From: an uncultured delta proteobacterium
Lineage (GTDB): Bacteria; Desulfobacterota; Desulfobacteria; Desulfobacterales; Desulfosalsimonadaceae
Assembly: GCA_963826785.1 (NCBI GenBank)
Contig: CAWGYD010000008.1
Coordinates: 288,001 to 352,000 of the forward strand
DNA: 64,000 nucleotides
Direction of reading: 5' to 3'
The notes under the pieces are model-generated. The model did no database searches, was not told the origin of the DNA, and was given only the letters and a program-made list of their open reading frames with translations. This document shows positions 1 to 64,000 of the stretch, one piece after another. Made by a program: the position numbers and the translations under genes. Numbering within the stretch: position 1 is the first letter of the stretch; every line of letters starts with the position of its first letter.

Positions 1-416
1 GGCTTCGGCGACGACTTCGACACCTACGCTAAGGAGCTTCTCACTCGGGCTAAGGACAACGATATCGCATGCATTGGAATCACCGATTACTTTTTGATCG
101 ATGGTTACAAGGCTTTGAGAAAAATCGTTGATGAAGACACCAAGCTGGAGGCCCTCCTCGACCCGTCCTGTGCGACGCACGCAAAGAAGGTCCTTTACTT
201 GCCGAATATCGAATTTCGCTCTTCAACGATCGTTCGCTATCGTGATGCCGGGGGAAGACTCACGATAGCCGGGTCGACTTTCACATCCTCTTCGCTGATT
301 CAGTGCCATCTGAAACAATTGAAGAGGACTTCCTGCGCGAGCTCAAGTTTTCGGCCGATGGAGCACCCGCTGCACCTGATGTGAGCTCGAATTTCAAGAA
401 ACCTTTTCCGATATAG
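1..416 (+). pseudogene. PHP-domain N-terminus of a TrlF/Ppl-like PHP-ATPase defence protein; 5' end outside the window, frameshifted near 255, truncated
   Basis: Frame 1 reads IGITDYF and LPNIEFR; after a shift in the G-run near 250-254 it reads SRVDFHILF and stops at TAG 414-416 with no ATPase domain. Confidence 0.55.
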
Positions 417-517
417 AGATTCCAGGGTTTAACCCTGCGGAGAATTGATGATCGATAACTTCTAAGACAGGGCGATAAGACCTCTTCAAGTTGGTATCCA
501 TGCATAAGTAGGAAGCT

Positions 518-643
518 ATGCCTAAACCCGGAGAGCACAAAACAGTCCAGGCCCGTATCCTTGCATATGCGCAAGAGACTGGTCGTTTGTTTTTAATGAC
601 AAAAAATGGCTTCATAAAGTCGACATTTATGACGAATAAATGA
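518..643 (+). pseudogene. hsdR: Remnant 5' end of a second hsdR copy (about 22 homologous codons)
   Basis: MPKPGEHKTVQARILAYAQETG compared with MKPGEHKTVQARILEYAEAIG at 1112. Confidence 0.8.
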
Positions 644-678
644 CAAATATATACTTCTAAATCGTCATAAGTTTACGA
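620..678. promoter_or_regulatory. Two imperfect palindromic operator-like sites upstream of the XRE gene
   Basis: TCGACATTTATGACGA (620-635) and TCGTCATAAGTTTACGA (662-678). Confidence 0.45.
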
Positions 679-709
679 TATACAACCTCCAGATAAAGGA
701 GGGCTTCTG

Positions 710-1057
710 ATGAAAATTGAAGGATTATTAACGGACGAGGCGATCCTGACGGAGCTGGGCGGGCGCCTGGCCCAGCGTCGGTTGGAACTTCAGCTTACGC
801 AAGAGATGCTGGCGGAGCAGGCAGGAGTATCGAAGCGGACCGTGGAACGTATCGAGGCCGGGGCCACGACGCAAACGACGACATTGATCCGGATTCTGCG
901 GGTATTGGCGCTGTTAGATTGGCTGGAAATACTGGTGCCCGAAGCCGGACCCAGTCCGATGGATCTGGTCAAGCTGAAAGGCAAGGTGCGGAAGCGGGCC
1001 AGCGGCAAGCGGAAGCCTACGGACAAGGGACCGTGGCGGTGGGGTGATGAAACGTGA
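710..1057 (+). CDS. XRE-family HTH regulator, HipB-like antitoxin
   Basis: RLELQLTQEMLAEQAGVSKRTVERIEAG HTH; RBS AAGGAGG. Confidence 0.8.
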   Translation: MKIEGLLTDEAILTELGGRLAQRRLELQLTQEMLAEQAGVSKRTVERIEAGATTQTTTLIRILRVLALLDWLEILVPEAGPSPMDLVKLKGKVRKRASGKRKPTDKGPWRWGDET

Positions 1058-1111
1058 ATACGACGGCAGCGGTAACAAAACACAGGCTGCCCTGAGACTG
1101 GAGCTCCTTAA

Positions 1112-4100
1112 ATGAAACCCGGAGAACACAAAACCGTCCAAGCTCGGATCCTCGAATATGCTGAGGCCATCGGCTGGACTGTCGTGCCCCGCGAGGAAGC
1201 CGAGGAAAGGAGGGCGGGTTTTCCAACCCGCCATATGCAAGAAAATGGCGGACAGGGATGTCCGCCCGCCGTTAAGGCGGGTTGGAAAACCCGCCCTCCC
1301 TTGTCTCTTTTCTTCGACGACCTGCTCGACGCCAAGGTGCGGGAATTCAATCCGCGCTATGCCGAGGCCGAGGGCGCCTTGCCCGGGCGGTTCCGCCATC
1401 TCCACACCGACATCTACGGCAACCGGGAATTCGTCGAGCATCTGCGCAACCGGGGCAAATTCTTCGACCACGAGGAAAAGCGCGAGCGCGACCTGATCCT
1501 GATCGATTACGACGACCCGGCGAACAACGTTTTCGAGGTCACCGAGGAGTGGGCCTTTCACAACGGCCATTACGGCACGCGGGAGGATGTGGTCTTTCTC
1601 ATCAACGGCATTCCGGTGCTGGTGATCGAGTGCAAGAACGCCAACAAGGACGAGGCCATTGCCCTGGGGGTGGACCAGATCCGCCGTTACCACCGCGAGA
1701 CGCCCGAGCTGTTCGTGTCGCAGCAGCTATTCACCGCCACCGACGCCATCGGCTTTTCCTATGGGGTGACCTGGAACACGGTGCGGCGCAACATTTTCAA
1801 TTGGAAGCTAACGGAGGGCGGGTTTTCCAACCCGCCGCATACAAAGCTCGTATGGCGGGTTGGAAAACCCGCCCTCCGTTAACACGCACTCCTTTTTCAA
1901 TCCGCATGGTGAGATCGACAAGAAGGAGCATCGATTGCCCCATTGGCAGCAGGGCGAGGCATGGGTCTTTGTGACGTGGCGACTGGGTGATTCTCTTCCG
2001 AAGGCGAAGCTGGATCGGTGGAAGGAGGAACGCGCGATATGGCTCTCACATCATCCCGAACCGTGGGATGAAAAGACCGAAGCCGAGTATCACGAGCGTT
2101 TTTCCAGCCAGATCGACGAGTGGCTGGATCAAGGGAGCGGGTCGTGTGTGCTGAAAGACCCGGCGAACGCGAAGATGGTGGCGGATGCGTTGAGGCATTT
2201 CGATGGTGAGCGATATGAGATCGCGTCGTTCGTGGTGATGCCGAATCACGTTCACGTGTTGTTCCGACCGCTGGGCAAACACACGCTGCCGGAGATACTG
2301 AAGTCGTGGAAAGGATTCACGGCGCGGGAGATCAACAAGCGGATCGGGAAGACGGGAGCGCTTTGGCAGGATGAGTATTGGGATCGGTTGATTCGGAATG
2401 AGCGGCACTTTTTCAAGGTGGCGGAATACATCCGGGAGAATCCGGTGAAGGCAAAGCTTGAAGGAGGGGGCAGTTCATACGTGGAGGGCGGGTTTTCCAA
2501 CCGCCGTATGCAAAATTAGAATGGCGGACAGGAAAGTCCGCCCTCCTAGAGCATGGCGGGTTGGAAAACCCGCCCTCCGTTGACGTTCCCGGCCGACTGG
2601 AAGCAAAGGTCAAGACCTTCTGCGCCATCCCGCAGGTACTCGCCTTCCTGAAGGACTACATCGTCTTTGCCGAGAAGGACGAGGAGCTGAACAAATACAT
2701 CCTGCGCCAGCACCAGACCGGCGCGGTGGAGGCGGCCGTCGGCCGGGCCCTCGATCCCCGGCGCACCCGCGGGCTGGTCTGGCACACCCAGGGCAGCGGC
2801 AAGACCTTCACCATGATCAAGGCGGCGGAACGGCTTTTCCGCGCGCCCGAGGCGGACAAGCCCACCATCCTGCTGATGATCGACCGCAACGAGCTGGAAG
2901 ACCAGATGCTCAAGAACCTCGCCGCGCTCGGCCTGGGCAACCTGGAGCACGCCGGCAGCATCGCCCGGCTCAACCGGTTGCTGCGCGACGACTACCGGGG
3001 CATCATCGTGACGATGATCCACAAGTTCCGCGACATGCCGGCGGATCTCAACACGCGCGCAAACATCTACGTCCTCATCGACGAAGCCCATCGCACCACC
3101 GGCGGCGATCTCGGCAACTTCCTCATGGCCGGCCTGCCGAACGCCACCTTCCTCGGTTTCACCGGCACCCCGGTGGACAAGACCGCCTACGGCAAGGGCA
3201 CCTTCAAGACCTTCGGCTGCGAGGACGACCAGGGCTACCTGCACAAGTATTCCATCGCCGACAGCATCGAGGACGGCACCACCCTGCCGCTCTACTACCA
3301 GCTCGCGCCAAATGAAATGCTCGTGCCCGCACGAGACGCTGGATGCGGAATTCCTCTCCCTCGCCGAAGCCGAGGGCGTGGCCGACATCGAGGAGCTGAA
3401 CAAGATCCTCGAGCGGGCGGTGAACCTGAAGAATTTCCTCAAGGGCAAGGACCGGATACAAAAGGTGGCGCAGTTCGTCGCCGAACATTACCGCGAGAAC
3501 GTCGAGCCGCTCGGCTACAAGGCCTTTCTCGTCGGCGTGGACCGCGAAGCCTGCGCCCACTACAAGCACGCCCTCGATCAGTTCCTGCCGCCCGAGTATT
3601 CCGAGGTCGTTTACACCGGCAGCAACAACGACTCGGCCCTGCTGAAGGAATTCCACCTCGACCCGAAGAAGGAGCGGCAGATCCGCAAGAGCTTCGGCAA
3701 GCTCGACCAGCAGCCGAAGATCCTGATCGTCACCGAGAAACTGCTCACCGGCTTCGACGCGCCCGTGCTCTACGCCATGTATCTCGACAAGCCGATGCGC
3801 GACCACACCCTGCTGCAGGCCATCGCCCGGGTGAACCGCCCCTACGAGAACGAGGCCCGGGAGATGGTGAAGCCCCACGGCTTCGTTCTGGATTTCGTCG
3901 GCATCTTCGACAAGCTGGAAAAGGCGCTGGCCTTCGACAGCGACGAGATCAACGCCATCGTCAAGGATCTGAAGCTCCTGAAGGTGCTCTTCAAAAACAA
4001 GATGGAGAGATTTCAAGGGAGGGCGGACTTTCCAGTCCGCCTTGGAGAAGCAGACGCGGGTTGGAAAACCCGCGCTCCGTTCGAATTCAACGACAAGGAC

Positions 4101-4887
4101 GTCGATACCCTCATCGAGCACTTCCGCGATCCCGAGCGGCGCAAGGAGTTTTTCAAGGAATACAAGGAGATCGAGATGCTCTACGAGATCATCTCGCCGG
4201 ACGCCTTCCTGCGGCCGTTCATCAGCGACTACGGAACGCTCGCGGCCATCTATGCCGTTGTTCGGAAGGCCTACGCCAAGCGGGTCATGGTGGACCGGGA
4301 CTTCCAGAGAAAGACGAACGAGCTGGTGCAGAGGCATATCGGAACCAGCTATATCCTGCCCGTCGAGGACACCCTGGAAATCAATGAGGATACCGTAAGG
4401 TATATCGTCGATAAAAAGGGGGGCGACAACAGCAAGGTCATCAACCTGGTCAAAAGCATCGGAAAGGCGGCGGAAGAACAAAGTGACGATCCCTATCTGA
4501 TTGCCATGGCCGAGCGCGCGCGGGTTGTCCAGGAGGCATTTGAAGATCGGCAGGCCACTACGGCCGAAACGCTGGCCAAGCTGCTTCGCGAGGTGGAGGC
4601 GAACGAGGCCCGCAAAAAGGAACAGGCCGCCAAAGGAATCGACGGTCTGACGTTTTTCGTCTACCGCATGCTGGAGGATGCGAAGATCGGGAACGCCGAG
4701 GCCGTCAGCCGCAAAATCCGGGAGGCCTTTGTCGAAACGCCGAACTGGAAACGCAGCGACAGCCAGCTTCGGGAGCTGCGCAAGAAGGTTACTTTTGCCA
4801 TCTTTGCGGAATGTGACGACCTCGATCGCGGTAACCGCATTGGTGAATGATCTGTTCCGCGTACTGGAAAAGGCGGACAGGATTTAA
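1112..4887 (+). CDS. hsdR: Type I restriction enzyme subunit R, interrupted by a REP/RAYT insertion (about 1808-2581), with frameshifts near 3330 and 4830
   Basis: Nuclease motif REDVVFLINGIPVLVIECK and QIRRY; Walker A HTQGSGKT, DEAHR, FTGTP, LLTGFDAP, QAIARVNR; assembled from ORFs 1112, 2561, 3312 and 4678. Confidence 0.93.
1209..1299. repeat. REP cluster 1 (3 hairpin arms), translated in frame within hsdR
   Basis: GGAG-GGCGGGTT-TTCC-AACCCGCC (1209-1232), variant arm 1247-1270, inverted arm 1276-1299. Confidence 0.9.
1809..1881. repeat. REP cluster 2 (inverted doublet) on the left flank of RAYT
   Basis: Arms 1813-1836 and 1854-1877 form a perfect inverted repeat extended by TAAC/GTTA. Confidence 0.9.
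1860..2519 (+). CDS. rayT: REP-associated tyrosine transposase (RAYT/TnpA-REP, Y1 HUH family) nested in hsdR
   Basis: HRLPHW, FVTWRLGDSLP, HUH motif VVMPNHVH, WQDEYWDRLIR, catalytic YIRENPVKA; flanked by REPs; the annotated start is a TTG inside a REP arm. Confidence 0.9.
   Translation: MENPPSVNTHSFFNPHGEIDKKEHRLPHWQQGEAWVFVTWRLGDSLPKAKLDRWKEERAIWLSHHPEPWDEKTEAEYHERFSSQIDEWLDQGSGSCVLKDPANAKMVADALRHFDGERYEIASFVVMPNHVHVLFRPLGKHTLPEILKSWKGFTAREINKRIGKTGALWQDEYWDRLIRNERHFFKVAEYIRENPVKAKLEGGGSSYVEGGFSNRRMQN
2483..2578. repeat. REP cluster 3 (3 arms) on the right flank of RAYT
   Basis: Arm 2483-2505 (one C short of consensus), arms 2523-2546 and 2555-2578 with a 32-nt period. Confidence 0.9.
4018..4078. 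repeat. REP cluster 4 (diverged doublet), translated in frame within the hsdR C-terminal region
   Basis: GGAG-GGCGGACT-TTCC-AGTCCGCC (4018-4041) and CGCGGGTT-GGAA-AACCCGCG-CTCC (4055-4078). Confidence 0.88.
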
Positions 4888-4890
4888 CTC

Positions 4891-5220
4891 ATGGACAACC
4901 CGGATACAAAGACGGCGTTCAAGGAGCGGGTTCGCCACTGGGCCGAAAAGCTCGATGTGAATGTCGTCTGGCTCGGGGTGCGGCCGATGAGCAACAAATG
5001 GGCCTCGTGCTCCACCGCCGGCCACCTGAACTTCAACGCCGATCTGCTCGACCTGAAAACCGAGCTGTGGGACTACGTCATCGTCCACGAACTGCTGCAC
5101 TTCTTTGTTCCAAACCATGGAAAACTATGGAAGAGCCTGATGCGCGCCCATCTGGGCGATTATGAGGCTTATGAAGCAGAGTTGAAGCAGATAGCGCAAA
5201 ACAAGCGCTTTCACAGCTGA
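4891..5220 (+). CDS. M48/YgjP (DUF45) zinc metallopeptidase, a common neighbour of type I R-M genes
   Basis: KWASCS, YVIVHELLH, PNHGKLW. Confidence 0.85.
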   Translation: MDNPDTKTAFKERVRHWAEKLDVNVVWLGVRPMSNKWASCSTAGHLNFNADLLDLKTELWDYVIVHELLHFFVPNHGKLWKSLMRAHLGDYEAYEAELKQIAQNKRFHS

Positions 5221-5321
5221 CCTGGCTATCTTGCGGCGGTTAATAAATTCTGTGGTTAATGAGATCCGTAGTTTTATCATTTATGATCCCTTTCGCCCGG
5301 CCGGTGAAGCGGACGTTAACC
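5196..5321 (+). mobile_element. attC-like integron recombination site (putative)
   Basis: GCAAAAC-AAG-CGCTTTCAC ... GTGAAGCG-GAC-GTTAACC, with an extra unpaired T in the L box; 126 nt. Confidence 0.45.
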
Positions 5322-5356
5322 CATCCACTCGAATCTGATAAAGAGGTGAAAATTCC

Positions 5357-5668
5357 ATGATCACAGTTATTGTCGAATTCAAGCTGCCCCGGGCGATTAC
5401 AAGGGATCAGGCGCGCGAAACCTTTCTGGGGACGGCATCGAGATACAAGGGTATGGCCGGACTGATCCGCAAGTACTATTTTATTTCCTTGGACGGCACC
5501 AAAGCGGGCGGCGTCTACCTCTGGAAATCCCGCGAAGACGCCGACCGGCTCTACACAGAAGAGTGGAAGGCCTTTGTCCGTGAAAAATACGGCACCGAAC
5601 CTGCGCTTGCATACCTGGAATGCCCGGTGGTCGTTGACAACCTCTCGAATGAAATCATCTCGGACTGA
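5357..5668 (+). CDS. YdhR-family monooxygenase-like dimeric alpha/beta-barrel protein
   Basis: GLIRKYY, AGGVYLW, PVVVDN; RBS GAGGTG. Confidence 0.75.
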   Translation: MITVIVEFKLPRAITRDQARETFLGTASRYKGMAGLIRKYYFISLDGTKAGGVYLWKSREDADRLYTEEWKAFVREKYGTEPALAYLECPVVVDNLSNEIISD

Positions 5669-5708
5669 CCCGGCATTTAAGCAAGCCGATCATTAAAAAC
5701 TATTCTTG

Positions 5709-6689
5709 TCAGCGCGCCTCTCCCATGGTGTCGGCGGCATGGGCGCCGCGACTCCCCATGGGGCGGGGCTCTCCCCGGGTGGTGTCTTTCCGGGTCTGAT
5801 GCTCCATCTCAGCGTTCAATTCCGCCCCCAGCAGGATCAGGTAAGAAGTCAGAAAAAGCCAGGTGAGCAGCACGATCACCGCTCCCATGGACCCGTATGT
5901 GGCATTGTAGCTGCCGAAATTGGACACGTAAATGGAAAACAGCACCGATGCGATGATCCAGGCGACGGTGGCCAGGATCGCCCCCCCGCTCGCCCATCGC
6001 CACTGGGGATAATCCCGGTCCGGCGCAAACCGGTATAACACCCCGAGCCCGACCATGATAAAGGCCGCCAGAAGCACCCACCGGGCAATGGAAATCAGGA
6101 GCTGAAGCGGCGACGGCAGGCCCAGGTTTCCCAGCAGTCCCGGCAGGACCACGATCAAGGCCAGGGAGACGATCATAAACAGTATGGCGCCCAGGGTCAG
6201 CAGCAAAGAAACCGCATTGAACCGGATGATCCCCCGGTTCTCCTGTTCATCATAGGCAATATCCAGGGCCGTGATCATGGCCTTCATCCCCTTGGCGGCG
6301 CTCCAGAGCGCCAGCACGATGCTGACGCCCAGGCTGATGCCCAATTTTCCGCTGGAACTGGACACGATGGAGGAGATCTGGCTGCTGATGATCTGGTAGA
6401 CCTGCTGGGGGACGATCCCCTTGAAGGAGGCCACCTGCTGCTGAACCTGGGCCGGGTCTGCCACCAGCCCGTATAATGAGACAAAGGCGGTGATGGCCGG
6501 AAATATGGAAAACAGGGCGTAGAAGGCCACTCCCGCGGAAACGATGCTCAGATTGTCCTTCCCCTGCTCGTCCTTGACCCGCAGGAGAATATCCTTCCAC
6601 CCGGTTTTGGGGATCTTGGAAGGCGCATCGGCCTCCCTGCCCCGTTCCGATGATTGATCTTCATTCGCGTTCATGTCTTGACCCTCCAA
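5709..6689 (-). CDS. YihY/BrkB-family inner membrane protein
   Basis: AGVAFYALFSIFP, YNATYGSMGAVIVLLTWL, GAELNAE. Confidence 0.9.
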   Translation of the reverse strand: MEGQDMNANEDQSSERGREADAPSKIPKTGWKDILLRVKDEQGKDNLSIVSAGVAFYALFSIFPAITAFVSLYGLVADPAQVQQQVASFKGIVPQQVYQIISSQISSIVSSSSGKLGISLGVSIVLALWSAAKGMKAMITALDIAYDEQENRGIIRFNAVSLLLTLGAILFMIVSLALIVVLPGLLGNLGLPSPLQLLISIARWVLLAAFIMVGLGVLYRFAPDRDYPQWRWASGGAILATVAWIIASVLFSIYVSNFGSYNATYGSMGAVIVLLTWLFLTSYLILLGAELNAEMEHQTRKDTTRGEPRPMGSRGAHAADTMGEAR

Positions 6690-6764
6690 TAATTTTAAAA
6701 AATTCCATCCTCATCCCTTACATAATCCGCTGCATAAAATTTATGGATGCATCTTCAGGAAAAA

Positions 6765-6977
6765 ATAAGGTCATTCCCCTATCCGGCAGGGTAAATTCCC
6801 CTATTTTGAGATCAAACCGATATTCCATGCCCGGCCCCGCCGAAATTTTGCCGGATAATCATACAAAACGATTTCTCGAATCAACTGATTTATGTATCAG
6901 AGACTCAAACCTCCCGCCCTTTGGTTTCGATCATCAATTACCGCTTCTGCCGCGGGGCAATAGGGGCTTGACCCTAT
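6765..6977. promoter_or_regulatory. Three ATAGGG-N6-CCCTAT-like boxes in the divergent intergenic region
   Basis: 6765-6782, 6787-6804 and 6960-6977 (the last has perfect arms). Confidence 0.45.
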
Positions 6978-7054
6978 GGACGCCCTGCTTATTTGATTAT
7001 AAAAAAGGCAGAAGAGATTCATTATTGAGAAAACCGCGATGAGAGGAGGATAGG

Positions 7055-8074
7055 ATGGCCAAAGACTGCAGCGGTTCACAGCTTCTGGCGGCCGGATTTG
7101 CCTGCGGCGCGGCCCTGCTCACCTGGGCGGCGGTGCGCCGGACGGGTGATCCTGGCCGCAGAAAGGTTTCGCCGCAGCCCCGAAGCCTGATCAATTTTGC
7201 TGAGGCCATCGTTGCTGAGGCCATCTATGACAAGACCGTCCCCTCTAAAAAGAAGACCCGGCGCAAGGCGGTCCGCCGGTTGTACGGCGCGGCGGCCCTG
7301 CTCTCCTTCAGCGTCCTTGCGGACAGCGTACTGGAGCATTACCGCGGCTGCTTCAACAACCGGGCCATGTACATCCCGCCGGTGGCCTCCTCGCTGGTGC
7401 TGGCTGAAACCGTGGCCGGGGCCATCATGCCCGGATCCGTCAATGCCCTGCGCCGGCCCCTGTTCTTTGCGGCAGTACTCACCGGTACTGCCGGATTCGG
7501 ATTCCACGTCTACAACATCAGCCGCCGCGAAGGGGGATTTTCCTGGCTCAATCTCTTCTACGGCGCGCCGCTGGGTGCCCCCGGTGCCCTGGCCATGGCC
7601 GGCATATACGGATACTGCGCCGAAATGGTTCACCAGCAGAGCCGGCCATTTCGGAAAAAACGGTTTCCCCGCATGCGTGAAATCGGCCGGGCCCTTGCCG
7701 GTCTATCCATGTTCAGCATGCTGGGAACGGTGGGGGAAGTCCTGCTGCTCCATTTCCGCGGCGCCTTTCAGGACCGTTTCATGTACATCCCGGTGGTGCT
7801 GCCCACTCTGGGGGCACTGGGTCTGGGAAAAGCCGCCCTCCGGCCCGGCCGGCGCAGGATGGACGGCCTTGCCGCGACCCTGAAGGCCATCAATGTCATG
7901 GGGATGATCGGTTCGGGGTTTCACGCATACGGCATTCACCGAAACATGGGCGGATGGAACAACTGGAGCCAGATGCTCCTCCAGGGCCCGCCGCTTCCCG
8001 CGCCGCCGGGATTTTCCGGCATCGCCCTGGGCGGCTTGGGCGCCCTGAACCTGATGACCAGCAACGGAGATTAA
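7055..8074 (+). CDS. Internally duplicated membrane protein associated with the GMC oxidoreductase
   Basis: Two halves: HYRGCF..MYIP..GFH..GAPLGAP and HFRGAF..MYIP..GFH..GPPLPAP. Confidence 0.7.
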   Translation: MAKDCSGSQLLAAGFACGAALLTWAAVRRTGDPGRRKVSPQPRSLINFAEAIVAEAIYDKTVPSKKKTRRKAVRRLYGAAALLSFSVLADSVLEHYRGCFNNRAMYIPPVASSLVLAETVAGAIMPGSVNALRRPLFFAAVLTGTAGFGFHVYNISRREGGFSWLNLFYGAPLGAPGALAMAGIYGYCAEMVHQQSRPFRKKRFPRMREIGRALAGLSMFSMLGTVGEVLLLHFRGAFQDRFMYIPVVLPTLGALGLGKAALRPGRRRMDGLAATLKAINVMGMIGSGFHAYGIHRNMGGWNNWSQMLLQGPPLPAPPGFSGIALGGLGALNLMTSNGD

Positions 8075-8076
8075 AC

Positions 8077-8685
8077 GTGGATCATTTCAAGCAACGGTTT
8101 CCCGAATATGATGTCCTGGCCAAGTGGGACACCCCCTCCTGGAATGACCAGACCCGGAAAGTGGTGGCCAAACGGATCAATGAAATCCCCGAGCGCCGAT
8201 TTTTCGATCCCGACGAATTTGCCACGCTGGAAGCGGTTTGCGGCCGCGTCATTCCCCAGCCCGACCGGCCGGATAACCCCGTCCCCATCGCCCCCTTCAT
8301 CGACGAAAAACTGTTTGAAAACCAGACCGACGGCACCCGCTATGACGTGCTCCCCCCTTTGCGGGAAGCCTGGAGGCAAGGGCTTTCGGCCATTGAAGGC
8401 GAAAGCCGGATCCGGTTTGAAAAGCGTTTTGCCGATCTGTCGCCGGAACAGCAGGATCTCATTTTGCGCGATATTCAGAACGGCAGGACCGAAAGTCCGG
8501 CCTGGCAGGACATGCCCCCGGAAAAATGGTTCGCTTCACGGATGGTTTTTGACATCGTGTCCGTCTATTACGCCCATCCCGCATCCTGGAACGAAATCGG
8601 CTTCGGCGGGCCGGCCTCCCCCCGGGGGTATGTCCGGCTGAGGACCAACCGCCATGACCCCTGGGAGGCGAGGGAGATGCCATGA
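8077..8685 (+). CDS. Gluconate 2-dehydrogenase subunit 3-like protein
   Basis: FADLSPEQQD, YYAHPASWNEIGFGGPASPRGY; GTG start inferred. Confidence 0.8.
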   Translation: MDHFKQRFPEYDVLAKWDTPSWNDQTRKVVAKRINEIPERRFFDPDEFATLEAVCGRVIPQPDRPDNPVPIAPFIDEKLFENQTDGTRYDVLPPLREAWRQGLSAIEGESRIRFEKRFADLSPEQQDLILRDIQNGRTESPAWQDMPPEKWFASRMVFDIVSVYYAHPASWNEIGFGGPASPRGYVRLRTNRHDPWEAREMP

Positions 8686-10321
8686 ACGATCATATACCAG
8701 CAGCCCGCCGCAACGGACAGGCCCCGGACGTGCTCCGGCCGGGAAAGACGCCTCCCCATGCGCTGCTTCTCCGATGCCGAAGAAGTCGATTTTGCCATCG
8801 TCGGCACCGGCGCCGGCGGGGGCACCCTGGCCGCAAAACTGGCCCAGTCCGGCTTCTCCGTGGTGGCCTTCGACGCCGGCCCCTTCTGGCGGCCCCTGGA
8901 GGAATTCACCTCGGATGAAAAGTCCCAGCAGAAGCTCTACTGGACCGACGACCGGATCAGCGCCGGAGAAAACCCCATCGAGTTCGGCCGGAACAACAGC
9001 GGTAAAGGCGTGGGCGGCTGCACCGTCCATTTCACCATGGTCTCCCTGCGCTTTCGCCCGGAGTGGTTCAAGGCCAGATCAAAAATGGGGTATGCGGTGG
9101 ACTGGCCCATCACCTGGGAGGAGATGTGGCGATACTACGAAGCGGTGGAGCAGGCATTAAAAATCTCCGGGCCGGTGCAACTACCCCTGGGGCCCGCCCC
9201 GGGGCCGCTACCCCTACCGGCCCCACGAGGTGAATGCCGCCGGACTGGTGCTGGGCCGGGCCGCCGATGCCATGGGAATCGCCTGGGCCCCCACGCCTCT
9301 GGCCACCATCTCCGCCCCCCGGGGGCGCGCCCATCCCTGCGTTTACCGGGGCTTCTGCCAGGTCGGGTGCTCCACCAATGCCAAGCAGAGCATCCTGGTC
9401 ACCCGGATTCCTGCGGCCATCAAAGCCGGGGCGGAGATCCGGGACAAATCCATGGTGGGCCGGATCGAGATCAATGATTCCGGACGGGCCACCGGGGTCA
9501 AGTACCACCGGGACGGCCAGTGGCGCTTTCAAAAAGCCCGTCATGTGGTGGTGGCGGGCTATGCCATCGAGACCCCCCGCCTGCTGCTCAACTCCGCCTG
9601 CCCCCCGTTTCCGGACGGGCTGGCCAACTCCAGCGGCCTGGTGGGCAAAAATCTCATGCCCCAGGCCAACCACGCGGTGTGGGGGATCATGGAAGACGAA
9701 ATCCGCTGGTACAAGGGGCCGCCCACCATGGCCATCACCGAGCACTGGAACTACACCGACACGGGCAAGGATTTTCCCGGGGGCTACTGCTTCCTCAGCC
9801 AGGGGCCGCTGCCCATCGACTGGGCCCACAGCGTGGCGGGCAAGCGGGGGCTTTGGGGGATGGCCCTGCGGGAGCAGATGACCCGGTACAACCACCAGGC
9901 GGGATTGAAGATCGTGGGGGAGGTGCTCCCCCGGGAGGAGAACCGCGTGGAGTTGTCGGACGAAACCGACGCCCTGGGGCTGCCCATCCCCAAGATCACC
10001 TTTTCCTATGGGGAAGAAGACAAACGGCTGCAGGCTCATGCCCTTGATTTCATGCGCCAGGGGCTGGTCGCTGCCGGGGGGAGCGACCTCTGGCACGAAT
10101 CGGGCACCGCCCACCTGCTGGGCACCTGCCGGATGGGAAACAGCCCCTCTTCCAGCGTCACCGATGCCGACGGCCGGACCTGGGATATTCCCAATCTCTG
10201 GATCTGCGACGGATCGCTCTTTCCCACCAGCGGCGGCGTGAACCCGTCATTGACCATCCAGGCCCTGGCCTGCCGCATGGCAGACCGGATTGTGGCCCAA
10301 TCCCGCCGGGGGGAAATTTGA
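8682..10321 (+). CDS. GMC-family FAD oxidoreductase (two frameshifts near 8750 and 9180)
   Basis: IVGTGAGGG, GVGGCTVH, ETPRLLLNS, HLLGTCRMG, DGSLFPTSGGVNPSLTI. Confidence 0.88.
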
Positions 10322-10380
10322 TGGCGCATGCTTTGCAAGGAACATACTCGGAAAGGGGTTTAAATAATTTCTTTTTTGTT

Positions 10381-10592
10381 TTTCGCAGGTCCGACACCCC
10401 CCTTCGCCCCCCTCAAGGGGGGAATTGAGAGGGTGGGGCACCCTTCGAGGGGTGGAATTAAAGGAGGATGTCCCTCGAGGGAGGGAATAAAAGGGGGGTG
10501 CCCTTCGAGGGAGGAAATAAAAGGGGGGTGCCTCGAGGGAGGAAAGAGGGACATCCCTTGAGGGGAGGGGAAAGCGAGATATCCCCTCGCGG
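10381..10592. repeat. Tandem array of about six G-rich ~30-nt palindromic units (second REP-like family)
   Basis: CCCTTCGAGGGAGGAAATAAAAGGGGGGTG-like units with exact 30-nt period at 10441, 10471 and 10501. Confidence 0.8.
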
Positions 10593-10633
10593 ATAATCAC
10601 CCCGCTTATGTTAACTTTTTATAGGAGACATTC

Positions 10634-12389
10634 ATGCCCGGCGCCATGGTCCCCACTGAACGGCTGTATGCCTTTATCGCCGACGGCGAGCGCGGGGCGC
10701 TCATCGACCCTTCCGGCGGCATTTCCTGGATGTGCATGCCCTCCTGGGACGGGGATGCTTTTTTCACATCCCTGCTGGGCGGGGCCGGGATCTACAGCGT
10801 CAGCCCGCAGGAGAGCTATGTCTGGGGCGGCTATTATGAATCCGGCACGCTGGTCTGGCGCAACCGCTGGACCCTGACCGGCGGACCGATTGTCGAATGC
10901 CATGACGCCCTGGCCTTTCCCGGCGATCCGGAAAGGGCGCTGCTGCTGCGGCGACTGAGTGCGGAAAAGGGCGAAGTCAGGATGCGAATCGTCCTGGATA
11001 TCCGGCCCGAATACGGAAAAAAACGCATCCAGAACTGGAAGCAATCGGAACAGGGGATATGGTCCGGCCACCTGGATCCGCTGCAGGTACAGTGGCACGG
11101 CGCAGCGGATGCCCGCTTTTCGAAGGATGAGGGGCTGGTGATGGAAGTCACCCTCGCGGCGGGGCAGCATCATGATCTGCTGCTCGCGCTTTCCTGCCGG
11201 CCCATGAAAGACGAAAAGTTTGATCCGGATGCCCTCTGGAGTTCCACCCGCAGGGCCTGGGAACTGTCCGCACCCAAGCTGGACCGGTGCGCGGGGCAGC
11301 GCGACGCCCTGCATGCCTATGTGGTCCTCCGGGGATTGACCACGAAAAGCGGCGGCATGGCTTCTGCGGCCACCACCTCCCTTCCGGAGCGGAGCGACTC
11401 GGGCCGCAATTACGATTACCGCTACGTCTGGATTCGGGACCAATGCTGGACCGGCCAGGCCATGGCCGCCATCGCACCTGACTTCCTGCTGAGCGAATCC
11501 GTCCGGTTTATCCAGGACCGATTGCTGGAAGACGGGCCGGATCTTCGGCCGGTCTACACCCCATCCGGCGAAAAAGTCCCCGCAGAAAAAGATCTTTCAC
11601 ACCTGCCCGGCTACCCGGGTGGAGCCCAAAATCATCATCGGCAACAAGGCCGGGGAGCAGTTTCAGCTGGATGCCTTCGGCGAGGCGCTTCTGCTCTTTG
11701 CCGCCGCCGCCCGGCACGACACACTGGATGCGATGGGATGGCGGGCGGCGGAAGTCGCGGTGAATGCCATTAAAAATCGCTGGCAGGAAAAGGGGGCCGG
11801 TCTGTGGGAGACTAAACCCCATTGCTGGACCCACAGCCGGCTGATCTGCGCGGCGGGGCTCAAGCAGATCGCCATGAACGGCGCACCGCGCCGGGTGGCT
11901 TCCCAGTGGCTGGCCCTGGCCGAAACCATCCTGGCCGAAACTGCCGGGATGTCCGTCCACCGGTCCGGGTACTGGCAGCGCTCACCCGAAGACGACCGGG
12001 TGGATGCCTCCCTGCTCCTGCCGGTGCTGCGGGGGGCCCTGTACCATAAGGACCCCCGGAGCAAGGCCACCCTGGAAAAGATCGAGCACGACCTGGCCCG
12101 GGACGGCTACTGCTACCGGTTCAAGTCCTCCCTCCCCCTGTCCCGGGCAGAAGGGGCCTTTTCCATCTGCGGGTATTGGCTCTGCCTCACTTACCTCCAG
12201 CAGAAGGATTACACCGAAGCCGTGCGCTGGTTCGAGCGCGCCCGGTCCAGCTGCGGCCCGCCCGGCCTTTATGCCGAAGAATACGATGTCATCCAGCGGG
12301 AGCTGCGGGGCAACCTCCCCCAGGCCTTTGTCCACGCCGTCCTGCTGGAATGCGCCGCGCGTATCGGCCAGGAGATCGGCTACCGATAG
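10634..12389 (+). CDS. Glycoside hydrolase family 15 (trehalase/glucoamylase-like), frameshift near 11620
   Basis: YAFIADGERGAL, TTSLPE, RNYDYRYVWIRD, QLDAFGE, GLYAEEYD, GNLPQAFVH. Confidence 0.9.
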
Positions 12390-12464
12390 ATGTGGCTTCA
12401 AAACCTCATCTAAGGTCCACTGGCTGCGTTGCAGGCTTCCTCAAAATGCTCACATACGCCATAT

Positions 12465-13286
12465 CTAATTCGGATTCAAAATCCCCTTGAACTGATCGCC
12501 CAACCCTTTGAGTTCCTCGCCCTTCTTTTTGAGCTGCTCGGTGGTCTGTTCCAGTTGTTTCTGCTTTTCCATTTTCAACTTGTTAAAATCGATCCCCTTG
12601 GCCTTGAACTGATCCCGGAACCGGGCCATGACCTGGGGAGAGGTGATATTTTCGTAGATGTTCTGGAAAATGATCATCATGACCTGCCGCGGGGTGGTGT
12701 TTTCACCCCCCACATTCTTCATGTGGAGATCGGGCATTGGGGAGGTGACGGACTGGCTCTGGCCGAGCACCGAGACGGACATGTTCACCGTCCCCCCGGT
12801 CATGGCAAAATCCCGGATCAACAGGCTTTTCCCTTTTTTCTCCGGGGCGGGCGCGGGGGCCTGGGGCTCAGAAGGCTTGGACGGGCCCGCGGCGGTTTTG
12901 ATGTTGTTGATAATCGCCCGGAAATTGTCCGTCTTTCCTTTCAGCTCATAGGAGATCACCGGCTTTTGGATTTCAATCCTGTCGATGATGATGGTATCGC
13001 CGGCCAGGCTTTTCTCGTCCACATCGACGGTCACAGCATTCACGCTCAGGGCATTCTGGTCTGAAAATCCCCGGGGATTTCCCATGACGAAATCATTTAG
13101 CCGGGCCTCGCCGGTGAACAGGGATACATTCACATTCGCCACACTGACATCGGTTTGGGTCATGGAAGGCAGGTAGGTGTTCACCGCAGTTTTAATGATG
13201 GGCCCCAGATTTGAAATACCGATCACCAGGACAATGATCAGGATCAACAGGACAGCTCCGAGGCCGATGACAAGCCACTTTCTCAT
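12465..13286 (-). CDS. AsmA-like N-anchored periplasmic protein
   Basis: N-terminal TM, GNPRGFS, IIIDRIEI, GKSLLIRDF. Confidence 0.65.
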   Translation of the reverse strand: MRKWLVIGLGAVLLILIIVLVIGISNLGPIIKTAVNTYLPSMTQTDVSVANVNVSLFTGEARLNDFVMGNPRGFSDQNALSVNAVTVDVDEKSLAGDTIIIDRIEIQKPVISYELKGKTDNFRAIINNIKTAAGPSKPSEPQAPAPAPEKKGKSLLIRDFAMTGGTVNMSVSVLGQSQSVTSPMPDLHMKNVGGENTTPRQVMMIIFQNIYENITSPQVMARFRDQFKAKGIDFNKLKMEKQKQLEQTTEQLKKKGEELKGLGDQFKGILNPN

Positions 13287-13358
13287 GCAGTTCCTCCTTT
13301 CAGGTGATATGGATTTGCAGAAGCAAAGGCATCCTGGATGCTTATTTATAGACGGACC

Positions 13359-14645
13359 CTAAACGGCTGCCAGGGCCTGCTCCAGGTCGGCAATGATATC
13401 GTCGATGTGCTCGATGCCCACCGACAGCCGGATCAGATCCGGGGGAAGGCCGCCGGCGATCTGCTGTTCGGGGGAGAGCTGGGAATGGGTGGTGGAAGAG
13501 GGATGCAGGGCCAGGCTCTTGGCATCCCCCACATTGGCCAGGTGGGAAATCAGGTTGAGATTTTCGATAAACTGCCGTCCGGCATCCGGCGTCCCCTCGA
13601 TCCCGAACACCACCATGGCGCCAAACCCCTTCTTCAGGTACTTTGCGGCAATTGCGTGCGACGGGTCGTCCGGCAGCCCGGGATACCGGACCCAGGCCGC
13701 TTTGGGATGTTCCTTTAAGAACTGGGCCACTTTCATGGCATTCTGGCAGTGCCGCTCCATGCGCAAAGGGAGCGTCTCCATTCCCTGGAGGAACAGCCAG
13801 GCATTGTCCGGCGACATGCAGGCCCCCAGGTTCCGCAGGGGCACCAGGCGCATGCGCACGATAAAGGCGATGTCGTTGTTCTCCCCCAGATCGTGGGCGA
13901 ACCGGAGATCGAAATTGCTGGGGTCCGGGATATTGAAATACTTGAATTTCGGATCGGTCCAATCGAAGGTTCCGGCGTCCACCACCACCCCGCCGATGCC
14001 GGTGCCGTGTCCGCCGATCCACTTGGTCACCGAATTGACCACCACGTCGGCGCCGTGCTCGATGGCCCGCAGCAAATAGGGGGTGGTGAAGGTGGCGTCC
14101 ACGATCAGCGGCAGGTGGTGCTTTTTCGCGATCTTCGATACCGCATCGATGTCGGCCACGTCCAGGGCGGGGTTTCCGATGGTCTCCATGAAAATGGCCC
14201 GGGTCTTTGATGTCACGGCCGCATCGAAATTTTTCGGATCTCTCGGGTCCACGAATTTCACCTGGATGTCGAACTGGGGCAGGATGTCATGAAACATGGT
14301 ATAGGTGCCGCCATACAGGTTGCTGGCGGACACGATCTCGTCGCCGGCGCCGCAGATGGTGATGATGGAATAGTAAATGGCGGCCGTACCCGAGGAAAGG
14401 GCCAGGGCGGCTGCCCCGCCCTCCAGTGCGGCCAGTCGCTTTTCCAGTGCATCATGGGTGGGGTTCATGATCCGGGAATAGATGTTTCCCGCTTGCTGGT
14501 GCGAAAACAGGCCGGCGGCATGCTCCGTGCTTTTAAACGTAAAGGAAGTGGTCCGGTGGATGGGAATCGCCCGGGAACGGGTCACCGGGTCGGGCGCATA
14601 CCCGGCATGCAGGCACAGGGTTTCAAAGTGGAGTTTTCGGGTCAT
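13359..14645 (-). CDS. metY: O-acetylhomoserine aminocarboxypropyltransferase (sulfhydrylase)
   Basis: GNIYSRIMNPT, LYGGT, SVTKWIGGHG, LANVGDAKSL; start reassigned to MTRKLHF. Confidence 0.92.
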   Translation of the reverse strand: MTRKLHFETLCLHAGYAPDPVTRSRAIPIHRTTSFTFKSTEHAAGLFSHQQAGNIYSRIMNPTHDALEKRLAALEGGAAALALSSGTAAIYYSIITICGAGDEIVSASNLYGGTYTMFHDILPQFDIQVKFVDPRDPKNFDAAVTSKTRAIFMETIGNPALDVADIDAVSKIAKKHHLPLIVDATFTTPYLLRAIEHGADVVVNSVTKWIGGHGTGIGGVVVDAGTFDWTDPKFKYFNIPDPSNFDLRFAHDLGENNDIAFIVRMRLVPLRNLGACMSPDNAWLFLQGMETLPLRMERHCQNAMKVAQFLKEHPKAAWVRYPGLPDDPSHAIAAKYLKKGFGAMVVFGIEGTPDAGRQFIENLNLISHLANVGDAKSLALHPSSTTHSQLSPEQQIAGGLPPDLIRLSVGIEHIDDIIADLEQALAAV

Positions 14646-14688
14646 GGCGTCCTCCAGAATGGATTCAGAATTTATGATGATCGGAGGA

Positions 14689-15618
14689 TCAGTCTTCCTT
14701 CCTGAACAGCTCCGTACTGATATACCGCTCCCCCGTGCTGGGCAACAGGGTGACGATCCTTTTGCCGGCAGATTCCGGCCGTTTTGCCACCTGCAGCGCG
14801 GCGGCCACGGCCGCCCCCGAGGAAATGCCGCAGAGCAGCCCTTCCTTTTCCGCAAGCTTCCGGGCCATGTCAAACGCCTGGTCATTGGTGACGGTGACCA
14901 CCTCGTCGATGACCGACCGGTCCAGCACCTCGGGCACAAACCCCGCCCCGATGCCCTGGATTTTGTGAGGTCCGGGCTTGCCGCCGGAGAGCACCGGCGA
15001 TTCCGCCGGCTCCACGGCAATGGCCTTGAATGTGTTCTTCCGGCTCTTGATCACCTGGGCCACGCCGGTGATGGTGCCGCCGGTGCCCACGCCGGCCACG
15101 AATATATCCACCGTCCCTTCCGTGTCCCGCCAGATCTCCTCCGCGGTGGTGATGCGATGAACGGCCGGGTTGGCCGGGTTGGCGAACTGGTCCGGCATGA
15201 AGGCATCTTTTTGTTCCGCAAGCATCTCCCTGGCCGTGTCAATGGCGCCTTTCATGCCCTGCTCCCCCCGGGTCAGCACCAGGTCCGCGCCCAGATGGCG
15301 CAACAGTTTCTTGCGCTCCATGCTCATGGTTTCGGGCATGGTCAGGCGGAGCCGGTATCCTTTGGCCGCGCACACGAAGGCAAGGGCGATGCCGGTATTG
15401 CCGCTGGTGGGTTCGATGATCAGTGTGCCGGGGTGGATGCGCCCCTGCTTTTCCGCCGCTTCGATCATGGACACGGCGATGCGGTCCTTGACACTTCCCA
15501 GCGGGTTGAAATATTCCAGCTTGGCATAAATCTCGGCGTCGATCCCCTCGGTGATCCGATTGAGCCGGACCATGGGGGTCAATCCGATGGTATGGGCGAT
15601 ATTGGAATAATATTTCAT
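14689..15618 (-). CDS. cysK: Cysteine synthase A
   Basis: [31 protein letters not shown]. Confidence 0.96.
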
Positions 15619-15658
15619 CGTCGTATTCCTTTATTTGAATAACCTGACTCCGATTTCC

Positions 15659-16612
15659 TTATGTTTTCCGGTACTTTAATTTGGGGGTCTCGCCGATCAC
15701 GGTGGTATCCGGGGGAACCGATTCGGTCACCCAGACATTGCCGCCGATGACGCAGCGTGTGCCGATAGTGGTTTCGCCGCCCAGGATAGTGGCGCCGGAA
15801 TAGATCACCACGTCATCCTCGATGGTGGGATGCCGTTTTAGACCCCGCATCTGTTCGCACTGATCGGAAGGCACCGACAGGGCGCCGATGGTCACCCCCT
15901 GGTAGAGGCGGACATTTTTGCCGATGATGGAGGTCTCGCCGATCACCACGCCGGTGCCGTGGTCGATGAAAAACCGCGGGCCGATCGTCGCCCCCGGATG
16001 GATGTCGATGCCGGTCAGGCTGTGGGAAAATTCGGTCATCATCCGGGGGATCAGCGGGACTTCCAGTTCAAACAGCCGGTGGGCGATCCGATAGACGGTG
16101 ATGGCGAACATGCCCGGATAGCTGAAGATGACCTCGTCATGGCTCTTGGCTGCCGGGTCCCCTTCGTAGCCGGCATCGATGTCCGTGGAGAGCATCTTCT
16201 GGAGGGCCGGGACCGATTCCAGAAAAGCCAGGGCGATCTGATACCCCCGCTCCATGCAGTCGGTGCAGGGGCGTTCATACTTGAAGCATTCATACCGGAT
16301 GGCCCTGGACACCTGGTCGGACAACAGGTCGAACAGGGTGGAAACCTGCTGGCCCAGGGTATACTTGAGGTTGACCGGATCGAGCTTGTCCCGGTTGAAA
16401 TACCCTGGAAACAGGATCTCCCGGGCCTTGTCGAGAATGGCAAACACCGATTCCCGGGAAGGGGTGGGTTCATAGTCGATATGGGTGAAATTCTTGTCCT
16501 GGGTGCATCCGGCCAGGATGTCATCCACCACCCGGGGAAGTTTTTCCCGGAAATCGGTGTATGATTCGGCCTCGGTCCGGCATTTGGAAATGTCAGTTTT
16601 TCTTGCGTCCAT
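15659..16612 (-). CDS. cysE: Serine O-acetyltransferase (EpsC/CysE type)
   Basis: GDPAA, TGIDIHPGATIG, IDHGTGVVIGET, KRHPT. Confidence 0.93.
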   Translation of the reverse strand: MDARKTDISKCRTEAESYTDFREKLPRVVDDILAGCTQDKNFTHIDYEPTPSRESVFAILDKAREILFPGYFNRDKLDPVNLKYTLGQQVSTLFDLLSDQVSRAIRYECFKYERPCTDCMERGYQIALAFLESVPALQKMLSTDIDAGYEGDPAAKSHDEVIFSYPGMFAITVYRIAHRLFELEVPLIPRMMTEFSHSLTGIDIHPGATIGPRFFIDHGTGVVIGETSIIGKNVRLYQGVTIGALSVPSDQCEQMRGLKRHPTIEDDVVIYSGATILGGETTIGTRCVIGGNVWVTESVPPDTTVIGETPKLKYRKT

Positions 16613-16865
16613 GCGATTTGCTCCATTTCCAATGGAACATCATGATTATGAAATTATCCCAACATTATATTCCGTAAAAATCCATTTTTCCTTATCGTCA
16701 TTCCGGCGAGGCCGATATTCCAATTGGTTATTACTCCGGTATTCCCGGAGTGACGAACTCCGGTTTTTACGGGTTCCAGCATTCCAGCATTCCATTCCAG
16801 TATTCCATTGCTCCCTTTGATGCTGCGACTGCCCTCGCCGGTATCGCGTATTCGGGTTCTGACGC

Positions 16866-18035
16866 TTACTGCACCGCGCAGGCCGATTTCCAGAAGGGGG
16901 ACATCTGCCGGAGCCGTTCGATAATGGCCGGCAGCTGCTCCACCACGAAATCGACCTCTTCTGCGGTGTTGTAAGTGCTCAGGGAAAACCGGATGGAGCC
17001 GTGGGCCGCAGTGTACGGTACGCCCATGGCCCTCAGCACGTGGGAGGGCTCCAGCGATCCCGAGGTGCAGGCGGACCCGGAAGAAGCGCAGATCCCGAAC
17101 TGGTCCATCATCAAAAGGATGGCTTCCCCTTCGATATATTCGAAGCTGATATTGGTGGTGTTGGGCAGCCGGCTTTCCGGTTCACCGTTTAAAATGGTCT
17201 TTTCCACGCCGGTCAGAATTCCGGTTTCCAGGCGGTCCCGCAGCTTTCCCACCCGTTCCATCCCCGGCAGGTGCAGCGCCGCCAATTCCGCGGCCTTGCC
17301 CATGCCGATGATGGATGCGGAATTTTCAGTACCGCCCCGCCGGCCCCTTTCCTGGTGGCCGCCGATCATGAAGGGCGAGAACTTGGTCCCCTTTCTCACA
17401 TAGAGGGCCCCCACACCTTTTGGCGCATGGATCTTGTGGCCGGACATGGAGAGCATGTTCACGTTCGCATCGGCGACATCCACCGGGATCTTCCCCACCG
17501 CCTGGACCGCATCTGTGTGAAAGACGATGCCGCGCTCCCGGATGATTTTCGCCAGTTTTGCAATGGGGTATATCACTCCGGTTTCGTTGTTGGCCCACAT
17601 GATGCTGACCACGGCCGTATCGTCGCTCAAATGGTCCACCAGGTAATCCGTATCCAGGTTTCCCCGGCGGTCCACCGGCACCCAGGAAATCCGGTAGCCG
17701 TTCTTGGCCAGGTGCTCATACAGGTTTTTGATCGCCGGGTGCTCCACCCGGGTGGTGATGATGTGCTTTTTCTCCGGCTGGGACCGGATGGCCGCCCAGA
17801 TGGCCGTGGAGTCACTTTCCGTTCCGCATCCCGTGAAAATGATCTCTTCGGGGGACGCATGGATCAGGGCGGCGACTTTTTCCCGGGCTTCGGCAATTTT
17901 TTTTCCCACCATGCCGCCGAAGGCGTGCATACTGGAAGGGTTGCCGTAGTATTCGGTAAAAAAGGGCTGCATCTCCTGGAGCACTTCCGGTGCCACCCGG
18001 GTGGTGGCGTTGTTGTCCATGTAGATCACGTTCAT
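16866..18035 (-). CDS. nifS: Cysteine desulfurase
   Basis: YMDNNATT, HTDAVQ, SGHKIH, SSGSACTS; follows nifU. Confidence 0.95.
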   Translation of the reverse strand: MNVIYMDNNATTRVAPEVLQEMQPFFTEYYGNPSSMHAFGGMVGKKIAEAREKVAALIHASPEEIIFTGCGTESDSTAIWAAIRSQPEKKHIITTRVEHPAIKNLYEHLAKNGYRISWVPVDRRGNLDTDYLVDHLSDDTAVVSIMWANNETGVIYPIAKLAKIIRERGIVFHTDAVQAVGKIPVDVADANVNMLSMSGHKIHAPKGVGALYVRKGTKFSPFMIGGHQERGRRGGTENSASIIGMGKAAELAALHLPGMERVGKLRDRLETGILTGVEKTILNGEPESRLPNTTNISFEYIEGEAILLMMDQFGICASSGSACTSGSLEPSHVLRAMGVPYTAAHGSIRFSLSTYNTAEEVDFVVEQLPAIIERLRQMSPFWKSACAVQ

Positions 18036-18859
18036 GCGGCCTCCTCCACCACCAGTTCCGGTGTGACCATCTCACGCAGTTTGGCCTCCACGTAGTTTTT
18101 CAACGTCAGCCCCGAAGCCGCGCAGGTGGCGCAGGTGCCGATGAGCTTGACAAATACCCGGTTGCCGTCCACATCCACCAGTTCGATGCTGCCGCCGTCC
18201 TTCTGCAGGGCCGGCTTGATTTCACGCTCCAGGGTGTCTTCGATCATCTTGATCTTCTGGATGTTCGTCAGCCCCTTGGGTTTTGCCGGTTCGATGCCGG
18301 CCTTCTGGTAGACCGAATTGATGATCTGCTCGATATCGTCGTGGCATTTGCCGCAGCCGCCGCCGGCCTTTATGTAATTGGTGACATCATCGATGCTCTT
18401 GAGCCGGTTTTCCCGGACCGCCGCCTCGATCTGCTTGTCGGTGACCCCGAAGCACTCGCATACCACCCGGCCCTCCTGAGGCTGCAGGTCCCCGCCCCGA
18501 TAATTCTGGATGGCCACCTTGAGGGCGTCTTTTCCCATCACCGAGCAGTGCATCTTTTCCTTGGGCAGTCCGCCGAGGTACTCGGCGATGTCGTCATTGG
18601 TAATCTTTTCGGCTTCCTCCAGGGATTTGCCCCGGAGTATCTCCGTCAGCGCCGATGAAGAGGCAATGGCGCTGGCGCATCCGAATGTCTGGAACCGGGC
18701 ATCGACGATCTTCTTGTTCTCGTCGAGCTTGAGATAGAGTTTCAGTGCGTCCCCGCAGGCCATGGAGCCGACCTCGCCCACGGCATCCGCGTCCTCGATC
18801 TCACCGACATTCCTGGGATTTAAAAAATGATCTTTGACCTTGTCCGTGTATTCCCACAT
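18032..18859 (-). CDS. nifU: Fe-S cluster scaffold NifU (three domains)
   Basis: ACGD, FGCASA, KMHCS; CECF..GGGCGKC; DGG..GTCATC. Confidence 0.95.
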   Translation of the reverse strand: MWEYTDKVKDHFLNPRNVGEIEDADAVGEVGSMACGDALKLYLKLDENKKIVDARFQTFGCASAIASSSALTEILRGKSLEEAEKITNDDIAEYLGGLPKEKMHCSVMGKDALKVAIQNYRGGDLQPQEGRVVCECFGVTDKQIEAAVRENRLKSIDDVTNYIKAGGGCGKCHDDIEQIINSVYQKAGIEPAKPKGLTNIQKIKMIEDTLEREIKPALQKDGGSIELVDVDGNRVFVKLIGTCATCAASGLTLKNYVEAKLREMVTPELVVEEAA

Positions 18860-19059
18860 TTTTCCGGTCTCCTCTGGATATCGCTTTATAATCCGCTGCC
18901 CACTTTGTATGGAGCGGATTGAAAATTTGTTTTTAATACTCTCATAATAATCATATTGATTTAAATATCAAAGTCTTTTTTAAACACCGGTCCGAATCAA
19001 TCGTTGAATCGGCGGCTGTTTTCAGTGATATATAGCTATCACATCGTGATACCTGTTTT

Positions 19060-19566
19060 TTACTCGCCATCCAGCAGGGAAATATTTTCATCTGCAATGG
19101 CCAGGCTGACCCTTGTGCAGGCGGCAGCCAGTTCGGAGGCGGCGGTGGCATCGGTCCGGGCCGGCGGGTGGCACAGGGGGCGGATTTGGCGGATGAGTTG
19201 CATCATGCGCAATCCATGCCGGCAGATTAAAAGCGAAACTTCCATCAGCTTCTGTTTTTCCCGGGACCCTCCGCCCGCATTCAACGGCCCGGACCTGAGG
19301 CCGGCGATGTATCGGTTATAGGCAAAAACATCGGCTTCCATGAGGGCCAGGCACTGATTTCGAATTTGATCGAATTCTTCGGCGGCCTGCAGGAGTCGCG
19401 GCCTGGTTTCAGAAGTTTTTATGTATTTTACAGAAACGCGGCAGACAAAAGATCCCAGGGCGGCAGCCGTCGCACCGGTCAGGGCCGATGCACTTCCGGC
19501 GGCGGGAACCGCGGGGGACGGGGCGGCAATCATTTCCAGCAGATGGGTGAAGGGTTCTGATTTCAT
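19060..19566 (-). CDS. Cyclodeaminase/cyclohydrolase (FTCD_C) family protein, divergent
   Basis: AAPSPAVPAAGSASALTGATAAAL resembles the family N-terminal motif. Confidence 0.6.
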   Translation of the reverse strand: MKSEPFTHLLEMIAAPSPAVPAAGSASALTGATAAALGSFVCRVSVKYIKTSETRPRLLQAAEEFDQIRNQCLALMEADVFAYNRYIAGLRSGPLNAGGGSREKQKLMEVSLLICRHGLRMMQLIRQIRPLCHPPARTDATAASELAAACTRVSLAIADENISLLDGE

Positions 19567-19577
19567 GTTTAAACCCC

Positions 19578-19757
19578 TTATCCAGATAACGCCAGTCTTG
19601 ATTATTGGTGACAGTTCTCCCCACTTTCGGAAGGGAGGCGGGAGATTTAAGATTCCGGCGTGTCAAATCCCCCTGAATCCCCCTTTTCTAAGGGGGACTT
19701 ATATCAAAATTTACCAAGCACTTGCTTTTGCTGAATAAACTGGAGTTATCCGGATAA
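19578..19757. mobile_element. MITE-like element with terminal inverted repeats and internal CCCCCTTTT..AAGGGGG hairpins
   Basis: TTATCCAGATAACGCCAGT / ACTGGAGTTATCCGGATAA, 17 of 19 complementary. Confidence 0.55.
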
Positions 19758-19780
19758 CCCGAAAAATTTATCCGGGTTGC

Positions 19781-20632
19781 CTACGCGATCAGGCGCTTGG
19801 ACCGCAGCAGGGGCCGGGGGTCGATGAGGTGGCGCCGGAACCATCCCCGGCCGCTTCCCACACCCATGGACAAAGACAGGATTTCTGAAAAATGCAGGAC
19901 CGGGACCTTGCCGGGAAGCGAACTGCGGATCTCCAGGTTGAGGTGGCACATGGCGCAGGCGGTGACGATGCACTCGGCTTTCACCTGGGCTGCGCCGTCC
20001 ATAATGCGCGTGACGGTGCCGGTGGCGATATCCGGCCGGGAAACGGACAGAAATGTGCCGCAGCAGCGGGATTTGTGGGACCAGGAAAGCGGCTCTGCCC
20101 CCAGAGACGAAAGCACTCTCTCCATGATTCCATGAAAGTTTCGTTCATGGCGCATGGCCGGTGGTCGATTGAGCATGCAGCCGTAATAGGGGACGAACTT
20201 CAGGCCGCTCAGCCGCTTGGGCGTATTTTCAAACAGGCCGTCTTCATCCATTTCCAGGAGCAGGTCAAAAAAATTGATCACCTGCAGATCAGACGGAAAC
20301 GGCTTTCCCCACAACGCGGCATATTCTTCCTGAAGAACCGGATCTTCCTTGATTTTCATATGGGTGCTTTTCAGCCGCAGATAGCAGCTCGGGCAGGCGG
20401 CCAGCAGGGGCCGGTCCGGCGGGGCCAAAAGAAGATTGCGCGACGGCAGGTGAATCCCGAGTTCGTGGTTGATGCTGTGGGCCGATGACGATCCGCAGCA
20501 GTTCCAGTCCCTGATCTCCACCAGTTCAATCCCGTAAAGCCGGCAGAACGTCAACAGCGAGTTGTTGTTTTCCTTGGCCGTGGTGGCCAGGGAACAGCCG
20601 GGAAAATAGGAGAAGGTTTTATGCTTCATCAT
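19781..20632 (-). CDS. hdrB: Heterodisulfide reductase subunit B-like (two CCG domains)
   Basis: YFPGCS, WNCCG, ACPSC, YYGC, CCG, TACAMC. Confidence 0.88.
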   Translation of the reverse strand: MMKHKTFSYFPGCSLATTAKENNNSLLTFCRLYGIELVEIRDWNCCGSSSAHSINHELGIHLPSRNLLLAPPDRPLLAACPSCYLRLKSTHMKIKEDPVLQEEYAALWGKPFPSDLQVINFFDLLLEMDEDGLFENTPKRLSGLKFVPYYGCMLNRPPAMRHERNFHGIMERVLSSLGAEPLSWSHKSRCCGTFLSVSRPDIATGTVTRIMDGAAQVKAECIVTACAMCHLNLEIRSSLPGKVPVLHFSEILSLSMGVGSGRGWFRRHLIDPRPLLRSKRLIA

Positions 20633-21213
20633 GTTTTCTTCCCCCCGGATTTAGCAAAGATGGCCCTGATGCTGCTCATTTTCTTCACCCGGGAAGGCAT
20701 CAGGTCGAGCTTGCGGTTCGAAAGCATGCGCAGTCCCAGGTTCATATCCGAAAACCAGTCTTTTTTGATCATTTTGTAGCGCAGCATGATTTCCAGTTTG
20801 TGCGTCCGGCCATGCCGGCGGATGGAGTTGACCACCTCCTGGTGGAACTTGAAGATGTCCGGCTGCCCGATGGCGGCTTTTTCCTCCAGGGCGATCGCCC
20901 GGATGGCATCCATGACTGCGGCCATATCGATGGCCTGGGGGCATTCAACGGAACAGGTATTGCACCCCACGCAGATCCATGCGGCCGAGCATTCAATCGC
21001 CTTTTTCTTCATCCCCAGCTGCACCAGCCGGAGCACCTGATTGGGCAGGTAATCCATGGAATCCGCAAACGGGCACCCATTGCTGCACCCCCTGCAATGC
21101 CAGCACAAACTGACGTTTTCGCCGGACCGGCGGGCCACATCCGCCAAAAAACCGGATTCCAGCTTGTCAAAATTGACGGTATCCTGCGACATTTTCCAGG
21201 CAGACTGCAGCAT
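20629..21213 (-). CDS. hdrC: Heterodisulfide reductase subunit C-like 2x[4Fe-4S] protein
   Basis: CWHCRGCSNGCP, CVGCNTCSVECP. Confidence 0.88.
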   Translation of the reverse strand: MLQSAWKMSQDTVNFDKLESGFLADVARRSGENVSLCWHCRGCSNGCPFADSMDYLPNQVLRLVQLGMKKKAIECSAAWICVGCNTCSVECPQAIDMAAVMDAIRAIALEEKAAIGQPDIFKFHQEVVNSIRRHGRTHKLEIMLRYKMIKKDWFSDMNLGLRMLSNRKLDLMPSRVKKMSSIRAIFAKSGGKKT

Positions 21214-21291
21214 CGCCTACTCCATGCGTAAACGTTATCGAAGACTTTTCTTTACAAAAATGAAACCATTAGATCAAGTGGATGCTTTCGA

Positions 21292-21612
21292 TCAGATCGG
21301 CGGGGCAATGGTCACCAGCACCCGCATATCGGTTTTTGCCCGGATGCCGTGGGGTTCGCTGATATCTGAGATCAACACGTCCCCGGGACCGGCCGGAAAA
21401 GTGGCCCCGTCCCCGCCCAGAAACTCGCCCGTCCCCTCGAGCACCGCGATGCTGGCCTGCCCTTCGATGTCATGCGAGTGAATCGGCAGTTCCTGGCCGG
21501 CCTTGAAATTGAAATTGATAATTTTAAAATAGGGGGAATCATGGACCAGGAAGTTGGTCATTTTCTTTTCCGAAAACCCGTTTTCCTCAAACATGGCAAT
21601 TTTTTTGATCAT
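21292..21612 (-). CDS. Cupin domain protein
   Basis: ELPIHSH..VLEGTG..EPHGIRA; start MIKKIAM after GGAGG. Confidence 0.8.
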   Translation of the reverse strand: MIKKIAMFEENGFSEKKMTNFLVHDSPYFKIINFNFKAGQELPIHSHDIEGQASIAVLEGTGEFLGGDGATFPAGPGDVLISDISEPHGIRAKTDMRVLVTIAPPI

Positions 21613-21755
21613 TGGGGTACCTCCTGATTTCTTTGTCAGCCGGCCTTTTGTTCCAAGCCGGCATTCTAAAGTTAGATGAAGCTGCGGCACTCCGATGAAA
21701 GCCGGAGTCTATAGCCAGCTGCTGAGTTCATGTCCACTAGTTCATGATAGATTTC

Positions 21756-21827
21756 TGTTTTCGCCGGCCCGACACCCCCCTTCGCCCCCCTCGAGGGGGG
21801 GAATAAAAAGGGGGGGTGCCCTTCGCG
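21756..21827. repeat. Copy of the G-rich REP-like family seen at 10381
   Basis: CCGACACCCCCCTTCGCCCCCCTC(A/G)AGGGGGG shared with 10391-10422. Confidence 0.75.
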
Positions 21828-22037
21828 ACTAAAAAGTTCATTCAGTAAAAACAATGCATTGGGGTATGATGAATGCGTTTTCCGGGTTCATCAAGTTTAT
21901 TTCCTCCCCAGAAATGGTAGTTTTTGGCTCAGGCCAAAAGCGCCTCGATTCTGAAACCGGAGGCGCAGTCGTCTACGTCAAGGGTTTCAGAATCGCGAGA
22001 ACGCCGGCCTGGGCCAAAAGATGCCGTTTCTGCGCCA

Positions 22038-23666
22038 TTACGCGCACAGGATGGCGTCCAGGTCCTCCTGCGGTGTGCTGATGGGCATGATATTGAATTT
22101 CTCCACCAGGATGTTGAGCACGTTGGGGGAGACAAACGCCGGCAGACTCGGCCCCAGGCGGATATCCTTGATCCCCAGGTAGAGCAGGGTCAGCAGGATG
22201 GCCACCGCCTTCTGCTCATACCAGGACAGCACCATGGAGAGCGGCAGATCGTTGACCCCCACGCCGAAGGCATCGGCCAGGGCTCCGGCGATCTTAATGG
22301 CCGAATAGGCATCGTTGCACTGCCCCACATCCAAAAGCCGCGGAATACCGCCGATATCCCCCAGCTTCTTATCGAAAAACCGGAACTTGCCGCAGGCCAG
22401 GGTCAGGACCACGCAGTCCTCGGGTACTTTTTCCACAAATTCCGTGTAATAGTTGCGGCCCGGCTTGGCGCCGTCGCATCCGGCCACCAGGAAGAAATGC
22501 CGGATGTCCTTGTTTTTCACCGCCGAAATCACCTTGTCGGCCACGCTCATCACCGCGTTTCGGGCAAATCCCACCGTCACGCTGCCCTTGTCCACATCTT
22601 CTTCGAATCCGGTCATGGAAAGCGCCCTTTCGATCACCGGGGTAAAATCCTTGTCCGCGATGTGGGTGACCCCGGGCCAGCCCACCAGGCCGGTGGTGAA
22701 GATGTTGCCCTTGTAGATTTCCTTCGGGTTCTGGATACAGTTGGTGGTCATGAGGATGGCGCCCGGGAATTCGGCGAACTCCCGTTTCTGATTCTGCCAG
22801 GCGCTGCCGTAATGCCCATAGAAGTGCGAATACTTTTTGAGTTCCGGGTACCCGTGGCAGGGGAGCATCTCACCGTGGGTGTACACATAGATCCCCTTGC
22901 CTTCGCTCTGCTTCAAAATGGCTTCCAGGTCGCCCAGGTCATGCCCGGATACCAGGATGGCCTTTCCCTTTTTGGCGCCCAGGGGGACCTGTGTCGGTAC
23001 GGGATGACCATAAGCGCCCGTGTTGGCCGCATCCAGCAATTCCATGGCCCGCAAGTTGATCTCGCCGCACTTGAGCACCAGGCCCAGCAGATCGTCTGCG
23101 GATTTGTCGTTGTCCAGGGTGGCGGCCAGCCCCTCGTAAATGAAATCAAAAACCTTGTTGTCGGTCTGACCCAGAATGGCGGCATGATCCGCATAAGCGG
23201 CAACGCCCTTGATGCCGTAGGTCAGGATTTCCCGCAGCGAGGTGATATCCTCATTGTCCGAAAAAGTCTTCACCCCGACCTTCTGCCCCTCGGCCACCAG
23301 TTCCCCGCGGCTCCGGGGAGGATCATAGATGGCCGGTCCGGCTGAAAAATCGGTCCACCCGCCGGCGGCATCCACCTTGCGCTTCAACGCTTCCCGCTTT
23401 TCAGCGGTTTTGTGTATCAGCGTCACAAAACGCTCCGGATCGAAATCCACATTGGTCAGCGTCGAAAACATCGCCTCGCACGTAAAGCGGTCAGTCCGTT
23501 CATCCCGCACATTGACCTTGGCCGCTTCAACGGCAATCTGGGAAAGCCCCTTTAGCATATAGACCAGAAGGTCCTGGAGTTCAGCCACTTCGGACTGTTT
23601 GCCGCATACGCCGATCTGGGTGCATCCTTCGCCTTTGGCCGTCTGTTCACATTGAAAACAAAACAT
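22038..23666 (-). CDS. hcp: Hybrid cluster protein (hydroxylamine/NO reductase)
   Basis: MFCFQCEQT..C..GVCGK, GHDL, HGEMLP, TTNC, GCDG, GQCND, SWYEQKA. Confidence 0.97.
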   Translation of the reverse strand: MFCFQCEQTAKGEGCTQIGVCGKQSEVAELQDLLVYMLKGLSQIAVEAAKVNVRDERTDRFTCEAMFSTLTNVDFDPERFVTLIHKTAEKREALKRKVDAAGGWTDFSAGPAIYDPPRSRGELVAEGQKVGVKTFSDNEDITSLREILTYGIKGVAAYADHAAILGQTDNKVFDFIYEGLAATLDNDKSADDLLGLVLKCGEINLRAMELLDAANTGAYGHPVPTQVPLGAKKGKAILVSGHDLGDLEAILKQSEGKGIYVYTHGEMLPCHGYPELKKYSHFYGHYGSAWQNQKREFAEFPGAILMTTNCIQNPKEIYKGNIFTTGLVGWPGVTHIADKDFTPVIERALSMTGFEEDVDKGSVTVGFARNAVMSVADKVISAVKNKDIRHFFLVAGCDGAKPGRNYYTEFVEKVPEDCVVLTLACGKFRFFDKKLGDIGGIPRLLDVGQCNDAYSAIKIAGALADAFGVGVNDLPLSMVLSWYEQKAVAILLTLLYLGIKDIRLGPSLPAFVSPNVLNILVEKFNIMPISTPQEDLDAILCA

Positions 23667-23759
23667 CTTTTTGCCTCCTTTTTTAGGTTGGGGTTTGATC
23701 GTTTAAAAATTCTTTTCGTTGTTTTGATTTCCAAATTACCCCAAAACCGGAACGGCATC

Positions 23760-23775
23760 CTTGACTTAGGTCAAG
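23760..23775. promoter_or_regulatory. HcpR/Crp-Fnr-type box TTGAC-N4-GTCAA upstream of hcp
   Basis: CTTGACTTAGGTCAAG. Confidence 0.8.
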
Positions 23776-24040
23776 CCGCACTGCTTTTTTTTAAATAATT
23801 TCTTTTGAGCGTAAATCTGTTGCTTCAAAAACACCGCACGGCGGGCACACAATGCGTTTTAAGCGTTCATTACCATTCAAGATATTAAGATCTTATTGGA
23901 TTTTTTCAAGGCCACCCGGATTTCCGGCAAAACAGAGCGAAATGAAGCGGTGGACACCAGAAGCGCGGCCCCTATGATTTCTCAAGGGACCGCTGAATTT
24001 TTCCGCGCATACAGGCAAGAAGGGGTAAATGGGAAAAACA

Positions 24041-24670
24041 TCATGTCCAGAAGCAATGCCGATCCGGCATCTGCGCGGCCATTTCGCCGGACAGACGGAC
24101 GATCTGCCGGTAGTCGGCAGGGGTGTCCATGTCATGGACCACGCCGGGATCCCGGGTCGTCAAGTAAAATACCCGGTTACGATGCCGGGCGATAATCCGG
24201 TTCAAGGAAACCCCCTGGGAAACGGGTTTGCAGATATCGACCGGAAACAGGGCGGGATGACCGTTTTTAAAATCAAAAGTGGGAATGATGATCTTGTCCG
24301 GAAAGCGATGATGCAGCTCGACCAGTTTCGCATATGTATCCGCGGTCACCAGGGGATGGTCGCACGGGCAGATGATCACCCCGGTTGCATAGCCGGGCAT
24401 GGCGGCAAGCCCGATGGCGGCAGAGCCGGCCATGTCGCTTTCAGCATCATCGTTTACCGCCATGCAGATCCGGTAGCCGGAAAGGGCTGCGGCCACCCGA
24501 AAGCGTTCATGGCCGAGCACCGCCACGATATCATCGATTCCCGCTTCCATCATATGGTCAATGCAGTATGCCGCCGCCGGCTTTCCCTGAACCGGGAGCA
24601 GCTGCTTAATTTCGTTCATCCGTGTTGATCTGCCTGCTGCCAGCAGCACGGCACCCACTGTCGTGGACAT
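24041..24670 (-). CDS. mocA: Molybdenum cofactor cytidylyltransferase-like nucleotidyltransferase
   Basis: LLAAGRSTRM..KQLL, PCDHP, GHP, DMDTPADY. Confidence 0.8.
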   Translation of the reverse strand: MSTTVGAVLLAAGRSTRMNEIKQLLPVQGKPAAAYCIDHMMEAGIDDIVAVLGHERFRVAAALSGYRICMAVNDDAESDMAGSAAIGLAAMPGYATGVIICPCDHPLVTADTYAKLVELHHRFPDKIIIPTFDFKNGHPALFPVDICKPVSQGVSLNRIIARHRNRVFYLTTRDPGVVHDMDTPADYRQIVRLSGEMAAQMPDRHCFWT

Positions 24671-25445
24671 GCTTCCTCCTTTTCTGAACCAGCTGAGCCG
24701 CAATGCTCAGCGCAATTTCGGTTGGTGTGACCGCTCCGATATCCAGCCCCACGGGTGTATGGACCCGCACAAGCTGATCTTCGGCAATGCCGTCGGCGAT
24801 CAGATTTTCAAAAAAACGGGCCTTTTTCTTCCGGCTTCCCAGCAGCCCGATATAGGGGGCCGGTGTTTTCAAGGCATTCAGGACCACCCCGTAATCGTGT
24901 TCGTGGCCCCGGGTGGCGCATACGATAAATGTATTCTCATCCACAGGAACCGACTTAAACAGGATATCAAAGGGAACGGTTATCACATCGGACGCCTCCG
25001 GCAGCCGTTCCTTGGCGGCATATTCCGCCCGGTCATCTGCCGCGGTCACGCAAAAGCCGCAAAAAGCGGCGGCGGTGCACAGGGCCTGGCCCACGTGCCC
25101 CGCACCGGCGATGATCAGCTTTGGCGGGGCCAGCACGGGTTCAACATAGATTGTCACCCGTCCGCCGCAGACATATCCGGATTCGGGGGTCAGGCGGATA
25201 GAGAACGTGGAAGCGGAGCCGCTGCTGATCGCGCGAAGGCTCTGGGCCATGACCGCCTGCTCGATGCGGCCGCCGCCCACGGTGCCCACGGGATCGCCCC
25301 TCCGGCGCACCAGCATCTTGGCCCCGACTCCCGCCGGAGTCGATCCCTGGGCCTCCACCACAATGGCCAGTGCGCAGGGCTCCCCATTTTTCCGGCAGGC
25401 CACCAGCGTTTCAAATACCTGTGCGTGCGAATTTTTCGGCTCCAT
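24606..25445 (-). CDS. xdhC: XdhC/CoxI molybdoenzyme maturation factor
   Basis: GSTP..GAKMLV, GTVGGG, CGG, GAGHVG, YIGLLGS, PVGLDIGA. Confidence 0.9.
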   Translation of the reverse strand: MEPKNSHAQVFETLVACRKNGEPCALAIVVEAQGSTPAGVGAKMLVRRRGDPVGTVGGGRIEQAVMAQSLRAISSGSASTFSIRLTPESGYVCGGRVTIYVEPVLAPPKLIIAGAGHVGQALCTAAAFCGFCVTAADDRAEYAAKERLPEASDVITVPFDILFKSVPVDENTFIVCATRGHEHDYGVVLNALKTPAPYIGLLGSRKKKARFFENLIADGIAEDQLVRVHTPVGLDIGAVTPTEIALSIAAQLVQKRRKHVHDSGCRAAGSRQINTDERN

Positions 25446-25606
25446 GCAAACACATTCTCCGTCTCGATGAATTCTTCCCGGCTTCCTCAGAAGGTATTTA
25501 TTTCTAAAACGGCCCCCGTTGAATGTGTATACCTGATATCCTGTAAATCGGTGGGGGCGCTCCCCCATATTCAAACCGAAAACGGCCGTCGAACCGGAAA
25601 GGACGA

Positions 25607-25647
25607 AAAAAACCGCGAACCGGACACTTTCCGATTCGCGGTTTTTA
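25607..25647 (-). terminator. Intrinsic terminator downstream of the octaheme gene
   Basis: AAAAACCGCGAA..CGGA / TCCG..TTCGCGGTTTTT hairpin with A/T tails. Confidence 0.65.
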
Positions 25648-25668
25648 AAAGAAATCTCGCGGGCGCCC

Positions 25669-27078
25669 CTATTCAGGCGGATGGTCCGCTTTTTCAAAAA
25701 TCGCCGGCGGCTTTTCGGTGGACCCGGTGGCATTCGGGTAATCCGGATACCGGTATGCCTTCTGGCCGCTGTTGATCAGTTCTTCGGAAGCATGCATGAA
25801 CCGGTTGTAGCGCTTCTTGCACTCGTAAAATCCATGCCACCACGCATAATCCGGCGCCATCATGGCCGTACCCATGCGCGCCCGCCGTCCTTCATGGTGC
25901 CAGAGTTCATAAAACTCCACCTCCAGATCCTCGTCGAAATAGCGGCTCTTGTCGAGCAGGCCCCGGGCATACAGATCGTCCAGGCGTTTTCTTGCCGGCT
26001 GATAATACACCGTATTGTATTCTTCGACGACGTTGTCGAGCTTGGTGTAATGGTCTTTCACCCACTTTTCACTGTGGCACTGCCGGCAGACGGCCTGCAT
26101 TTTGTCCCGTTCCACCGACCAGTTGGTCTTTGCGGGGAATGCCTTGAAATCGGCCGGGCGAACGGTCAGGGGCGCCTGGGTTTCCCAGGAGAGCCGCTCG
26201 GTCACATCATGGGTGGTGGAGACCGTCCCCGATCCGGACATGTGGCACACCGCACAGGTGGGACCCCGGAAATCCACCCCCGCCGACCAGGTGCCCGGGG
26301 CTGAGGTCCAGTTGTAGTTGTCGCCGAATGCCGTGTAGATATCGCCGTGCTTGGATTCCATGTAGATTTCGATCTGGGGATGGTCCGGTCCCAGGTGGCA
26401 CTGACCGCAGGCTTCCGGCTTGCGGGCCTCCATGATGGAAAACCGGTGGCGGGTATGGCAGCTGGAACACGATCCCTTGCTGCCGTCGAGATTGACCCGC
26501 CCCACCCCCACATTGGGCCAGGTATCGGAGGCGATTTCGCCGTCTTTCGTCTGAATGACCGACCCGTGGCAGTAATAGCACCCCGATTGGCGCTCCACCG
26601 CGCTGTTCATGCCGTCATTGAGCCAGGGATCGATCTTCCAGATGATCTCAAGGGTATTGGCATGCTTGCTCCTTTGAAACTGCGTCGCCTCATCGGGATG
26701 GCATCTGGAGCAGTCCTTGGGGGTGACCACCCCGGACACCGGCACCCGGTATTTTTCCACACCCCAGGGGGAATCGGATTTCCGGTACTGCTGATAGTGC
26801 GCTTTGCTCACATCCGGATCATGTTCCTCGGCCTGATGACAATCGATGCAGGTGATGTTGGCGGACGCATGCCGGCTGTTGGCCCAGTCCGCGTAGATCC
26901 CCGGATGGCTCTGCTTGTGGCACTGGATACAGGCGACCCCCGCCTCGGAAATGCTTCTTTCCAGCCGGAATTCTTTTGTTTTGGACATGTCCGAATTGTT
27001 TTCGGCGCAGATGCCGGAAACGGGCGTTTCAAGGCAAAAAGCGCCGGTCAGCAGAATCAGCAGCAACGATATTTTCAT
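25669..27078 (-). CDS. Periplasmic octaheme cytochrome c of the HAO family (epsilon-Hao-like)
   Basis: Signal peptide; 8 CxxCH motifs; CHLGPDHPQIEIY; MAPDYAWWHG. Confidence 0.88.
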   Translation of the reverse strand: MKISLLLILLTGAFCLETPVSGICAENNSDMSKTKEFRLERSISEAGVACIQCHKQSHPGIYADWANSRHASANITCIDCHQAEEHDPDVSKAHYQQYRKSDSPWGVEKYRVPVSGVVTPKDCSRCHPDEATQFQRSKHANTLEIIWKIDPWLNDGMNSAVERQSGCYYCHGSVIQTKDGEIASDTWPNVGVGRVNLDGSKGSCSSCHTRHRFSIMEARKPEACGQCHLGPDHPQIEIYMESKHGDIYTAFGDNYNWTSAPGTWSAGVDFRGPTCAVCHMSGSGTVSTTHDVTERLSWETQAPLTVRPADFKAFPAKTNWSVERDKMQAVCRQCHSEKWVKDHYTKLDNVVEEYNTVYYQPARKRLDDLYARGLLDKSRYFDEDLEVEFYELWHHEGRRARMGTAMMAPDYAWWHGFYECKKRYNRFMHASEELINSGQKAYRYPDYPNATGSTEKPPAIFEKADHPPE

Positions 27079-27095
27079 GCCGATCTTCCCTCCTT

Positions 27096-27629
27096 CTAAA
27101 ATGATTGATATTGCTTGTACCGGTAGATGGCGGTCGGGTTGTGCACCAGGTCCCGGTGGCAGTCCACGCACCTTTTTTCCTGTCCGGGCAGGGCATAGAC
27201 CACGGAGCGGTGGGCCAGCATGGCCCCCCGTTTGTCCGGGATATAAAGAATGTTCCGGTGGCATTTCCGGCACTGTTCGTTTTTGAATGACGCATAGGCT
27301 TTTTCACGATTTTCGGCGTGGTCGTATTCATCCATGGTGAAATGGGCGATGACGTCCTTTATGCCGTGCAGGGTCTTGGTATAGAAGAAATTCACGGTGT
27401 CATGCGGGGCGGGCAGGTGGCAGTCCATGCAGTCGGCCACAAATCCCTGGGCGTTGTTGACGTGGGTCGACGTCTTCCAGGTATTGTAGGCGAACTCGAT
27501 TTCATGGCAGGAGGAGCAGAATCCCGGGGTGGACGTACGGACCATGGTGTAATAGGTCATGGAAAACACCGGAAACCCGATCAATATGCCGATGATGATC
27601 AGAAGTGCGCTTCTGGTGAATCTGTTCAT
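27096..27629 (-). CDS. NapC/NrfH-family membrane tetraheme cytochrome c
   Basis: N-terminal TM, TSTPGFCSSCH, CMDCH, CRKCH, CVDCH. Confidence 0.9.
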   Translation of the reverse strand: MNRFTRSALLIIIGILIGFPVFSMTYYTMVRTSTPGFCSSCHEIEFAYNTWKTSTHVNNAQGFVADCMDCHLPAPHDTVNFFYTKTLHGIKDVIAHFTMDEYDHAENREKAYASFKNEQCRKCHRNILYIPDKRGAMLAHRSVVYALPGQEKRCVDCHRDLVHNPTAIYRYKQYQSF

Positions 27630-27650
27630 ATGCCTCCATCGGTTTTTAAG

Positions 27651-27728
27651 TCGTGGCCGAACGAAAACCCGGATATTTGTTCAAGATCGCAGATATTGGG
27701 CAAATAGACGGTTTTCGTTCAGCCACGA
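27651..27728. mobile_element. Short MITE-like element, an internally deleted copy of 57533-57670
   Basis: TCGTGGCCGAACGAAAACC / GGTTTTCGTTCAGCCACGA, 18 of 19 inverted repeat. Confidence 0.65.
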
Positions 27729-27872
27729 AAGTATCACCTGTTCATTATTATATCCAGGATCGAGATAGATGCAAATCGGCACCCGCTATGCGTCCGGTAA
27801 AGATCAGGCATCAGCCGGTATATTTTACATGGGACATTAAAAAGATTATGGTTTGGATAAAGCAGGCGGTCA

Positions 27873-27886
27873 TTGACCTATATCAA
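27873..27886. promoter_or_regulatory. Crp/Fnr (HcpR-like) box upstream of usp-hemerythrin
   Basis: TTGACCTATATCAA. Confidence 0.55.
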
Positions 27887-27921
27887 TTTCATCGATTTTC
27901 AAGAACCGGCAAGGAGGCGGC

Positions 27922-28386
27922 ATGCAGATCCAGAAAATTTTATGGCCCACTGATTTTTCCGAAAATGCACAGAGAGCGCTGCCATACGTCACTTCCCTTT
28001 CCCAGGTGTATCAGGCGGAAATCCACATTCTTTATGTGCTCAAGGAGTACCTGGAATTCGGGGCCGCCTACGGGGATTACGACCCTTCGGATTATGACAA
28101 GATGAAGCAGTGGGAAAAAGATATGGCTGAAAAACGGCTGGACGAGATCTGCAGCCGGTTTCTGGACAGCTGCCCCCTTTACGTCCGGCATCTCGGGGTG
28201 GGGAATCCGGGCAAAGTGATCATAGAGACCATCGAAAATGAGCGGATCGACCTGGTGGTCATGGCCGGAAAAGGAACCGAAGACCACTTCCAGGTGGGCA
28301 GCGTGGTGGACCGGGTGATGCGGTGTGGGGCCGCCCCCCTGCTGGTCGTGCCGGTGCCGCCGGCCTGCGTATCCGCTGCATCATAA
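27922..28386 (+). CDS. Universal stress protein
   Basis: KILWPTDFSE, IDLVVMAG..G, GSVVDRV, PLLVVP. Confidence 0.9.
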   Translation: MQIQKILWPTDFSENAQRALPYVTSLSQVYQAEIHILYVLKEYLEFGAAYGDYDPSDYDKMKQWEKDMAEKRLDEICSRFLDSCPLYVRHLGVGNPGKVIIETIENERIDLVVMAGKGTEDHFQVGSVVDRVMRCGAAPLLVVPVPPACVSAAS

Positions 28387-28404
28387 CCGGAAAGGATTTC
28401 AACC

Positions 28405-28953
28405 ATGCGCGCGACCCGAACACTCAATGAAGAACACAACATCATATTGAAAGCAGCGGAAATTTTCGAGCGGCTGCACCACCGCATCCAGAAAAACGGG
28501 GATCTGGACAGATCGGCGCTGACAAAACTCATCGAGTTTGACCGGGAGTTTTCCATCCGCTGCCACCACGAAAAGGAAGAACGGTATCTGTTTCCCAGGC
28601 TCAGGGAATACGGTGTTCCGGATCATCAGGGGCTCATCAGTGAACTGCTGCTGGAACATGAACAGTTCCGGCAGATGATGATCGACCTTTCGGTCATCAT
28701 CAAAACGGAAAAGCCCCTCCCCCCTTCCGCGCTGGATGAGGCGGACCGCCTGATCGGTTCTTTTGTCAGCCTCATTCGTGAGCACATCGACGAAGAAGAC
28801 CACATCCTCTTTCCGGCAGCCGACCAGATCCTCATCCCGGCCCACCAGGATTTCCTGTCCGAAGCATTTGAGCGCTTCGAAATCGAAGAGACCGGCGCAG
28901 GCGTTCACGAAAAATATCACGGGATGATCAAAGAACTGGATGCATCGGTATAA
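28405..28953 (+). CDS. Hemerythrin-domain protein
   Basis: EEH, HHEKEE..LFP, EH, HIDEED..LFP. Confidence 0.88.
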   Translation: MRATRTLNEEHNIILKAAEIFERLHHRIQKNGDLDRSALTKLIEFDREFSIRCHHEKEERYLFPRLREYGVPDHQGLISELLLEHEQFRQMMIDLSVIIKTEKPLPPSALDEADRLIGSFVSLIREHIDEEDHILFPAADQILIPAHQDFLSEAFERFEIEETGAGVHEKYHGMIKELDASV

Positions 28954-28992
28954 GAAAAATCGGGGAGGGAGAATTCGTAAAAAAAAATCTGC

Positions 28993-29180
28993 TTATCCAT
29001 GAAACTCCAGCAGCGTTTTTGGCTATTATTTTCTCCTCCCTTTCCTCAAAAGGGGGGCCGGGGGGGATTTAATTTCGGCGCGTCAACATCTCTTGAAATC
29101 CCCCTAAATCCCCCTTTTAAAAGGGGGACTTTTGTGCCCCGATTTCAAAGAGAATATAATTACCAATTTACTGGAGTTAA
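28993..29180. mobile_element. MITE-like element of the 19578 family
   Basis: AACTCCAG...CTGGAGTT ends; internal AAATCCCCCTAAATCCCCCTTTTAAAAGGGGGACTT. Confidence 0.55.
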
Positions 29181-29204
29181 CAGACATGAACCTGACGATT
29201 TAAC

Positions 29205-31034
29205 TTAAGCGGCACCACGCTTTTCAGATACTTTGCGGTCCGAGATGGAAAGGACCTTTTTGCGCAGGCGGATGACTTTTGGCGTGATTTCGACCCATTC
29301 GTCATCCCGGATGAACTGGATGGCCTTTTCCAGGGTCAGGGGGAATATCGGGGTCAGGGTGACCGCATCATCCTTTCCCGAAGCCCGGACGTTGGTCAAT
29401 TTCTTGGTCTTGCAGGGATTGACGTTCAGGTCGGTCTCCCGGTTGTGCTCGCCCACGATCATGCCCTCGTAGACCTGGTCCCCCGGCAGCACAAACAGCC
29501 GGCCCCGGGGTTCCAGGTTGAACAGGGCATAGGCCACCGCGTTTCCCTGGCGGTCCGAAACCAGGCTTCCCGTGTACCGGTGGGGGAAATCCCCCCGGTA
29601 TGTCTCATACCCGGCATAGGAGGAGTTCATGATCCCGGTGCCCCGGGTGTCGGTGAGAAATTCGTCCCGAAACCCGATCAGCGCCCGGGAGGGCGCTGAG
29701 AACTCCAGCCGGACCCGGCCGTTGTTCTTGTGCGACATGTGGGTCAGATGCGCCTTGCGGCGCAGCAGCTTTTCCGTGACGATCCCCTGGAAGGTTTCAT
29801 CACAGTTGATCAGCAGGTTTTCGATGGGTTCGCATTTTTCACCGTTGATGTTCCGGAAGATCACCTGGGGCCGGCCCACGCACAGTTCGAATCCCTCCCG
29901 GCGCATCTGCTCGATGAGAATGGCCATCTGGAACTCGCCGCGGCCCTTGACCACGAAACTTTCCTTGTCGTCGGATTCCTCCACCTGGATGGAGACATTG
30001 GTGAGGCTTTCCTTGACCAGGCGCTCGCTGATCTTGCTGGACTGGACGAATTTGCCGTCCTTTCCGGAAAACGGACCGGTGTTTTTGGCAAATTCCATGA
30101 ATACGGTGGGCTGATCCACGCTGATCCGGGGAAGCGCCTTGGGGGTTTCCCGGGTGCAGATGGTATCTCCAATGTGGACGTCCTCGATGCCCGACAGAAC
30201 GATGATTTCCCCGGCCGAGACCTCTTCGGCTTCGGCCAGTTCGATTCCCCGGTAAATTTGGAGTTTGGAGATTTTAAGCGGCACCTGGGCGCCGTCTTCG
30301 TGGATGCAGATCAGATCCTTGCGGGAAGCCACCGACCCGTTGACCACCTTGCCGATGGCCAGACGGCCCAGGTAATCCGAATAGCTCAAGTCCGACACCA
30401 GCATCTGGAAGGGTTCGCCCGGGGTGGATTTCGGCGAAGGGATTTCTTTTGCGATCATGTCCAGCAGCAGGTGCAGGTTCTCCGCATGATCCCCCGGTTC
30501 TTTCATGGCCAGCCCTTTTCGCCCCACGGCATAGAGGAGCGGGAAATCGAGCTGCGCGTCGGAGGCGTCCAGATCGATGAGCAGGCTGTAGACGTCGTCC
30601 AGCACTTCTGCGGGGCGGGCATCGTCCCGGTCGATCTTGTTGATCACCACGATCAGCTTCAGGCCGGCGCGCAGGGCCTTGTCCAGCACGAACCGGGTCT
30701 GGGGCAGCGGGCCTTCGGAGGCATCCACCAGCAGGATGGCGCCGTCGGCCATGGAAAGGGCACGTTCCACCTCGCCACCGAAATCGGCGTGGCCCGGCGT
30801 ATCGATGATGTTGATTTTTACATCATTCCACACAATGGCGCAGTTTTTGGCGGCGATGGTAATCCCCCGCTCCCGCTCCAGGTCCATCCGGTCCATGAGG
30901 CGTTCGGCCACTTCCTGACCCTGCCTGAACACTCCGCTCTGGCGGAACATGGCATCCACCAGGGTCGTCTTTCCATGGTCGACGTGGGCGATGATGGCGA
31001 TATTTCGAATCGATTGGTTTTTTGGCGTATTCAT
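29205..31034 (-). CDS. typA: Translational GTPase TypA/BipA
   Basis: [40 protein letters not shown]-like EITP. Confidence 0.97.
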
Positions 31035-31267
31035 TTATCTTTCTCAAACTGATTAAATACTGATTGCATTGACAGGCACAGAACCGGAAACCTAATGCCA
31101 AATTTTTAAAATTCAAGGCGGACTGATAAATCGCGCGTAACGATTCCCCGGGAGAAGCATCTTGGCCGGCACGGTTTTTTTTGGCAACCCATGAATCGGA
31201 AAGGGGGTTTATATATGAGGGGGTGTAAAAAGAAAAGGAATAATTTCAGACGATATCAAAAGACAGT

Positions 31268-33115
31268 TCAATTCCGGGCCGTCGGAAGCTCCATCACGAA
31301 CCGGGCCCCCGGGGTGAAATTGGGGTCAAGATACAGCCGGCCGCCGTGCTCCGCTACAATCCCGTAGCTGATGGACAGGCCGAGCCCGGTCCCCTTGCCG
31401 GTCTCCTTGGTGGAAAAAAAAGGGTCGAAAATACGATCGATGAGCGGCAGGGGCACCCCCGTGCCGTTCTCCTCGACAGAAATGCGAAGCAGGTTCTTTT
31501 CGGCGGCCTCCGCCGCCACCCGGATGATTTTTTCGCCCTCGGGACCGTGCGCCTCATTCACCGCATCCCGGGCGTTGGTCAGCAGGTTCAAAATCACCTG
31601 CTGGATCTGCTGCTTGTTGCAGTTGACCAGCGGGAGATCCTCGGAGACATCGATATTCAGGGCAATATCATCATTTCGCATGACCGCGCGGACCAGGGGA
31701 ATCACGCCATATACCATATCATGCGGTGAGGTGTCGGCTTTGAGTTTTTTTTCCCTGCGGGCAAAAGAGAGAAGATCGGTGATCAGTTCATGCACCCGTG
31801 TGGTCTCGCGCTGGATTTTTCGGGCAAAATCGGCGATCCGGCTGTCATCTCCGGCGCTTTCCTCGATGAGCTGCGCATATCCGGAAATGCCCATGATGGG
31901 GTTGTTCACCTCGTGGGCGATACCGCTGGCCAGAAAACCGATGTCCTCCATTTTCTGCTGCTGCCGCAGCCGCATCTCGGACAGCTTCTCGCGGGTGATA
32001 TCCTCATAGGTGCCGAGAACCCCGATGATGTCATTTGCGCTGTTTCGAAGCGGCACCTTGCTGGTCCGGAGAATGGTTCGCTTCCCCTGGCGGGTCTGGG
32101 ATTCTTCATAACGCAACCGGGGTCCGCCGCTTCCGATCACGGCGGCGTCATCGGCACGGTACTTTTCGGCTTCCATGCTCCAGGGCATGTCGAAATCCGT
32201 TCGGCCGACAATATCTGAAACACAAGCCAGCCCCGCATCTTTGGCAAAAAGCCGGTTGCATCCGATGTAATTTAAGCCGGTGTCCTTCCAGAAAACCCGC
32301 ACCGGAATGGTATCGAGCACCAGGCGCAGCATGGCCTGGGCTTCCTGCAGGGCGATGCGCGTCTGTTCCCGGTCCGTCACATCCTGGACCATGGAGATAT
32401 AGCCGAAAAAGGTGCCGTCTGCGGCGATCATGGGCGTGTTGCTCCATTCACACGTGATGTTCCGGCCGTCTTTGGTGATATTCTGGTTGATGATGTGGGC
32501 ATCCATGGCCCCCTGGTACAGTCGACGCTCTATCCCCTCGACAGCGGGCCGGGCACTCTCGGGAACCACCGTATCATAGGGAGATTTGCCCAGTATCTCC
32601 TCCCGGGAGAACCCGAAAATGGATTCTGCAGCCGGGTTGATATAGCCGAAGGTGAAATCCGGGTTGACCACGAAACATCCGATGGGCATACGATTGAGTA
32701 TCAGTTCGAGCAGTTCGGCCGTCCGCGCCTTCTGGGACGCCAGCTGCAGCTGCCGCTGTTCCGAAAGGGTTTTTTCGGTGATGTCGATGCTTTGTACGGC
32801 AAGACGCCGGACATTCCCCTCTTCATCCAGGATGGGATAGATGTGGTTGTCGATGATCCGGTTTCCCCGGCGGTCTTCAAAGCGCACCGGCATTCGCGCC
32901 CGGACCGCAGCGTCCACATGGGCTTTGCGGAACCGGGCCATGTTCTCCGGAAAAAAACGGTAAATGGGAGAACCGATCAGGCGGGTGAAGTCGACCCCCA
33001 GCCGCCGGGCCAGTGACCGGTTGGCGGCAAGGACCATCCCGTCGGCATCGATCATGAACACGGCATCATCATTTAAGTCCACCAATGCATGCCATATGGC
33101 ATTTCGCGGCTTCAT
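31268..33115 (-). CDS. Cytoplasmic sensor histidine kinase with three PAS domains (NtrB-like)
   Basis: AHEVNNP, NLLTNARDA, FDPFFSTK, GTGLGL. Confidence 0.9.
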   Translation of the reverse strand: MKPRNAIWHALVDLNDDAVFMIDADGMVLAANRSLARRLGVDFTRLIGSPIYRFFPENMARFRKAHVDAAVRARMPVRFEDRRGNRIIDNHIYPILDEEGNVRRLAVQSIDITEKTLSEQRQLQLASQKARTAELLELILNRMPIGCFVVNPDFTFGYINPAAESIFGFSREEILGKSPYDTVVPESARPAVEGIERRLYQGAMDAHIINQNITKDGRNITCEWSNTPMIAADGTFFGYISMVQDVTDREQTRIALQEAQAMLRLVLDTIPVRVFWKDTGLNYIGCNRLFAKDAGLACVSDIVGRTDFDMPWSMEAEKYRADDAAVIGSGGPRLRYEESQTRQGKRTILRTSKVPLRNSANDIIGVLGTYEDITREKLSEMRLRQQQKMEDIGFLASGIAHEVNNPIMGISGYAQLIEESAGDDSRIADFARKIQRETTRVHELITDLLSFARREKKLKADTSPHDMVYGVIPLVRAVMRNDDIALNIDVSEDLPLVNCNKQQIQQVILNLLTNARDAVNEAHGPEGEKIIRVAAEAAEKNLLRISVEENGTGVPLPLIDRIFDPFFSTKETGKGTGLGLSISYGIVAEHGGRLYLDPNFTPGARFVMELPTARN

Positions 33116-33239
33116 CCGGCAGATGCATCCTTCTTTTGAAATTGATGGAAATCATCAGAGGCACATAAACCATAACCCCGCATAGCCCTGCCGGCAAACC
33201 GCTTTGGTCCGCGCACAGCCGGTCAAAATTGCCCGGCAT

Positions 33240-33704
33240 TCAGGAAGCGGCAGCTGCCCGGCGCATGATCATCGTGGGGAATCCGGCATGGTTGAGCCCG
33301 GCCGGATGGTGGTCGAAAAAGCCGAAGGCCTTGTATAGCCGGCGCGCGGGGCGGCCATCGGGAACACTCTTATCAAACGTCTGGACGGTTATGGCCCGTG
33401 ACGCGCTGAGATGCCGGATGGCCGTCGACAGCAGCGCCCGGCCGTATCCCCTGCCCCGGTATGGCAGGGATACCGCCATCCAGGAAATTTCATTGAATTC
33501 CCGGGAAATCACGATTCCGCCCGCCAGCCGGCCCTCGGGGGGCCCCGGTGCCCGGATGCAAAATGCGTTTGCCGCCATGACCGCCAGCCGCAGGATGGGC
33601 AGAAACCCCCTGCTTTCGATCATGGGACCGAACAGCGGCTCTACTTCCCGGGCCAGGGCCAGCCAGCCCTCAATCTCTTCAAGCGACGAGACCGTCACTT
33701 CCAT
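33240..33704 (-). CDS. GNAT-family acetyltransferase
   Basis: AVSLPYRGRGYGRALL, ARRLYKAFGF; start reassigned to MEVTV. Confidence 0.8.
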   Translation of the reverse strand: MEVTVSSLEEIEGWLALAREVEPLFGPMIESRGFLPILRLAVMAANAFCIRAPGPPEGRLAGGIVISREFNEISWMAVSLPYRGRGYGRALLSTAIRHLSASRAITVQTFDKSVPDGRPARRLYKAFGFFDHHPAGLNHAGFPTMIMRRAAAAS

Positions 33705-33828
33705 TGCTTCCACCCCTCCCGTTCTGTCATCGTCAGCCATATGGAAATCTTGAAATTCTTTTAAACTGCCGCTAATCTTCTCATGATTTATCATTTTATA
33801 AAAACTGTCCACCGGGTGCGCATATGCC

Positions 33829-34578
33829 ATGAATGAAATCTATGCCCTTCTGATCCTGTTTGCCGTGGGAAACATCGCCGGGTTTATCAACGTGACCGCG
33901 GGCGGCGGCTCAACGCTGAGCGTGCCGGTGCTGATTTTTTTGGGACTGGATGCAGCCGTGGCCAACGGCACCAATCGGGTGGCCATCTGCATTCAGAACA
34001 TATCGGCGGTCTACTCCTTCAAGCGGGAAAAATACCGGCAGTTCAAGCTCAGTGCGAAACTGGCCCTGCTCACCCTGCCGGGATCCATTGCCGGTGCCTT
34101 CCTGGCCATAGATATCAGCAATTCCCTGTTTGAAAAGATACTGGGCATCGTGATGATCGGGATCATCGTTTCGATGATCCTGCCCCGCCCCAAACGGGCG
34201 CCGGACAACACCGAAAGCAAGGAATTCACCTGGCCGGTGGTCCTCTCCATGTTCCTGATCGGCTTTTACGGCGGATTCATCCAGGTCGGGGTCGGTTTTC
34301 TCCTGATGGCGGCCTTAAACCAGCTTCTTCGATTTGACCTGGTCCATGTGAACATGCACAAGGTGTTCATCGTTTTGATATACACCATCCCCGCCCTGCT
34401 GATCTTCGTCTTCACCGGAAACGTCCGCTGGTCCTTCGGCCTGAGCCTGGCTGCCGGCAACGCCCTCGGCGGATGGTGGGCGGCCAAGGTTTCGGTGAAA
34501 AAGGGCGAGCGGCTGATCAAGACCGTCCTGGTCATCGCCATCCTGATCATGTCGTTGAAGCTGCTGAATTTATTTTAG
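33829..34578 (+). CDS. Sulfite exporter TauE/SafE family
   Basis: AGGGSTL..P, ANGTN, GFYGGF..G.G. Confidence 0.9.
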   Translation: MNEIYALLILFAVGNIAGFINVTAGGGSTLSVPVLIFLGLDAAVANGTNRVAICIQNISAVYSFKREKYRQFKLSAKLALLTLPGSIAGAFLAIDISNSLFEKILGIVMIGIIVSMILPRPKRAPDNTESKEFTWPVVLSMFLIGFYGGFIQVGVGFLLMAALNQLLRFDLVHVNMHKVFIVLIYTIPALLIFVFTGNVRWSFGLSLAAGNALGGWWAAKVSVKKGERLIKTVLVIAILIMSLKLLNLF

Positions 34579-34736
34579 AAGAGGCTACTTTGCGGTCTTT
34601 GCGGTCGACTTAGACTTCTATTGAATAATTCATTTTTCATTTTGTCTTCCCTGGAAAGACTGCCGGAATGACGAATTGATGTTCGCTCACAAGGAGAACG
34701 ACAAATTAGAAGGTAACATCCCCCTCATTAAGTTAG

Positions 34737-34776
34737 CCCCTCCAGGGGGGAATTAAAGGGGGAGTGTCCCCCCTCT
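34737..34776. repeat. Single unit of the G-rich REP-like family
   Basis: CCCCTCCAGGGGGGAATTAAAGGGGGAGTGTCCCCCCTCT. Confidence 0.6.
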
Positions 34777-35049
34777 GGATCATGAAAGATATGACTGGTC
34801 TCCTAACGAGCGCGGGCAGGTATCGGCCTGCATTTCCGTCTGCTGCAGGATGCCTGGTCTCCTGGCGGGCGCGGGGACAGGGGTCCGGCAGGCGAGATTG
34901 GAGATTTTTGCAATAGAATCCACTGGCCAATGATCAATCGATGCTAAACTCGAAAAATCCAACATGTCAATCCGCCCCGCCCTGCAAAAATATCCTGAGC
35001 GGCCGGATTCCTGCCCCCGTGCCCGCCAGCCACAAGCGCTGCCAAAAAG

Positions 35050-37261
35050 TCAATTCTCGGAAGCCGGATTCAACGCATTTGCAAGGGCTTCCACCGTCCG
35101 TCGTTGAACGAATTCCCCCACCGCGGCAAATATCCGCTCCGATCCCTCGCCATTGATGATACCGTGCCGGTCCGTATTGACCATCAGGTACTCCTTATCC
35201 GTCGAGGCGATCTTCTTGAAAATTTTCAGCGACCCTTCAAATGCCACCACCGGGTCGGCATAAGACTGGATGATCAGTGCGGGAATGGTAATTTTATCGA
35301 GCCTGGGCGCAAGTTCATCCATCCGCTTTTCCATCTCCATGATGCCGGAAAGTGGATTGCGGACATAATTGATGTGGGGGTTTTCGGGATTGTTTTCGAT
35401 GAACTGCTTGCCGGCCGCTTCAAAATTGAGCTTCTTCATCAATCGATTCCAGAAATTAACCGCCGGAACCAGACGGGCGGAAAAGTCCTGCAGCTTCATG
35501 GGCGGCGCGATGGCAAACACACCGGAAATGCCTTCCACCCGGGTACACAGGTCCAGGGCCAGTCCGGCCCCGAAGGAAAAACCGCCCGCCACCACCTTCC
35601 GGCAGAGGGTTCTCATGATCACGAATCCCTCGTCCACGGAATCGACCCACTCCAATTGCCGCCGGACCGCCAGATCTTCCGGAGACGTGCCGTGCCCTTT
35701 CAGCCGGGGGCAGTAAACCCAGTATCCCAGGCCCGCCAGATGCTCGGCCAGGGCGCGCACCTCCAGGGGGGCGGCCATGTACCCGTGGACCAGAACGACC
35801 CCGACGTCTTTGAACCGGCCCGGAAGCAGAAACGGCGCGCCCACCTCTTTCCCCTTGCTCTCGCCTTGGATGCCGAATATCTGGTAATCTTTTTCAAAAT
35901 CAAACCGGGCTTTTTCCAGCAGATGGCGTCTCAGACGGTAGCGGATCCGCAGGGCCGGCTGGCGGGCCAGCGATTTGAGTTCCGCCTGCAGCCGGACCAG
36001 CGGCTCGATTTCGTTTGCCGCCACCGCCACCGGGTTTTCGACCCGCACCTGGTGGAAATCGGATGTTTCATCAAAATCGAATGCCTTGACCAGCGTTTCC
36101 CCTTTTTGGGTCAGCACTCCTTTTTCCAGGGCCAGATTCTAAAAAATTCATCATTTTGCCGTGCCGGTCGTCCGTCAACAGCCCCACCGGATTCTGGGCC
36201 AGGCTGTCATGCCGGTAAATGCCCAATCTGTCGAAATTGATGGTGGAAGCGGCCAGGTATGTCCGGTGCCGCAGATCACGGGCGTCGATATGGTGCTCCG
36301 GCATGTATTTGAGAAGGGTGGCCAGGATGTGGTCATGATTGACCGTGGTCATGCGGTAAATGGCGGACATGTAGCGCTCCATGATGCGCCGGACGGTCTT
36401 CTGCAGCATGGGCCGGCTGGGAATGGGTTCATCGAAGCCGATGGGGCGGGGATTTGAAATGTCGGCCATGGCCGCATGACTTTTGAGATAAGCCCCCACC
36501 CGGATGGGCTCGCCGAACCGGATATCCACATCCACCCCGGAAAGGAGCATGCTCCCCTCGGTCATGATCTCCTCCACCGCCCGTTCGGTCATCTCGCCCA
36601 TGACCAGCTCGGCCAGCCGATTGATATTGTTCTCCCGCGCCCGCAGCGGATAATAGGTCAGATTGACCGGCACGATGAAGGTTTCATGGTGCAGCACCGG
36701 GGAAAGGTCCTCGATTTTAAACATGTTCCGCAGCCGCTCGGCTTCTTCCGGGGCCGAGGCGAGCATCCGGCGCAGCCGCTCCCGGTAGAATTCCGTGCGC
36801 AACGCCACCGTGGCCGCTCCCGTATGCGGCGGATGCACCCCCTCCGGGGACACGATGGCAAAGCGGTTCCCTTTTTTCCCGTCCGCATCATACACCTTCT
36901 TGTTCTTGACCATGCGGCCTTCCGGAAAGACGATCCAGGCCGCTTCATTGGTCAGCAGCGTTTTCACCATCAGCAGGTCCCGGTCCGGATTTCGCGTGGA
37001 AACAGCCCCGAGATTCTCTAAAAGCGCTGCCAGACCGCCGGCGAAAAGTCCGTGATCCGCCAGGCTCCAGACGGCCTTGCGGGTAATCCGGTTGATGAAA
37101 TAGGGAAGAAAAATGGTTTCGATGCGGGTGAAGTGGTTGATGACAAACACCAGGGCGCCTTCGGGGATGTTTTCCTCTCCGTGAATTCTGAAATTGGCCC
37201 GGGTCAGGCTGGAAAGGGCTTTTACGGCGTACCCGGCGGTGCGATAGGCATAAGGGTTCAT
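35050..37261 (-). CDS. Acyltransferase (PlsC/GPAT-like) fused to an alpha/beta carboxylesterase; frameshift near 36130
   Basis: NHFTRIE and FPEG in ORF 36071; VHGY, GHGT, GFSFG, DPVV and HGII in ORF 35050. Confidence 0.75.
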
Positions 37262-37373
37262 GGGCGGCTCCTGGTGGGGGAAAAATCAGTTATGAAATGG
37301 TTATACGTGAAACAGGCAAGGGGGTCAATTCATGAAACGCGATCCGCACCGGGCTGTTGGGCCAAAAATCAGA

Positions 37374-38957
37374 TCAAACCGCCTGAGCATTGGGCGGGAT
37401 CAGGCTCATGGCCCGCTCGGTGATGGCGGTGATGCTCAGGGACGGATTGACGCCCGGGTTGGCCGAAATCATGGACCCGTCGCACACATACATGTTCTTG
37501 TAGCCGAACACCCGGTTGTCCCTGTCGATCACGCCGCTGGATCGGTCCTCCCCCATCACGGCGCCGCCCAGGATGTGGGCCGTGGTAGGGATGCCGAACA
37601 GGGTTTCGGTGAGCAGCACCATGGGTTTACCATTGACGATCCGGGCATACTTTTCCGAAAGGTCCCGGGCTTCCGGGATAAAGGCGGTGGGCGGACCGCC
37701 CCGGTCCAGGGCGGATTTCATCAGGCCGAAGCGCCCCCGAACGAACCGAAGGGTGCTGTCCAGGGAGCGCATGTAGAGCAGAATCTGGGTTTTTCTGGAC
37801 CAGTCGCTGACGAAAAATGCCCGAAAATTGGACACCGGATGGCGGATAATGTCGAGCACGATCTTTCCCAGCCGCTCAAATATGTTCCTCCCGCTGATCA
37901 TGGGTGACATGAGCAGCCGCCAGATGCCGCTTCCGGCCGGGTAGCGCACCGGCTCCAGATGGCTGTGGGGATCGGTATTCAAAATGGAGCTGATGGCCAC
38001 CCCATCTGAAAAAACCCGGTCCCGGTCAAAGGTGGTGACCCCCACCAGGCTTTCCGAATTGGTGCGGATTTCCCGGCCCACCATCTCCGAAAGTGCCGGC
38101 AGTGAGGACGCCTTGAGCTTGAGCAGCAGGTCCACCGTGCCCAGCACACCTCCGGCAAACACCACGTTTTTTGCCGTAAAAACCCCCCTTTTGCCGAAAA
38201 ACCGGGTGGAAGATTTGTATCTCACTTTGTATCCGTCCCCGCCGTCTGCGGCACCCATCGGGGACACATCATAGACCCTCGATTCGGCAAGGATCTTCGC
38301 ACCATGCGCCCGGGCCAAATACAGGTAGTTCTTGTCCAGGGTGTTCTTGGCGTTGAACCGGCACCCGAGCATGCACCCCCCGCAGAAGATGCAGCCGGCC
38401 CGGTCCGGCCCCCTGCCGCCGAAATACGGATCGGAAACGGTCTTTTCCGGCTCGCCGAAATAGACGGCTGCGGTGGTGGGATAAAATTCGTCGGACTTGC
38501 CGATCTGCGCAGCCAGTTCTTTTAAGGCCAGGTCCCCGGTCTCCAGGCGGGGACAGACCGCCGCGCCCCGCATGGCCAGCGCGGTTTCGTAAAAGCCTTT
38601 GAGTTCGGTCTCCCAGTCGGCCAGATTCCCCCACGAACCGGAGTTGAAAAAGGCCGGCCGGGGAACAGGCATGGTATTGGCATACACCAGAGACCCGCCG
38701 CCCACGCCGACACCCGACAAAACGGCCACATGCCGGAAGAAAGTCATCTTGAACAGGCCGAAAAACCGAAAAATTGGCAGCCACAGCCATTTTTTCACGT
38801 TCCAGTTGGATTTGGGGAAATCTTTCTCTTTCAGCCACTTTCCCTTTTCCAGCACCAGCACCGAATACCCTTTTTCGCTCAGGCGCAGTGCGGACACGGA
38901 ACCGCCGAACCCGCTGCCGATAATGATATAGTCGTAATCGAATTGGTTTTCCATCAT
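37374..38957 (-). CDS. GMC oxidoreductase, cholesterol oxidase (ChoD)-like
   Basis: IIGSGFGGSV, GVGGGSLVYAN, CIFCGGCMLGC, TAHILGG, NPGVNPSLSI. Confidence 0.88.
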   Translation of the reverse strand: MMENQFDYDYIIIGSGFGGSVSALRLSEKGYSVLVLEKGKWLKEKDFPKSNWNVKKWLWLPIFRFFGLFKMTFFRHVAVLSGVGVGGGSLVYANTMPVPRPAFFNSGSWGNLADWETELKGFYETALAMRGAAVCPRLETGDLALKELAAQIGKSDEFYPTTAAVYFGEPEKTVSDPYFGGRGPDRAGCIFCGGCMLGCRFNAKNTLDKNYLYLARAHGAKILAESRVYDVSPMGAADGGDGYKVRYKSSTRFFGKRGVFTAKNVVFAGGVLGTVDLLLKLKASSLPALSEMVGREIRTNSESLVGVTTFDRDRVFSDGVAISSILNTDPHSHLEPVRYPAGSGIWRLLMSPMISGRNIFERLGKIVLDIIRHPVSNFRAFFVSDWSRKTQILLYMRSLDSTLRFVRGRFGLMKSALDRGGPPTAFIPEARDLSEKYARIVNGKPMVLLTETLFGIPTTAHILGGAVMGEDRSSGVIDRDNRVFGYKNMYVCDGSMISANPGVNPSLSITAITERAMSLIPPNAQAV

Positions 38958-39338
38958 GATCCCCTTATTTTGCGTCCATCCGGAAATGAGATCATCGCTT
39001 CAAGTTCAAGGAAGGCGAAAATCGGACGGGCAAATCAGCTGTTTATGGATGCACACGATTCAAAACGCGCCATAACCTCAAAATAATCATCGGATGAACG
39101 GACAACCACCGCCGATGAAGAGTTTCCATGCGGTGTTATTGTGGCGATACGTACGGCTCATTCTTCTAATTTCGGAAAATGCGAATCGTTTATGGTTTGA
39201 TTAAATATTCATTGCAAATTCAGTTAAATGAAATGATAATTATTATTCGGCGTTCAAGTGGGACCTGATTTTCAACTTTTTCAAGACATGCCGAAAGTCC
39301 GTCATTGAAAGAAAAAACCCCCGGGGGGAGGGACTTGC

Positions 39339-42300
39339 ATGGAGCAGTTTTTCAATCTTTCCGTAGACATGCTTGGCATCGTTTCAGCAGGAGACGGGAG
39401 TTTCAAGCGCGTCAATCCCGCCTTTTGCCGCACGCTCGGCTGGAGTGAACAAGACCTGCTGTCGATGCGGCAAAAAGACCTGATCCATCCTGAAGATCTC
39501 GCCATTTATCAGCATATCATATCGGATTTACTCCCGGGCAAACAACCTGAACAATTTGAATTCCGGCTGCGCTGCAAGGATGGCGCCTATAAACTGGCTG
39601 CATGCAGCATCACATCCGACCCGGACAGAGGGCTCATGTTCTGTGTATGCAGGGACATGACCCAGGAGAAAGCGGCAGAAAGATCAAAAAATGCGGAAGC
39701 GGCGCTTCGGGATATGGGTAAAAAATACCGGCTTCTTGCTGAGAATACTGCGGATGTCATCTATAAGCTGCGGATAGAAGATCAAAAGTGCGTATATGCA
39801 AGTCCTTCTATTGAAAGGTTGCTGGGCTACACGCCGGAAGAGGCGCTTTCCCTCTCTGTTCAGGAGGTTATGCCTCCGAAATCCTATGAAACCCAATTGG
39901 TGAAATTATCGGAGGCCATCGCAAGCAACAGTAGAGATTTCGAGATCCTGGAGCTTGAAATGATTCATAAGGATGGCCATATCGTGCCCGTTGAAATCAA
40001 CGTCAGTCTGATATTTGATGATTACGGCCGTCCCATAGAAATTCAAGGCATCTGCCGCGACATAACTGAGCGGAAGCGGGCTGAAACTGCCCTCCGACAG
40101 AACGAGGCCACCCTGCGCACCTTTATCTCCGAATGCCGGGATGGCATCATCATGATCAACCGGCAGGGAAAGATCGTGGAGTGGAACAGAGGGGAGGCGC
40201 TGATCACCGGCATTTCCCGGGAGGCGGCCATGGGTCAATACCTGTGGGACATCCAAAACTTGCTGGCGCCTGAAGCGATAAGATCCGCCGCCTATGTGGA
40301 AGCGGCCCGTGAAAAAATCATGAGAGGATTTGAGGAAGGGACCCGCTTAAAACGGTTCATCGAGGAAGAAATCGAACGTCCCGACGGCACCCGCCGCGAT
40401 GTGCATTCCAACCTCTTCGCCATCCAAATCGGGGGGTCGCTTCTCGCCTGCGGCATCTGCAGGGATGTAACCCACCTAAAACATGTTGAGGAAGAGCTCA
40501 GGCAAAGCGAAAAAAAATATCGCGACCTGCTGGACAATATGAACGAGGTTCTTTTTGTCCTCGACCGGTCGGGCAGGGTTTCTTTTGTCTGTTCAGCTGT
40601 TTCCCGATTGGCGCAATACAACCCGTCAGAAGTCATCGGTCATTTTGCAGAAGATTTTATCTATAAGGAAGACCTCCCGCGATTCAGAAAAAACTTTAAA
40701 GCCGCACTGGAAGGAAAGAAATCAACCGAGAATCAATATCGAATTGTAACCGGGACAGGGGATATCAAGTGGGTGGAAACATCCACCCGACAGGTGTATG
40801 CGGGCATCGAAATCACGGGCGTTCAAGGTTTGTTTCTGGACATTACCGAGCGGAAGCGGGCTGAAGAAGCGCTCAAAGAAAATGAAGAGCGGTTCCGGGC
40901 GGTCTTTGACAATGCGGCCGTGGGCATGGCGCTTGTTGATCTGGCGGGCCATATTCTAAAGGTAAATGAGGCATTCTGCGGATTTTTAGGTTATGCGCCC
41001 CAAGAACTGGCCAACATGCACTTCTCTGAAATAACCCATCCCGAGGACTTGGAAACAGATGTAAAATTGGCCCAGGAGCTGATCGGGGGCGCCAGGGACA
41101 GCTATATGCTGGATAAACGGTATTTGCGGAAAAACGGCGAAGTGGTGTGGGGCCGGTTGGGAGTGTCTATCATCAGAGACGGCGGCGGTTCACCCATGTA
41201 TGGCCTCGGGACCTGCGAGGATATTACCGCACGCAAGGCGGCTGAAGATAATTTGAAGCACCTGAATGAATTTCTTGAACAGCGGGTGGCCGAGCGCACC
41301 GCCGAGGCGGAGCAGCGGGCCGAGGCCCTGCGGCAGCTGGCCCTGGAACTTTCAGGGGCGGAGGACCTGGAGCGCCGCCGCATCGCCATGATCCTCCATG
41401 ACGATCTGCAGCAGTATCTGGCTGCTATCCGGTTCCGGCTGAGCAGCCTGATCCGGGATACACAGGCTGATCCGAAAACCGCCCAACGGCTTTTCTCTGC
41501 GGAGTCTCTTCTTATTGAGAGCATTCAGAAGTGCCGGAGCCTGTCCCATGAGCTTTCTCCACCCGTCCTTCACCAGAATGGGTTAATTGCTGCCCTGGGA
41601 TGGCTTTCCAAGGACATGGGCGAAAAGCATGGACTGGAGGTGGCTCTTCATACCGAACCTGGCGCAGAACCCGTCTCTCCGAGGCTTGCTTCGGCTCTGT
41701 TCCGATCCATCCGCGAGCTTCTGTTCAATATCGTCAAGCATGCCGGAACCGATCGCGCCGAAATCCATGTGAATGCTAAAACTGGTCAAATTCAATTCGG
41801 GTGAGTGATCCGGGAAGCGGGTTCGATGTTGATCAGATCCGAAGCCGGCAATTCGGCAAGGTCGCTTTCGGGCTTTTCAACGTGGAGGAACGAATCCGTT
41901 TTTTGGGCGGCACCTTTCGCATTCGGAGCACCCCCGGGGAAGGGACGCAAATTGACATCCGCGCACCCAACCGGCCGGCCCAATCGGAAAAAATCGGTGG
42001 TTTGGAAATCGATCTTGTGGAAAAATCCGGAGAAGGATTCAGGCAGGACCAAAGAGGCAAAATCCGAATTCTTCTGGCCGACGATCACGCCGTCATGCGC
42101 GACGGGCTGTCCGGTATTTTGGGGAATCAGCCGGATCTGGAGGTGGTTGCCCAGGCTAAAAACGGATTAGAAGCCGTTCAAATGGCGGACCAGACGGAAC
42201 CCGATGTGATCCTGATGGATATTTCAATGCCTAAAATGGACGGCATTGCCGCCACGGAAGAGATTTTAAAAAGACACCCCGGAACCCGCATCATCGGCCT

Positions 42301-42424
42301 GAGCATGCATGACGACCCTTCCATTGAAGAAAGAATGATGAGTGCCGGCGCCAGTGCCTATATATACAAGGCCGCCCCCTCGGATGAGCTTATTCAAACC
42401 ATACGGATGTCAATTAGGCGATAA
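39339..42424 (+). CDS. Hybrid sensor kinase: five PAS domains, HisKA_3, HATPase, C-terminal NarL-type receiver; frameshift near 41800
   Basis: ERRRIAMILHDDLQQ, FNIVKHA, then SDPGSGFD, FGLFN, LADDH, LMDISMP in the next frame. Confidence 0.85.
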
Positions 42425-42551
42425 AGTCCTGTTATCCTGAAGCGCTTCGGCTATGGACCGCCCGTATTGCTGGTTTCTTCAGTGGCGAGCCGGAACCATG
42501 GCTGTTTTACCAAAGTTTTCTGCTGTTTATCTTGATAATACTTCCCAAATT

Positions 42552-44081
42552 TCAGTTGATGCGACTAAGATTTTTCCCAATTCGCCACCGTCTTTTTCCA
42601 TTAATGAAACTCGTCACCATTTCTTTTATTTCCGTTAAGGCGATTAGCGCAAACCCCAGGGGGAAAATGCACAAAAACGGAATAGCCGGCCAGGTGTGCC
42701 GCAGCCAGGCGAAATGCAGGGGCATCAGGGTATAAACCAAAAAGGCGATACTGAATATCATCGGATAAAATGAGTTGGGCTGTGCGTTAAGAGGGCTGCA
42801 AGCCAGGGAACGGCCGCAAGAGCCGTACTTGGGCGTCCTTTTGAAAACGCCCCCTCTGGTTTTCCATCCCCGTATCGCTGCTGCGGAGAGCACGGGCGCC
42901 ATCCCGATGCTGAAGGCCGGCAGCAGAAGAATGGTCATCAAAGGCGCAGCGGAGCGGGCGGCCAGTCCATAGACCAGGTAGTAAAACAGGATGGCACCCC
43001 CCGAGAACATGAACAGGGGCAAATCGACCTGGATAATCTGCCAGGGCCCGATTCCCGACCGGCTGACCAGGACGGGGAAAAGGGTGAGCGTGACCAGAAA
43101 TCCGAGGACCCAGCAGAAGTTCGACAACAGATGAACGGCCGCCTCGATCTTGACCCGGGCCGGCAGGCGGGACCGGAAAAGAGAGAAGAGCAGCTTGCGG
43201 GCTGTCTGGATCGACCCGGTTCCCCAGCGCGCCTGCTGGCTCCGGAAATCGGCCAGGCGCACCGGCAACTCGGAGGGAACCTCCACCTGGTCCAGGTATA
43301 CAAACCGCCACCCCTTCAATTGGGCCCGGTAGCTCAAGTCCAGATCCTCAGTGAGTGTGTCGGACTGCCACCCACCGGCGGAAATAATGGCTTTGCGGCG
43401 CCAGACGCCGGCGGTTCCGTTGAAATTGAAGAAGAGCCCCCGGCTGCATCGCACCTGGTGTTCGATGCTGAAATGGGGGGCGAGCAGCAGGGCCTGGAGC
43501 CGCGTGAGCCAGGAATCGTCGGCGTTTAAAAAGCCCCACCGGGTCTGGACCATGCCCACCTCCGGTTTTGAGAAAAACGGGAGGGTCCGTTTCAGATAAT
43601 CGGCAGGGGGCACAAAATCGGAATCGAACACCGCAATGTATTGTCCTGCCGCCCGGTTCAGGCCCGCCGCCAGCGCGCCCGCCTTGAATCCTTCCCGGGT
43701 TTTGCGGCGAAGGACGCGGACGCTGATGCCCCTTTTCCGCCAGTATGCAGACCGCAGGTCCACAATCTGCCGCGTTTCATCATCGGAGTCGTCCAGAACC
43801 TGGATTTCCAGCCTGTCGGTGGGCCAGTCCAACCCGGCCGCCGCATCGATAATGCGCGCCGCCACCCGTGGCTCGTTGTAAAGGGGGATCTGGACCGATA
43901 CACAGGGGTATGCGTGCATCTCCGGTGCAGGCGGTCCGCATTTCCCATGCGTTTTTCGCAAATTCAGCCAGCATCCCAGCATCCAAAGCCGGTGGATGCC
44001 ATAAAGGCAAATGCCGAAAAGCCCTGCAAAATGCAAAACGACTGCGATGCGGATAAATGTGGTCACTGCGCCCGTTGTCAT
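42552..44081 (-). CDS. Membrane GT2 glycosyltransferase (cellulose synthase/CslA-like)
   Basis: QIPLYNE, VLDDS, GFKAGAL, FDSD, TEDLDLS, QARW. Confidence 0.9.
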   Translation of the reverse strand: MTTGAVTTFIRIAVVLHFAGLFGICLYGIHRLWMLGCWLNLRKTHGKCGPPAPEMHAYPCVSVQIPLYNEPRVAARIIDAAAGLDWPTDRLEIQVLDDSDDETRQIVDLRSAYWRKRGISVRVLRRKTREGFKAGALAAGLNRAAGQYIAVFDSDFVPPADYLKRTLPFFSKPEVGMVQTRWGFLNADDSWLTRLQALLLAPHFSIEHQVRCSRGLFFNFNGTAGVWRRKAIISAGGWQSDTLTEDLDLSYRAQLKGWRFVYLDQVEVPSELPVRLADFRSQQARWGTGSIQTARKLLFSLFRSRLPARVKIEAAVHLLSNFCWVLGFLVTLTLFPVLVSRSGIGPWQIIQVDLPLFMFSGGAILFYYLVYGLAARSAAPLMTILLLPAFSIGMAPVLSAAAIRGWKTRGGVFKRTPKYGSCGRSLACSPLNAQPNSFYPMIFSIAFLVYTLMPLHFAWLRHTWPAIPFLCIFPLGFALIALTEIKEMVTSFINGKRRWRIGKNLSRIN

Positions 44082-44200
44082 TGATAATTATGATCTAAAC
44101 CGAATATCGATTTAGAATTTCAATTTGAATTATTTAAATTTTTTATCTATTAAAATACGCACCGAATGGCAATGTAATTTTATCACTTCATGAAAAGAAT

Positions 44201-46021
44201 ATGATGCAGAAACCACGAAAGATCCGCGACACAAATGCCGGAGAGTCTCAAGAGTGCGTCGATTGCGGCCGGTGCGTGAAGGAATGCGCCTTCCTGGCCC
44301 GGTACGGCACCCCCGGCCAGGTCCTCAAAAACAGGGAGGCCGGCTCTCAGCTGGCGTTTGGCTGCAGCCTCTGTGGATTATGTACGTCCGTGTGCCCTGT
44401 GGATTTCGACCCGGCGGGGATGTTCCTGGAAATGCGGCGACAGGCGGTAAAAAAAGCGGGGGAGGTGCTTCCCGAGCACAAGGTCCTGCTGGCATATGAA
44501 CGCCGGGGCATGTCCAGGCGCTACACGTTCTATTCCCTTCCCGAAGGGTGCGACAGCGTGTTCTTCCCGGGGTGCACCCTGCCGGGGACCCGGCCGGAAA
44601 CCACGATTGCCGCTTTTGAAGCCCTGAAAAAAATGAAGCCCGCAACGGGCATTGTGCTGGACTGCTGCGGAAAGCCCTCCCATGACCTGGGCCGGACCGA
44701 ATTCTTTTCCGCCATGTTCGATGAAATGGCAAACTTCCTGTCAGGCGCAGGTGTCCGGCGCATCATCACCGCCTGCCCGAACTGCCACGCCATGTTTTCA
44801 AAACAGGGTGGAGCCTTTCGCGTCCAAACCGTTTACGAGGTCCTTGGCGCATCCGGCCGGCCGGCATCCGGGAAGGGGTGCCAAAGCGCGACGGTGACCG
44901 TCCATGACCCCTGCGTGCTGCGATTTGAGGCGGGTGTTCAGAATGCCGCCCGGGACCTGCTTGCCCAAAAAGGGCTTCAGATCGAAGAAATGGCCCACAG
45001 CCGAATAAATACCGTATGCTGCGGCGAGGGCGGGGCCGCAGGGTTTGTTCTGCCGGCGCATGCTGAAAACTGGGCCCGGATCCGCGAAGCCGAGGCCGCC
45101 GGCCGGACCGTGGTCACCTATTGTGCCGGGTGCGCGGGAAAGCTGAAAAAATATGTGCCAACCCTTCACCTGCTGGATGTCTTCTTTTTTAAAGAAACCG
45201 CCCTTGCCGGAAAAGCAAGGGTTTATCGACCACCCCTGACCTACTGGAACCGGATCAAATTGAAAAAGACCCTTAAAAAGAAATATCCGGCCGCGATTGC
45301 CCGGGAGCGCACCTTCACTGCGGACTCGCCAAAAATCAGACCCGCCGCTTTCAAAAAGTGGCTGCTTATCCTGGCCTTTGTCGCCCTGGTTGCCGGGGTT
45401 CAGATATCCGGAGCCGCCCGATTCCTCGAAGCCGGCGCTCTCGAAGATTGGGTCCACGGATTCGGCCCCTGGGCCCCGGCCATCTACATCCTTTTCTATG
45501 CCGCCGCCCCTGCCCTGTTTCTTCCCGGTCTTCCCATCACCATTGCAGGCGGCCTGCTCTTCGGTCCATTCTGGGGCGTGGTATACGCCATCACCGGCGC
45601 AACGGCCGGGGCATGCGCGGCCTTCATAATCGCCCGGTATGCCGCCCGGGACTGGGTGGTTTCAAAACTTTCCGGCCCGCGGTGGAAACGCCTGCATGCC
45701 GGCGTCGAATCCCAGGGGTGGAAAATCGTGGCCATCACCCGGTTGATCCCACTCTTTCCGTTCAACCTGCTCAATTATGCTTTCGGGGTTACCCGGGTCA
45801 GGTTTCTGACCTATGCCGTCACCTCGTTTATCTGCATGCTCCCCGCCTGCATCGCCTATATCGTCTTCGCCAGTTCATTGCCGGACCTCCTGGCCGGCAA
45901 TCTTTCGACCGGTCTGATTGCCGGGGTGGTGCTGATCGCCCTGGTGTCGGCGATACCGCTTGCATATCGCCGGTTTCGGGCAGGCAGGCGCCGGGAAGAG
46001 GTTGACGAACTCGCAGAATGA
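44201..46021 (+). CDS. Fe-S/CCG-domain oxidoreductase fused to a C-terminal VTT (DedA/TVP38) membrane domain
   Basis: CxxCxxCxxxC twice, FPGC, CCG, ACPNC, HDPC, CCG; RLIPLFPFNLLNYAFG. Confidence 0.85.
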   Translation: MMQKPRKIRDTNAGESQECVDCGRCVKECAFLARYGTPGQVLKNREAGSQLAFGCSLCGLCTSVCPVDFDPAGMFLEMRRQAVKKAGEVLPEHKVLLAYERRGMSRRYTFYSLPEGCDSVFFPGCTLPGTRPETTIAAFEALKKMKPATGIVLDCCGKPSHDLGRTEFFSAMFDEMANFLSGAGVRRIITACPNCHAMFSKQGGAFRVQTVYEVLGASGRPASGKGCQSATVTVHDPCVLRFEAGVQNAARDLLAQKGLQIEEMAHSRINTVCCGEGGAAGFVLPAHAENWARIREAEAAGRTVVTYCAGCAGKLKKYVPTLHLLDVFFFKETALAGKARVYRPPLTYWNRIKLKKTLKKKYPAAIARERTFTADSPKIRPAAFKKWLLILAFVALVAGVQISGAARFLEAGALEDWVHGFGPWAPAIYILFYAAAPALFLPGLPITIAGGLLFGPFWGVVYAITGATAGACAAFIIARYAARDWVVSKLSGPRWKRLHAGVESQGWKIVAITRLIPLFPFNLLNYAFGVTRVRFLTYAVTSFICMLPACIAYIVFASSLPDLLAGNLSTGLIAGVVLIALVSAIPLAYRRFRAGRRREEVDELAE

Positions 46022-46047
46022 GATGACCCGGCTGCGGCCATTCATGT

Positions 46048-47463
46048 TCAGGGAGAAACAGACATCAATCGGCCAAAAGCGGGGGCGGATGTTTTTGAAA
46101 ACTTTTTCGTAAAAAAAGCAATGGATGAGGCCGTCGCGGGCGCACCCCAGACCAGGGCGGTGGTCAGCAGATCCTGCTGCCAAACCCCCAGCAAAGAATA
46201 GGGGATCAGCACCCGGTAGGACAACAGAACGGAAAAAGAAGCGACCAGTCCCGCCGGCCCGGGAGAAAACGGCAGAAAGCCCGTGAGATAGAGCGCATAC
46301 CAGGGGTGCAGGGTGGGGGTAAGCAAAACATAGGCGAGGCAGATGCCATAGCAGGCATTGAAAGCGGATCTGACCCGCCCCGAAACGTCTTCTGCAAATT
46401 TTAAACGGCGGTAAAGCCGGGCATAAAGAATGCCGGAAGTGATGACAAATGCGACCAGTATGGCCATGCGCCGGATATCGGCGCTCCCTGTTGCATGGCG
46501 GAGCATTTGAAAGACCAGGCCTGAAAATTCCCAGTGCCGGACATACAGGGAAAGTGTGGGCAGGATGTTCCGGATGGCCGGCAGAAATGGCCATATCAGA
46601 AGCACGGCAAAGATGAATCCTGAAAACAGAAAAGCAGCCCTATGGCGCACAGGGCGGATCATCAGAAGGATCGCCGGCAGCAGCACCAGGGGGAAAAGCT
46701 TGGTGAGCACCGCCCCGGTCCAGCATGCGCCGGCAAGGCACGCAAAGGTCCATGATCGCGCCCGTTGCCCCAACGACCGGGTGATAAGCCAAAATGAGAA
46801 AAGGGTCAGGCAGAGACATGCCCCGTCGATGTGGCCGGAGCCGGCGATCTCGGCCGCGGGCAGCGGATGCCAGGCGTAGAGCAGCACGAACCAGGGCGAA
46901 ATTCCGGCCGTGCGCAAAAGGCTGATGATCAGCCAGCACGAGAATACATCGATTCCCGCCATAATCGCTTTCATGCCGGTGATGCCGCCTGTGAACGCGC
47001 CGGCGGCAAAGATCAGCTGTGCGGCCGGTGGGTAAATGGTGACCAGATGCGGGTGGTTGATCTGCGAAATCAGTGCGGCCATGGCGCCATTCGTCGACTG
47101 GACATGGAGAGGGGCCAGCCCGTAAGGGTTTTGGCCGGACAGCAGACGCATGCCGTCAAACACATACCGGTAGATGTCATCGGACAGGACCGGATCCTGA
47201 AATGCGAACACTGCCCGGATCGCGGCCGCTGTCAACAGCACCGCCGTTGCGGAGAAAGGGATGCGAAACCGGATCATTAAATAGGTTCCGGCCGCCACCA
47301 TAATCATGATCAGGGCATCAACGGCCAACCATTCGGGAACGCGGGCGGGCACGTTTAAGACAATTGCGGAAAGTGCATGGGAGAGGAAGATGAAAACACA
47401 GAAAAGAGGCACAATCCACCGGCTATCATGGCCTATTAACCTGTTCTGTATATTGCTGGTCAT
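46048..47463 (-). CDS. GT-C fold membrane glycosyltransferase (GT87-like); start uncertain
   Basis: LSDDIYRY..DG, NPY, TIYPP, YAWHPL, SGHID, TLHPWY. Confidence 0.8.
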   Translation of the reverse strand: MTSNIQNRLIGHDSRWIVPLFCVFIFLSHALSAIVLNVPARVPEWLAVDALIMIMVAAGTYLMIRFRIPFSATAVLLTAAAIRAVFAFQDPVLSDDIYRYVFDGMRLLSGQNPYGLAPLHVQSTNGAMAALISQINHPHLVTIYPPAAQLIFAAGAFTGGITGMKAIMAGIDVFSCWLIISLLRTAGISPWFVLLYAWHPLPAAEIAGSGHIDGACLCLTLFSFWLITRSLGQRARSWTFACLAGACWTGAVLTKLFPLVLLPAILLMIRPVRHRAAFLFSGFIFAVLLIWPFLPAIRNILPTLSLYVRHWEFSGLVFQMLRHATGSADIRRMAILVAFVITSGILYARLYRRLKFAEDVSGRVRSAFNACYGICLAYVLLTPTLHPWYALYLTGFLPFSPGPAGLVASFSVLLSYRVLIPYSLLGVWQQDLLTTALVWGAPATASSIAFFTKKFSKTSAPAFGRLMSVSP

Positions 47464-48264
47464 GGCATTTTATCTGTCCGACAACTGTTGTGGTGCGGAT
47501 ATCGGCATGATTGATGCCCAAGCCCTTCACTCCGGCCCGTCCGGCTGGGCGGTCCTGGACGCCCGGCCCGTGGACCGGTTTGCGGAAGGCCATATTCCCG
47601 GGGCGCTGCCGTTTTCATGGGAGAACCATACCAGAGTCGATGCCCGAAATATACCCTATCGTACATTTCCGCCGGAAGAGATGGCCCGGATACTCGGGGC
47701 CATGGGCATCAGTGAAACAACACCGGTGGTGATCTACGGGGATGCCGATACCAGCTGGGGGGAGAAGGCTGGTCCTGCTGGGTTTTTTCCTGGATCGGCC
47801 ACAAAGGGCCGGTACGGGTGATCGAGGGCGGCATCCAGGAGTGGACAAAGCATTATCCGCTGCAAACCGGAGGAGCATCACAGAAGCGCACCCCTGCGGT
47901 ATATAAATTTACTGTGGATAACCAAAGCTTGATCACCTGCCGGGAAATCAAGGCTGATCCTGCCTTGTTTACCCTGGTGGACACCCGGTCCTGGCTGGAG
48001 TGGATCAAGGGGTCCCTGCCGGGTGCGGTCCATATCCCCTGGACGGATTTTTACACCGGGGATACGCGGCAGCCGATCTCCGCATCGGCACTGTCCGGTT
48101 TGTTAAAAGAACATGGCGTATCTCTTGAAAAGCCCGTTGTCTATTTCTGCACCGGCGGCATCCGGTCCGGATACGCATGGATGGTGCATGAACTGGCCGG
48201 GCTTCCGCCTGCTTTAAATTTTGAGGGCGGTGTCGAGGCATGGCAACGGTTTCAAAAAAAATAG
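47390..48264 (+). CDS. Exported two-domain rhodanese/sulfurtransferase; frameshift near 47770
   Basis: LDARP, GHIPGA, VDTRS, catalytic CTGGIRS; ATG 47390 follows GAGAGGA. Confidence 0.8.
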
Positions 48265-48285
48265 CTGTCTCGAAATAACAGTCAC

Positions 48286-50070
48286 TTGATTATCGAAACC
48301 CATCGTTCATTTTTCACAGTCGCAGCGGCCGCAGTGCTTTTGTGGTGGGGAACGGCCTTTCTGGAAGGGACGCGCGCTTTCCCATTCCTGGCTGCGTTCC
48401 TGTGGGGGCTGACCCTTTTCCTGGTGATGCTTTTTCCCCGGCACCGGGATACAAGGGCTGACTGGACTTGGATTCTGATCCTGGCGTTTGCATGCCAGGC
48501 GGGAATACTCGTTTCTGAATTTGCCGGGAATGGCTTCGATTGGACGATCGTTGCGTCCCGAATGCTCGACGTTGTGACTGTGCTGTTTCTATCGGGTGTT
48601 CTGCTCCGGCGGGGGCTTCCGATGCGATGGGCCCTGCTCTATGCCTGCAATCCCCTGGCGATGCTTGCCCCCGGAAGTGGGGGCGCGTCGATCCTTGTTT
48701 TTTGGGTAACTGGCGCTTTATATCTCTACCATGCGGACAAGTGGCGCCTGATGTACCTGCTGCTGGGCGCGGGCGCTGCCACCTCGCCCCTCTTTATTGT
48801 CTTTGCCGGGTTTTACATCAACCGAAACAATATCCGGTACCTGGGATGGGTTCTTCCGGGCATGGGGGCTTTTCTATTTTTAATGATCACAGCCGGCATG
48901 CCCGCCCTTGTGGACGGCGGGATGCAGAATGTGGGTGAACCCGCCCTTTCCGGTCCTTTAGCTGTCCTGATTCCGGATTTTATCTTCCTTCAGCTTGTGA
49001 GCCGGCAGGTGCTGTTATGCCTCGCCCTGGCGCCGGCCCTCTGGCTTTTACATCCTGTCCGGCCCGGCCGGTTAAGGAATGACCCGGTGCCGGGCCTGTT
49101 TTTTGCCGCGGGGCTTATCCTTTTCACCACCCCCCGGGTGCTGCCGGCATTCTTTATGCTGCTCGCCCCTTTTATCGTGCTTTGCCCCAACGCCCTATGG
49201 TGCTTTTTCTACCTGGTTCTGTTTTTCCTGCCCCAGGTTCCGCCGGGTCCCAGCGAAGCGTGGTTTGCCCTCTGGTGGAGTCCCCTGTATGCCGCTGTTC
49301 TTCTGGCCGGGTTCTGCCAATGGAAGCGGTTTACGTCCGATATGCGCCCTTTCCCCTGCCGCAGCATTTCGGTGGTTATTCCGGCTTTGAATGAACAAGG
49401 GCATATCGGCTCCTGCATCGCCAGCATCCGCGCCGCTTGCCCCTCGGCCGAGGTCATCGTGGTGGACGGCGGGTCCTCCGACCTCACCCGGACCATCGCT
49501 CAGCAGAACGGCGCCCGTGTGGTGGTGAATGCCCGGCATTTTGAAAACGGCGGCGGCAGGGGCGGACAGATCCGGACGGGAGTTCACTGTGCCATTGGCG
49601 ATGTCGTTGCCGTGGTGCACGCGGACGCGCAAGTCCCGCAGGGCGCATTGAATCGGATGCTGGACGTGCTGAACAAAAACCCCGGCGTGGCGGGCGGCGT
49701 CCTGGGATGCCGGTTTAATGCCAAAAGCCCCTGCCTCACCCTGGTGGAGTGGCTAAATGATGTGCGGATGGCCTTTTTTGGCATCGGGTTCGGGGACCAG
49801 ATCCAGTTTTTCCGGCGACACCCGGTGGTGGACAACCAACTCTTACCGGCGATCCCTCTGATGGAGGATGTTGAGCTTTCGATCCGGCTGGCGGGCCTGG
49901 GCCGGCAGGTGCATCTGTTTGAAAAGGTAACGGTGTCCTCCCGGCGCTGGCAGCAGAAAGGGGCGACAAACGGCTTGATGGTCATCGGGCAGGTGGCGCT
50001 CTATCTGGTAAAACGTTTGCGGGGGGTGCCGGATACTGCCGGCATTTACAAACGGTATTATTCAGCGTGA
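48286..50070 (+). CDS. Polytopic membrane domain fused to a GT2 resembling the TIGR04283 family
   Basis: SVVIPALNE, VVDGGSSD, GRGGQ, HAD, FGDQ, PLMEDVEL, SSRRW. Confidence 0.75.
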   Translation: MIIETHRSFFTVAAAAVLLWWGTAFLEGTRAFPFLAAFLWGLTLFLVMLFPRHRDTRADWTWILILAFACQAGILVSEFAGNGFDWTIVASRMLDVVTVLFLSGVLLRRGLPMRWALLYACNPLAMLAPGSGGASILVFWVTGALYLYHADKWRLMYLLLGAGAATSPLFIVFAGFYINRNNIRYLGWVLPGMGAFLFLMITAGMPALVDGGMQNVGEPALSGPLAVLIPDFIFLQLVSRQVLLCLALAPALWLLHPVRPGRLRNDPVPGLFFAAGLILFTTPRVLPAFFMLLAPFIVLCPNALWCFFYLVLFFLPQVPPGPSEAWFALWWSPLYAAVLLAGFCQWKRFTSDMRPFPCRSISVVIPALNEQGHIGSCIASIRAACPSAEVIVVDGGSSDLTRTIAQQNGARVVVNARHFENGGGRGGQIRTGVHCAIGDVVAVVHADAQVPQGALNRMLDVLNKNPGVAGGVLGCRFNAKSPCLTLVEWLNDVRMAFFGIGFGDQIQFFRRHPVVDNQLLPAIPLMEDVELSIRLAGLGRQVHLFEKVTVSSRRWQQKGATNGLMVIGQVALYLVKRLRGVPDTAGIYKRYYSA

Positions 50071-50108
50071 CAAAGATGCGGGACTGCATCCGGCCCATCG
50101 GGCTGAAG

Positions 50109-50140
50109 CATGGAGGGGCCGTTGAAACGGCCCCTCCATG
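50109..50140. terminator. 15-bp perfect hairpin between convergent genes
   Basis: CATGGAGGGGCCGTT-GA-AACGGCCCCTCCATG. Confidence 0.65.
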
Positions 50141-50170
50141 AGAATGATCGGTTGAACCGATCGGCAAAGG

Positions 50171-53046
50171 TTATTCGGTTACCGGCAGGTTCGGATACTC
50201 GTCGGTGACAGGGTTGAGATTGCTTTCCGGCCCCATGCTCCATTCGAACCAGGAACTGTCGAAATTGCTGATCTGAGGGTAGCCCATAATGTAGGCACTA
50301 AACCAGGCCAGGCTGGAGCGCCAGGCCGTGCCGCAATAAAAGCTCAGATGCTGATCTGTCGTCAGTCCCTGAGAATTCCACCAGGGATAAATCTTGTCCG
50401 GCGCAAGCGTGCCATCGTCATTGAGATAATCTTTCATACCGGACGTTCCTGTGCCGGCCTTGCCCCAGACCGCGCCGGGAACCCGTCCGCTGGTGGGGAT
50501 ATAGCTGTAGGGGGCGGTTTTGCCGGTATATTCGTCCCAGGTACGGATATCCACGATCCGGGCATTGTCTATGTCCCCATTGACCACATCGCGCACATAG
50601 GGAATGTCCACCTTGTATTCGGGATGAATGGCGGTGGTGCGGCCGGGATCATCCGGATCAAAAAATTCCACGGGCCTCCGGACACCGGCGATCGTTTCCA
50701 GTTCATATCCGGCGCCGGTCCAGGCGCTCTTGCCGCCATTCAGGAAACGGACATCCTCGACACCTGCGTACATCAGGGTCCAGAGCACACGGGCGGCGGC
50801 CGACGCACTGCCGTAGACAACCACCGTGGTGTTTTTGTCGATTCCCATGTAGGCAATGGCCGGCAGCAGGTATTCGTCCGGATAGATATTCCACCAGTTG
50901 CGCGGGAGCGCGTCGTCCGGGCCGAGTCCCTTGGCGGCATCCTCCTCCTCGGTGGTGCTGCGGTCCCAGCAGGCCGGTTCGCCCGCATCCACGGGCCAGT
51001 CGTTTCTCGGGTTGAAGCAGTCGTACTCGATTTCATCCGTGTTCACCCAGATGGCTTCCGGGACATGGCCGCCATTATAGGAGTCCGGCGCCGGGCCCCA
51101 CCCGGTTTCCACGATCACATAAGGATGTGCCGTCATTGCTGTTATCGATCATCTCCTTAACCCATTTCGCGTCAACCAGTTCTGTCCGTATGTCCCGTTT
51201 CCCTGGGATTGTCGTAGATAGGACCATTGGAACCATCCCGCCGTCAAAGTTGGCGGCCGGCCATCCCAGGAGATAGGCATAAAACGTATACTGGCCTGAC
51301 CGCCACCCCGTGCCGCAATAAAAATACATCTTTTTATCCGGTGAAAAACCGGAATCCTGTCCAGTTCATGCTGCAACTCGGTAAAATCCCTAAGGGACTG
51401 GATGTCGGCGCTGGCCAATGCCACCCAGTCTCCGATCCACTGTGCGGTTTTGATGCGGCCAATTCATTAAAATACTGGTAGTAGGAATTTGAAGAGCCCG
51501 TGAATTCCGCCCAGCTCCCGGTCGTCCACGATCACGGCATTGGTGATTGGTGCCGTCAATGACATCGTTTAAATGTCATCGGTGGTGGCAAGGTACTGGG
51601 GGTTGCCAGGAGCAGCCGCCGAAATCCACCGGGGCCAAGCAGTTTGGTGCTGTCTCCACCCGGTCTCCGCCGTAGGCCACCCAGGCGTCATAGCTGCCGT
51701 TCAAGATCCGGACATCATCGACGCCCGCCAAGAGCAGTGCCCAGGCGATCCGTCCCGCGGTCATCATGCGAAATGTCATCATCCGCATACACCACAACGG
51801 TCTTGTATCTTTGAATCCCCAGGCCGCCGAAAAAGGCTTGGAGTTCCGATGGGCTTTGACATTGCCTTCCTCAGGATACACGTAGCCATCTCCATACTCC
51901 GAATTCGGACCGTTTTCGATGGAATAGGTATCCATGAAAATCGCACCGGGGATATGCCCGTCCGTTGCATAAGGTAGTTCCCCCGATAATCGGATACCGT
52001 TGTTTCGCTATAGCGGGGCTCACCATGAGGTAAACAGGATCACGTATCCATTGCCCGGATAGGTGGGCGGATTTTCCCCCTTGATCAGCGGCATTCACCC
52101 ATCCCGGGTACACCAGCGCCTGGTAGTTCGCAAGCTTCTCCATGGGATAGGCACCCGCATCGGCCGCGGCCCAGTCCCAGATGGAGGCGTCAAAATTGGC
52201 GACACGATCGTAGCCCATCAGCCGGCAGACAAAATAGGCGTAGGCACTGCGGATGCCGGCGGTGCAGTAGGGGACCACCTCCTTGCCCGCTGTGACCCCC
52301 CTGGATTCAAAAAGCGCCTTCATGGCCGTGTAGTCGAGAATGGTCTTGTCCGGGGCGAAATAGTGTTCGTACTGCAGGTGCGCCGCACCAGTGATATGGC
52401 CGCCCCGCTTTTCGCCATAAAGGGTCCAGCCGTTGTACTCCTCGTCGGTCCGGGTGTCGACGATCACAAAATCCGAGTCATTCATCCGCTCGGCGATATG
52501 CTCCTTGTTTGTGACCACGCTGTCATTGACGTCTGCTGCAAATTTTGTGTGCTTTAAGGTTTGGACGGCGGTTTCCGGCGTGTTGCCCTCGGCGATCCAC
52601 TTGTCCCAGCCGCCGTCCAGGATGCGGACATTGGGGCATCCCAGGTACTCGAACATCCAGAACAGCCGTCCGGCGGCCCCCCAGGAGGCGGTGGTGTCAT
52701 CATAGATGATCATCCAGGTGTCGCGGCTGATGCCGGCCTCCCCCAGCTGTGTTTCCAGTTCATCCACCGGTTTCAGATTCGTTTCCGAATCGACAAATCC
52801 CTGCCAGGGCATGCTCAATGCGCCCGGAATATGGCCGGCACTGTAGGCATCCGCGCTTCGGGCGTCCAGTATCACCACGCCGCTTTCGGACAGATTCGAG
52901 GCATTGGCCAGAAGCCCGCCGTTGGGGTATCCTTTGGCCGTGGGATCGACGGTGTGCTTGACGGTGGTGCTTGACTCGTTGCATCCCGCCAGGGCTAAAA
53001 GGGAGAGGCAAATGAAGACAATCCATGACCGTGACTTTAAACGCAT
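50171..53046 (-). CDS. Large multi-rhodanese lipoprotein (about three tandem pairs, YnjE-like); several frameshifts at 51.1-52.1 kb
   Basis: Lipobox LLALAGC; active loops CTAGIRS, CGTGWRS and CGTAWRS in successive ORF pieces. Confidence 0.75.
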
Positions 53047-53059
53047 GTGTTCCTCCTTC

Positions 53060-53893
53060 CTAAGGTGTTATCAATATGAGTGCCAGTGTGTAGGTCGTGC
53101 CGGCGGCCGTCCACTCTCCCCAGAGGGAGGGGGTGTAGCTGAACTCGAGGCCCCATTGTTTGCTGACCATGTACCCTGCGGTAACATCCAGCTTGATCAG
53201 GTCGTAGTTGGCCGAAGCGGTGGGATTGCCGAGCAGGTCGATGGAACCGGATTCTGAACCCAGGCCGATGGTGCCGTCCACTTTGACCCGGCCGTAAAAG
53301 TCGTGGCCGAAATCCATGCCGGTCTCCGCCAGGAAGCGGAATTCGTCATCCGGTTCTTCCTGGCGCCAGCGGTAGCCCGCCTCCAGGTTGAAATATCCCG
53401 GCAGCACGGGATACAGCGACCGGCCGTAGAGCAGCCGGACCTCCTCTGCCCATTCCCCGGTCCCTAAAGGAAGGGGGTCGTTTTCATCGTAAAATGACGG
53501 GATCTTCACCAATCCCTGGATGGAGACAACGCCGATTTTGTTTTCCATGAGATTGTACTTCAGGGCGGCATCCACATCGCTGATGCCCTGGTCCTTTATT
53601 TCCAGCAAGTCGTCATCTTTTTTAAGCCACTTATAATAAATGGAGCCGATGAGGGTCAGGCGGTCTGTGACCCCATACTCGCCATAGTAGTTGAGGTTGT
53701 AATCCTTGAAATCGCCGTTGAAGGGGTACGCGATCCGGTCCCCGTCATCGGCATAAAATTTATCCGAATAGTAGTAATTGGCCGAAAGCCGGCTGTAGCT
53801 CCCCCCTTTTGGGCAGGCCCACGCACCGGCAAACGCCCGGGTCGACACGGCCAGCAGAAAGACGGCCGCCCAGAAAACAGCGATTTTTTTCAC
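53060..53893 (-). CDS. Exported protein, probable outer-membrane beta-barrel
   Basis: Signal peptide AFA; alternating aromatic strands YYGEYGVTDRLT, LEAGYRWR. Confidence 0.6.
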   Translation of the reverse strand: MKKIAVFWAAVFLLAVSTRAFAGAWACPKGGSYSRLSANYYYSDKFYADDGDRIAYPFNGDFKDYNLNYYGEYGVTDRLTLIGSIYYKWLKKDDDLLEIKDQGISDVDAALKYNLMENKIGVVSIQGLVKIPSFYDENDPLPLGTGEWAEEVRLLYGRSLYPVLPGYFNLEAGYRWRQEEPDDEFRFLAETGMDFGHDFYGRVKVDGTIGLGSESGSIDLLGNPTASANYDLIKLDVTAGYMVSKQWGLEFSYTPSLWGEWTAAGTTYTLALILITP

Positions 53894-54247
53894 GAGTTTC
53901 TCTCCTTTGCAGTTTTAGCTTTATCTGTTTATTGACGAATGTGCAGGTCAATGCCGCTGTAGCCGGCAGAAAGAAGGGAAATGAATATCAAAGAAATAAT
54001 CAATTTATCAAATAGAAAATATTAATATATTTTCAACTGATCATTCATTTTTTATTTCGCGGGTGAGGAGATGGGTCCAGGGACTTGCTTAGAATGAACT
54101 ATCCCGCCGGAGGCGACGGGGTATTGATCCACCGTGATTAAAGGATCGACTCATTTATAATTTTAAATTCCGGGCTTTCCCATATCTTGTGATTGCCCAT
54201 TTTAAGGAATGCTGAAGGGCGGCTTGGGATATGTTGCTGCTTACGCG

Positions 54248-55102
54248 TTATGAAATGATATGTTGTATACTTTCTTTATGCGCTTGATAAACTTGAACAT
54301 CTTTCGGGCTCCAGGGCCGGAACCCTTTATCCACATATTTTAATGCACCCCTTGTGAGCATCGGTAGGGATTGAAAGATAAATTTCAGATACGGTCCCCA
54401 GTTTTCGCGCCTAAGCAGGATTCCATCTTTCAGCAAAAGATACAGCTGAAGCCCATAGACCGATATCAATGTAGCCGGCATCCATATAAAAAACAGGGAG
54501 AGGGTCAACAGCCAGGTACGTTTTTCCAAGGCTGAAAACACATCAAAGCACACCGCCTGGTGCTCCAGTTCTTCCAGCGCATGCCAGTTGGTGAAATCAA
54601 TTGCGGCATTTGACTGATCACCCACCCAGATCTTTTGCTTAACAATAAAATCTCGGCTGATAGCGGATGTAAAATGTTCAAACGCAGCAGGCATGGCCAG
54701 TTCACATGTCGGCGGAGAAATCCTGCGCAGCAACCGGATAAAAAATTTATGAAACCGTTCAAACGGACGGATCGCCGGATAACCGCACTTTTCCAACAGA
54801 TCATTGCATCGCATATGCATCAGCGCGTGCCGGCCCTCCTGCCGAATCAGTGCGTCAATGTCGCGGATCAGCCTGGGATCGGTAATCTTATCCGCGTTTT
54901 TTCGGACAATATCGATGACCGTTCTTTCCGAGAGTGGCACCACAATGGAAAGGGCATTCATAAAATGAGAGGTAAAGGGATCTTTCAGCCAGTATTTATC
55001 AACATTTGAAAAGTCAAACTCAGGCCGCCGGGGCTCGATGACAATTTCCTCAGGAGTTGAACTGCATGCCGTTTTTATCGGGGGTATTTTTCTTTCCATC
55101 AT
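54248..55102 (-). CDS. Predicted metal-dependent hydrolase (ferritin-like di-metal protein)
   Basis: NALS..P..E, QEGRHALMH, FEHFT, WHALEELEH..V.FD. Confidence 0.8.
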   Translation of the reverse strand: MMERKIPPIKTACSSTPEEIVIEPRRPEFDFSNVDKYWLKDPFTSHFMNALSIVVPLSERTVIDIVRKNADKITDPRLIRDIDALIRQEGRHALMHMRCNDLLEKCGYPAIRPFERFHKFFIRLLRRISPPTCELAMPAAFEHFTSAISRDFIVKQKIWVGDQSNAAIDFTNWHALEELEHQAVCFDVFSALEKRTWLLTLSLFFIWMPATLISVYGLQLYLLLKDGILLRRENWGPYLKFIFQSLPMLTRGALKYVDKGFRPWSPKDVQVYQAHKESIQHIIS

Positions 55103-55155
55103 CCTCCCCTTATTTAGAATGAAACAAACAGATTCATTTCAGATCATTAATCTTG

Positions 55156-56199
55156 TCAGCGTTGCCTGAACTTTAAAACCCGTGGATCCATGATTTTACG
55201 CCACAATGGAGGGATCAATGCCAATAAAACCATTCCCGCATATCCAGTCGGAAGTTGGGGAACTTCATCATAATGGCGCAGTAATTGGTAGCTACGGCCA
55301 GGCTTGTAATGGTGGTCGGAATGGCGCTGAATATTAAACAGAAAATGATTGGAAAGCCAGTTACTTGAATTCCAGGAATGCCATGGGCGGACCGGTTCAT
55401 ATTTTCCGGGTGCGATTTCCTTGCGCAGAAGGCCGTAATGTACAACGTAATTGGCGTTTTCAACCAAAATAATGGCAATAAAACTTTGTGCAAAAAAATA
55501 AAAAATACCCATTACCCCGAAAAACACAGCTATGAAGATCGTAAAAGTCGTCTGGGCAAGAAGTGCGACAACCATTGGATTCTCTATGCTCCAGATTGGC
55601 TTATTCTTTTTTTTCATTCGATTTGCTTGAAACGCCCAGGCATTATTGAAACCGCCTGAAATTGTTCGTGGTAAAAATGTGTAAAATGATTCTCCTAAAC
55701 GTGAGGTGGCAGGGTCTTCAGGAGTGGCTACCCGCTTGTGATGCCCCACAACATGCTCTGTTCCGAAATGAATATACAAAACTGTGCCGTACAATATTTT
55801 TGAAAGCAGAGGTTCGAATTTTCCATTTACGCGATGGGCCAGCTCATGTGCTGCACTGAGCCCTAATATGTTGGATGATATACCGACGGAGAGGATAAGG
55901 CCAAATAACTCTACAGCTGACAATTTGCTGTAAGAAACTGCATATGCACCCCATAAAACAACCATTATTTGAATGGGAACACAAAGGACAGGCCAAATTT
56001 TATATCTGATATCTGTTGCAAGTTTTTTCTCTGTTTCCTTAGATGGGTTGAGGGTAAATCTTCCAACAGCAGAGTCCAGCAGCGGTCCAACTCCAAAAAC
56101 CAAGAATGGCGTCAGAAAGGTATAAATTCCTCCCAGCGAATAACCGAAAAAGACTGAAAGCGGTATCAGATAAATTATGGAATAAGATATAACGTGCAT
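55156..56199 (-). CDS. alkB: Alkane 1-monooxygenase (membrane di-iron)
   Basis: His boxes HELAH, EHVVGHH, NYVVHYG, QRHSDHH; ATPEDPA; PQLPTGY. Confidence 0.9.
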   Translation of the reverse strand: MHVISYSIIYLIPLSVFFGYSLGGIYTFLTPFLVFGVGPLLDSAVGRFTLNPSKETEKKLATDIRYKIWPVLCVPIQIMVVLWGAYAVSYSKLSAVELFGLILSVGISSNILGLSAAHELAHRVNGKFEPLLSKILYGTVLYIHFGTEHVVGHHKRVATPEDPATSRLGESFYTFLPRTISGGFNNAWAFQANRMKKKNKPIWSIENPMVVALLAQTTFTIFIAVFFGVMGIFYFFAQSFIAIILVENANYVVHYGLLRKEIAPGKYEPVRPWHSWNSSNWLSNHFLFNIQRHSDHHYKPGRSYQLLRHYDEVPQLPTGYAGMVLLALIPPLWRKIMDPRVLKFRQR

Positions 56200-56548
56200 C
56201 CTGGCCGCTGTTCTTTTCTAAAATGAACTTATTGTATCCTGATTTGTAAATACGAAGATAGCTTAGCATCATTTTCAACGGTTATAAAGATTTTAAAAAA
56301 CGATTTAAAGCATGGCGGTGATAGAGGCAGTAGTACTTATTATCCCTGAAACGAATAGCCGATAACCGGCCAGCCCTCCTTTGACTTGGAGCGCCCCAAA
56401 TATTGTGTTATCAATTTTCGAGGAATACTGATGAGATGCAATTGCATGGTGCACAGGTGAGACGATTTTGGGCAGTGCACCTTCTGGCAATGTTATGAAA
56501 GGACCGGCGCTAATCAGCCTCACGATTTTTTGTGTCGGCTGATTAGCA

Positions 56549-56851
56549 TCATTGGGCAGCATGCCCTGACCAAGGCTTGATATTTTTTAGTAGGGGACCA
56601 ATAGTACGCTCCGCAACTTCGGTATCATAAGCAGCTTGTGCACGTAGCCAATATCCATTGGATAAACCAAAAAATCGACACAACCTCAAATCTGTATCAG
56701 CTGTGACCGCTCGTTTACCTGCAACAATTTCGCTGATACGTTGTGCCGGAACATCAATCTCCTTGGCCAAACGGTATTGACTGAGGCACATGGGTTTAAG
56801 AAATTCTTCCAATAGGATTTCACCTGGTGTTATGGGATTAAGTTTTTTCAT
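56549..56851 (-). CDS. higA: HigA antitoxin
   Basis: TPGEILLEEFL, SQYRLAK, RISEIV.GKR, YWL. Confidence 0.92.
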   Translation of the reverse strand: MKKLNPITPGEILLEEFLKPMCLSQYRLAKEIDVPAQRISEIVAGKRAVTADTDLRLCRFFGLSNGYWLRAQAAYDTEVAERTIGPLLKNIKPWSGHAAQ

Positions 56852-56863
56852 AATAGATGCTCC

Positions 56864-57142
56864 TTAATGATAATCAACTATTTCGACTTCTTCAGCGAAT
56901 CCATCCGACCAACGAAAGCAGACTCGCCACTGATCGTTGATGCGAATACTGTATTGACCTGAGCGATTGCCCTTGAGCGCCTCAAGGTGATTTCCAGGTG
57001 GCACTCTCAAATCATCAAGACAATTTGCAATTTCGAGTTGCCTGAGTTTTCGCCTGGCAACATTGGCAACATTCACAAATTTCTTTACTTGTCGGCCTTT
57101 AGAGAGTGCTTCAGTGTATTCACATTTAAATGATCGGATCAT
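56864..57142 (-). CDS. higB: HigB (RelE/ParE-like) toxin
   Basis: MIRSF, DLRVPPGNHLEAL, QYSIRINDQWRVCF, VEIVDYH. Confidence 0.92.
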   Translation of the reverse strand: MIRSFKCEYTEALSKGRQVKKFVNVANVARRKLRQLEIANCLDDLRVPPGNHLEALKGNRSGQYSIRINDQWRVCFRWSDGFAEEVEIVDYH

Positions 57143-57532
57143 GTAAAATATAATAACGCATCTCATGAATAACGTCAAACGTGATTATTTTTAACCAACA
57201 TTATCGGACTAATATCGGTGTATCTGGTTTCCTGATAATACATAAAAAGGCTGATTAATGGGGCAAAATGGAATTACAAGGGAAAGCAAGATCCTGTCAA
57301 GCATTACAATCGATTGAAGATTACAAAGGATACCATCCTTGTTATATTTATGACGTTGATGATGATTTTGAACAGGAGTGGGGATATTCTTGGTGACTTA
57401 CATCAATTGGGAGCGGAGAACTATACGTAAAGGAGGTCTCTATTCATTCATGCGATGGTCGTTTGCCAAGTGGCATGCATGCGTTTATACTTATATTTTT
57501 ACTCTTATGGAGATTTTGCATAAATATCAGTA

Positions 57533-57670
57533 CCCGAACGAAAACCCGGATATCGGGTCAGGACCAAGGAAGGCTAAAATTTAAACCACAGGAATACGTT
57601 AAGGGATTTTGAGGATTAGAATTTGTGCCTGACGCAGATATCGGGCGAATAGACGATATTCGTTCAGTCA
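57533..57670. mobile_element. MITE-like repeat, the longer relative of 27651-27728
   Basis: CCGAACGAAAACCCGGATAT start and CGCAGATAT.GGGC.AATAGACG.T.TTCGTTCAG end are shared. Confidence 0.6.
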
Positions 57671-57703
57671 TTATACTTCAATCCATCAGGAAGGGGGACG
57701 GCG

Positions 57704-58507
57704 ATGAAAAAGACCGATTGGCGGATAACGACCTTCTTTATCATCACGGTCGGAATACTGGCCGGCGCCTGCCAGCTGATCGATATCCCCACACGGCTTT
57801 TCCAAATCGGGGCGGGATGGGATGTCGGCACCCCCTCGCTTCCCTACTATGCGTATACGGATCAAAGCCTTGACCAGCTGAATGCTGAAATGGAAAAGGC
57901 AAACCTCAAGGTCACCCTTGCCGACACCTACCGGGTGGCTTATCAAAAAAATTTTTCCAAGGCACTTCCCTCCGGGGACACCGGGCAGCGGGTGAAGAAC
58001 ATCCAGGATGCCACCGTCTATTTCCAGCGGCTGCTGGCATGGGCGGGGATGCCGGAGGCGGACAAGTATATTTTGACGACTATGGATTCCGTAGATTCCC
58101 GGTACACGCTGTTTGCTGCCGTTTACCGGCCCATCAAAGTCATCGCGGTCAGGGACAAGTATCACCCGGAGCAGAAGCTGACCCTCACCCCTATGGATCG
58201 AAAATATTACCGCCCCTATCGGTACGACATCGACAAGAATCGGATGGATGTGGTGTATGAGTGGTCGGCCCTGCCCAGGGAGTGCTATCAACGGCAGGCG
58301 GATCAGGCCCTGCTCCTGGCCCTGGCGGCCAACCAGGTGCTGGCAAAGAAAATTGAACCCGAGTATTGGGAGGAAGAGCAGAAATGGATGGAAAACCGGG
58401 TCGAATCCGTTCTGTTGGCCCAGGACGAAACCGTCTGCCGGATCATGGGGATCGACAAGGGTTTCATGGAGAAAGACTCACCCTATCATCCTCGCAAAAA
58501 TCCATGA
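57704..58507 (+). CDS. Hypothetical lipoprotein
   Basis: Signal peptide ending ILAGAC. Confidence 0.6.
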   Translation: MKKTDWRITTFFIITVGILAGACQLIDIPTRLFQIGAGWDVGTPSLPYYAYTDQSLDQLNAEMEKANLKVTLADTYRVAYQKNFSKALPSGDTGQRVKNIQDATVYFQRLLAWAGMPEADKYILTTMDSVDSRYTLFAAVYRPIKVIAVRDKYHPEQKLTLTPMDRKYYRPYRYDIDKNRMDVVYEWSALPRECYQRQADQALLLALAANQVLAKKIEPEYWEEEQKWMENRVESVLLAQDETVCRIMGIDKGFMEKDSPYHPRKNP

Positions 58508-58524
58508 TGCGTCTATCTGCGGCT

Positions 58525-59556
58525 TCAATCGCGGATATGCTTTTCACGCAGCCGTTCGGATAGTTTTTTGACCGCCTGGAATCCGTTTTCCACTGTTTTT
58601 TCGATATCCGGGTTTACCAGGCAGCAGGTGGCCGGTGAAATCAAACTCCGGGAAAGCAGCAGGTCCCGGTCGATACCCTTCCTGATCAGCCGTTCCCACA
58701 CGTCTTCAAGCTGCCTTTCCAGGGAGTCGATGTCCTCCTTTTCATAGGGTTCCACATTGGTGGGCACAATCCCCCAGGACAGCACCCCGCCACGATCGAG
58801 AAACCGGGCCACCGATTTCGCATAGGAGGGGAACACCTCTTTGTTGGTGTAAATGTCCAGCGACAGGATATCCAGATCCAGATTGAGCAGAAAGTCCCAA
58901 TCCGGGTTGCCGCACAGGTGAATCCCCCGGGGCCGGTCGATCATGGCAAAAAATGCCTCCATATCGGTTCTGGCCTTCATGTCTCCATATCCGCTCATGG
59001 CTGAAAACAGGAACTGCAGCCCCGGTTCGTCGATGAACATGAAGGCGTTTTCATTTATCTGTTTGAGCCGGTTGAGCTGCACATTGACCCGTTTGGCCAT
59101 GAATTCGAACATGAACGGCCGCACCGTATCGTCGAACAGGATAGGCCGGTCGTCTGCGTCCACCACGTTGAACCCGAAACTGATGGGCCCTTCCAGCTGG
59201 CCCCGGATGGCGGGGCGGTCCGACAGATCCATTTCGAGGAACCGATGGTAGACCGCCGAATACTGCCGGCTGATGTCGAAGATGTCAGGGGAGTCGAACC
59301 GGGCCAACACATCCTCGAATTCTTCGATAAACTTCTCCATGGAAAAACGCAGGGTCCTTTTTTCCATATCCAGTAAAATTCCCGGGAAATGCTCCGCGGC
59401 CTGGACATACATGTCCTCGTAGTAGGACAGGCGCGGCAGCTGCGGCCAATAGGGGATGTCCATGGACAGAGCCACTTGCAGCGCCCGTTCAACATCCGTG
59501 TGGGGCATGACCGCCATGGCGGTGGTGAGAAGATTTCCGGGGATCAGGGCTGCCAT
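58525..59556 (-). CDS. Short core-MetE-like (cobalamin-independent methionine synthase catalytic domain) protein
   Basis: MPHTD, PYWPQLP, GQLEGP, IDEP, GIHLCGNPDW, WGIVPT, PATCCL. Confidence 0.7.
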   Translation of the reverse strand: MAALIPGNLLTTAMAVMPHTDVERALQVALSMDIPYWPQLPRLSYYEDMYVQAAEHFPGILLDMEKRTLRFSMEKFIEEFEDVLARFDSPDIFDISRQYSAVYHRFLEMDLSDRPAIRGQLEGPISFGFNVVDADDRPILFDDTVRPFMFEFMAKRVNVQLNRLKQINENAFMFIDEPGLQFLFSAMSGYGDMKARTDMEAFFAMIDRPRGIHLCGNPDWDFLLNLDLDILSLDIYTNKEVFPSYAKSVARFLDRGGVLSWGIVPTNVEPYEKEDIDSLERQLEDVWERLIRKGIDRDLLLSRSLISPATCCLVNPDIEKTVENGFQAVKKLSERLREKHIRD

Positions 59557-59640
59557 TTTGCCTCCTGTTTCCTGTTGATCAAATGGTCAATTGTGAATGG
59601 TGAGATCCAAAAAGTGTGTTCCGATTTGTTTCTCTCGGCA

Positions 59641-60453
59641 TCACCTGCTTTTAAGAACCGGTTTCAGATGGGTCATCAGCCCGTCCCAGTCCCGGGCGGC
59701 CAGCTCGGCAAACCGCATGCCGTTTTTCGAGTGCTGCTTGTAAAAGGCGATGCAGGCTTTTACGATCTTCAACACCTCGTCTTCCGTATAGACGCCGGGC
59801 AGTTCACTGGCCAGCCGCGGATGGCGGCCCAGTTTGCCCCCCAGCAGCACCCGGAAGCCGCGGCCGCCGATGCTTAAGGCGCCGGTGGGGCATGCGGCCG
59901 TGCACTTTCCGCAGGAAAGGCACTTTTCCCAGGCAACAATCGGTTTTTCAAGATCTTCATCCAGGAGAACCGCCCCCTCCCGGCAGGCATCGACACATTG
60001 GCCGCACATGGAGCAGGCCTGATCGGAGACTTCCGGCCAGGCCGCTCCGATAATGCCGATGTCCCGGATCTGGGGCTGGGAACAGGCATTGGGGCAATCT
60101 GAAATCGAGACGCTAAATTCGTGGTGGAACTTGAGCGAACCCGCCACCTGCTGTTTCAAGAATCCAAGCAGGTCTTCTTTTCTAAACAGCGCTTCCAAAT
60201 CACGGACCAGGTTCAGGGAGTCGTTTGCCCGGTTGGGGCAGCCGCCCGGCCCGAAACAGGAATCGATCCGGTATCCCTTTACGTCCTCTTCCATCCGGGT
60301 CAGGTATTGCTTCCTGGCGGCATGCATGTCATCGATGGTAACTTCCTGTCCACCCGATTCCGCCGCCAGCGCTTCCACCTTGGCCCGGACGCGCTTTCGG
60401 ACAAAAAACGGGACTTTTTTAAGGGCGGCATCCGCCTCGGGAGTCCATTTCAT
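59641..60453 (-). CDS. Nitrite/sulfite reductase-like 4Fe-4S protein with N-terminal PCP_red-like helix and ferredoxin insert
   Basis: KWTPEA..KKVPFFVR; CFGPGGC and CPNAC; two CxxCxxCxxxC motifs; GGKLGRHP. Confidence 0.8.
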   Translation of the reverse strand: MKWTPEADAALKKVPFFVRKRVRAKVEALAAESGGQEVTIDDMHAARKQYLTRMEEDVKGYRIDSCFGPGGCPNRANDSLNLVRDLEALFRKEDLLGFLKQQVAGSLKFHHEFSVSISDCPNACSQPQIRDIGIIGAAWPEVSDQACSMCGQCVDACREGAVLLDEDLEKPIVAWEKCLSCGKCTAACPTGALSIGGRGFRVLLGGKLGRHPRLASELPGVYTEDEVLKIVKACIAFYKQHSKNGMRFAELAARDWDGLMTHLKPVLKSR

Positions 60454-60540
60454 TTGATCAAAGCTTCCTCTTTACAGGCTGTGGGTATTGTTTTTGTCGC
60501 AAAATCCGGTTATTGATTACCTCACAGTATATAAATCCGC

Positions 60541-60556
60541 CTTGACTTATGTCAAA
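60541..60556. promoter_or_regulatory. HcpR-type box TTGAC-N4-GTCAA in the divergent promoter
   Basis: CTTGACTTATGTCAAA, nearly identical to the box upstream of hcp. Confidence 0.8.
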
Positions 60557-60582
60557 GCCATAAAAAAACGACTGAACGGAAT

Positions 60583-61293
60583 ATGAGAAATATGGCAACC
60601 CCGCTTCGCGACACCGCATCGGAATCCATCCTCTTTAAGGACCTGCCCGGCCACCACCTGGACGCAATCCTGAACATCGCCGTAGAGAAAGAAGTCTCCC
60701 GGGGAGAGTTGATCTTTTCGGAAGGCGACCCGGGCAGCGGCATTTATCTGATCATTTCCGGCCAGGTGAAAGTGTTCAAGCTTTCCATGGATGGCAAGGA
60801 AAAAATCCTGCACATGTTCGGCCCCGGCGAACCGTTTGGCGAGGTGCCGGTTTTTTCCGGCCAGGCCTACCCGGCAGCGGCCGAAGCCGCCCGGAATTCG
60901 CGGCTGCTGTTCATTCCCAGAAACAAATTTATCGAGCTGATCACCACGGACCCCACCCTTGCATTAAACATGCTGGCCGTCCTGTCCCGGCGGCTGAGGG
61001 GTTTTACCATCCAGATCGAAAACCTGGCCTTGAAGGAAGTGCCCAATCGACTGGCCGGATACCTGATTCTCATGGCAAAAGAACAGCAGAACACGAAATC
61101 AATAGAGCTGCACATTTCCAAAGGGCAGTTGGCAAGCTTCCTGGGCACCATCCCGGAAACCCTCTCCCGCATCTTGAAGAAGATGAGTGATCAGGGGCTG
61201 ATTCAGGTGGAAGGACGAAAAATCAGGCTGACGGACTACGGCAGCCTGACGCTGCTGGCGGAATCCGGCAGGCTGGAAGACATGGAAAATTAA
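60583..61293 (+). CDS. hcpR: Crp/Fnr-family regulator, HcpR/Dnr-like
   Basis: IFSEGD, GEPFGE, YPA.A, HTH LGTIPETLSR; no FNR cysteines. Confidence 0.75.
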   Translation: MRNMATPLRDTASESILFKDLPGHHLDAILNIAVEKEVSRGELIFSEGDPGSGIYLIISGQVKVFKLSMDGKEKILHMFGPGEPFGEVPVFSGQAYPAAAEAARNSRLLFIPRNKFIELITTDPTLALNMLAVLSRRLRGFTIQIENLALKEVPNRLAGYLILMAKEQQNTKSIELHISKGQLASFLGTIPETLSRILKKMSDQGLIQVEGRKIRLTDYGSLTLLAESGRLEDMEN

Positions 61294-61500
61294 AACAGAG
61301 GTCACTCTGGGGCCGATCGATTCAAATGGAGGCCGATGCGAAACGCACTACGATAAAAGAATGTGCGCAAACACTGGCATACTGCAAATTTTGCTTGACA
61401 AGCACCCGAGACGATGTGGCACAATGTGGCATTACATATATTCCTAATTTGATGGCGAATTTTTTTCACTGGAAAGCACCTGGTGTCGTGACACAAGTAA

Positions 61501-61935
61501 ATGGAACCCTCTCTTTTTAAGACATATCGCAACCGGCTGAGCAAAACCCAGGAAAAAATGGCGCAGCTCCTGGGACTCTCGGTCAAGGCCGTCCGGAGCT
61601 ACGAGCAGGGCTGGCGGGCGATTCCGGTGTACGTGGAACGCCAGATGATGTTTCTGGTTTCACGCAAGGAGGCGACCCTGAATCCACCCAGACCTTGCTG
61701 GGAAGTGATGAACTGCCCCGAGAAAAGGCGAAAGATATGCCCTGCCTGGGAACTGAACACGGGCGATCTCTGCTGGTTTATCAATGGGACCATCTGCGGC
61801 GCCGTTGTTCATAAAAACTGGAAAGATAAAATCGAAATCTGCAAGAAATGCCGTGCATTCCCCGCCATCCTGCATACTGTCCCCCCGCCGGCCGGTGCCA
61901 TGGAAGCCGGTGCCAGCTGCAAAGACCTGATCTGA
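61501..61935 (+). CDS. XRE HTH regulator with C-terminal Cys-rich (two-CW) domain
   Basis: KTQEKMAQLLG..SYEQG; CWE..C...CPAW..CW..GTIC...CKKC. Confidence 0.75.
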   Translation: MEPSLFKTYRNRLSKTQEKMAQLLGLSVKAVRSYEQGWRAIPVYVERQMMFLVSRKEATLNPPRPCWEVMNCPEKRRKICPAWELNTGDLCWFINGTICGAVVHKNWKDKIEICKKCRAFPAILHTVPPPAGAMEAGASCKDLI

Positions 61936-61979
61936 TAAATATTTTTTTCTGGTTCTCCCGAAAAATCCAGTAAAGTTTT

Positions 61980-62068
61980 TCTCCCCCCTTTTGAAAAGGG
62001 GGGCGGGGGGGATTTCTCCCGGGAGGCACCAAAATCCCCCTAAATCCCCCTTTTCAAAAGGGGGACTT
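61980..62068. repeat. Paired CCCCCTTTT..AAAGGGGG hairpins (same core as 19578 and 28993)
   Basis: CTCCCCCCTTTTGAAAAGGGGGG and AAATCCCCCTAAATCCCCCTTTTCAAAAGGGGGACTT. Confidence 0.75.
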
Positions 62069-62352
62069 AAATCCTATTCCTTGGTCCTGCAAGGCGCACC
62101 CGCCCGAATCATGCGCGGCGAAATCCATTTTTTCCGAAGATAAATCCTCAGCCGCCTGTCGATGGCACAAAATAATACTTGGGTGTGAAAAAATTATCCG
62201 GCCCACCGCATGAAACCGGCCGGTTCTGGAAATTATTTCGCACCCGGATTCTTCCCGCAAATTTTAATCCCCCTTTTTCCACAATCATAAGCTATTATTA
62301 TAATGATTTATTTTTCCGTGTCCGCATAGAAAATGACGACTGAGCCTGTTTC

Positions 62353-62368
62353 TGGCATATCGGTTGCA
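62353..62368 (+). promoter_or_regulatory. Sigma-54 -24/-12 promoter
   Basis: TGGCATATCGGTTGCA (GG-N10-GC), 65 nt upstream of ATG 62434. Confidence 0.7.
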
Positions 62369-62433
62369 GATAAACCTTGGATAAAAGTGTGAATTCCAAA
62401 CGGACACCAAAGAAAAAGTAAGAAGGAGCAGGA

Positions 62434-63493
62434 ATGAATCTACCCAAATGTATAGGACAAGCACAACGAATCCACTTTGCCCCCCTCCCCGGGAGCGAAA
62501 AAATTGCCGGAACCATCCTTGCGGTCATGATGCTCTTTTTTTTCTCCATCATGCTGACTGGGTGCGGCGGTGGATCATCGGGAACCGATGAAAACGGCAT
62601 CGCCATGAATGCGGACAGACGGCACGGCCATGCATACCGGCACTTTCATCGACAGTCCCGTGGCCGGCCTGGATTACCATTCCGCCTCGGCCCAGGGGCA
62701 GACCGATGAAAAAGGACATTTCATGTATGCGGATGGCGAAATGATGCAATTTTCCATAGGGGATGTGGTTCTTGGAGAAGCCATGGCCGATGACGTGGTG
62801 ACCCTGATGGATTTGATCGGAGAAGCCCGGCAGGATCAAGGGGTCACCGATCCCATGGCAACCAATATGGGACGCTTCCTGCAGTCACTGGATGCAGACG
62901 GCGATCCCGAAAACGGGATCACCATCACCCCCGAAGTCAGGGATGAAGTCATGGGCCGGATGATCGATTTTGAGCAGAGCATCGCCCAATTCGAAAACGA
63001 CCCGTTCATTTCCGCCTGTTTTGATACCTTAAATGCCCTGGATCTGCCACACGCCGGTCAGGCCTGGGAACTCTGCCCGGTGGATACGGCATGGGCGCAC
63101 ATGGTGGACCACATGGGCCAGTACATGCCGGAATGGATGGTCGATCAAATGGGAGGCGGCAGCAACGGCGGAAACGTGGCGGATGCCCCAGGCGCGGATT
63201 ATCCCATGGGTGGAATGATGGATGGCGATATGATCGATCTCATGGACGATCATATGGGAACCGGAAGCGGTGATGCTTTCCCTGTCAATGGTATGACGAC
63301 CGGCGACATGATCGATTACATGGACGACCACATGGGAACCGGCGGCACGAACCCGCATCCAATGGCTGGTGACAGCAATAACCCGCCCTTAAGCAATGAT
63401 TCGCCCTCAAACAGCACTGCCGGCAACCAGATGGTTGACGGCATGTATGGCTATGGCGGGATGATGTCCGGCGGCGGGCACATGGGAATTTAA
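62434..63493 (+). CDS. Lipoprotein with a Met/His/Gly-rich C-terminal tail; frameshift near 62610
   Basis: Lipobox MLTGC-GGGSS; GTFIDSPVAGL..TDEKG.F; FLQSLDADGDPENGI; MDDHMG repeats. Confidence 0.7.
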
Positions 63494-63502
63494 AAAGGAC
63501 GG

Positions 63503-63537
63503 GAGGGGCCGGGGCGCCGGGGCCTGGCCCCTCTTTT
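63503..63537. terminator. Intrinsic terminator between convergent genes
   Basis: GAGGGGCC...GGCCCCTC followed by TTTT. Confidence 0.7.
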
Positions 63538-64000
63538 ATGATTTGATCCCGTATCTTTTCAGTTTCAGCTGAAGGGTCCGGCGGCTGATACCCAGGATAT
63601 CGGCGGTTCGGGTCCGGTTGCCCCCCGTTTCGTCCAGAGTCCTCAAGATCATCTGTTTTTCCATCTCCCGGATGGTCTGCCCCGCGGCAATATCAATCCC
63701 TTCCTCTCCCTTTTCACCGTTTAAGGAACGGATCGTCTCCGGCAGGTGCTCCAGGGTGATCACCTCCCCCCGGGTCAGGATCACCGCACGCTCGATGGCG
63801 TTCTCCAGTTCCCTGATATTCCCCGGCCAGGAATATCGCATCATCAAATCTCTGGCCCGGGGCGTGAACCCCTTGATGAGACGGTGGTTTTTTTCGGCAT
63901 AAATCTTTAAAAAATGATCAGCCAGGAACGGGACATCCTCCCGCCGCTCCCGCAGGGGCGGAATCCGGAGGGAGACAACGTTTAACCGGTAGTACAGGTC
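63536..64000 (-). CDS. Sigma-54-dependent response regulator (NtrC/ZraR family), C-terminal part; 5' end outside the window
   Basis: DLYYRLNV..IPPLRERREDV, YSWPGNIRELEN, Fis HTH GNRTRTADILGISRRTL. Confidence 0.92.
   Translation of the reverse strand, partial: DLYYRLNVVSLRIPPLRERREDVPFLADHFLKIYAEKNHRLIKGFTPRARDLMMRYSWPGNIRELENAIERAVILTRGEVITLEHLPETIRSLNGEKGEEGIDIAAGQTIREMEKQMILRTLDETGGNRTRTADILGISRRTLQLKLKRYGIKS

Follow-up and report, generated by a model that had tools for sequence, protein, structure and literature searches.

A predicted RAYT transposase, flanked by REP hairpins, forms an in-frame domain of the type I restriction subunit HsdR

How does a family of REP hairpins come to be read as protein inside a restriction enzyme, and what part does the accompanying RAYT transposase play? 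The locus that raises this question occupies the first 5 kb of the window (the whole 64,000-nucleotide stretch analysed here, from an uncultured delta proteobacterium), which are the end of a type I restriction-modification (R-M) locus. An earlier note on this DNA had proposed that the hairpins are peptide inserts in hsdR, seeded by a neighbouring RAYT gene that acts as a local protein-diversifying agent. In this family (AAC)GGAG is followed by an 8-bp stem with a 4-nt loop, and the window contains ten such arms in clusters of three, two, three and two (Table 1). As the note had claimed, all ten lie between the hsdR start at 1112 and its stop at 4887, and the peptides that it had read from clusters 1 and 4 are both present in the sequence, in one common REP frame. 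The frame is unbroken across these two clusters, but not across hsdR as a whole, which as assembled is not one frame because of single-base indels.

The host protein has the features of a type I HsdR: a nuclease domain, Walker A, DEAH and motif VI, an EcoR124I-like fold, and hsdM and hsdS in the same locus. TIGR00348 matches each piece of hsdR, but below its cut-off. The gene that we take, from its motifs, to be the hsdS of this locus is badly frameshifted here and has no Pfam match. Between hsdS and hsdR lies a frameshifted fragment of a TrlF-family gene (window 1-384). An 85% copy of the hsdR start (524-570 versus 1115-1161) is found 591 nt upstream, before an HTH gene (710-1057), and duplicated hsdR 5' ends were seen in several relatives too.

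Table 1. Features of the hsdR locus in the window (positions in the window)
Feature	Position	Strand	Remark
hsdR, encoding the type I restriction subunit R and holding the RAYT cassette; split into four ORF pieces in the assembly	1112..4887	+	HSDR_N, SWI2_SNF2/ResIII, T1R_D3-like
REP cluster 1 (site A), three arms, nuclease domain	1209..1299	.	takes the place of 16 host codons
RAYT cassette (site B)	1808..2587	+	780 nt versus 9 nt in empty alleles
Left REP pair of the cassette, inverted doublet	1813..1877	.	one net extra base versus the fused frame
RAYT (Y1 HUH) domain	1890..2447	+	HUH 2247-2255, Tyr 2427-2429, PF01797
Right REP cluster of the cassette, three arms	2483..2578	.	first arm one base short of consensus
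Extra base shifting the hsdR frame, probable assembly error	3325..3329	+	absent in 70/70 aligned relatives and in related contigs from four runs
REP cluster 4 (site C), two arms, after the motor domains	4018..4078	.	inside a 78-nt segment standing for 13 host codons
Extra base close to the end of hsdR, probably an assembly error	4826..4830	+	48/62 aligned relatives; related-run contigs
YgjP-like metallopeptidase gene, closes the operon, without REP	4891..5220	+	PF01863

Pattern and blastn searches of the whole source assembly (4,427,239 bases in 11 contigs, 87.8% complete) found 12 arms, ten in hsdR and two in hsdM, and none outside hsd genes; all 12 lie within 8 kb, far above the chance expectation. 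The hsdM arms, in one of the upstream genes that the note had suggested scanning, form a fifth cluster about 4 kb before the window start (G000:C8:284098-284153; L001:10098-10153), in the RAGFPTR frame, and hsdM as assembled runs through three frames. The tag is GGAG in 177 of 195 arms (the search tolerated one mismatch to GGAG) and GTAG in a single one, so that the family lies outside the canonical GTAG-family REPs (5' GT[AG]G). Nor is this a canonical REPtron, with a stand-alone gene and dispersed extragenic REPs, since the 12 arms of the genome are all genic and local. Note that the genome also holds two further palindrome-like repeat families of the CCCC...GGGG type, unrelated to the hsd REPs (window 10380-10545, 21758-21825, 34737-34761, 19665-19700, 29096-29131 and 62032-62067).

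The RAYT proved not to be a neighbour of hsdR: five of the ten arms are the two ends of the cassette inside hsdR, and the RAYT is a predicted domain of HsdR itself. The ORF at 1860-2519 scored 83.4 bits with the RAYT profile NF047646 (cut-off 80), and the best match of the RAYT in a PDB sequence search was 4ER8 (E 4.7e-05). As in RAYT / TnpA_REP class 2, it carries the HUH motif (NHVH) and the catalytic Tyr within Y---NP (YIRENP), and has on either side inverted REP hairpins whose tag is conserved; NHVH, WQ and YIRENP come closest to subclass 2.7 in the published motif table, although the match is inexact. It falls outside IS200/IS605, with 32 bits for NF033573 against a cut-off of 55 and one close copy in the genome. 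The only Pfam and NCBIfam matches in the insert were the Y1_Tnp and RAYT profiles, and no protein-splicing domain was found there. The cassette occupies one codon position just after HSDR_N, with neither an ATG of its own before the RAYT core nor a stop codon of its own.

We compared the DNA between fixed anchors in related loci, taken as the best 80 of 317 matches. Since one of the six seed patterns was derived from the REP peptide and only these best matches were kept, the locus frequencies that follow are inflated. Site B could be resolved in 75 of the 80 relatives, and 16 of the 75 carry the cassette, in every case in frame and with a length that is a multiple of 3. These 16 carriers span five phyla: Verrucomicrobiota (10), Chlorobiota (3), Thermodesulfobacteriota, Pseudomonadota and Kiritimatiellota. 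Thirteen of them have complete ORFs of 1,218-1,353 aa with the nuclease, Walker A and DEAH motifs; two others run up to the end of their contig, and one has a break downstream. Searching for longer homologues, which itself selects for RAYT-like sequence, returned 729 proteins at E<=1e-20, and 98 of the best 120 combine HsdR Pfam domains with Y1_Tnp. Among the same best 120, 69 could be parsed as HsdR with a long site-B insert; HUH and Tyr are retained in 69/69, and all four host motifs were matched in 48, many of the others being partial. A Met between the host junction and the RAYT core is present in only 9 of 78. P0075, from the cultured Chlorobium phaeobacteroides, is an example of an intact natural fusion. 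Six proteins have REP-only scars at site B, and among the best 120 of 1,239 matches we found no other cargo domain at this site, only other repeat peptides. On these sequence comparisons, the hairpin-flanked cassette is an in-frame internal domain of the predicted HsdR in many bacteria.

Related RAYTs have other hosts as well: LeuRS, AlaRS (twice), Eco57I-type or type ISP enzymes, and UPF0261, MoaE and HPPK domains. Among the proteins P0088, P0111 and P0118, AlaRS holds two RAYT domains and LeuRS one, all in frame. In G013, a genome of the same family as that of the window, a related RAYT (48% identity) lies in a 1,430-codon Eco57I-type methylase frame (L091:6860-11149, G013:C29), presumably BREX PglX, which has several in-frame repeat-derived peptides of its own from a different REP family. 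A second hsdR::RAYT copy was seen at L131:2681-4117 (G047:C33), near a transposase-like ORF, and its right REP enters the tail of the downstream peptidase gene.

Alignment with orthologues, which the note had proposed for defining the boundaries, changed the picture of the two solo clusters. Rather than inserts, they are replacements, of 16 codons at site A and 13 at site C: the window has 93 nt where most relatives have 48, and 78 nt where relatives have 39, and none of the ancestral codons is retained at either site. The ancestral letters between 4009 and 4086 were found in relatives' contigs from related sequencing runs; note that the contigs, from four such runs, are uninformative on the window strain or its habitat. 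We then mapped the sites on an AlphaFold model of an insert-free relative (P0200, mean pLDDT 86.9), whose best fold match is EcoR124I HsdR (6h2j, E 1.8e-30). Site A falls on a loop and a short helix, site B on a loop directly after the HSDR_N profile, and site C on a short helix and a loop. In a set of 86 distant rows, the density of indels placed site A at the 99th, site B at the 100th and site C at the 56th percentile. The note had expected surface loops; the model and the indel density support tolerant, at least partly looped locations for sites A and B, whereas site C includes a predicted helix and is not rich in indels. The model of a fusion (L003, residues 1-1100) had a mean pLDDT of 51.5 and was not used as evidence.

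Both partners of the fusion are under purifying selection. Over 13 alleles dN/dS was 0.077 for the RAYT core (170 codons, with dS often near saturation) and 0.066 for the host flanks, and the window allele compared with L002 gave 0.07 and 0.15, respectively. In support of the selection for frame that had been proposed, REP-bearing sites were in frame in all 31 cases measured (18/18 at A, 6/6 at C and 7/7 at D). The frame shared by clusters 1 and 4 is not a rule, however: sense-strand arms in the hsd ORFs of relatives read as RAGF in 27 cases, EGGF in 35 and GGRVF in 4. The note had taken random framing together with an hsdR free of purifying selection as adverse to its reading; all three frames are used, and the host flanks are constrained. 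Arms of the Opitutales genome G049 are mostly preceded by TAAC (T in 43 of 54), and a T before AAC in the RAGF frame would give a stop codon; coding arms read as RAGF retain this T in 1 of 27 cases, and those read as EGGF in 21 of 35. We gave no weight to the stop-free arms (69 of 74) as a sign of selection, since this is expected for GC-rich 24-mers.

What is conserved in the REPs is their pairing. At variable positions the stems of 56 distinct arms, taken without a pairing filter, paired at 0.88 against 0.52 when shuffled (kinship ignored), and the lengths of the REP peptides vary widely. These comparisons indicate that the constraint is on the DNA hairpin and the frame, and that the peptide is unconstrained. 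Since all three frames are used, and it is the DNA pairing and not the peptide that is kept, the role of RAYT as an adaptive protein-diversifying agent is unsupported: the peptides carry no sign of selection, and unrelated palindrome families occupy the same sites.

Are the hairpins seeded locally by the fused RAYT? Of the 16 loci with RAYT, 14 have REPs at A, C or D, as do 3 of the 59 without it (r2 about 0.65); the same peptides in loci that lack RAYT, a pattern that the note had named as contrary to its proposal, are thus seen in three. By comparison, pairs of SNPs in hsdR that lie more than 10 nt apart have an r2 of about 0.03, and linkage reaches the background level beyond about 10-30 nt. 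Outlying arms also resemble the RAYT-flanking arms of their own locus (2.03 mismatches) more than those of other loci (3.10; permutation p 0.00015 over 14 loci, with L048 and L052 excluded), although such p values overstate the case because the loci are related. In ten other genomes, scanned with two different search patterns, the arms occur only in hsd loci in eight, as 5 of 6 arms in one, and genome-wide in G049. L013 is a RAYT-free sister of a RAYT allele (L008/L013, 1.9% apart) with a filled-type flank and REPs in hsdR, hsdM and hsdS; no close RAYT was found in its genome, and it likely represents loss of the cassette. Hence hairpins at other sites accompany RAYT, which supports local seeding in the lineage. 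Seeding in the window genome itself does not follow: near-identical peptides stand at the same sites in other phyla, so the window's clusters appear to be inherited and not made there.

Two further candidates did not hold. Homing of the cassette was hinted at by a quick tree (57 rows; 6 of 54 inner branches starred), in which filled alleles are scattered, and by the nearest neighbour of a filled allele being an empty one in 11 of 13 cases; SNP linkage decays equally fast, and homing is not shown because general recombination explains the pattern. A cleavage site between C and T at the left end of the cassette (CTA starts 10 of 17) was dropped too, the base before TAAC-GGAG being C in only 2 of 54 G049 arms.

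Taken together, we consider it likely that HsdR carries an in-frame RAYT domain whose fused transposase copies hairpins into nearby tolerant loops, where frame-keeping copies persist, and that the window holds the same fusion. The cassette would use the promoter and ribosome entry of its host and stay unspliced, and HsdR may keep working because site B is where the family tolerates indels best. TnpA_REP recognizes REP in single-stranded form; with the four-base tag as its guide, it cuts close by, becoming linked to the DNA through its Tyr, and joins strands again (PMC8266576). By the same chemistry the HUH-Tyr domain would nick and rejoin single-stranded REP hairpins, mostly in cis. The activity, expression and cis preference of the fused RAYT are what we infer from this likeness. 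In further loops of hsdR, hsdM and hsdS, REP copies would take the place of 13-16 codons; out-of-frame or stop-bearing copies are absent from the pattern, and those breaking hsdM or hsdR would be purged. The whole R-M locus may move between phyla and recombine freely, and the cassette may be lost by REP-to-REP deletion, leaving in-frame REP scars. The REP peptides would then be a tolerated by-product and the transposase likely a tolerated parasite. Some findings fit this explanation poorly: the position of site C, with its middling indel percentile and predicted helix; the arms of G049, which are not local; and the peptides in RAYT-free loci, together with a near-identity across phyla that fits inheritance.

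The last of these would be expected if a single acquisition in a REP-rich host had brought in both the cassette and the solo REPs, which now travel passively with the R-M locus, the RAYT being locally idle and conserved only for folding in HsdR. G049 could represent such a host, with 142 arms genome-wide, mostly non-coding (in 38 hand-picked stretches, 2 of 41 clusters have 100 open codons on both sides), and the HsdR-fused RAYT as the only close RAYT found. Its arms (L093-L130) lie in long non-coding mosaics of several short repeat families. The peptides of sites C and A are near-identical across phyla, with the same junctions, free recombination explains the patchy tree, and in other alleles sites A, B and D are occupied by unrelated palindrome families that have no cargo. 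Such families, in frame at the same hsdR or hsdM sites and with no cargo gene found, were observed in L023, L032, L043, L045, L039, L044 and L029, and in P0121-P0199. An idle enzyme is, however, hard to reconcile with catalytic residues retained in 69 of 69 fusions and with compensating changes that keep the hairpins paired inside coding DNA. Moreover, REP sites 0.5-7 kb away stay tied to RAYT and share a locus-specific REP variant, whereas SNP linkage is gone within 30 nt. We therefore regard passive carriage as rather unlikely.

Could the RAYT instead have been domesticated? It might serve the R-M system by nicking hairpin-bearing ssDNA that HsdR encounters while translocating; alternatively, deletions from one REP to another could silence restriction in a fraction of the population. 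The cassette is old and purified, with a RAYT dS above the host dS in 9/9 computable comparisons with the window allele, many hosts among the close homologues are restriction or methylase proteins, and the nuclease domain between sites A and B is gone in two database proteins (P0018 and P0020). Yet two deletions are an ordinary outcome of repeats, 59 of the 75 resolved relatives lack the cassette, and the same group of RAYTs is fused to LeuRS, AlaRS, UPF0261, MoaE and HPPK, which have no common defence role, so that domestication is, in our judgement, unlikely.

For the window genome only, it could also be argued that the indels are real and the locus freshly dead or split, with REPs and RAYT as relics. 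As assembled, hsdR lies in four ORF pieces, with single-base indels near 1846, 2450-2503, 3325 and 4826, about seven in all (the left REP pair has a net gain of one base; the RAYT end, as we read the alignment, has gained three and lost one; and 3325 and 4826 each carry an extra base), and hsdM lies in three frames. The core genes are clean: 36 housekeeping genes, 35 of them on another contig, align over 9,045 residues with 0 frameshifts, so that errors do not extend across the whole genome. The background is only 1-4 frameshift-like events per 100 kb, by an insensitive detector that missed the 3325 shift. Decay would not be expected, however, to leave 601 near-invariant columns (59 sequences) without a true substitution and the hsdR pieces without nonsense codons beside about seven indels; the 5 deviations recorded at these columns are artefacts of join and truncation, and intact relatives have 0-20. 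The cassette length is still a multiple of 3, and hsdS, aligned with 2-4 relatives, has 22 frame-breaking indel calls in 450 bp, a density too high for decay. Two genes unrelated to hsd, for a GMC oxidoreductase (8758-10321) and a GH15 protein (10634-12389), are each split by frameshifts as well. Among the indexed runs we found no reads of the same strain (best share 0.18). On this evidence real decay looks improbable, and the hsdR indels are very probably local consensus (assembly) errors in a likely copy of the same HsdR-RAYT fusion. The inference of the note that HsdR stayed functional is supported by the purifying selection on the family, but not by the window copy as assembled.

Lastly, HUH enzymes do cut and rejoin single strands (PMC8266576) and sister alleles with and without the cassette exist (L008/L013), but an ON/OFF switch, in which hsdR stays interrupted until the cassette is excised from the DNA or spliced out of the RNA, is very improbable, since the cassette is in frame in 16/16 relatives and needs no removal, filled and empty alleles differ at 4 of the first 8 right-flank bases, so that clean excision would not yield the common empty allele, and RNA-run contigs leaving at 1807 run on as an ordinary empty allele.

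How does this system compare with those already known? Inteins and homing endonuclease inserts also have a mobile enzyme that keeps the reading frame of its host gene, sits at a constant position and is present in some alleles and absent from others, whereas here Pfam and NCBIfam detected no splicing domain. The system is built of known parts and is a variant of RAYT-REP. With the REPtron / RAYT described for E. coli TnpA_REP (4ER8; PMC6006769, PMC5581495, PMC8266576) it shares the Y1 HUH and Y---NP motifs, inverted REP doublets, a short stem with a four-base tag at its foot and few copies per genome. In contrast to those accounts, RAYT is here an internal domain of a host protein and not a stand-alone gene, the tag is GGAG and not GT[AG]G, and the REPs lie within genes, most of them in a single operon; vertical inheritance is described as the main mode for RAYTs (PMC5581495), whereas this locus is about 95% identical between phyla. 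In TnpA_Y1 subclass 2.4 (PMC6006769) in-frame REPs also occur within coding sequence beside their own transposase, but there the REPs are inside tnpA_REP, while here the whole tnpA_REP is inside another gene, and the Y motif is YIRENP instead of YIxNNP. Rickettsia palindromic elements (PMC10969869) are likewise palindromic DNA in frame inside working proteins, but are about 150 bp long, genome-wide and without an internal transposase.

In-frame REPs are themselves already on record, even in a methylase. Di Nocera et al. 2013 (PMC3733652) reported GTAG/CGTC REP dimers translated as 20-30-residue peptides in known proteins, with most intragenic REPs in Opitutus terrae and one in the N-6 DNA methylase Oter_3011; we found no account of a fused transposase or of replaced host codons in that paper, and GGAG occurs 0 times in its main text. 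Quentin et al. 2018 (PMC6006769) set unexpectedly long proteins aside as gene fusions or annotation errors. A diversifying role of TnpA_REP has been proposed for prochlorosins (bioRxiv 10.1101/2020.03.09.984088), a claim later softened. In the literature open without subscription, we found no RAYT fused inside HsdR.

Annotation conceals such fusions, since the proteins are named simply HsdR. More tentatively than the copying scheme favoured above, HsdR::RAYT may be a restriction enzyme that contains an active hairpin recombinase and through it edits its own operon in cis, placing REP peptides into loops and deleting the nuclease domain between REPs, and one of a class of unspliced 'domain parasites' in defence enzymes and even tRNA synthetases. 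The finding bears on the persistence of single-copy RAYTs and on the spread of REPs, and it shows a route for mobile DNA to live within genes without splicing. With RAYT and all its REPs in one mobile locus of 8-10 kb, and filled, empty and scarred alleles in dozens of genomes, the family offers a compact test bed, well suited to the question of whether the enzyme is selfish or serves its host.
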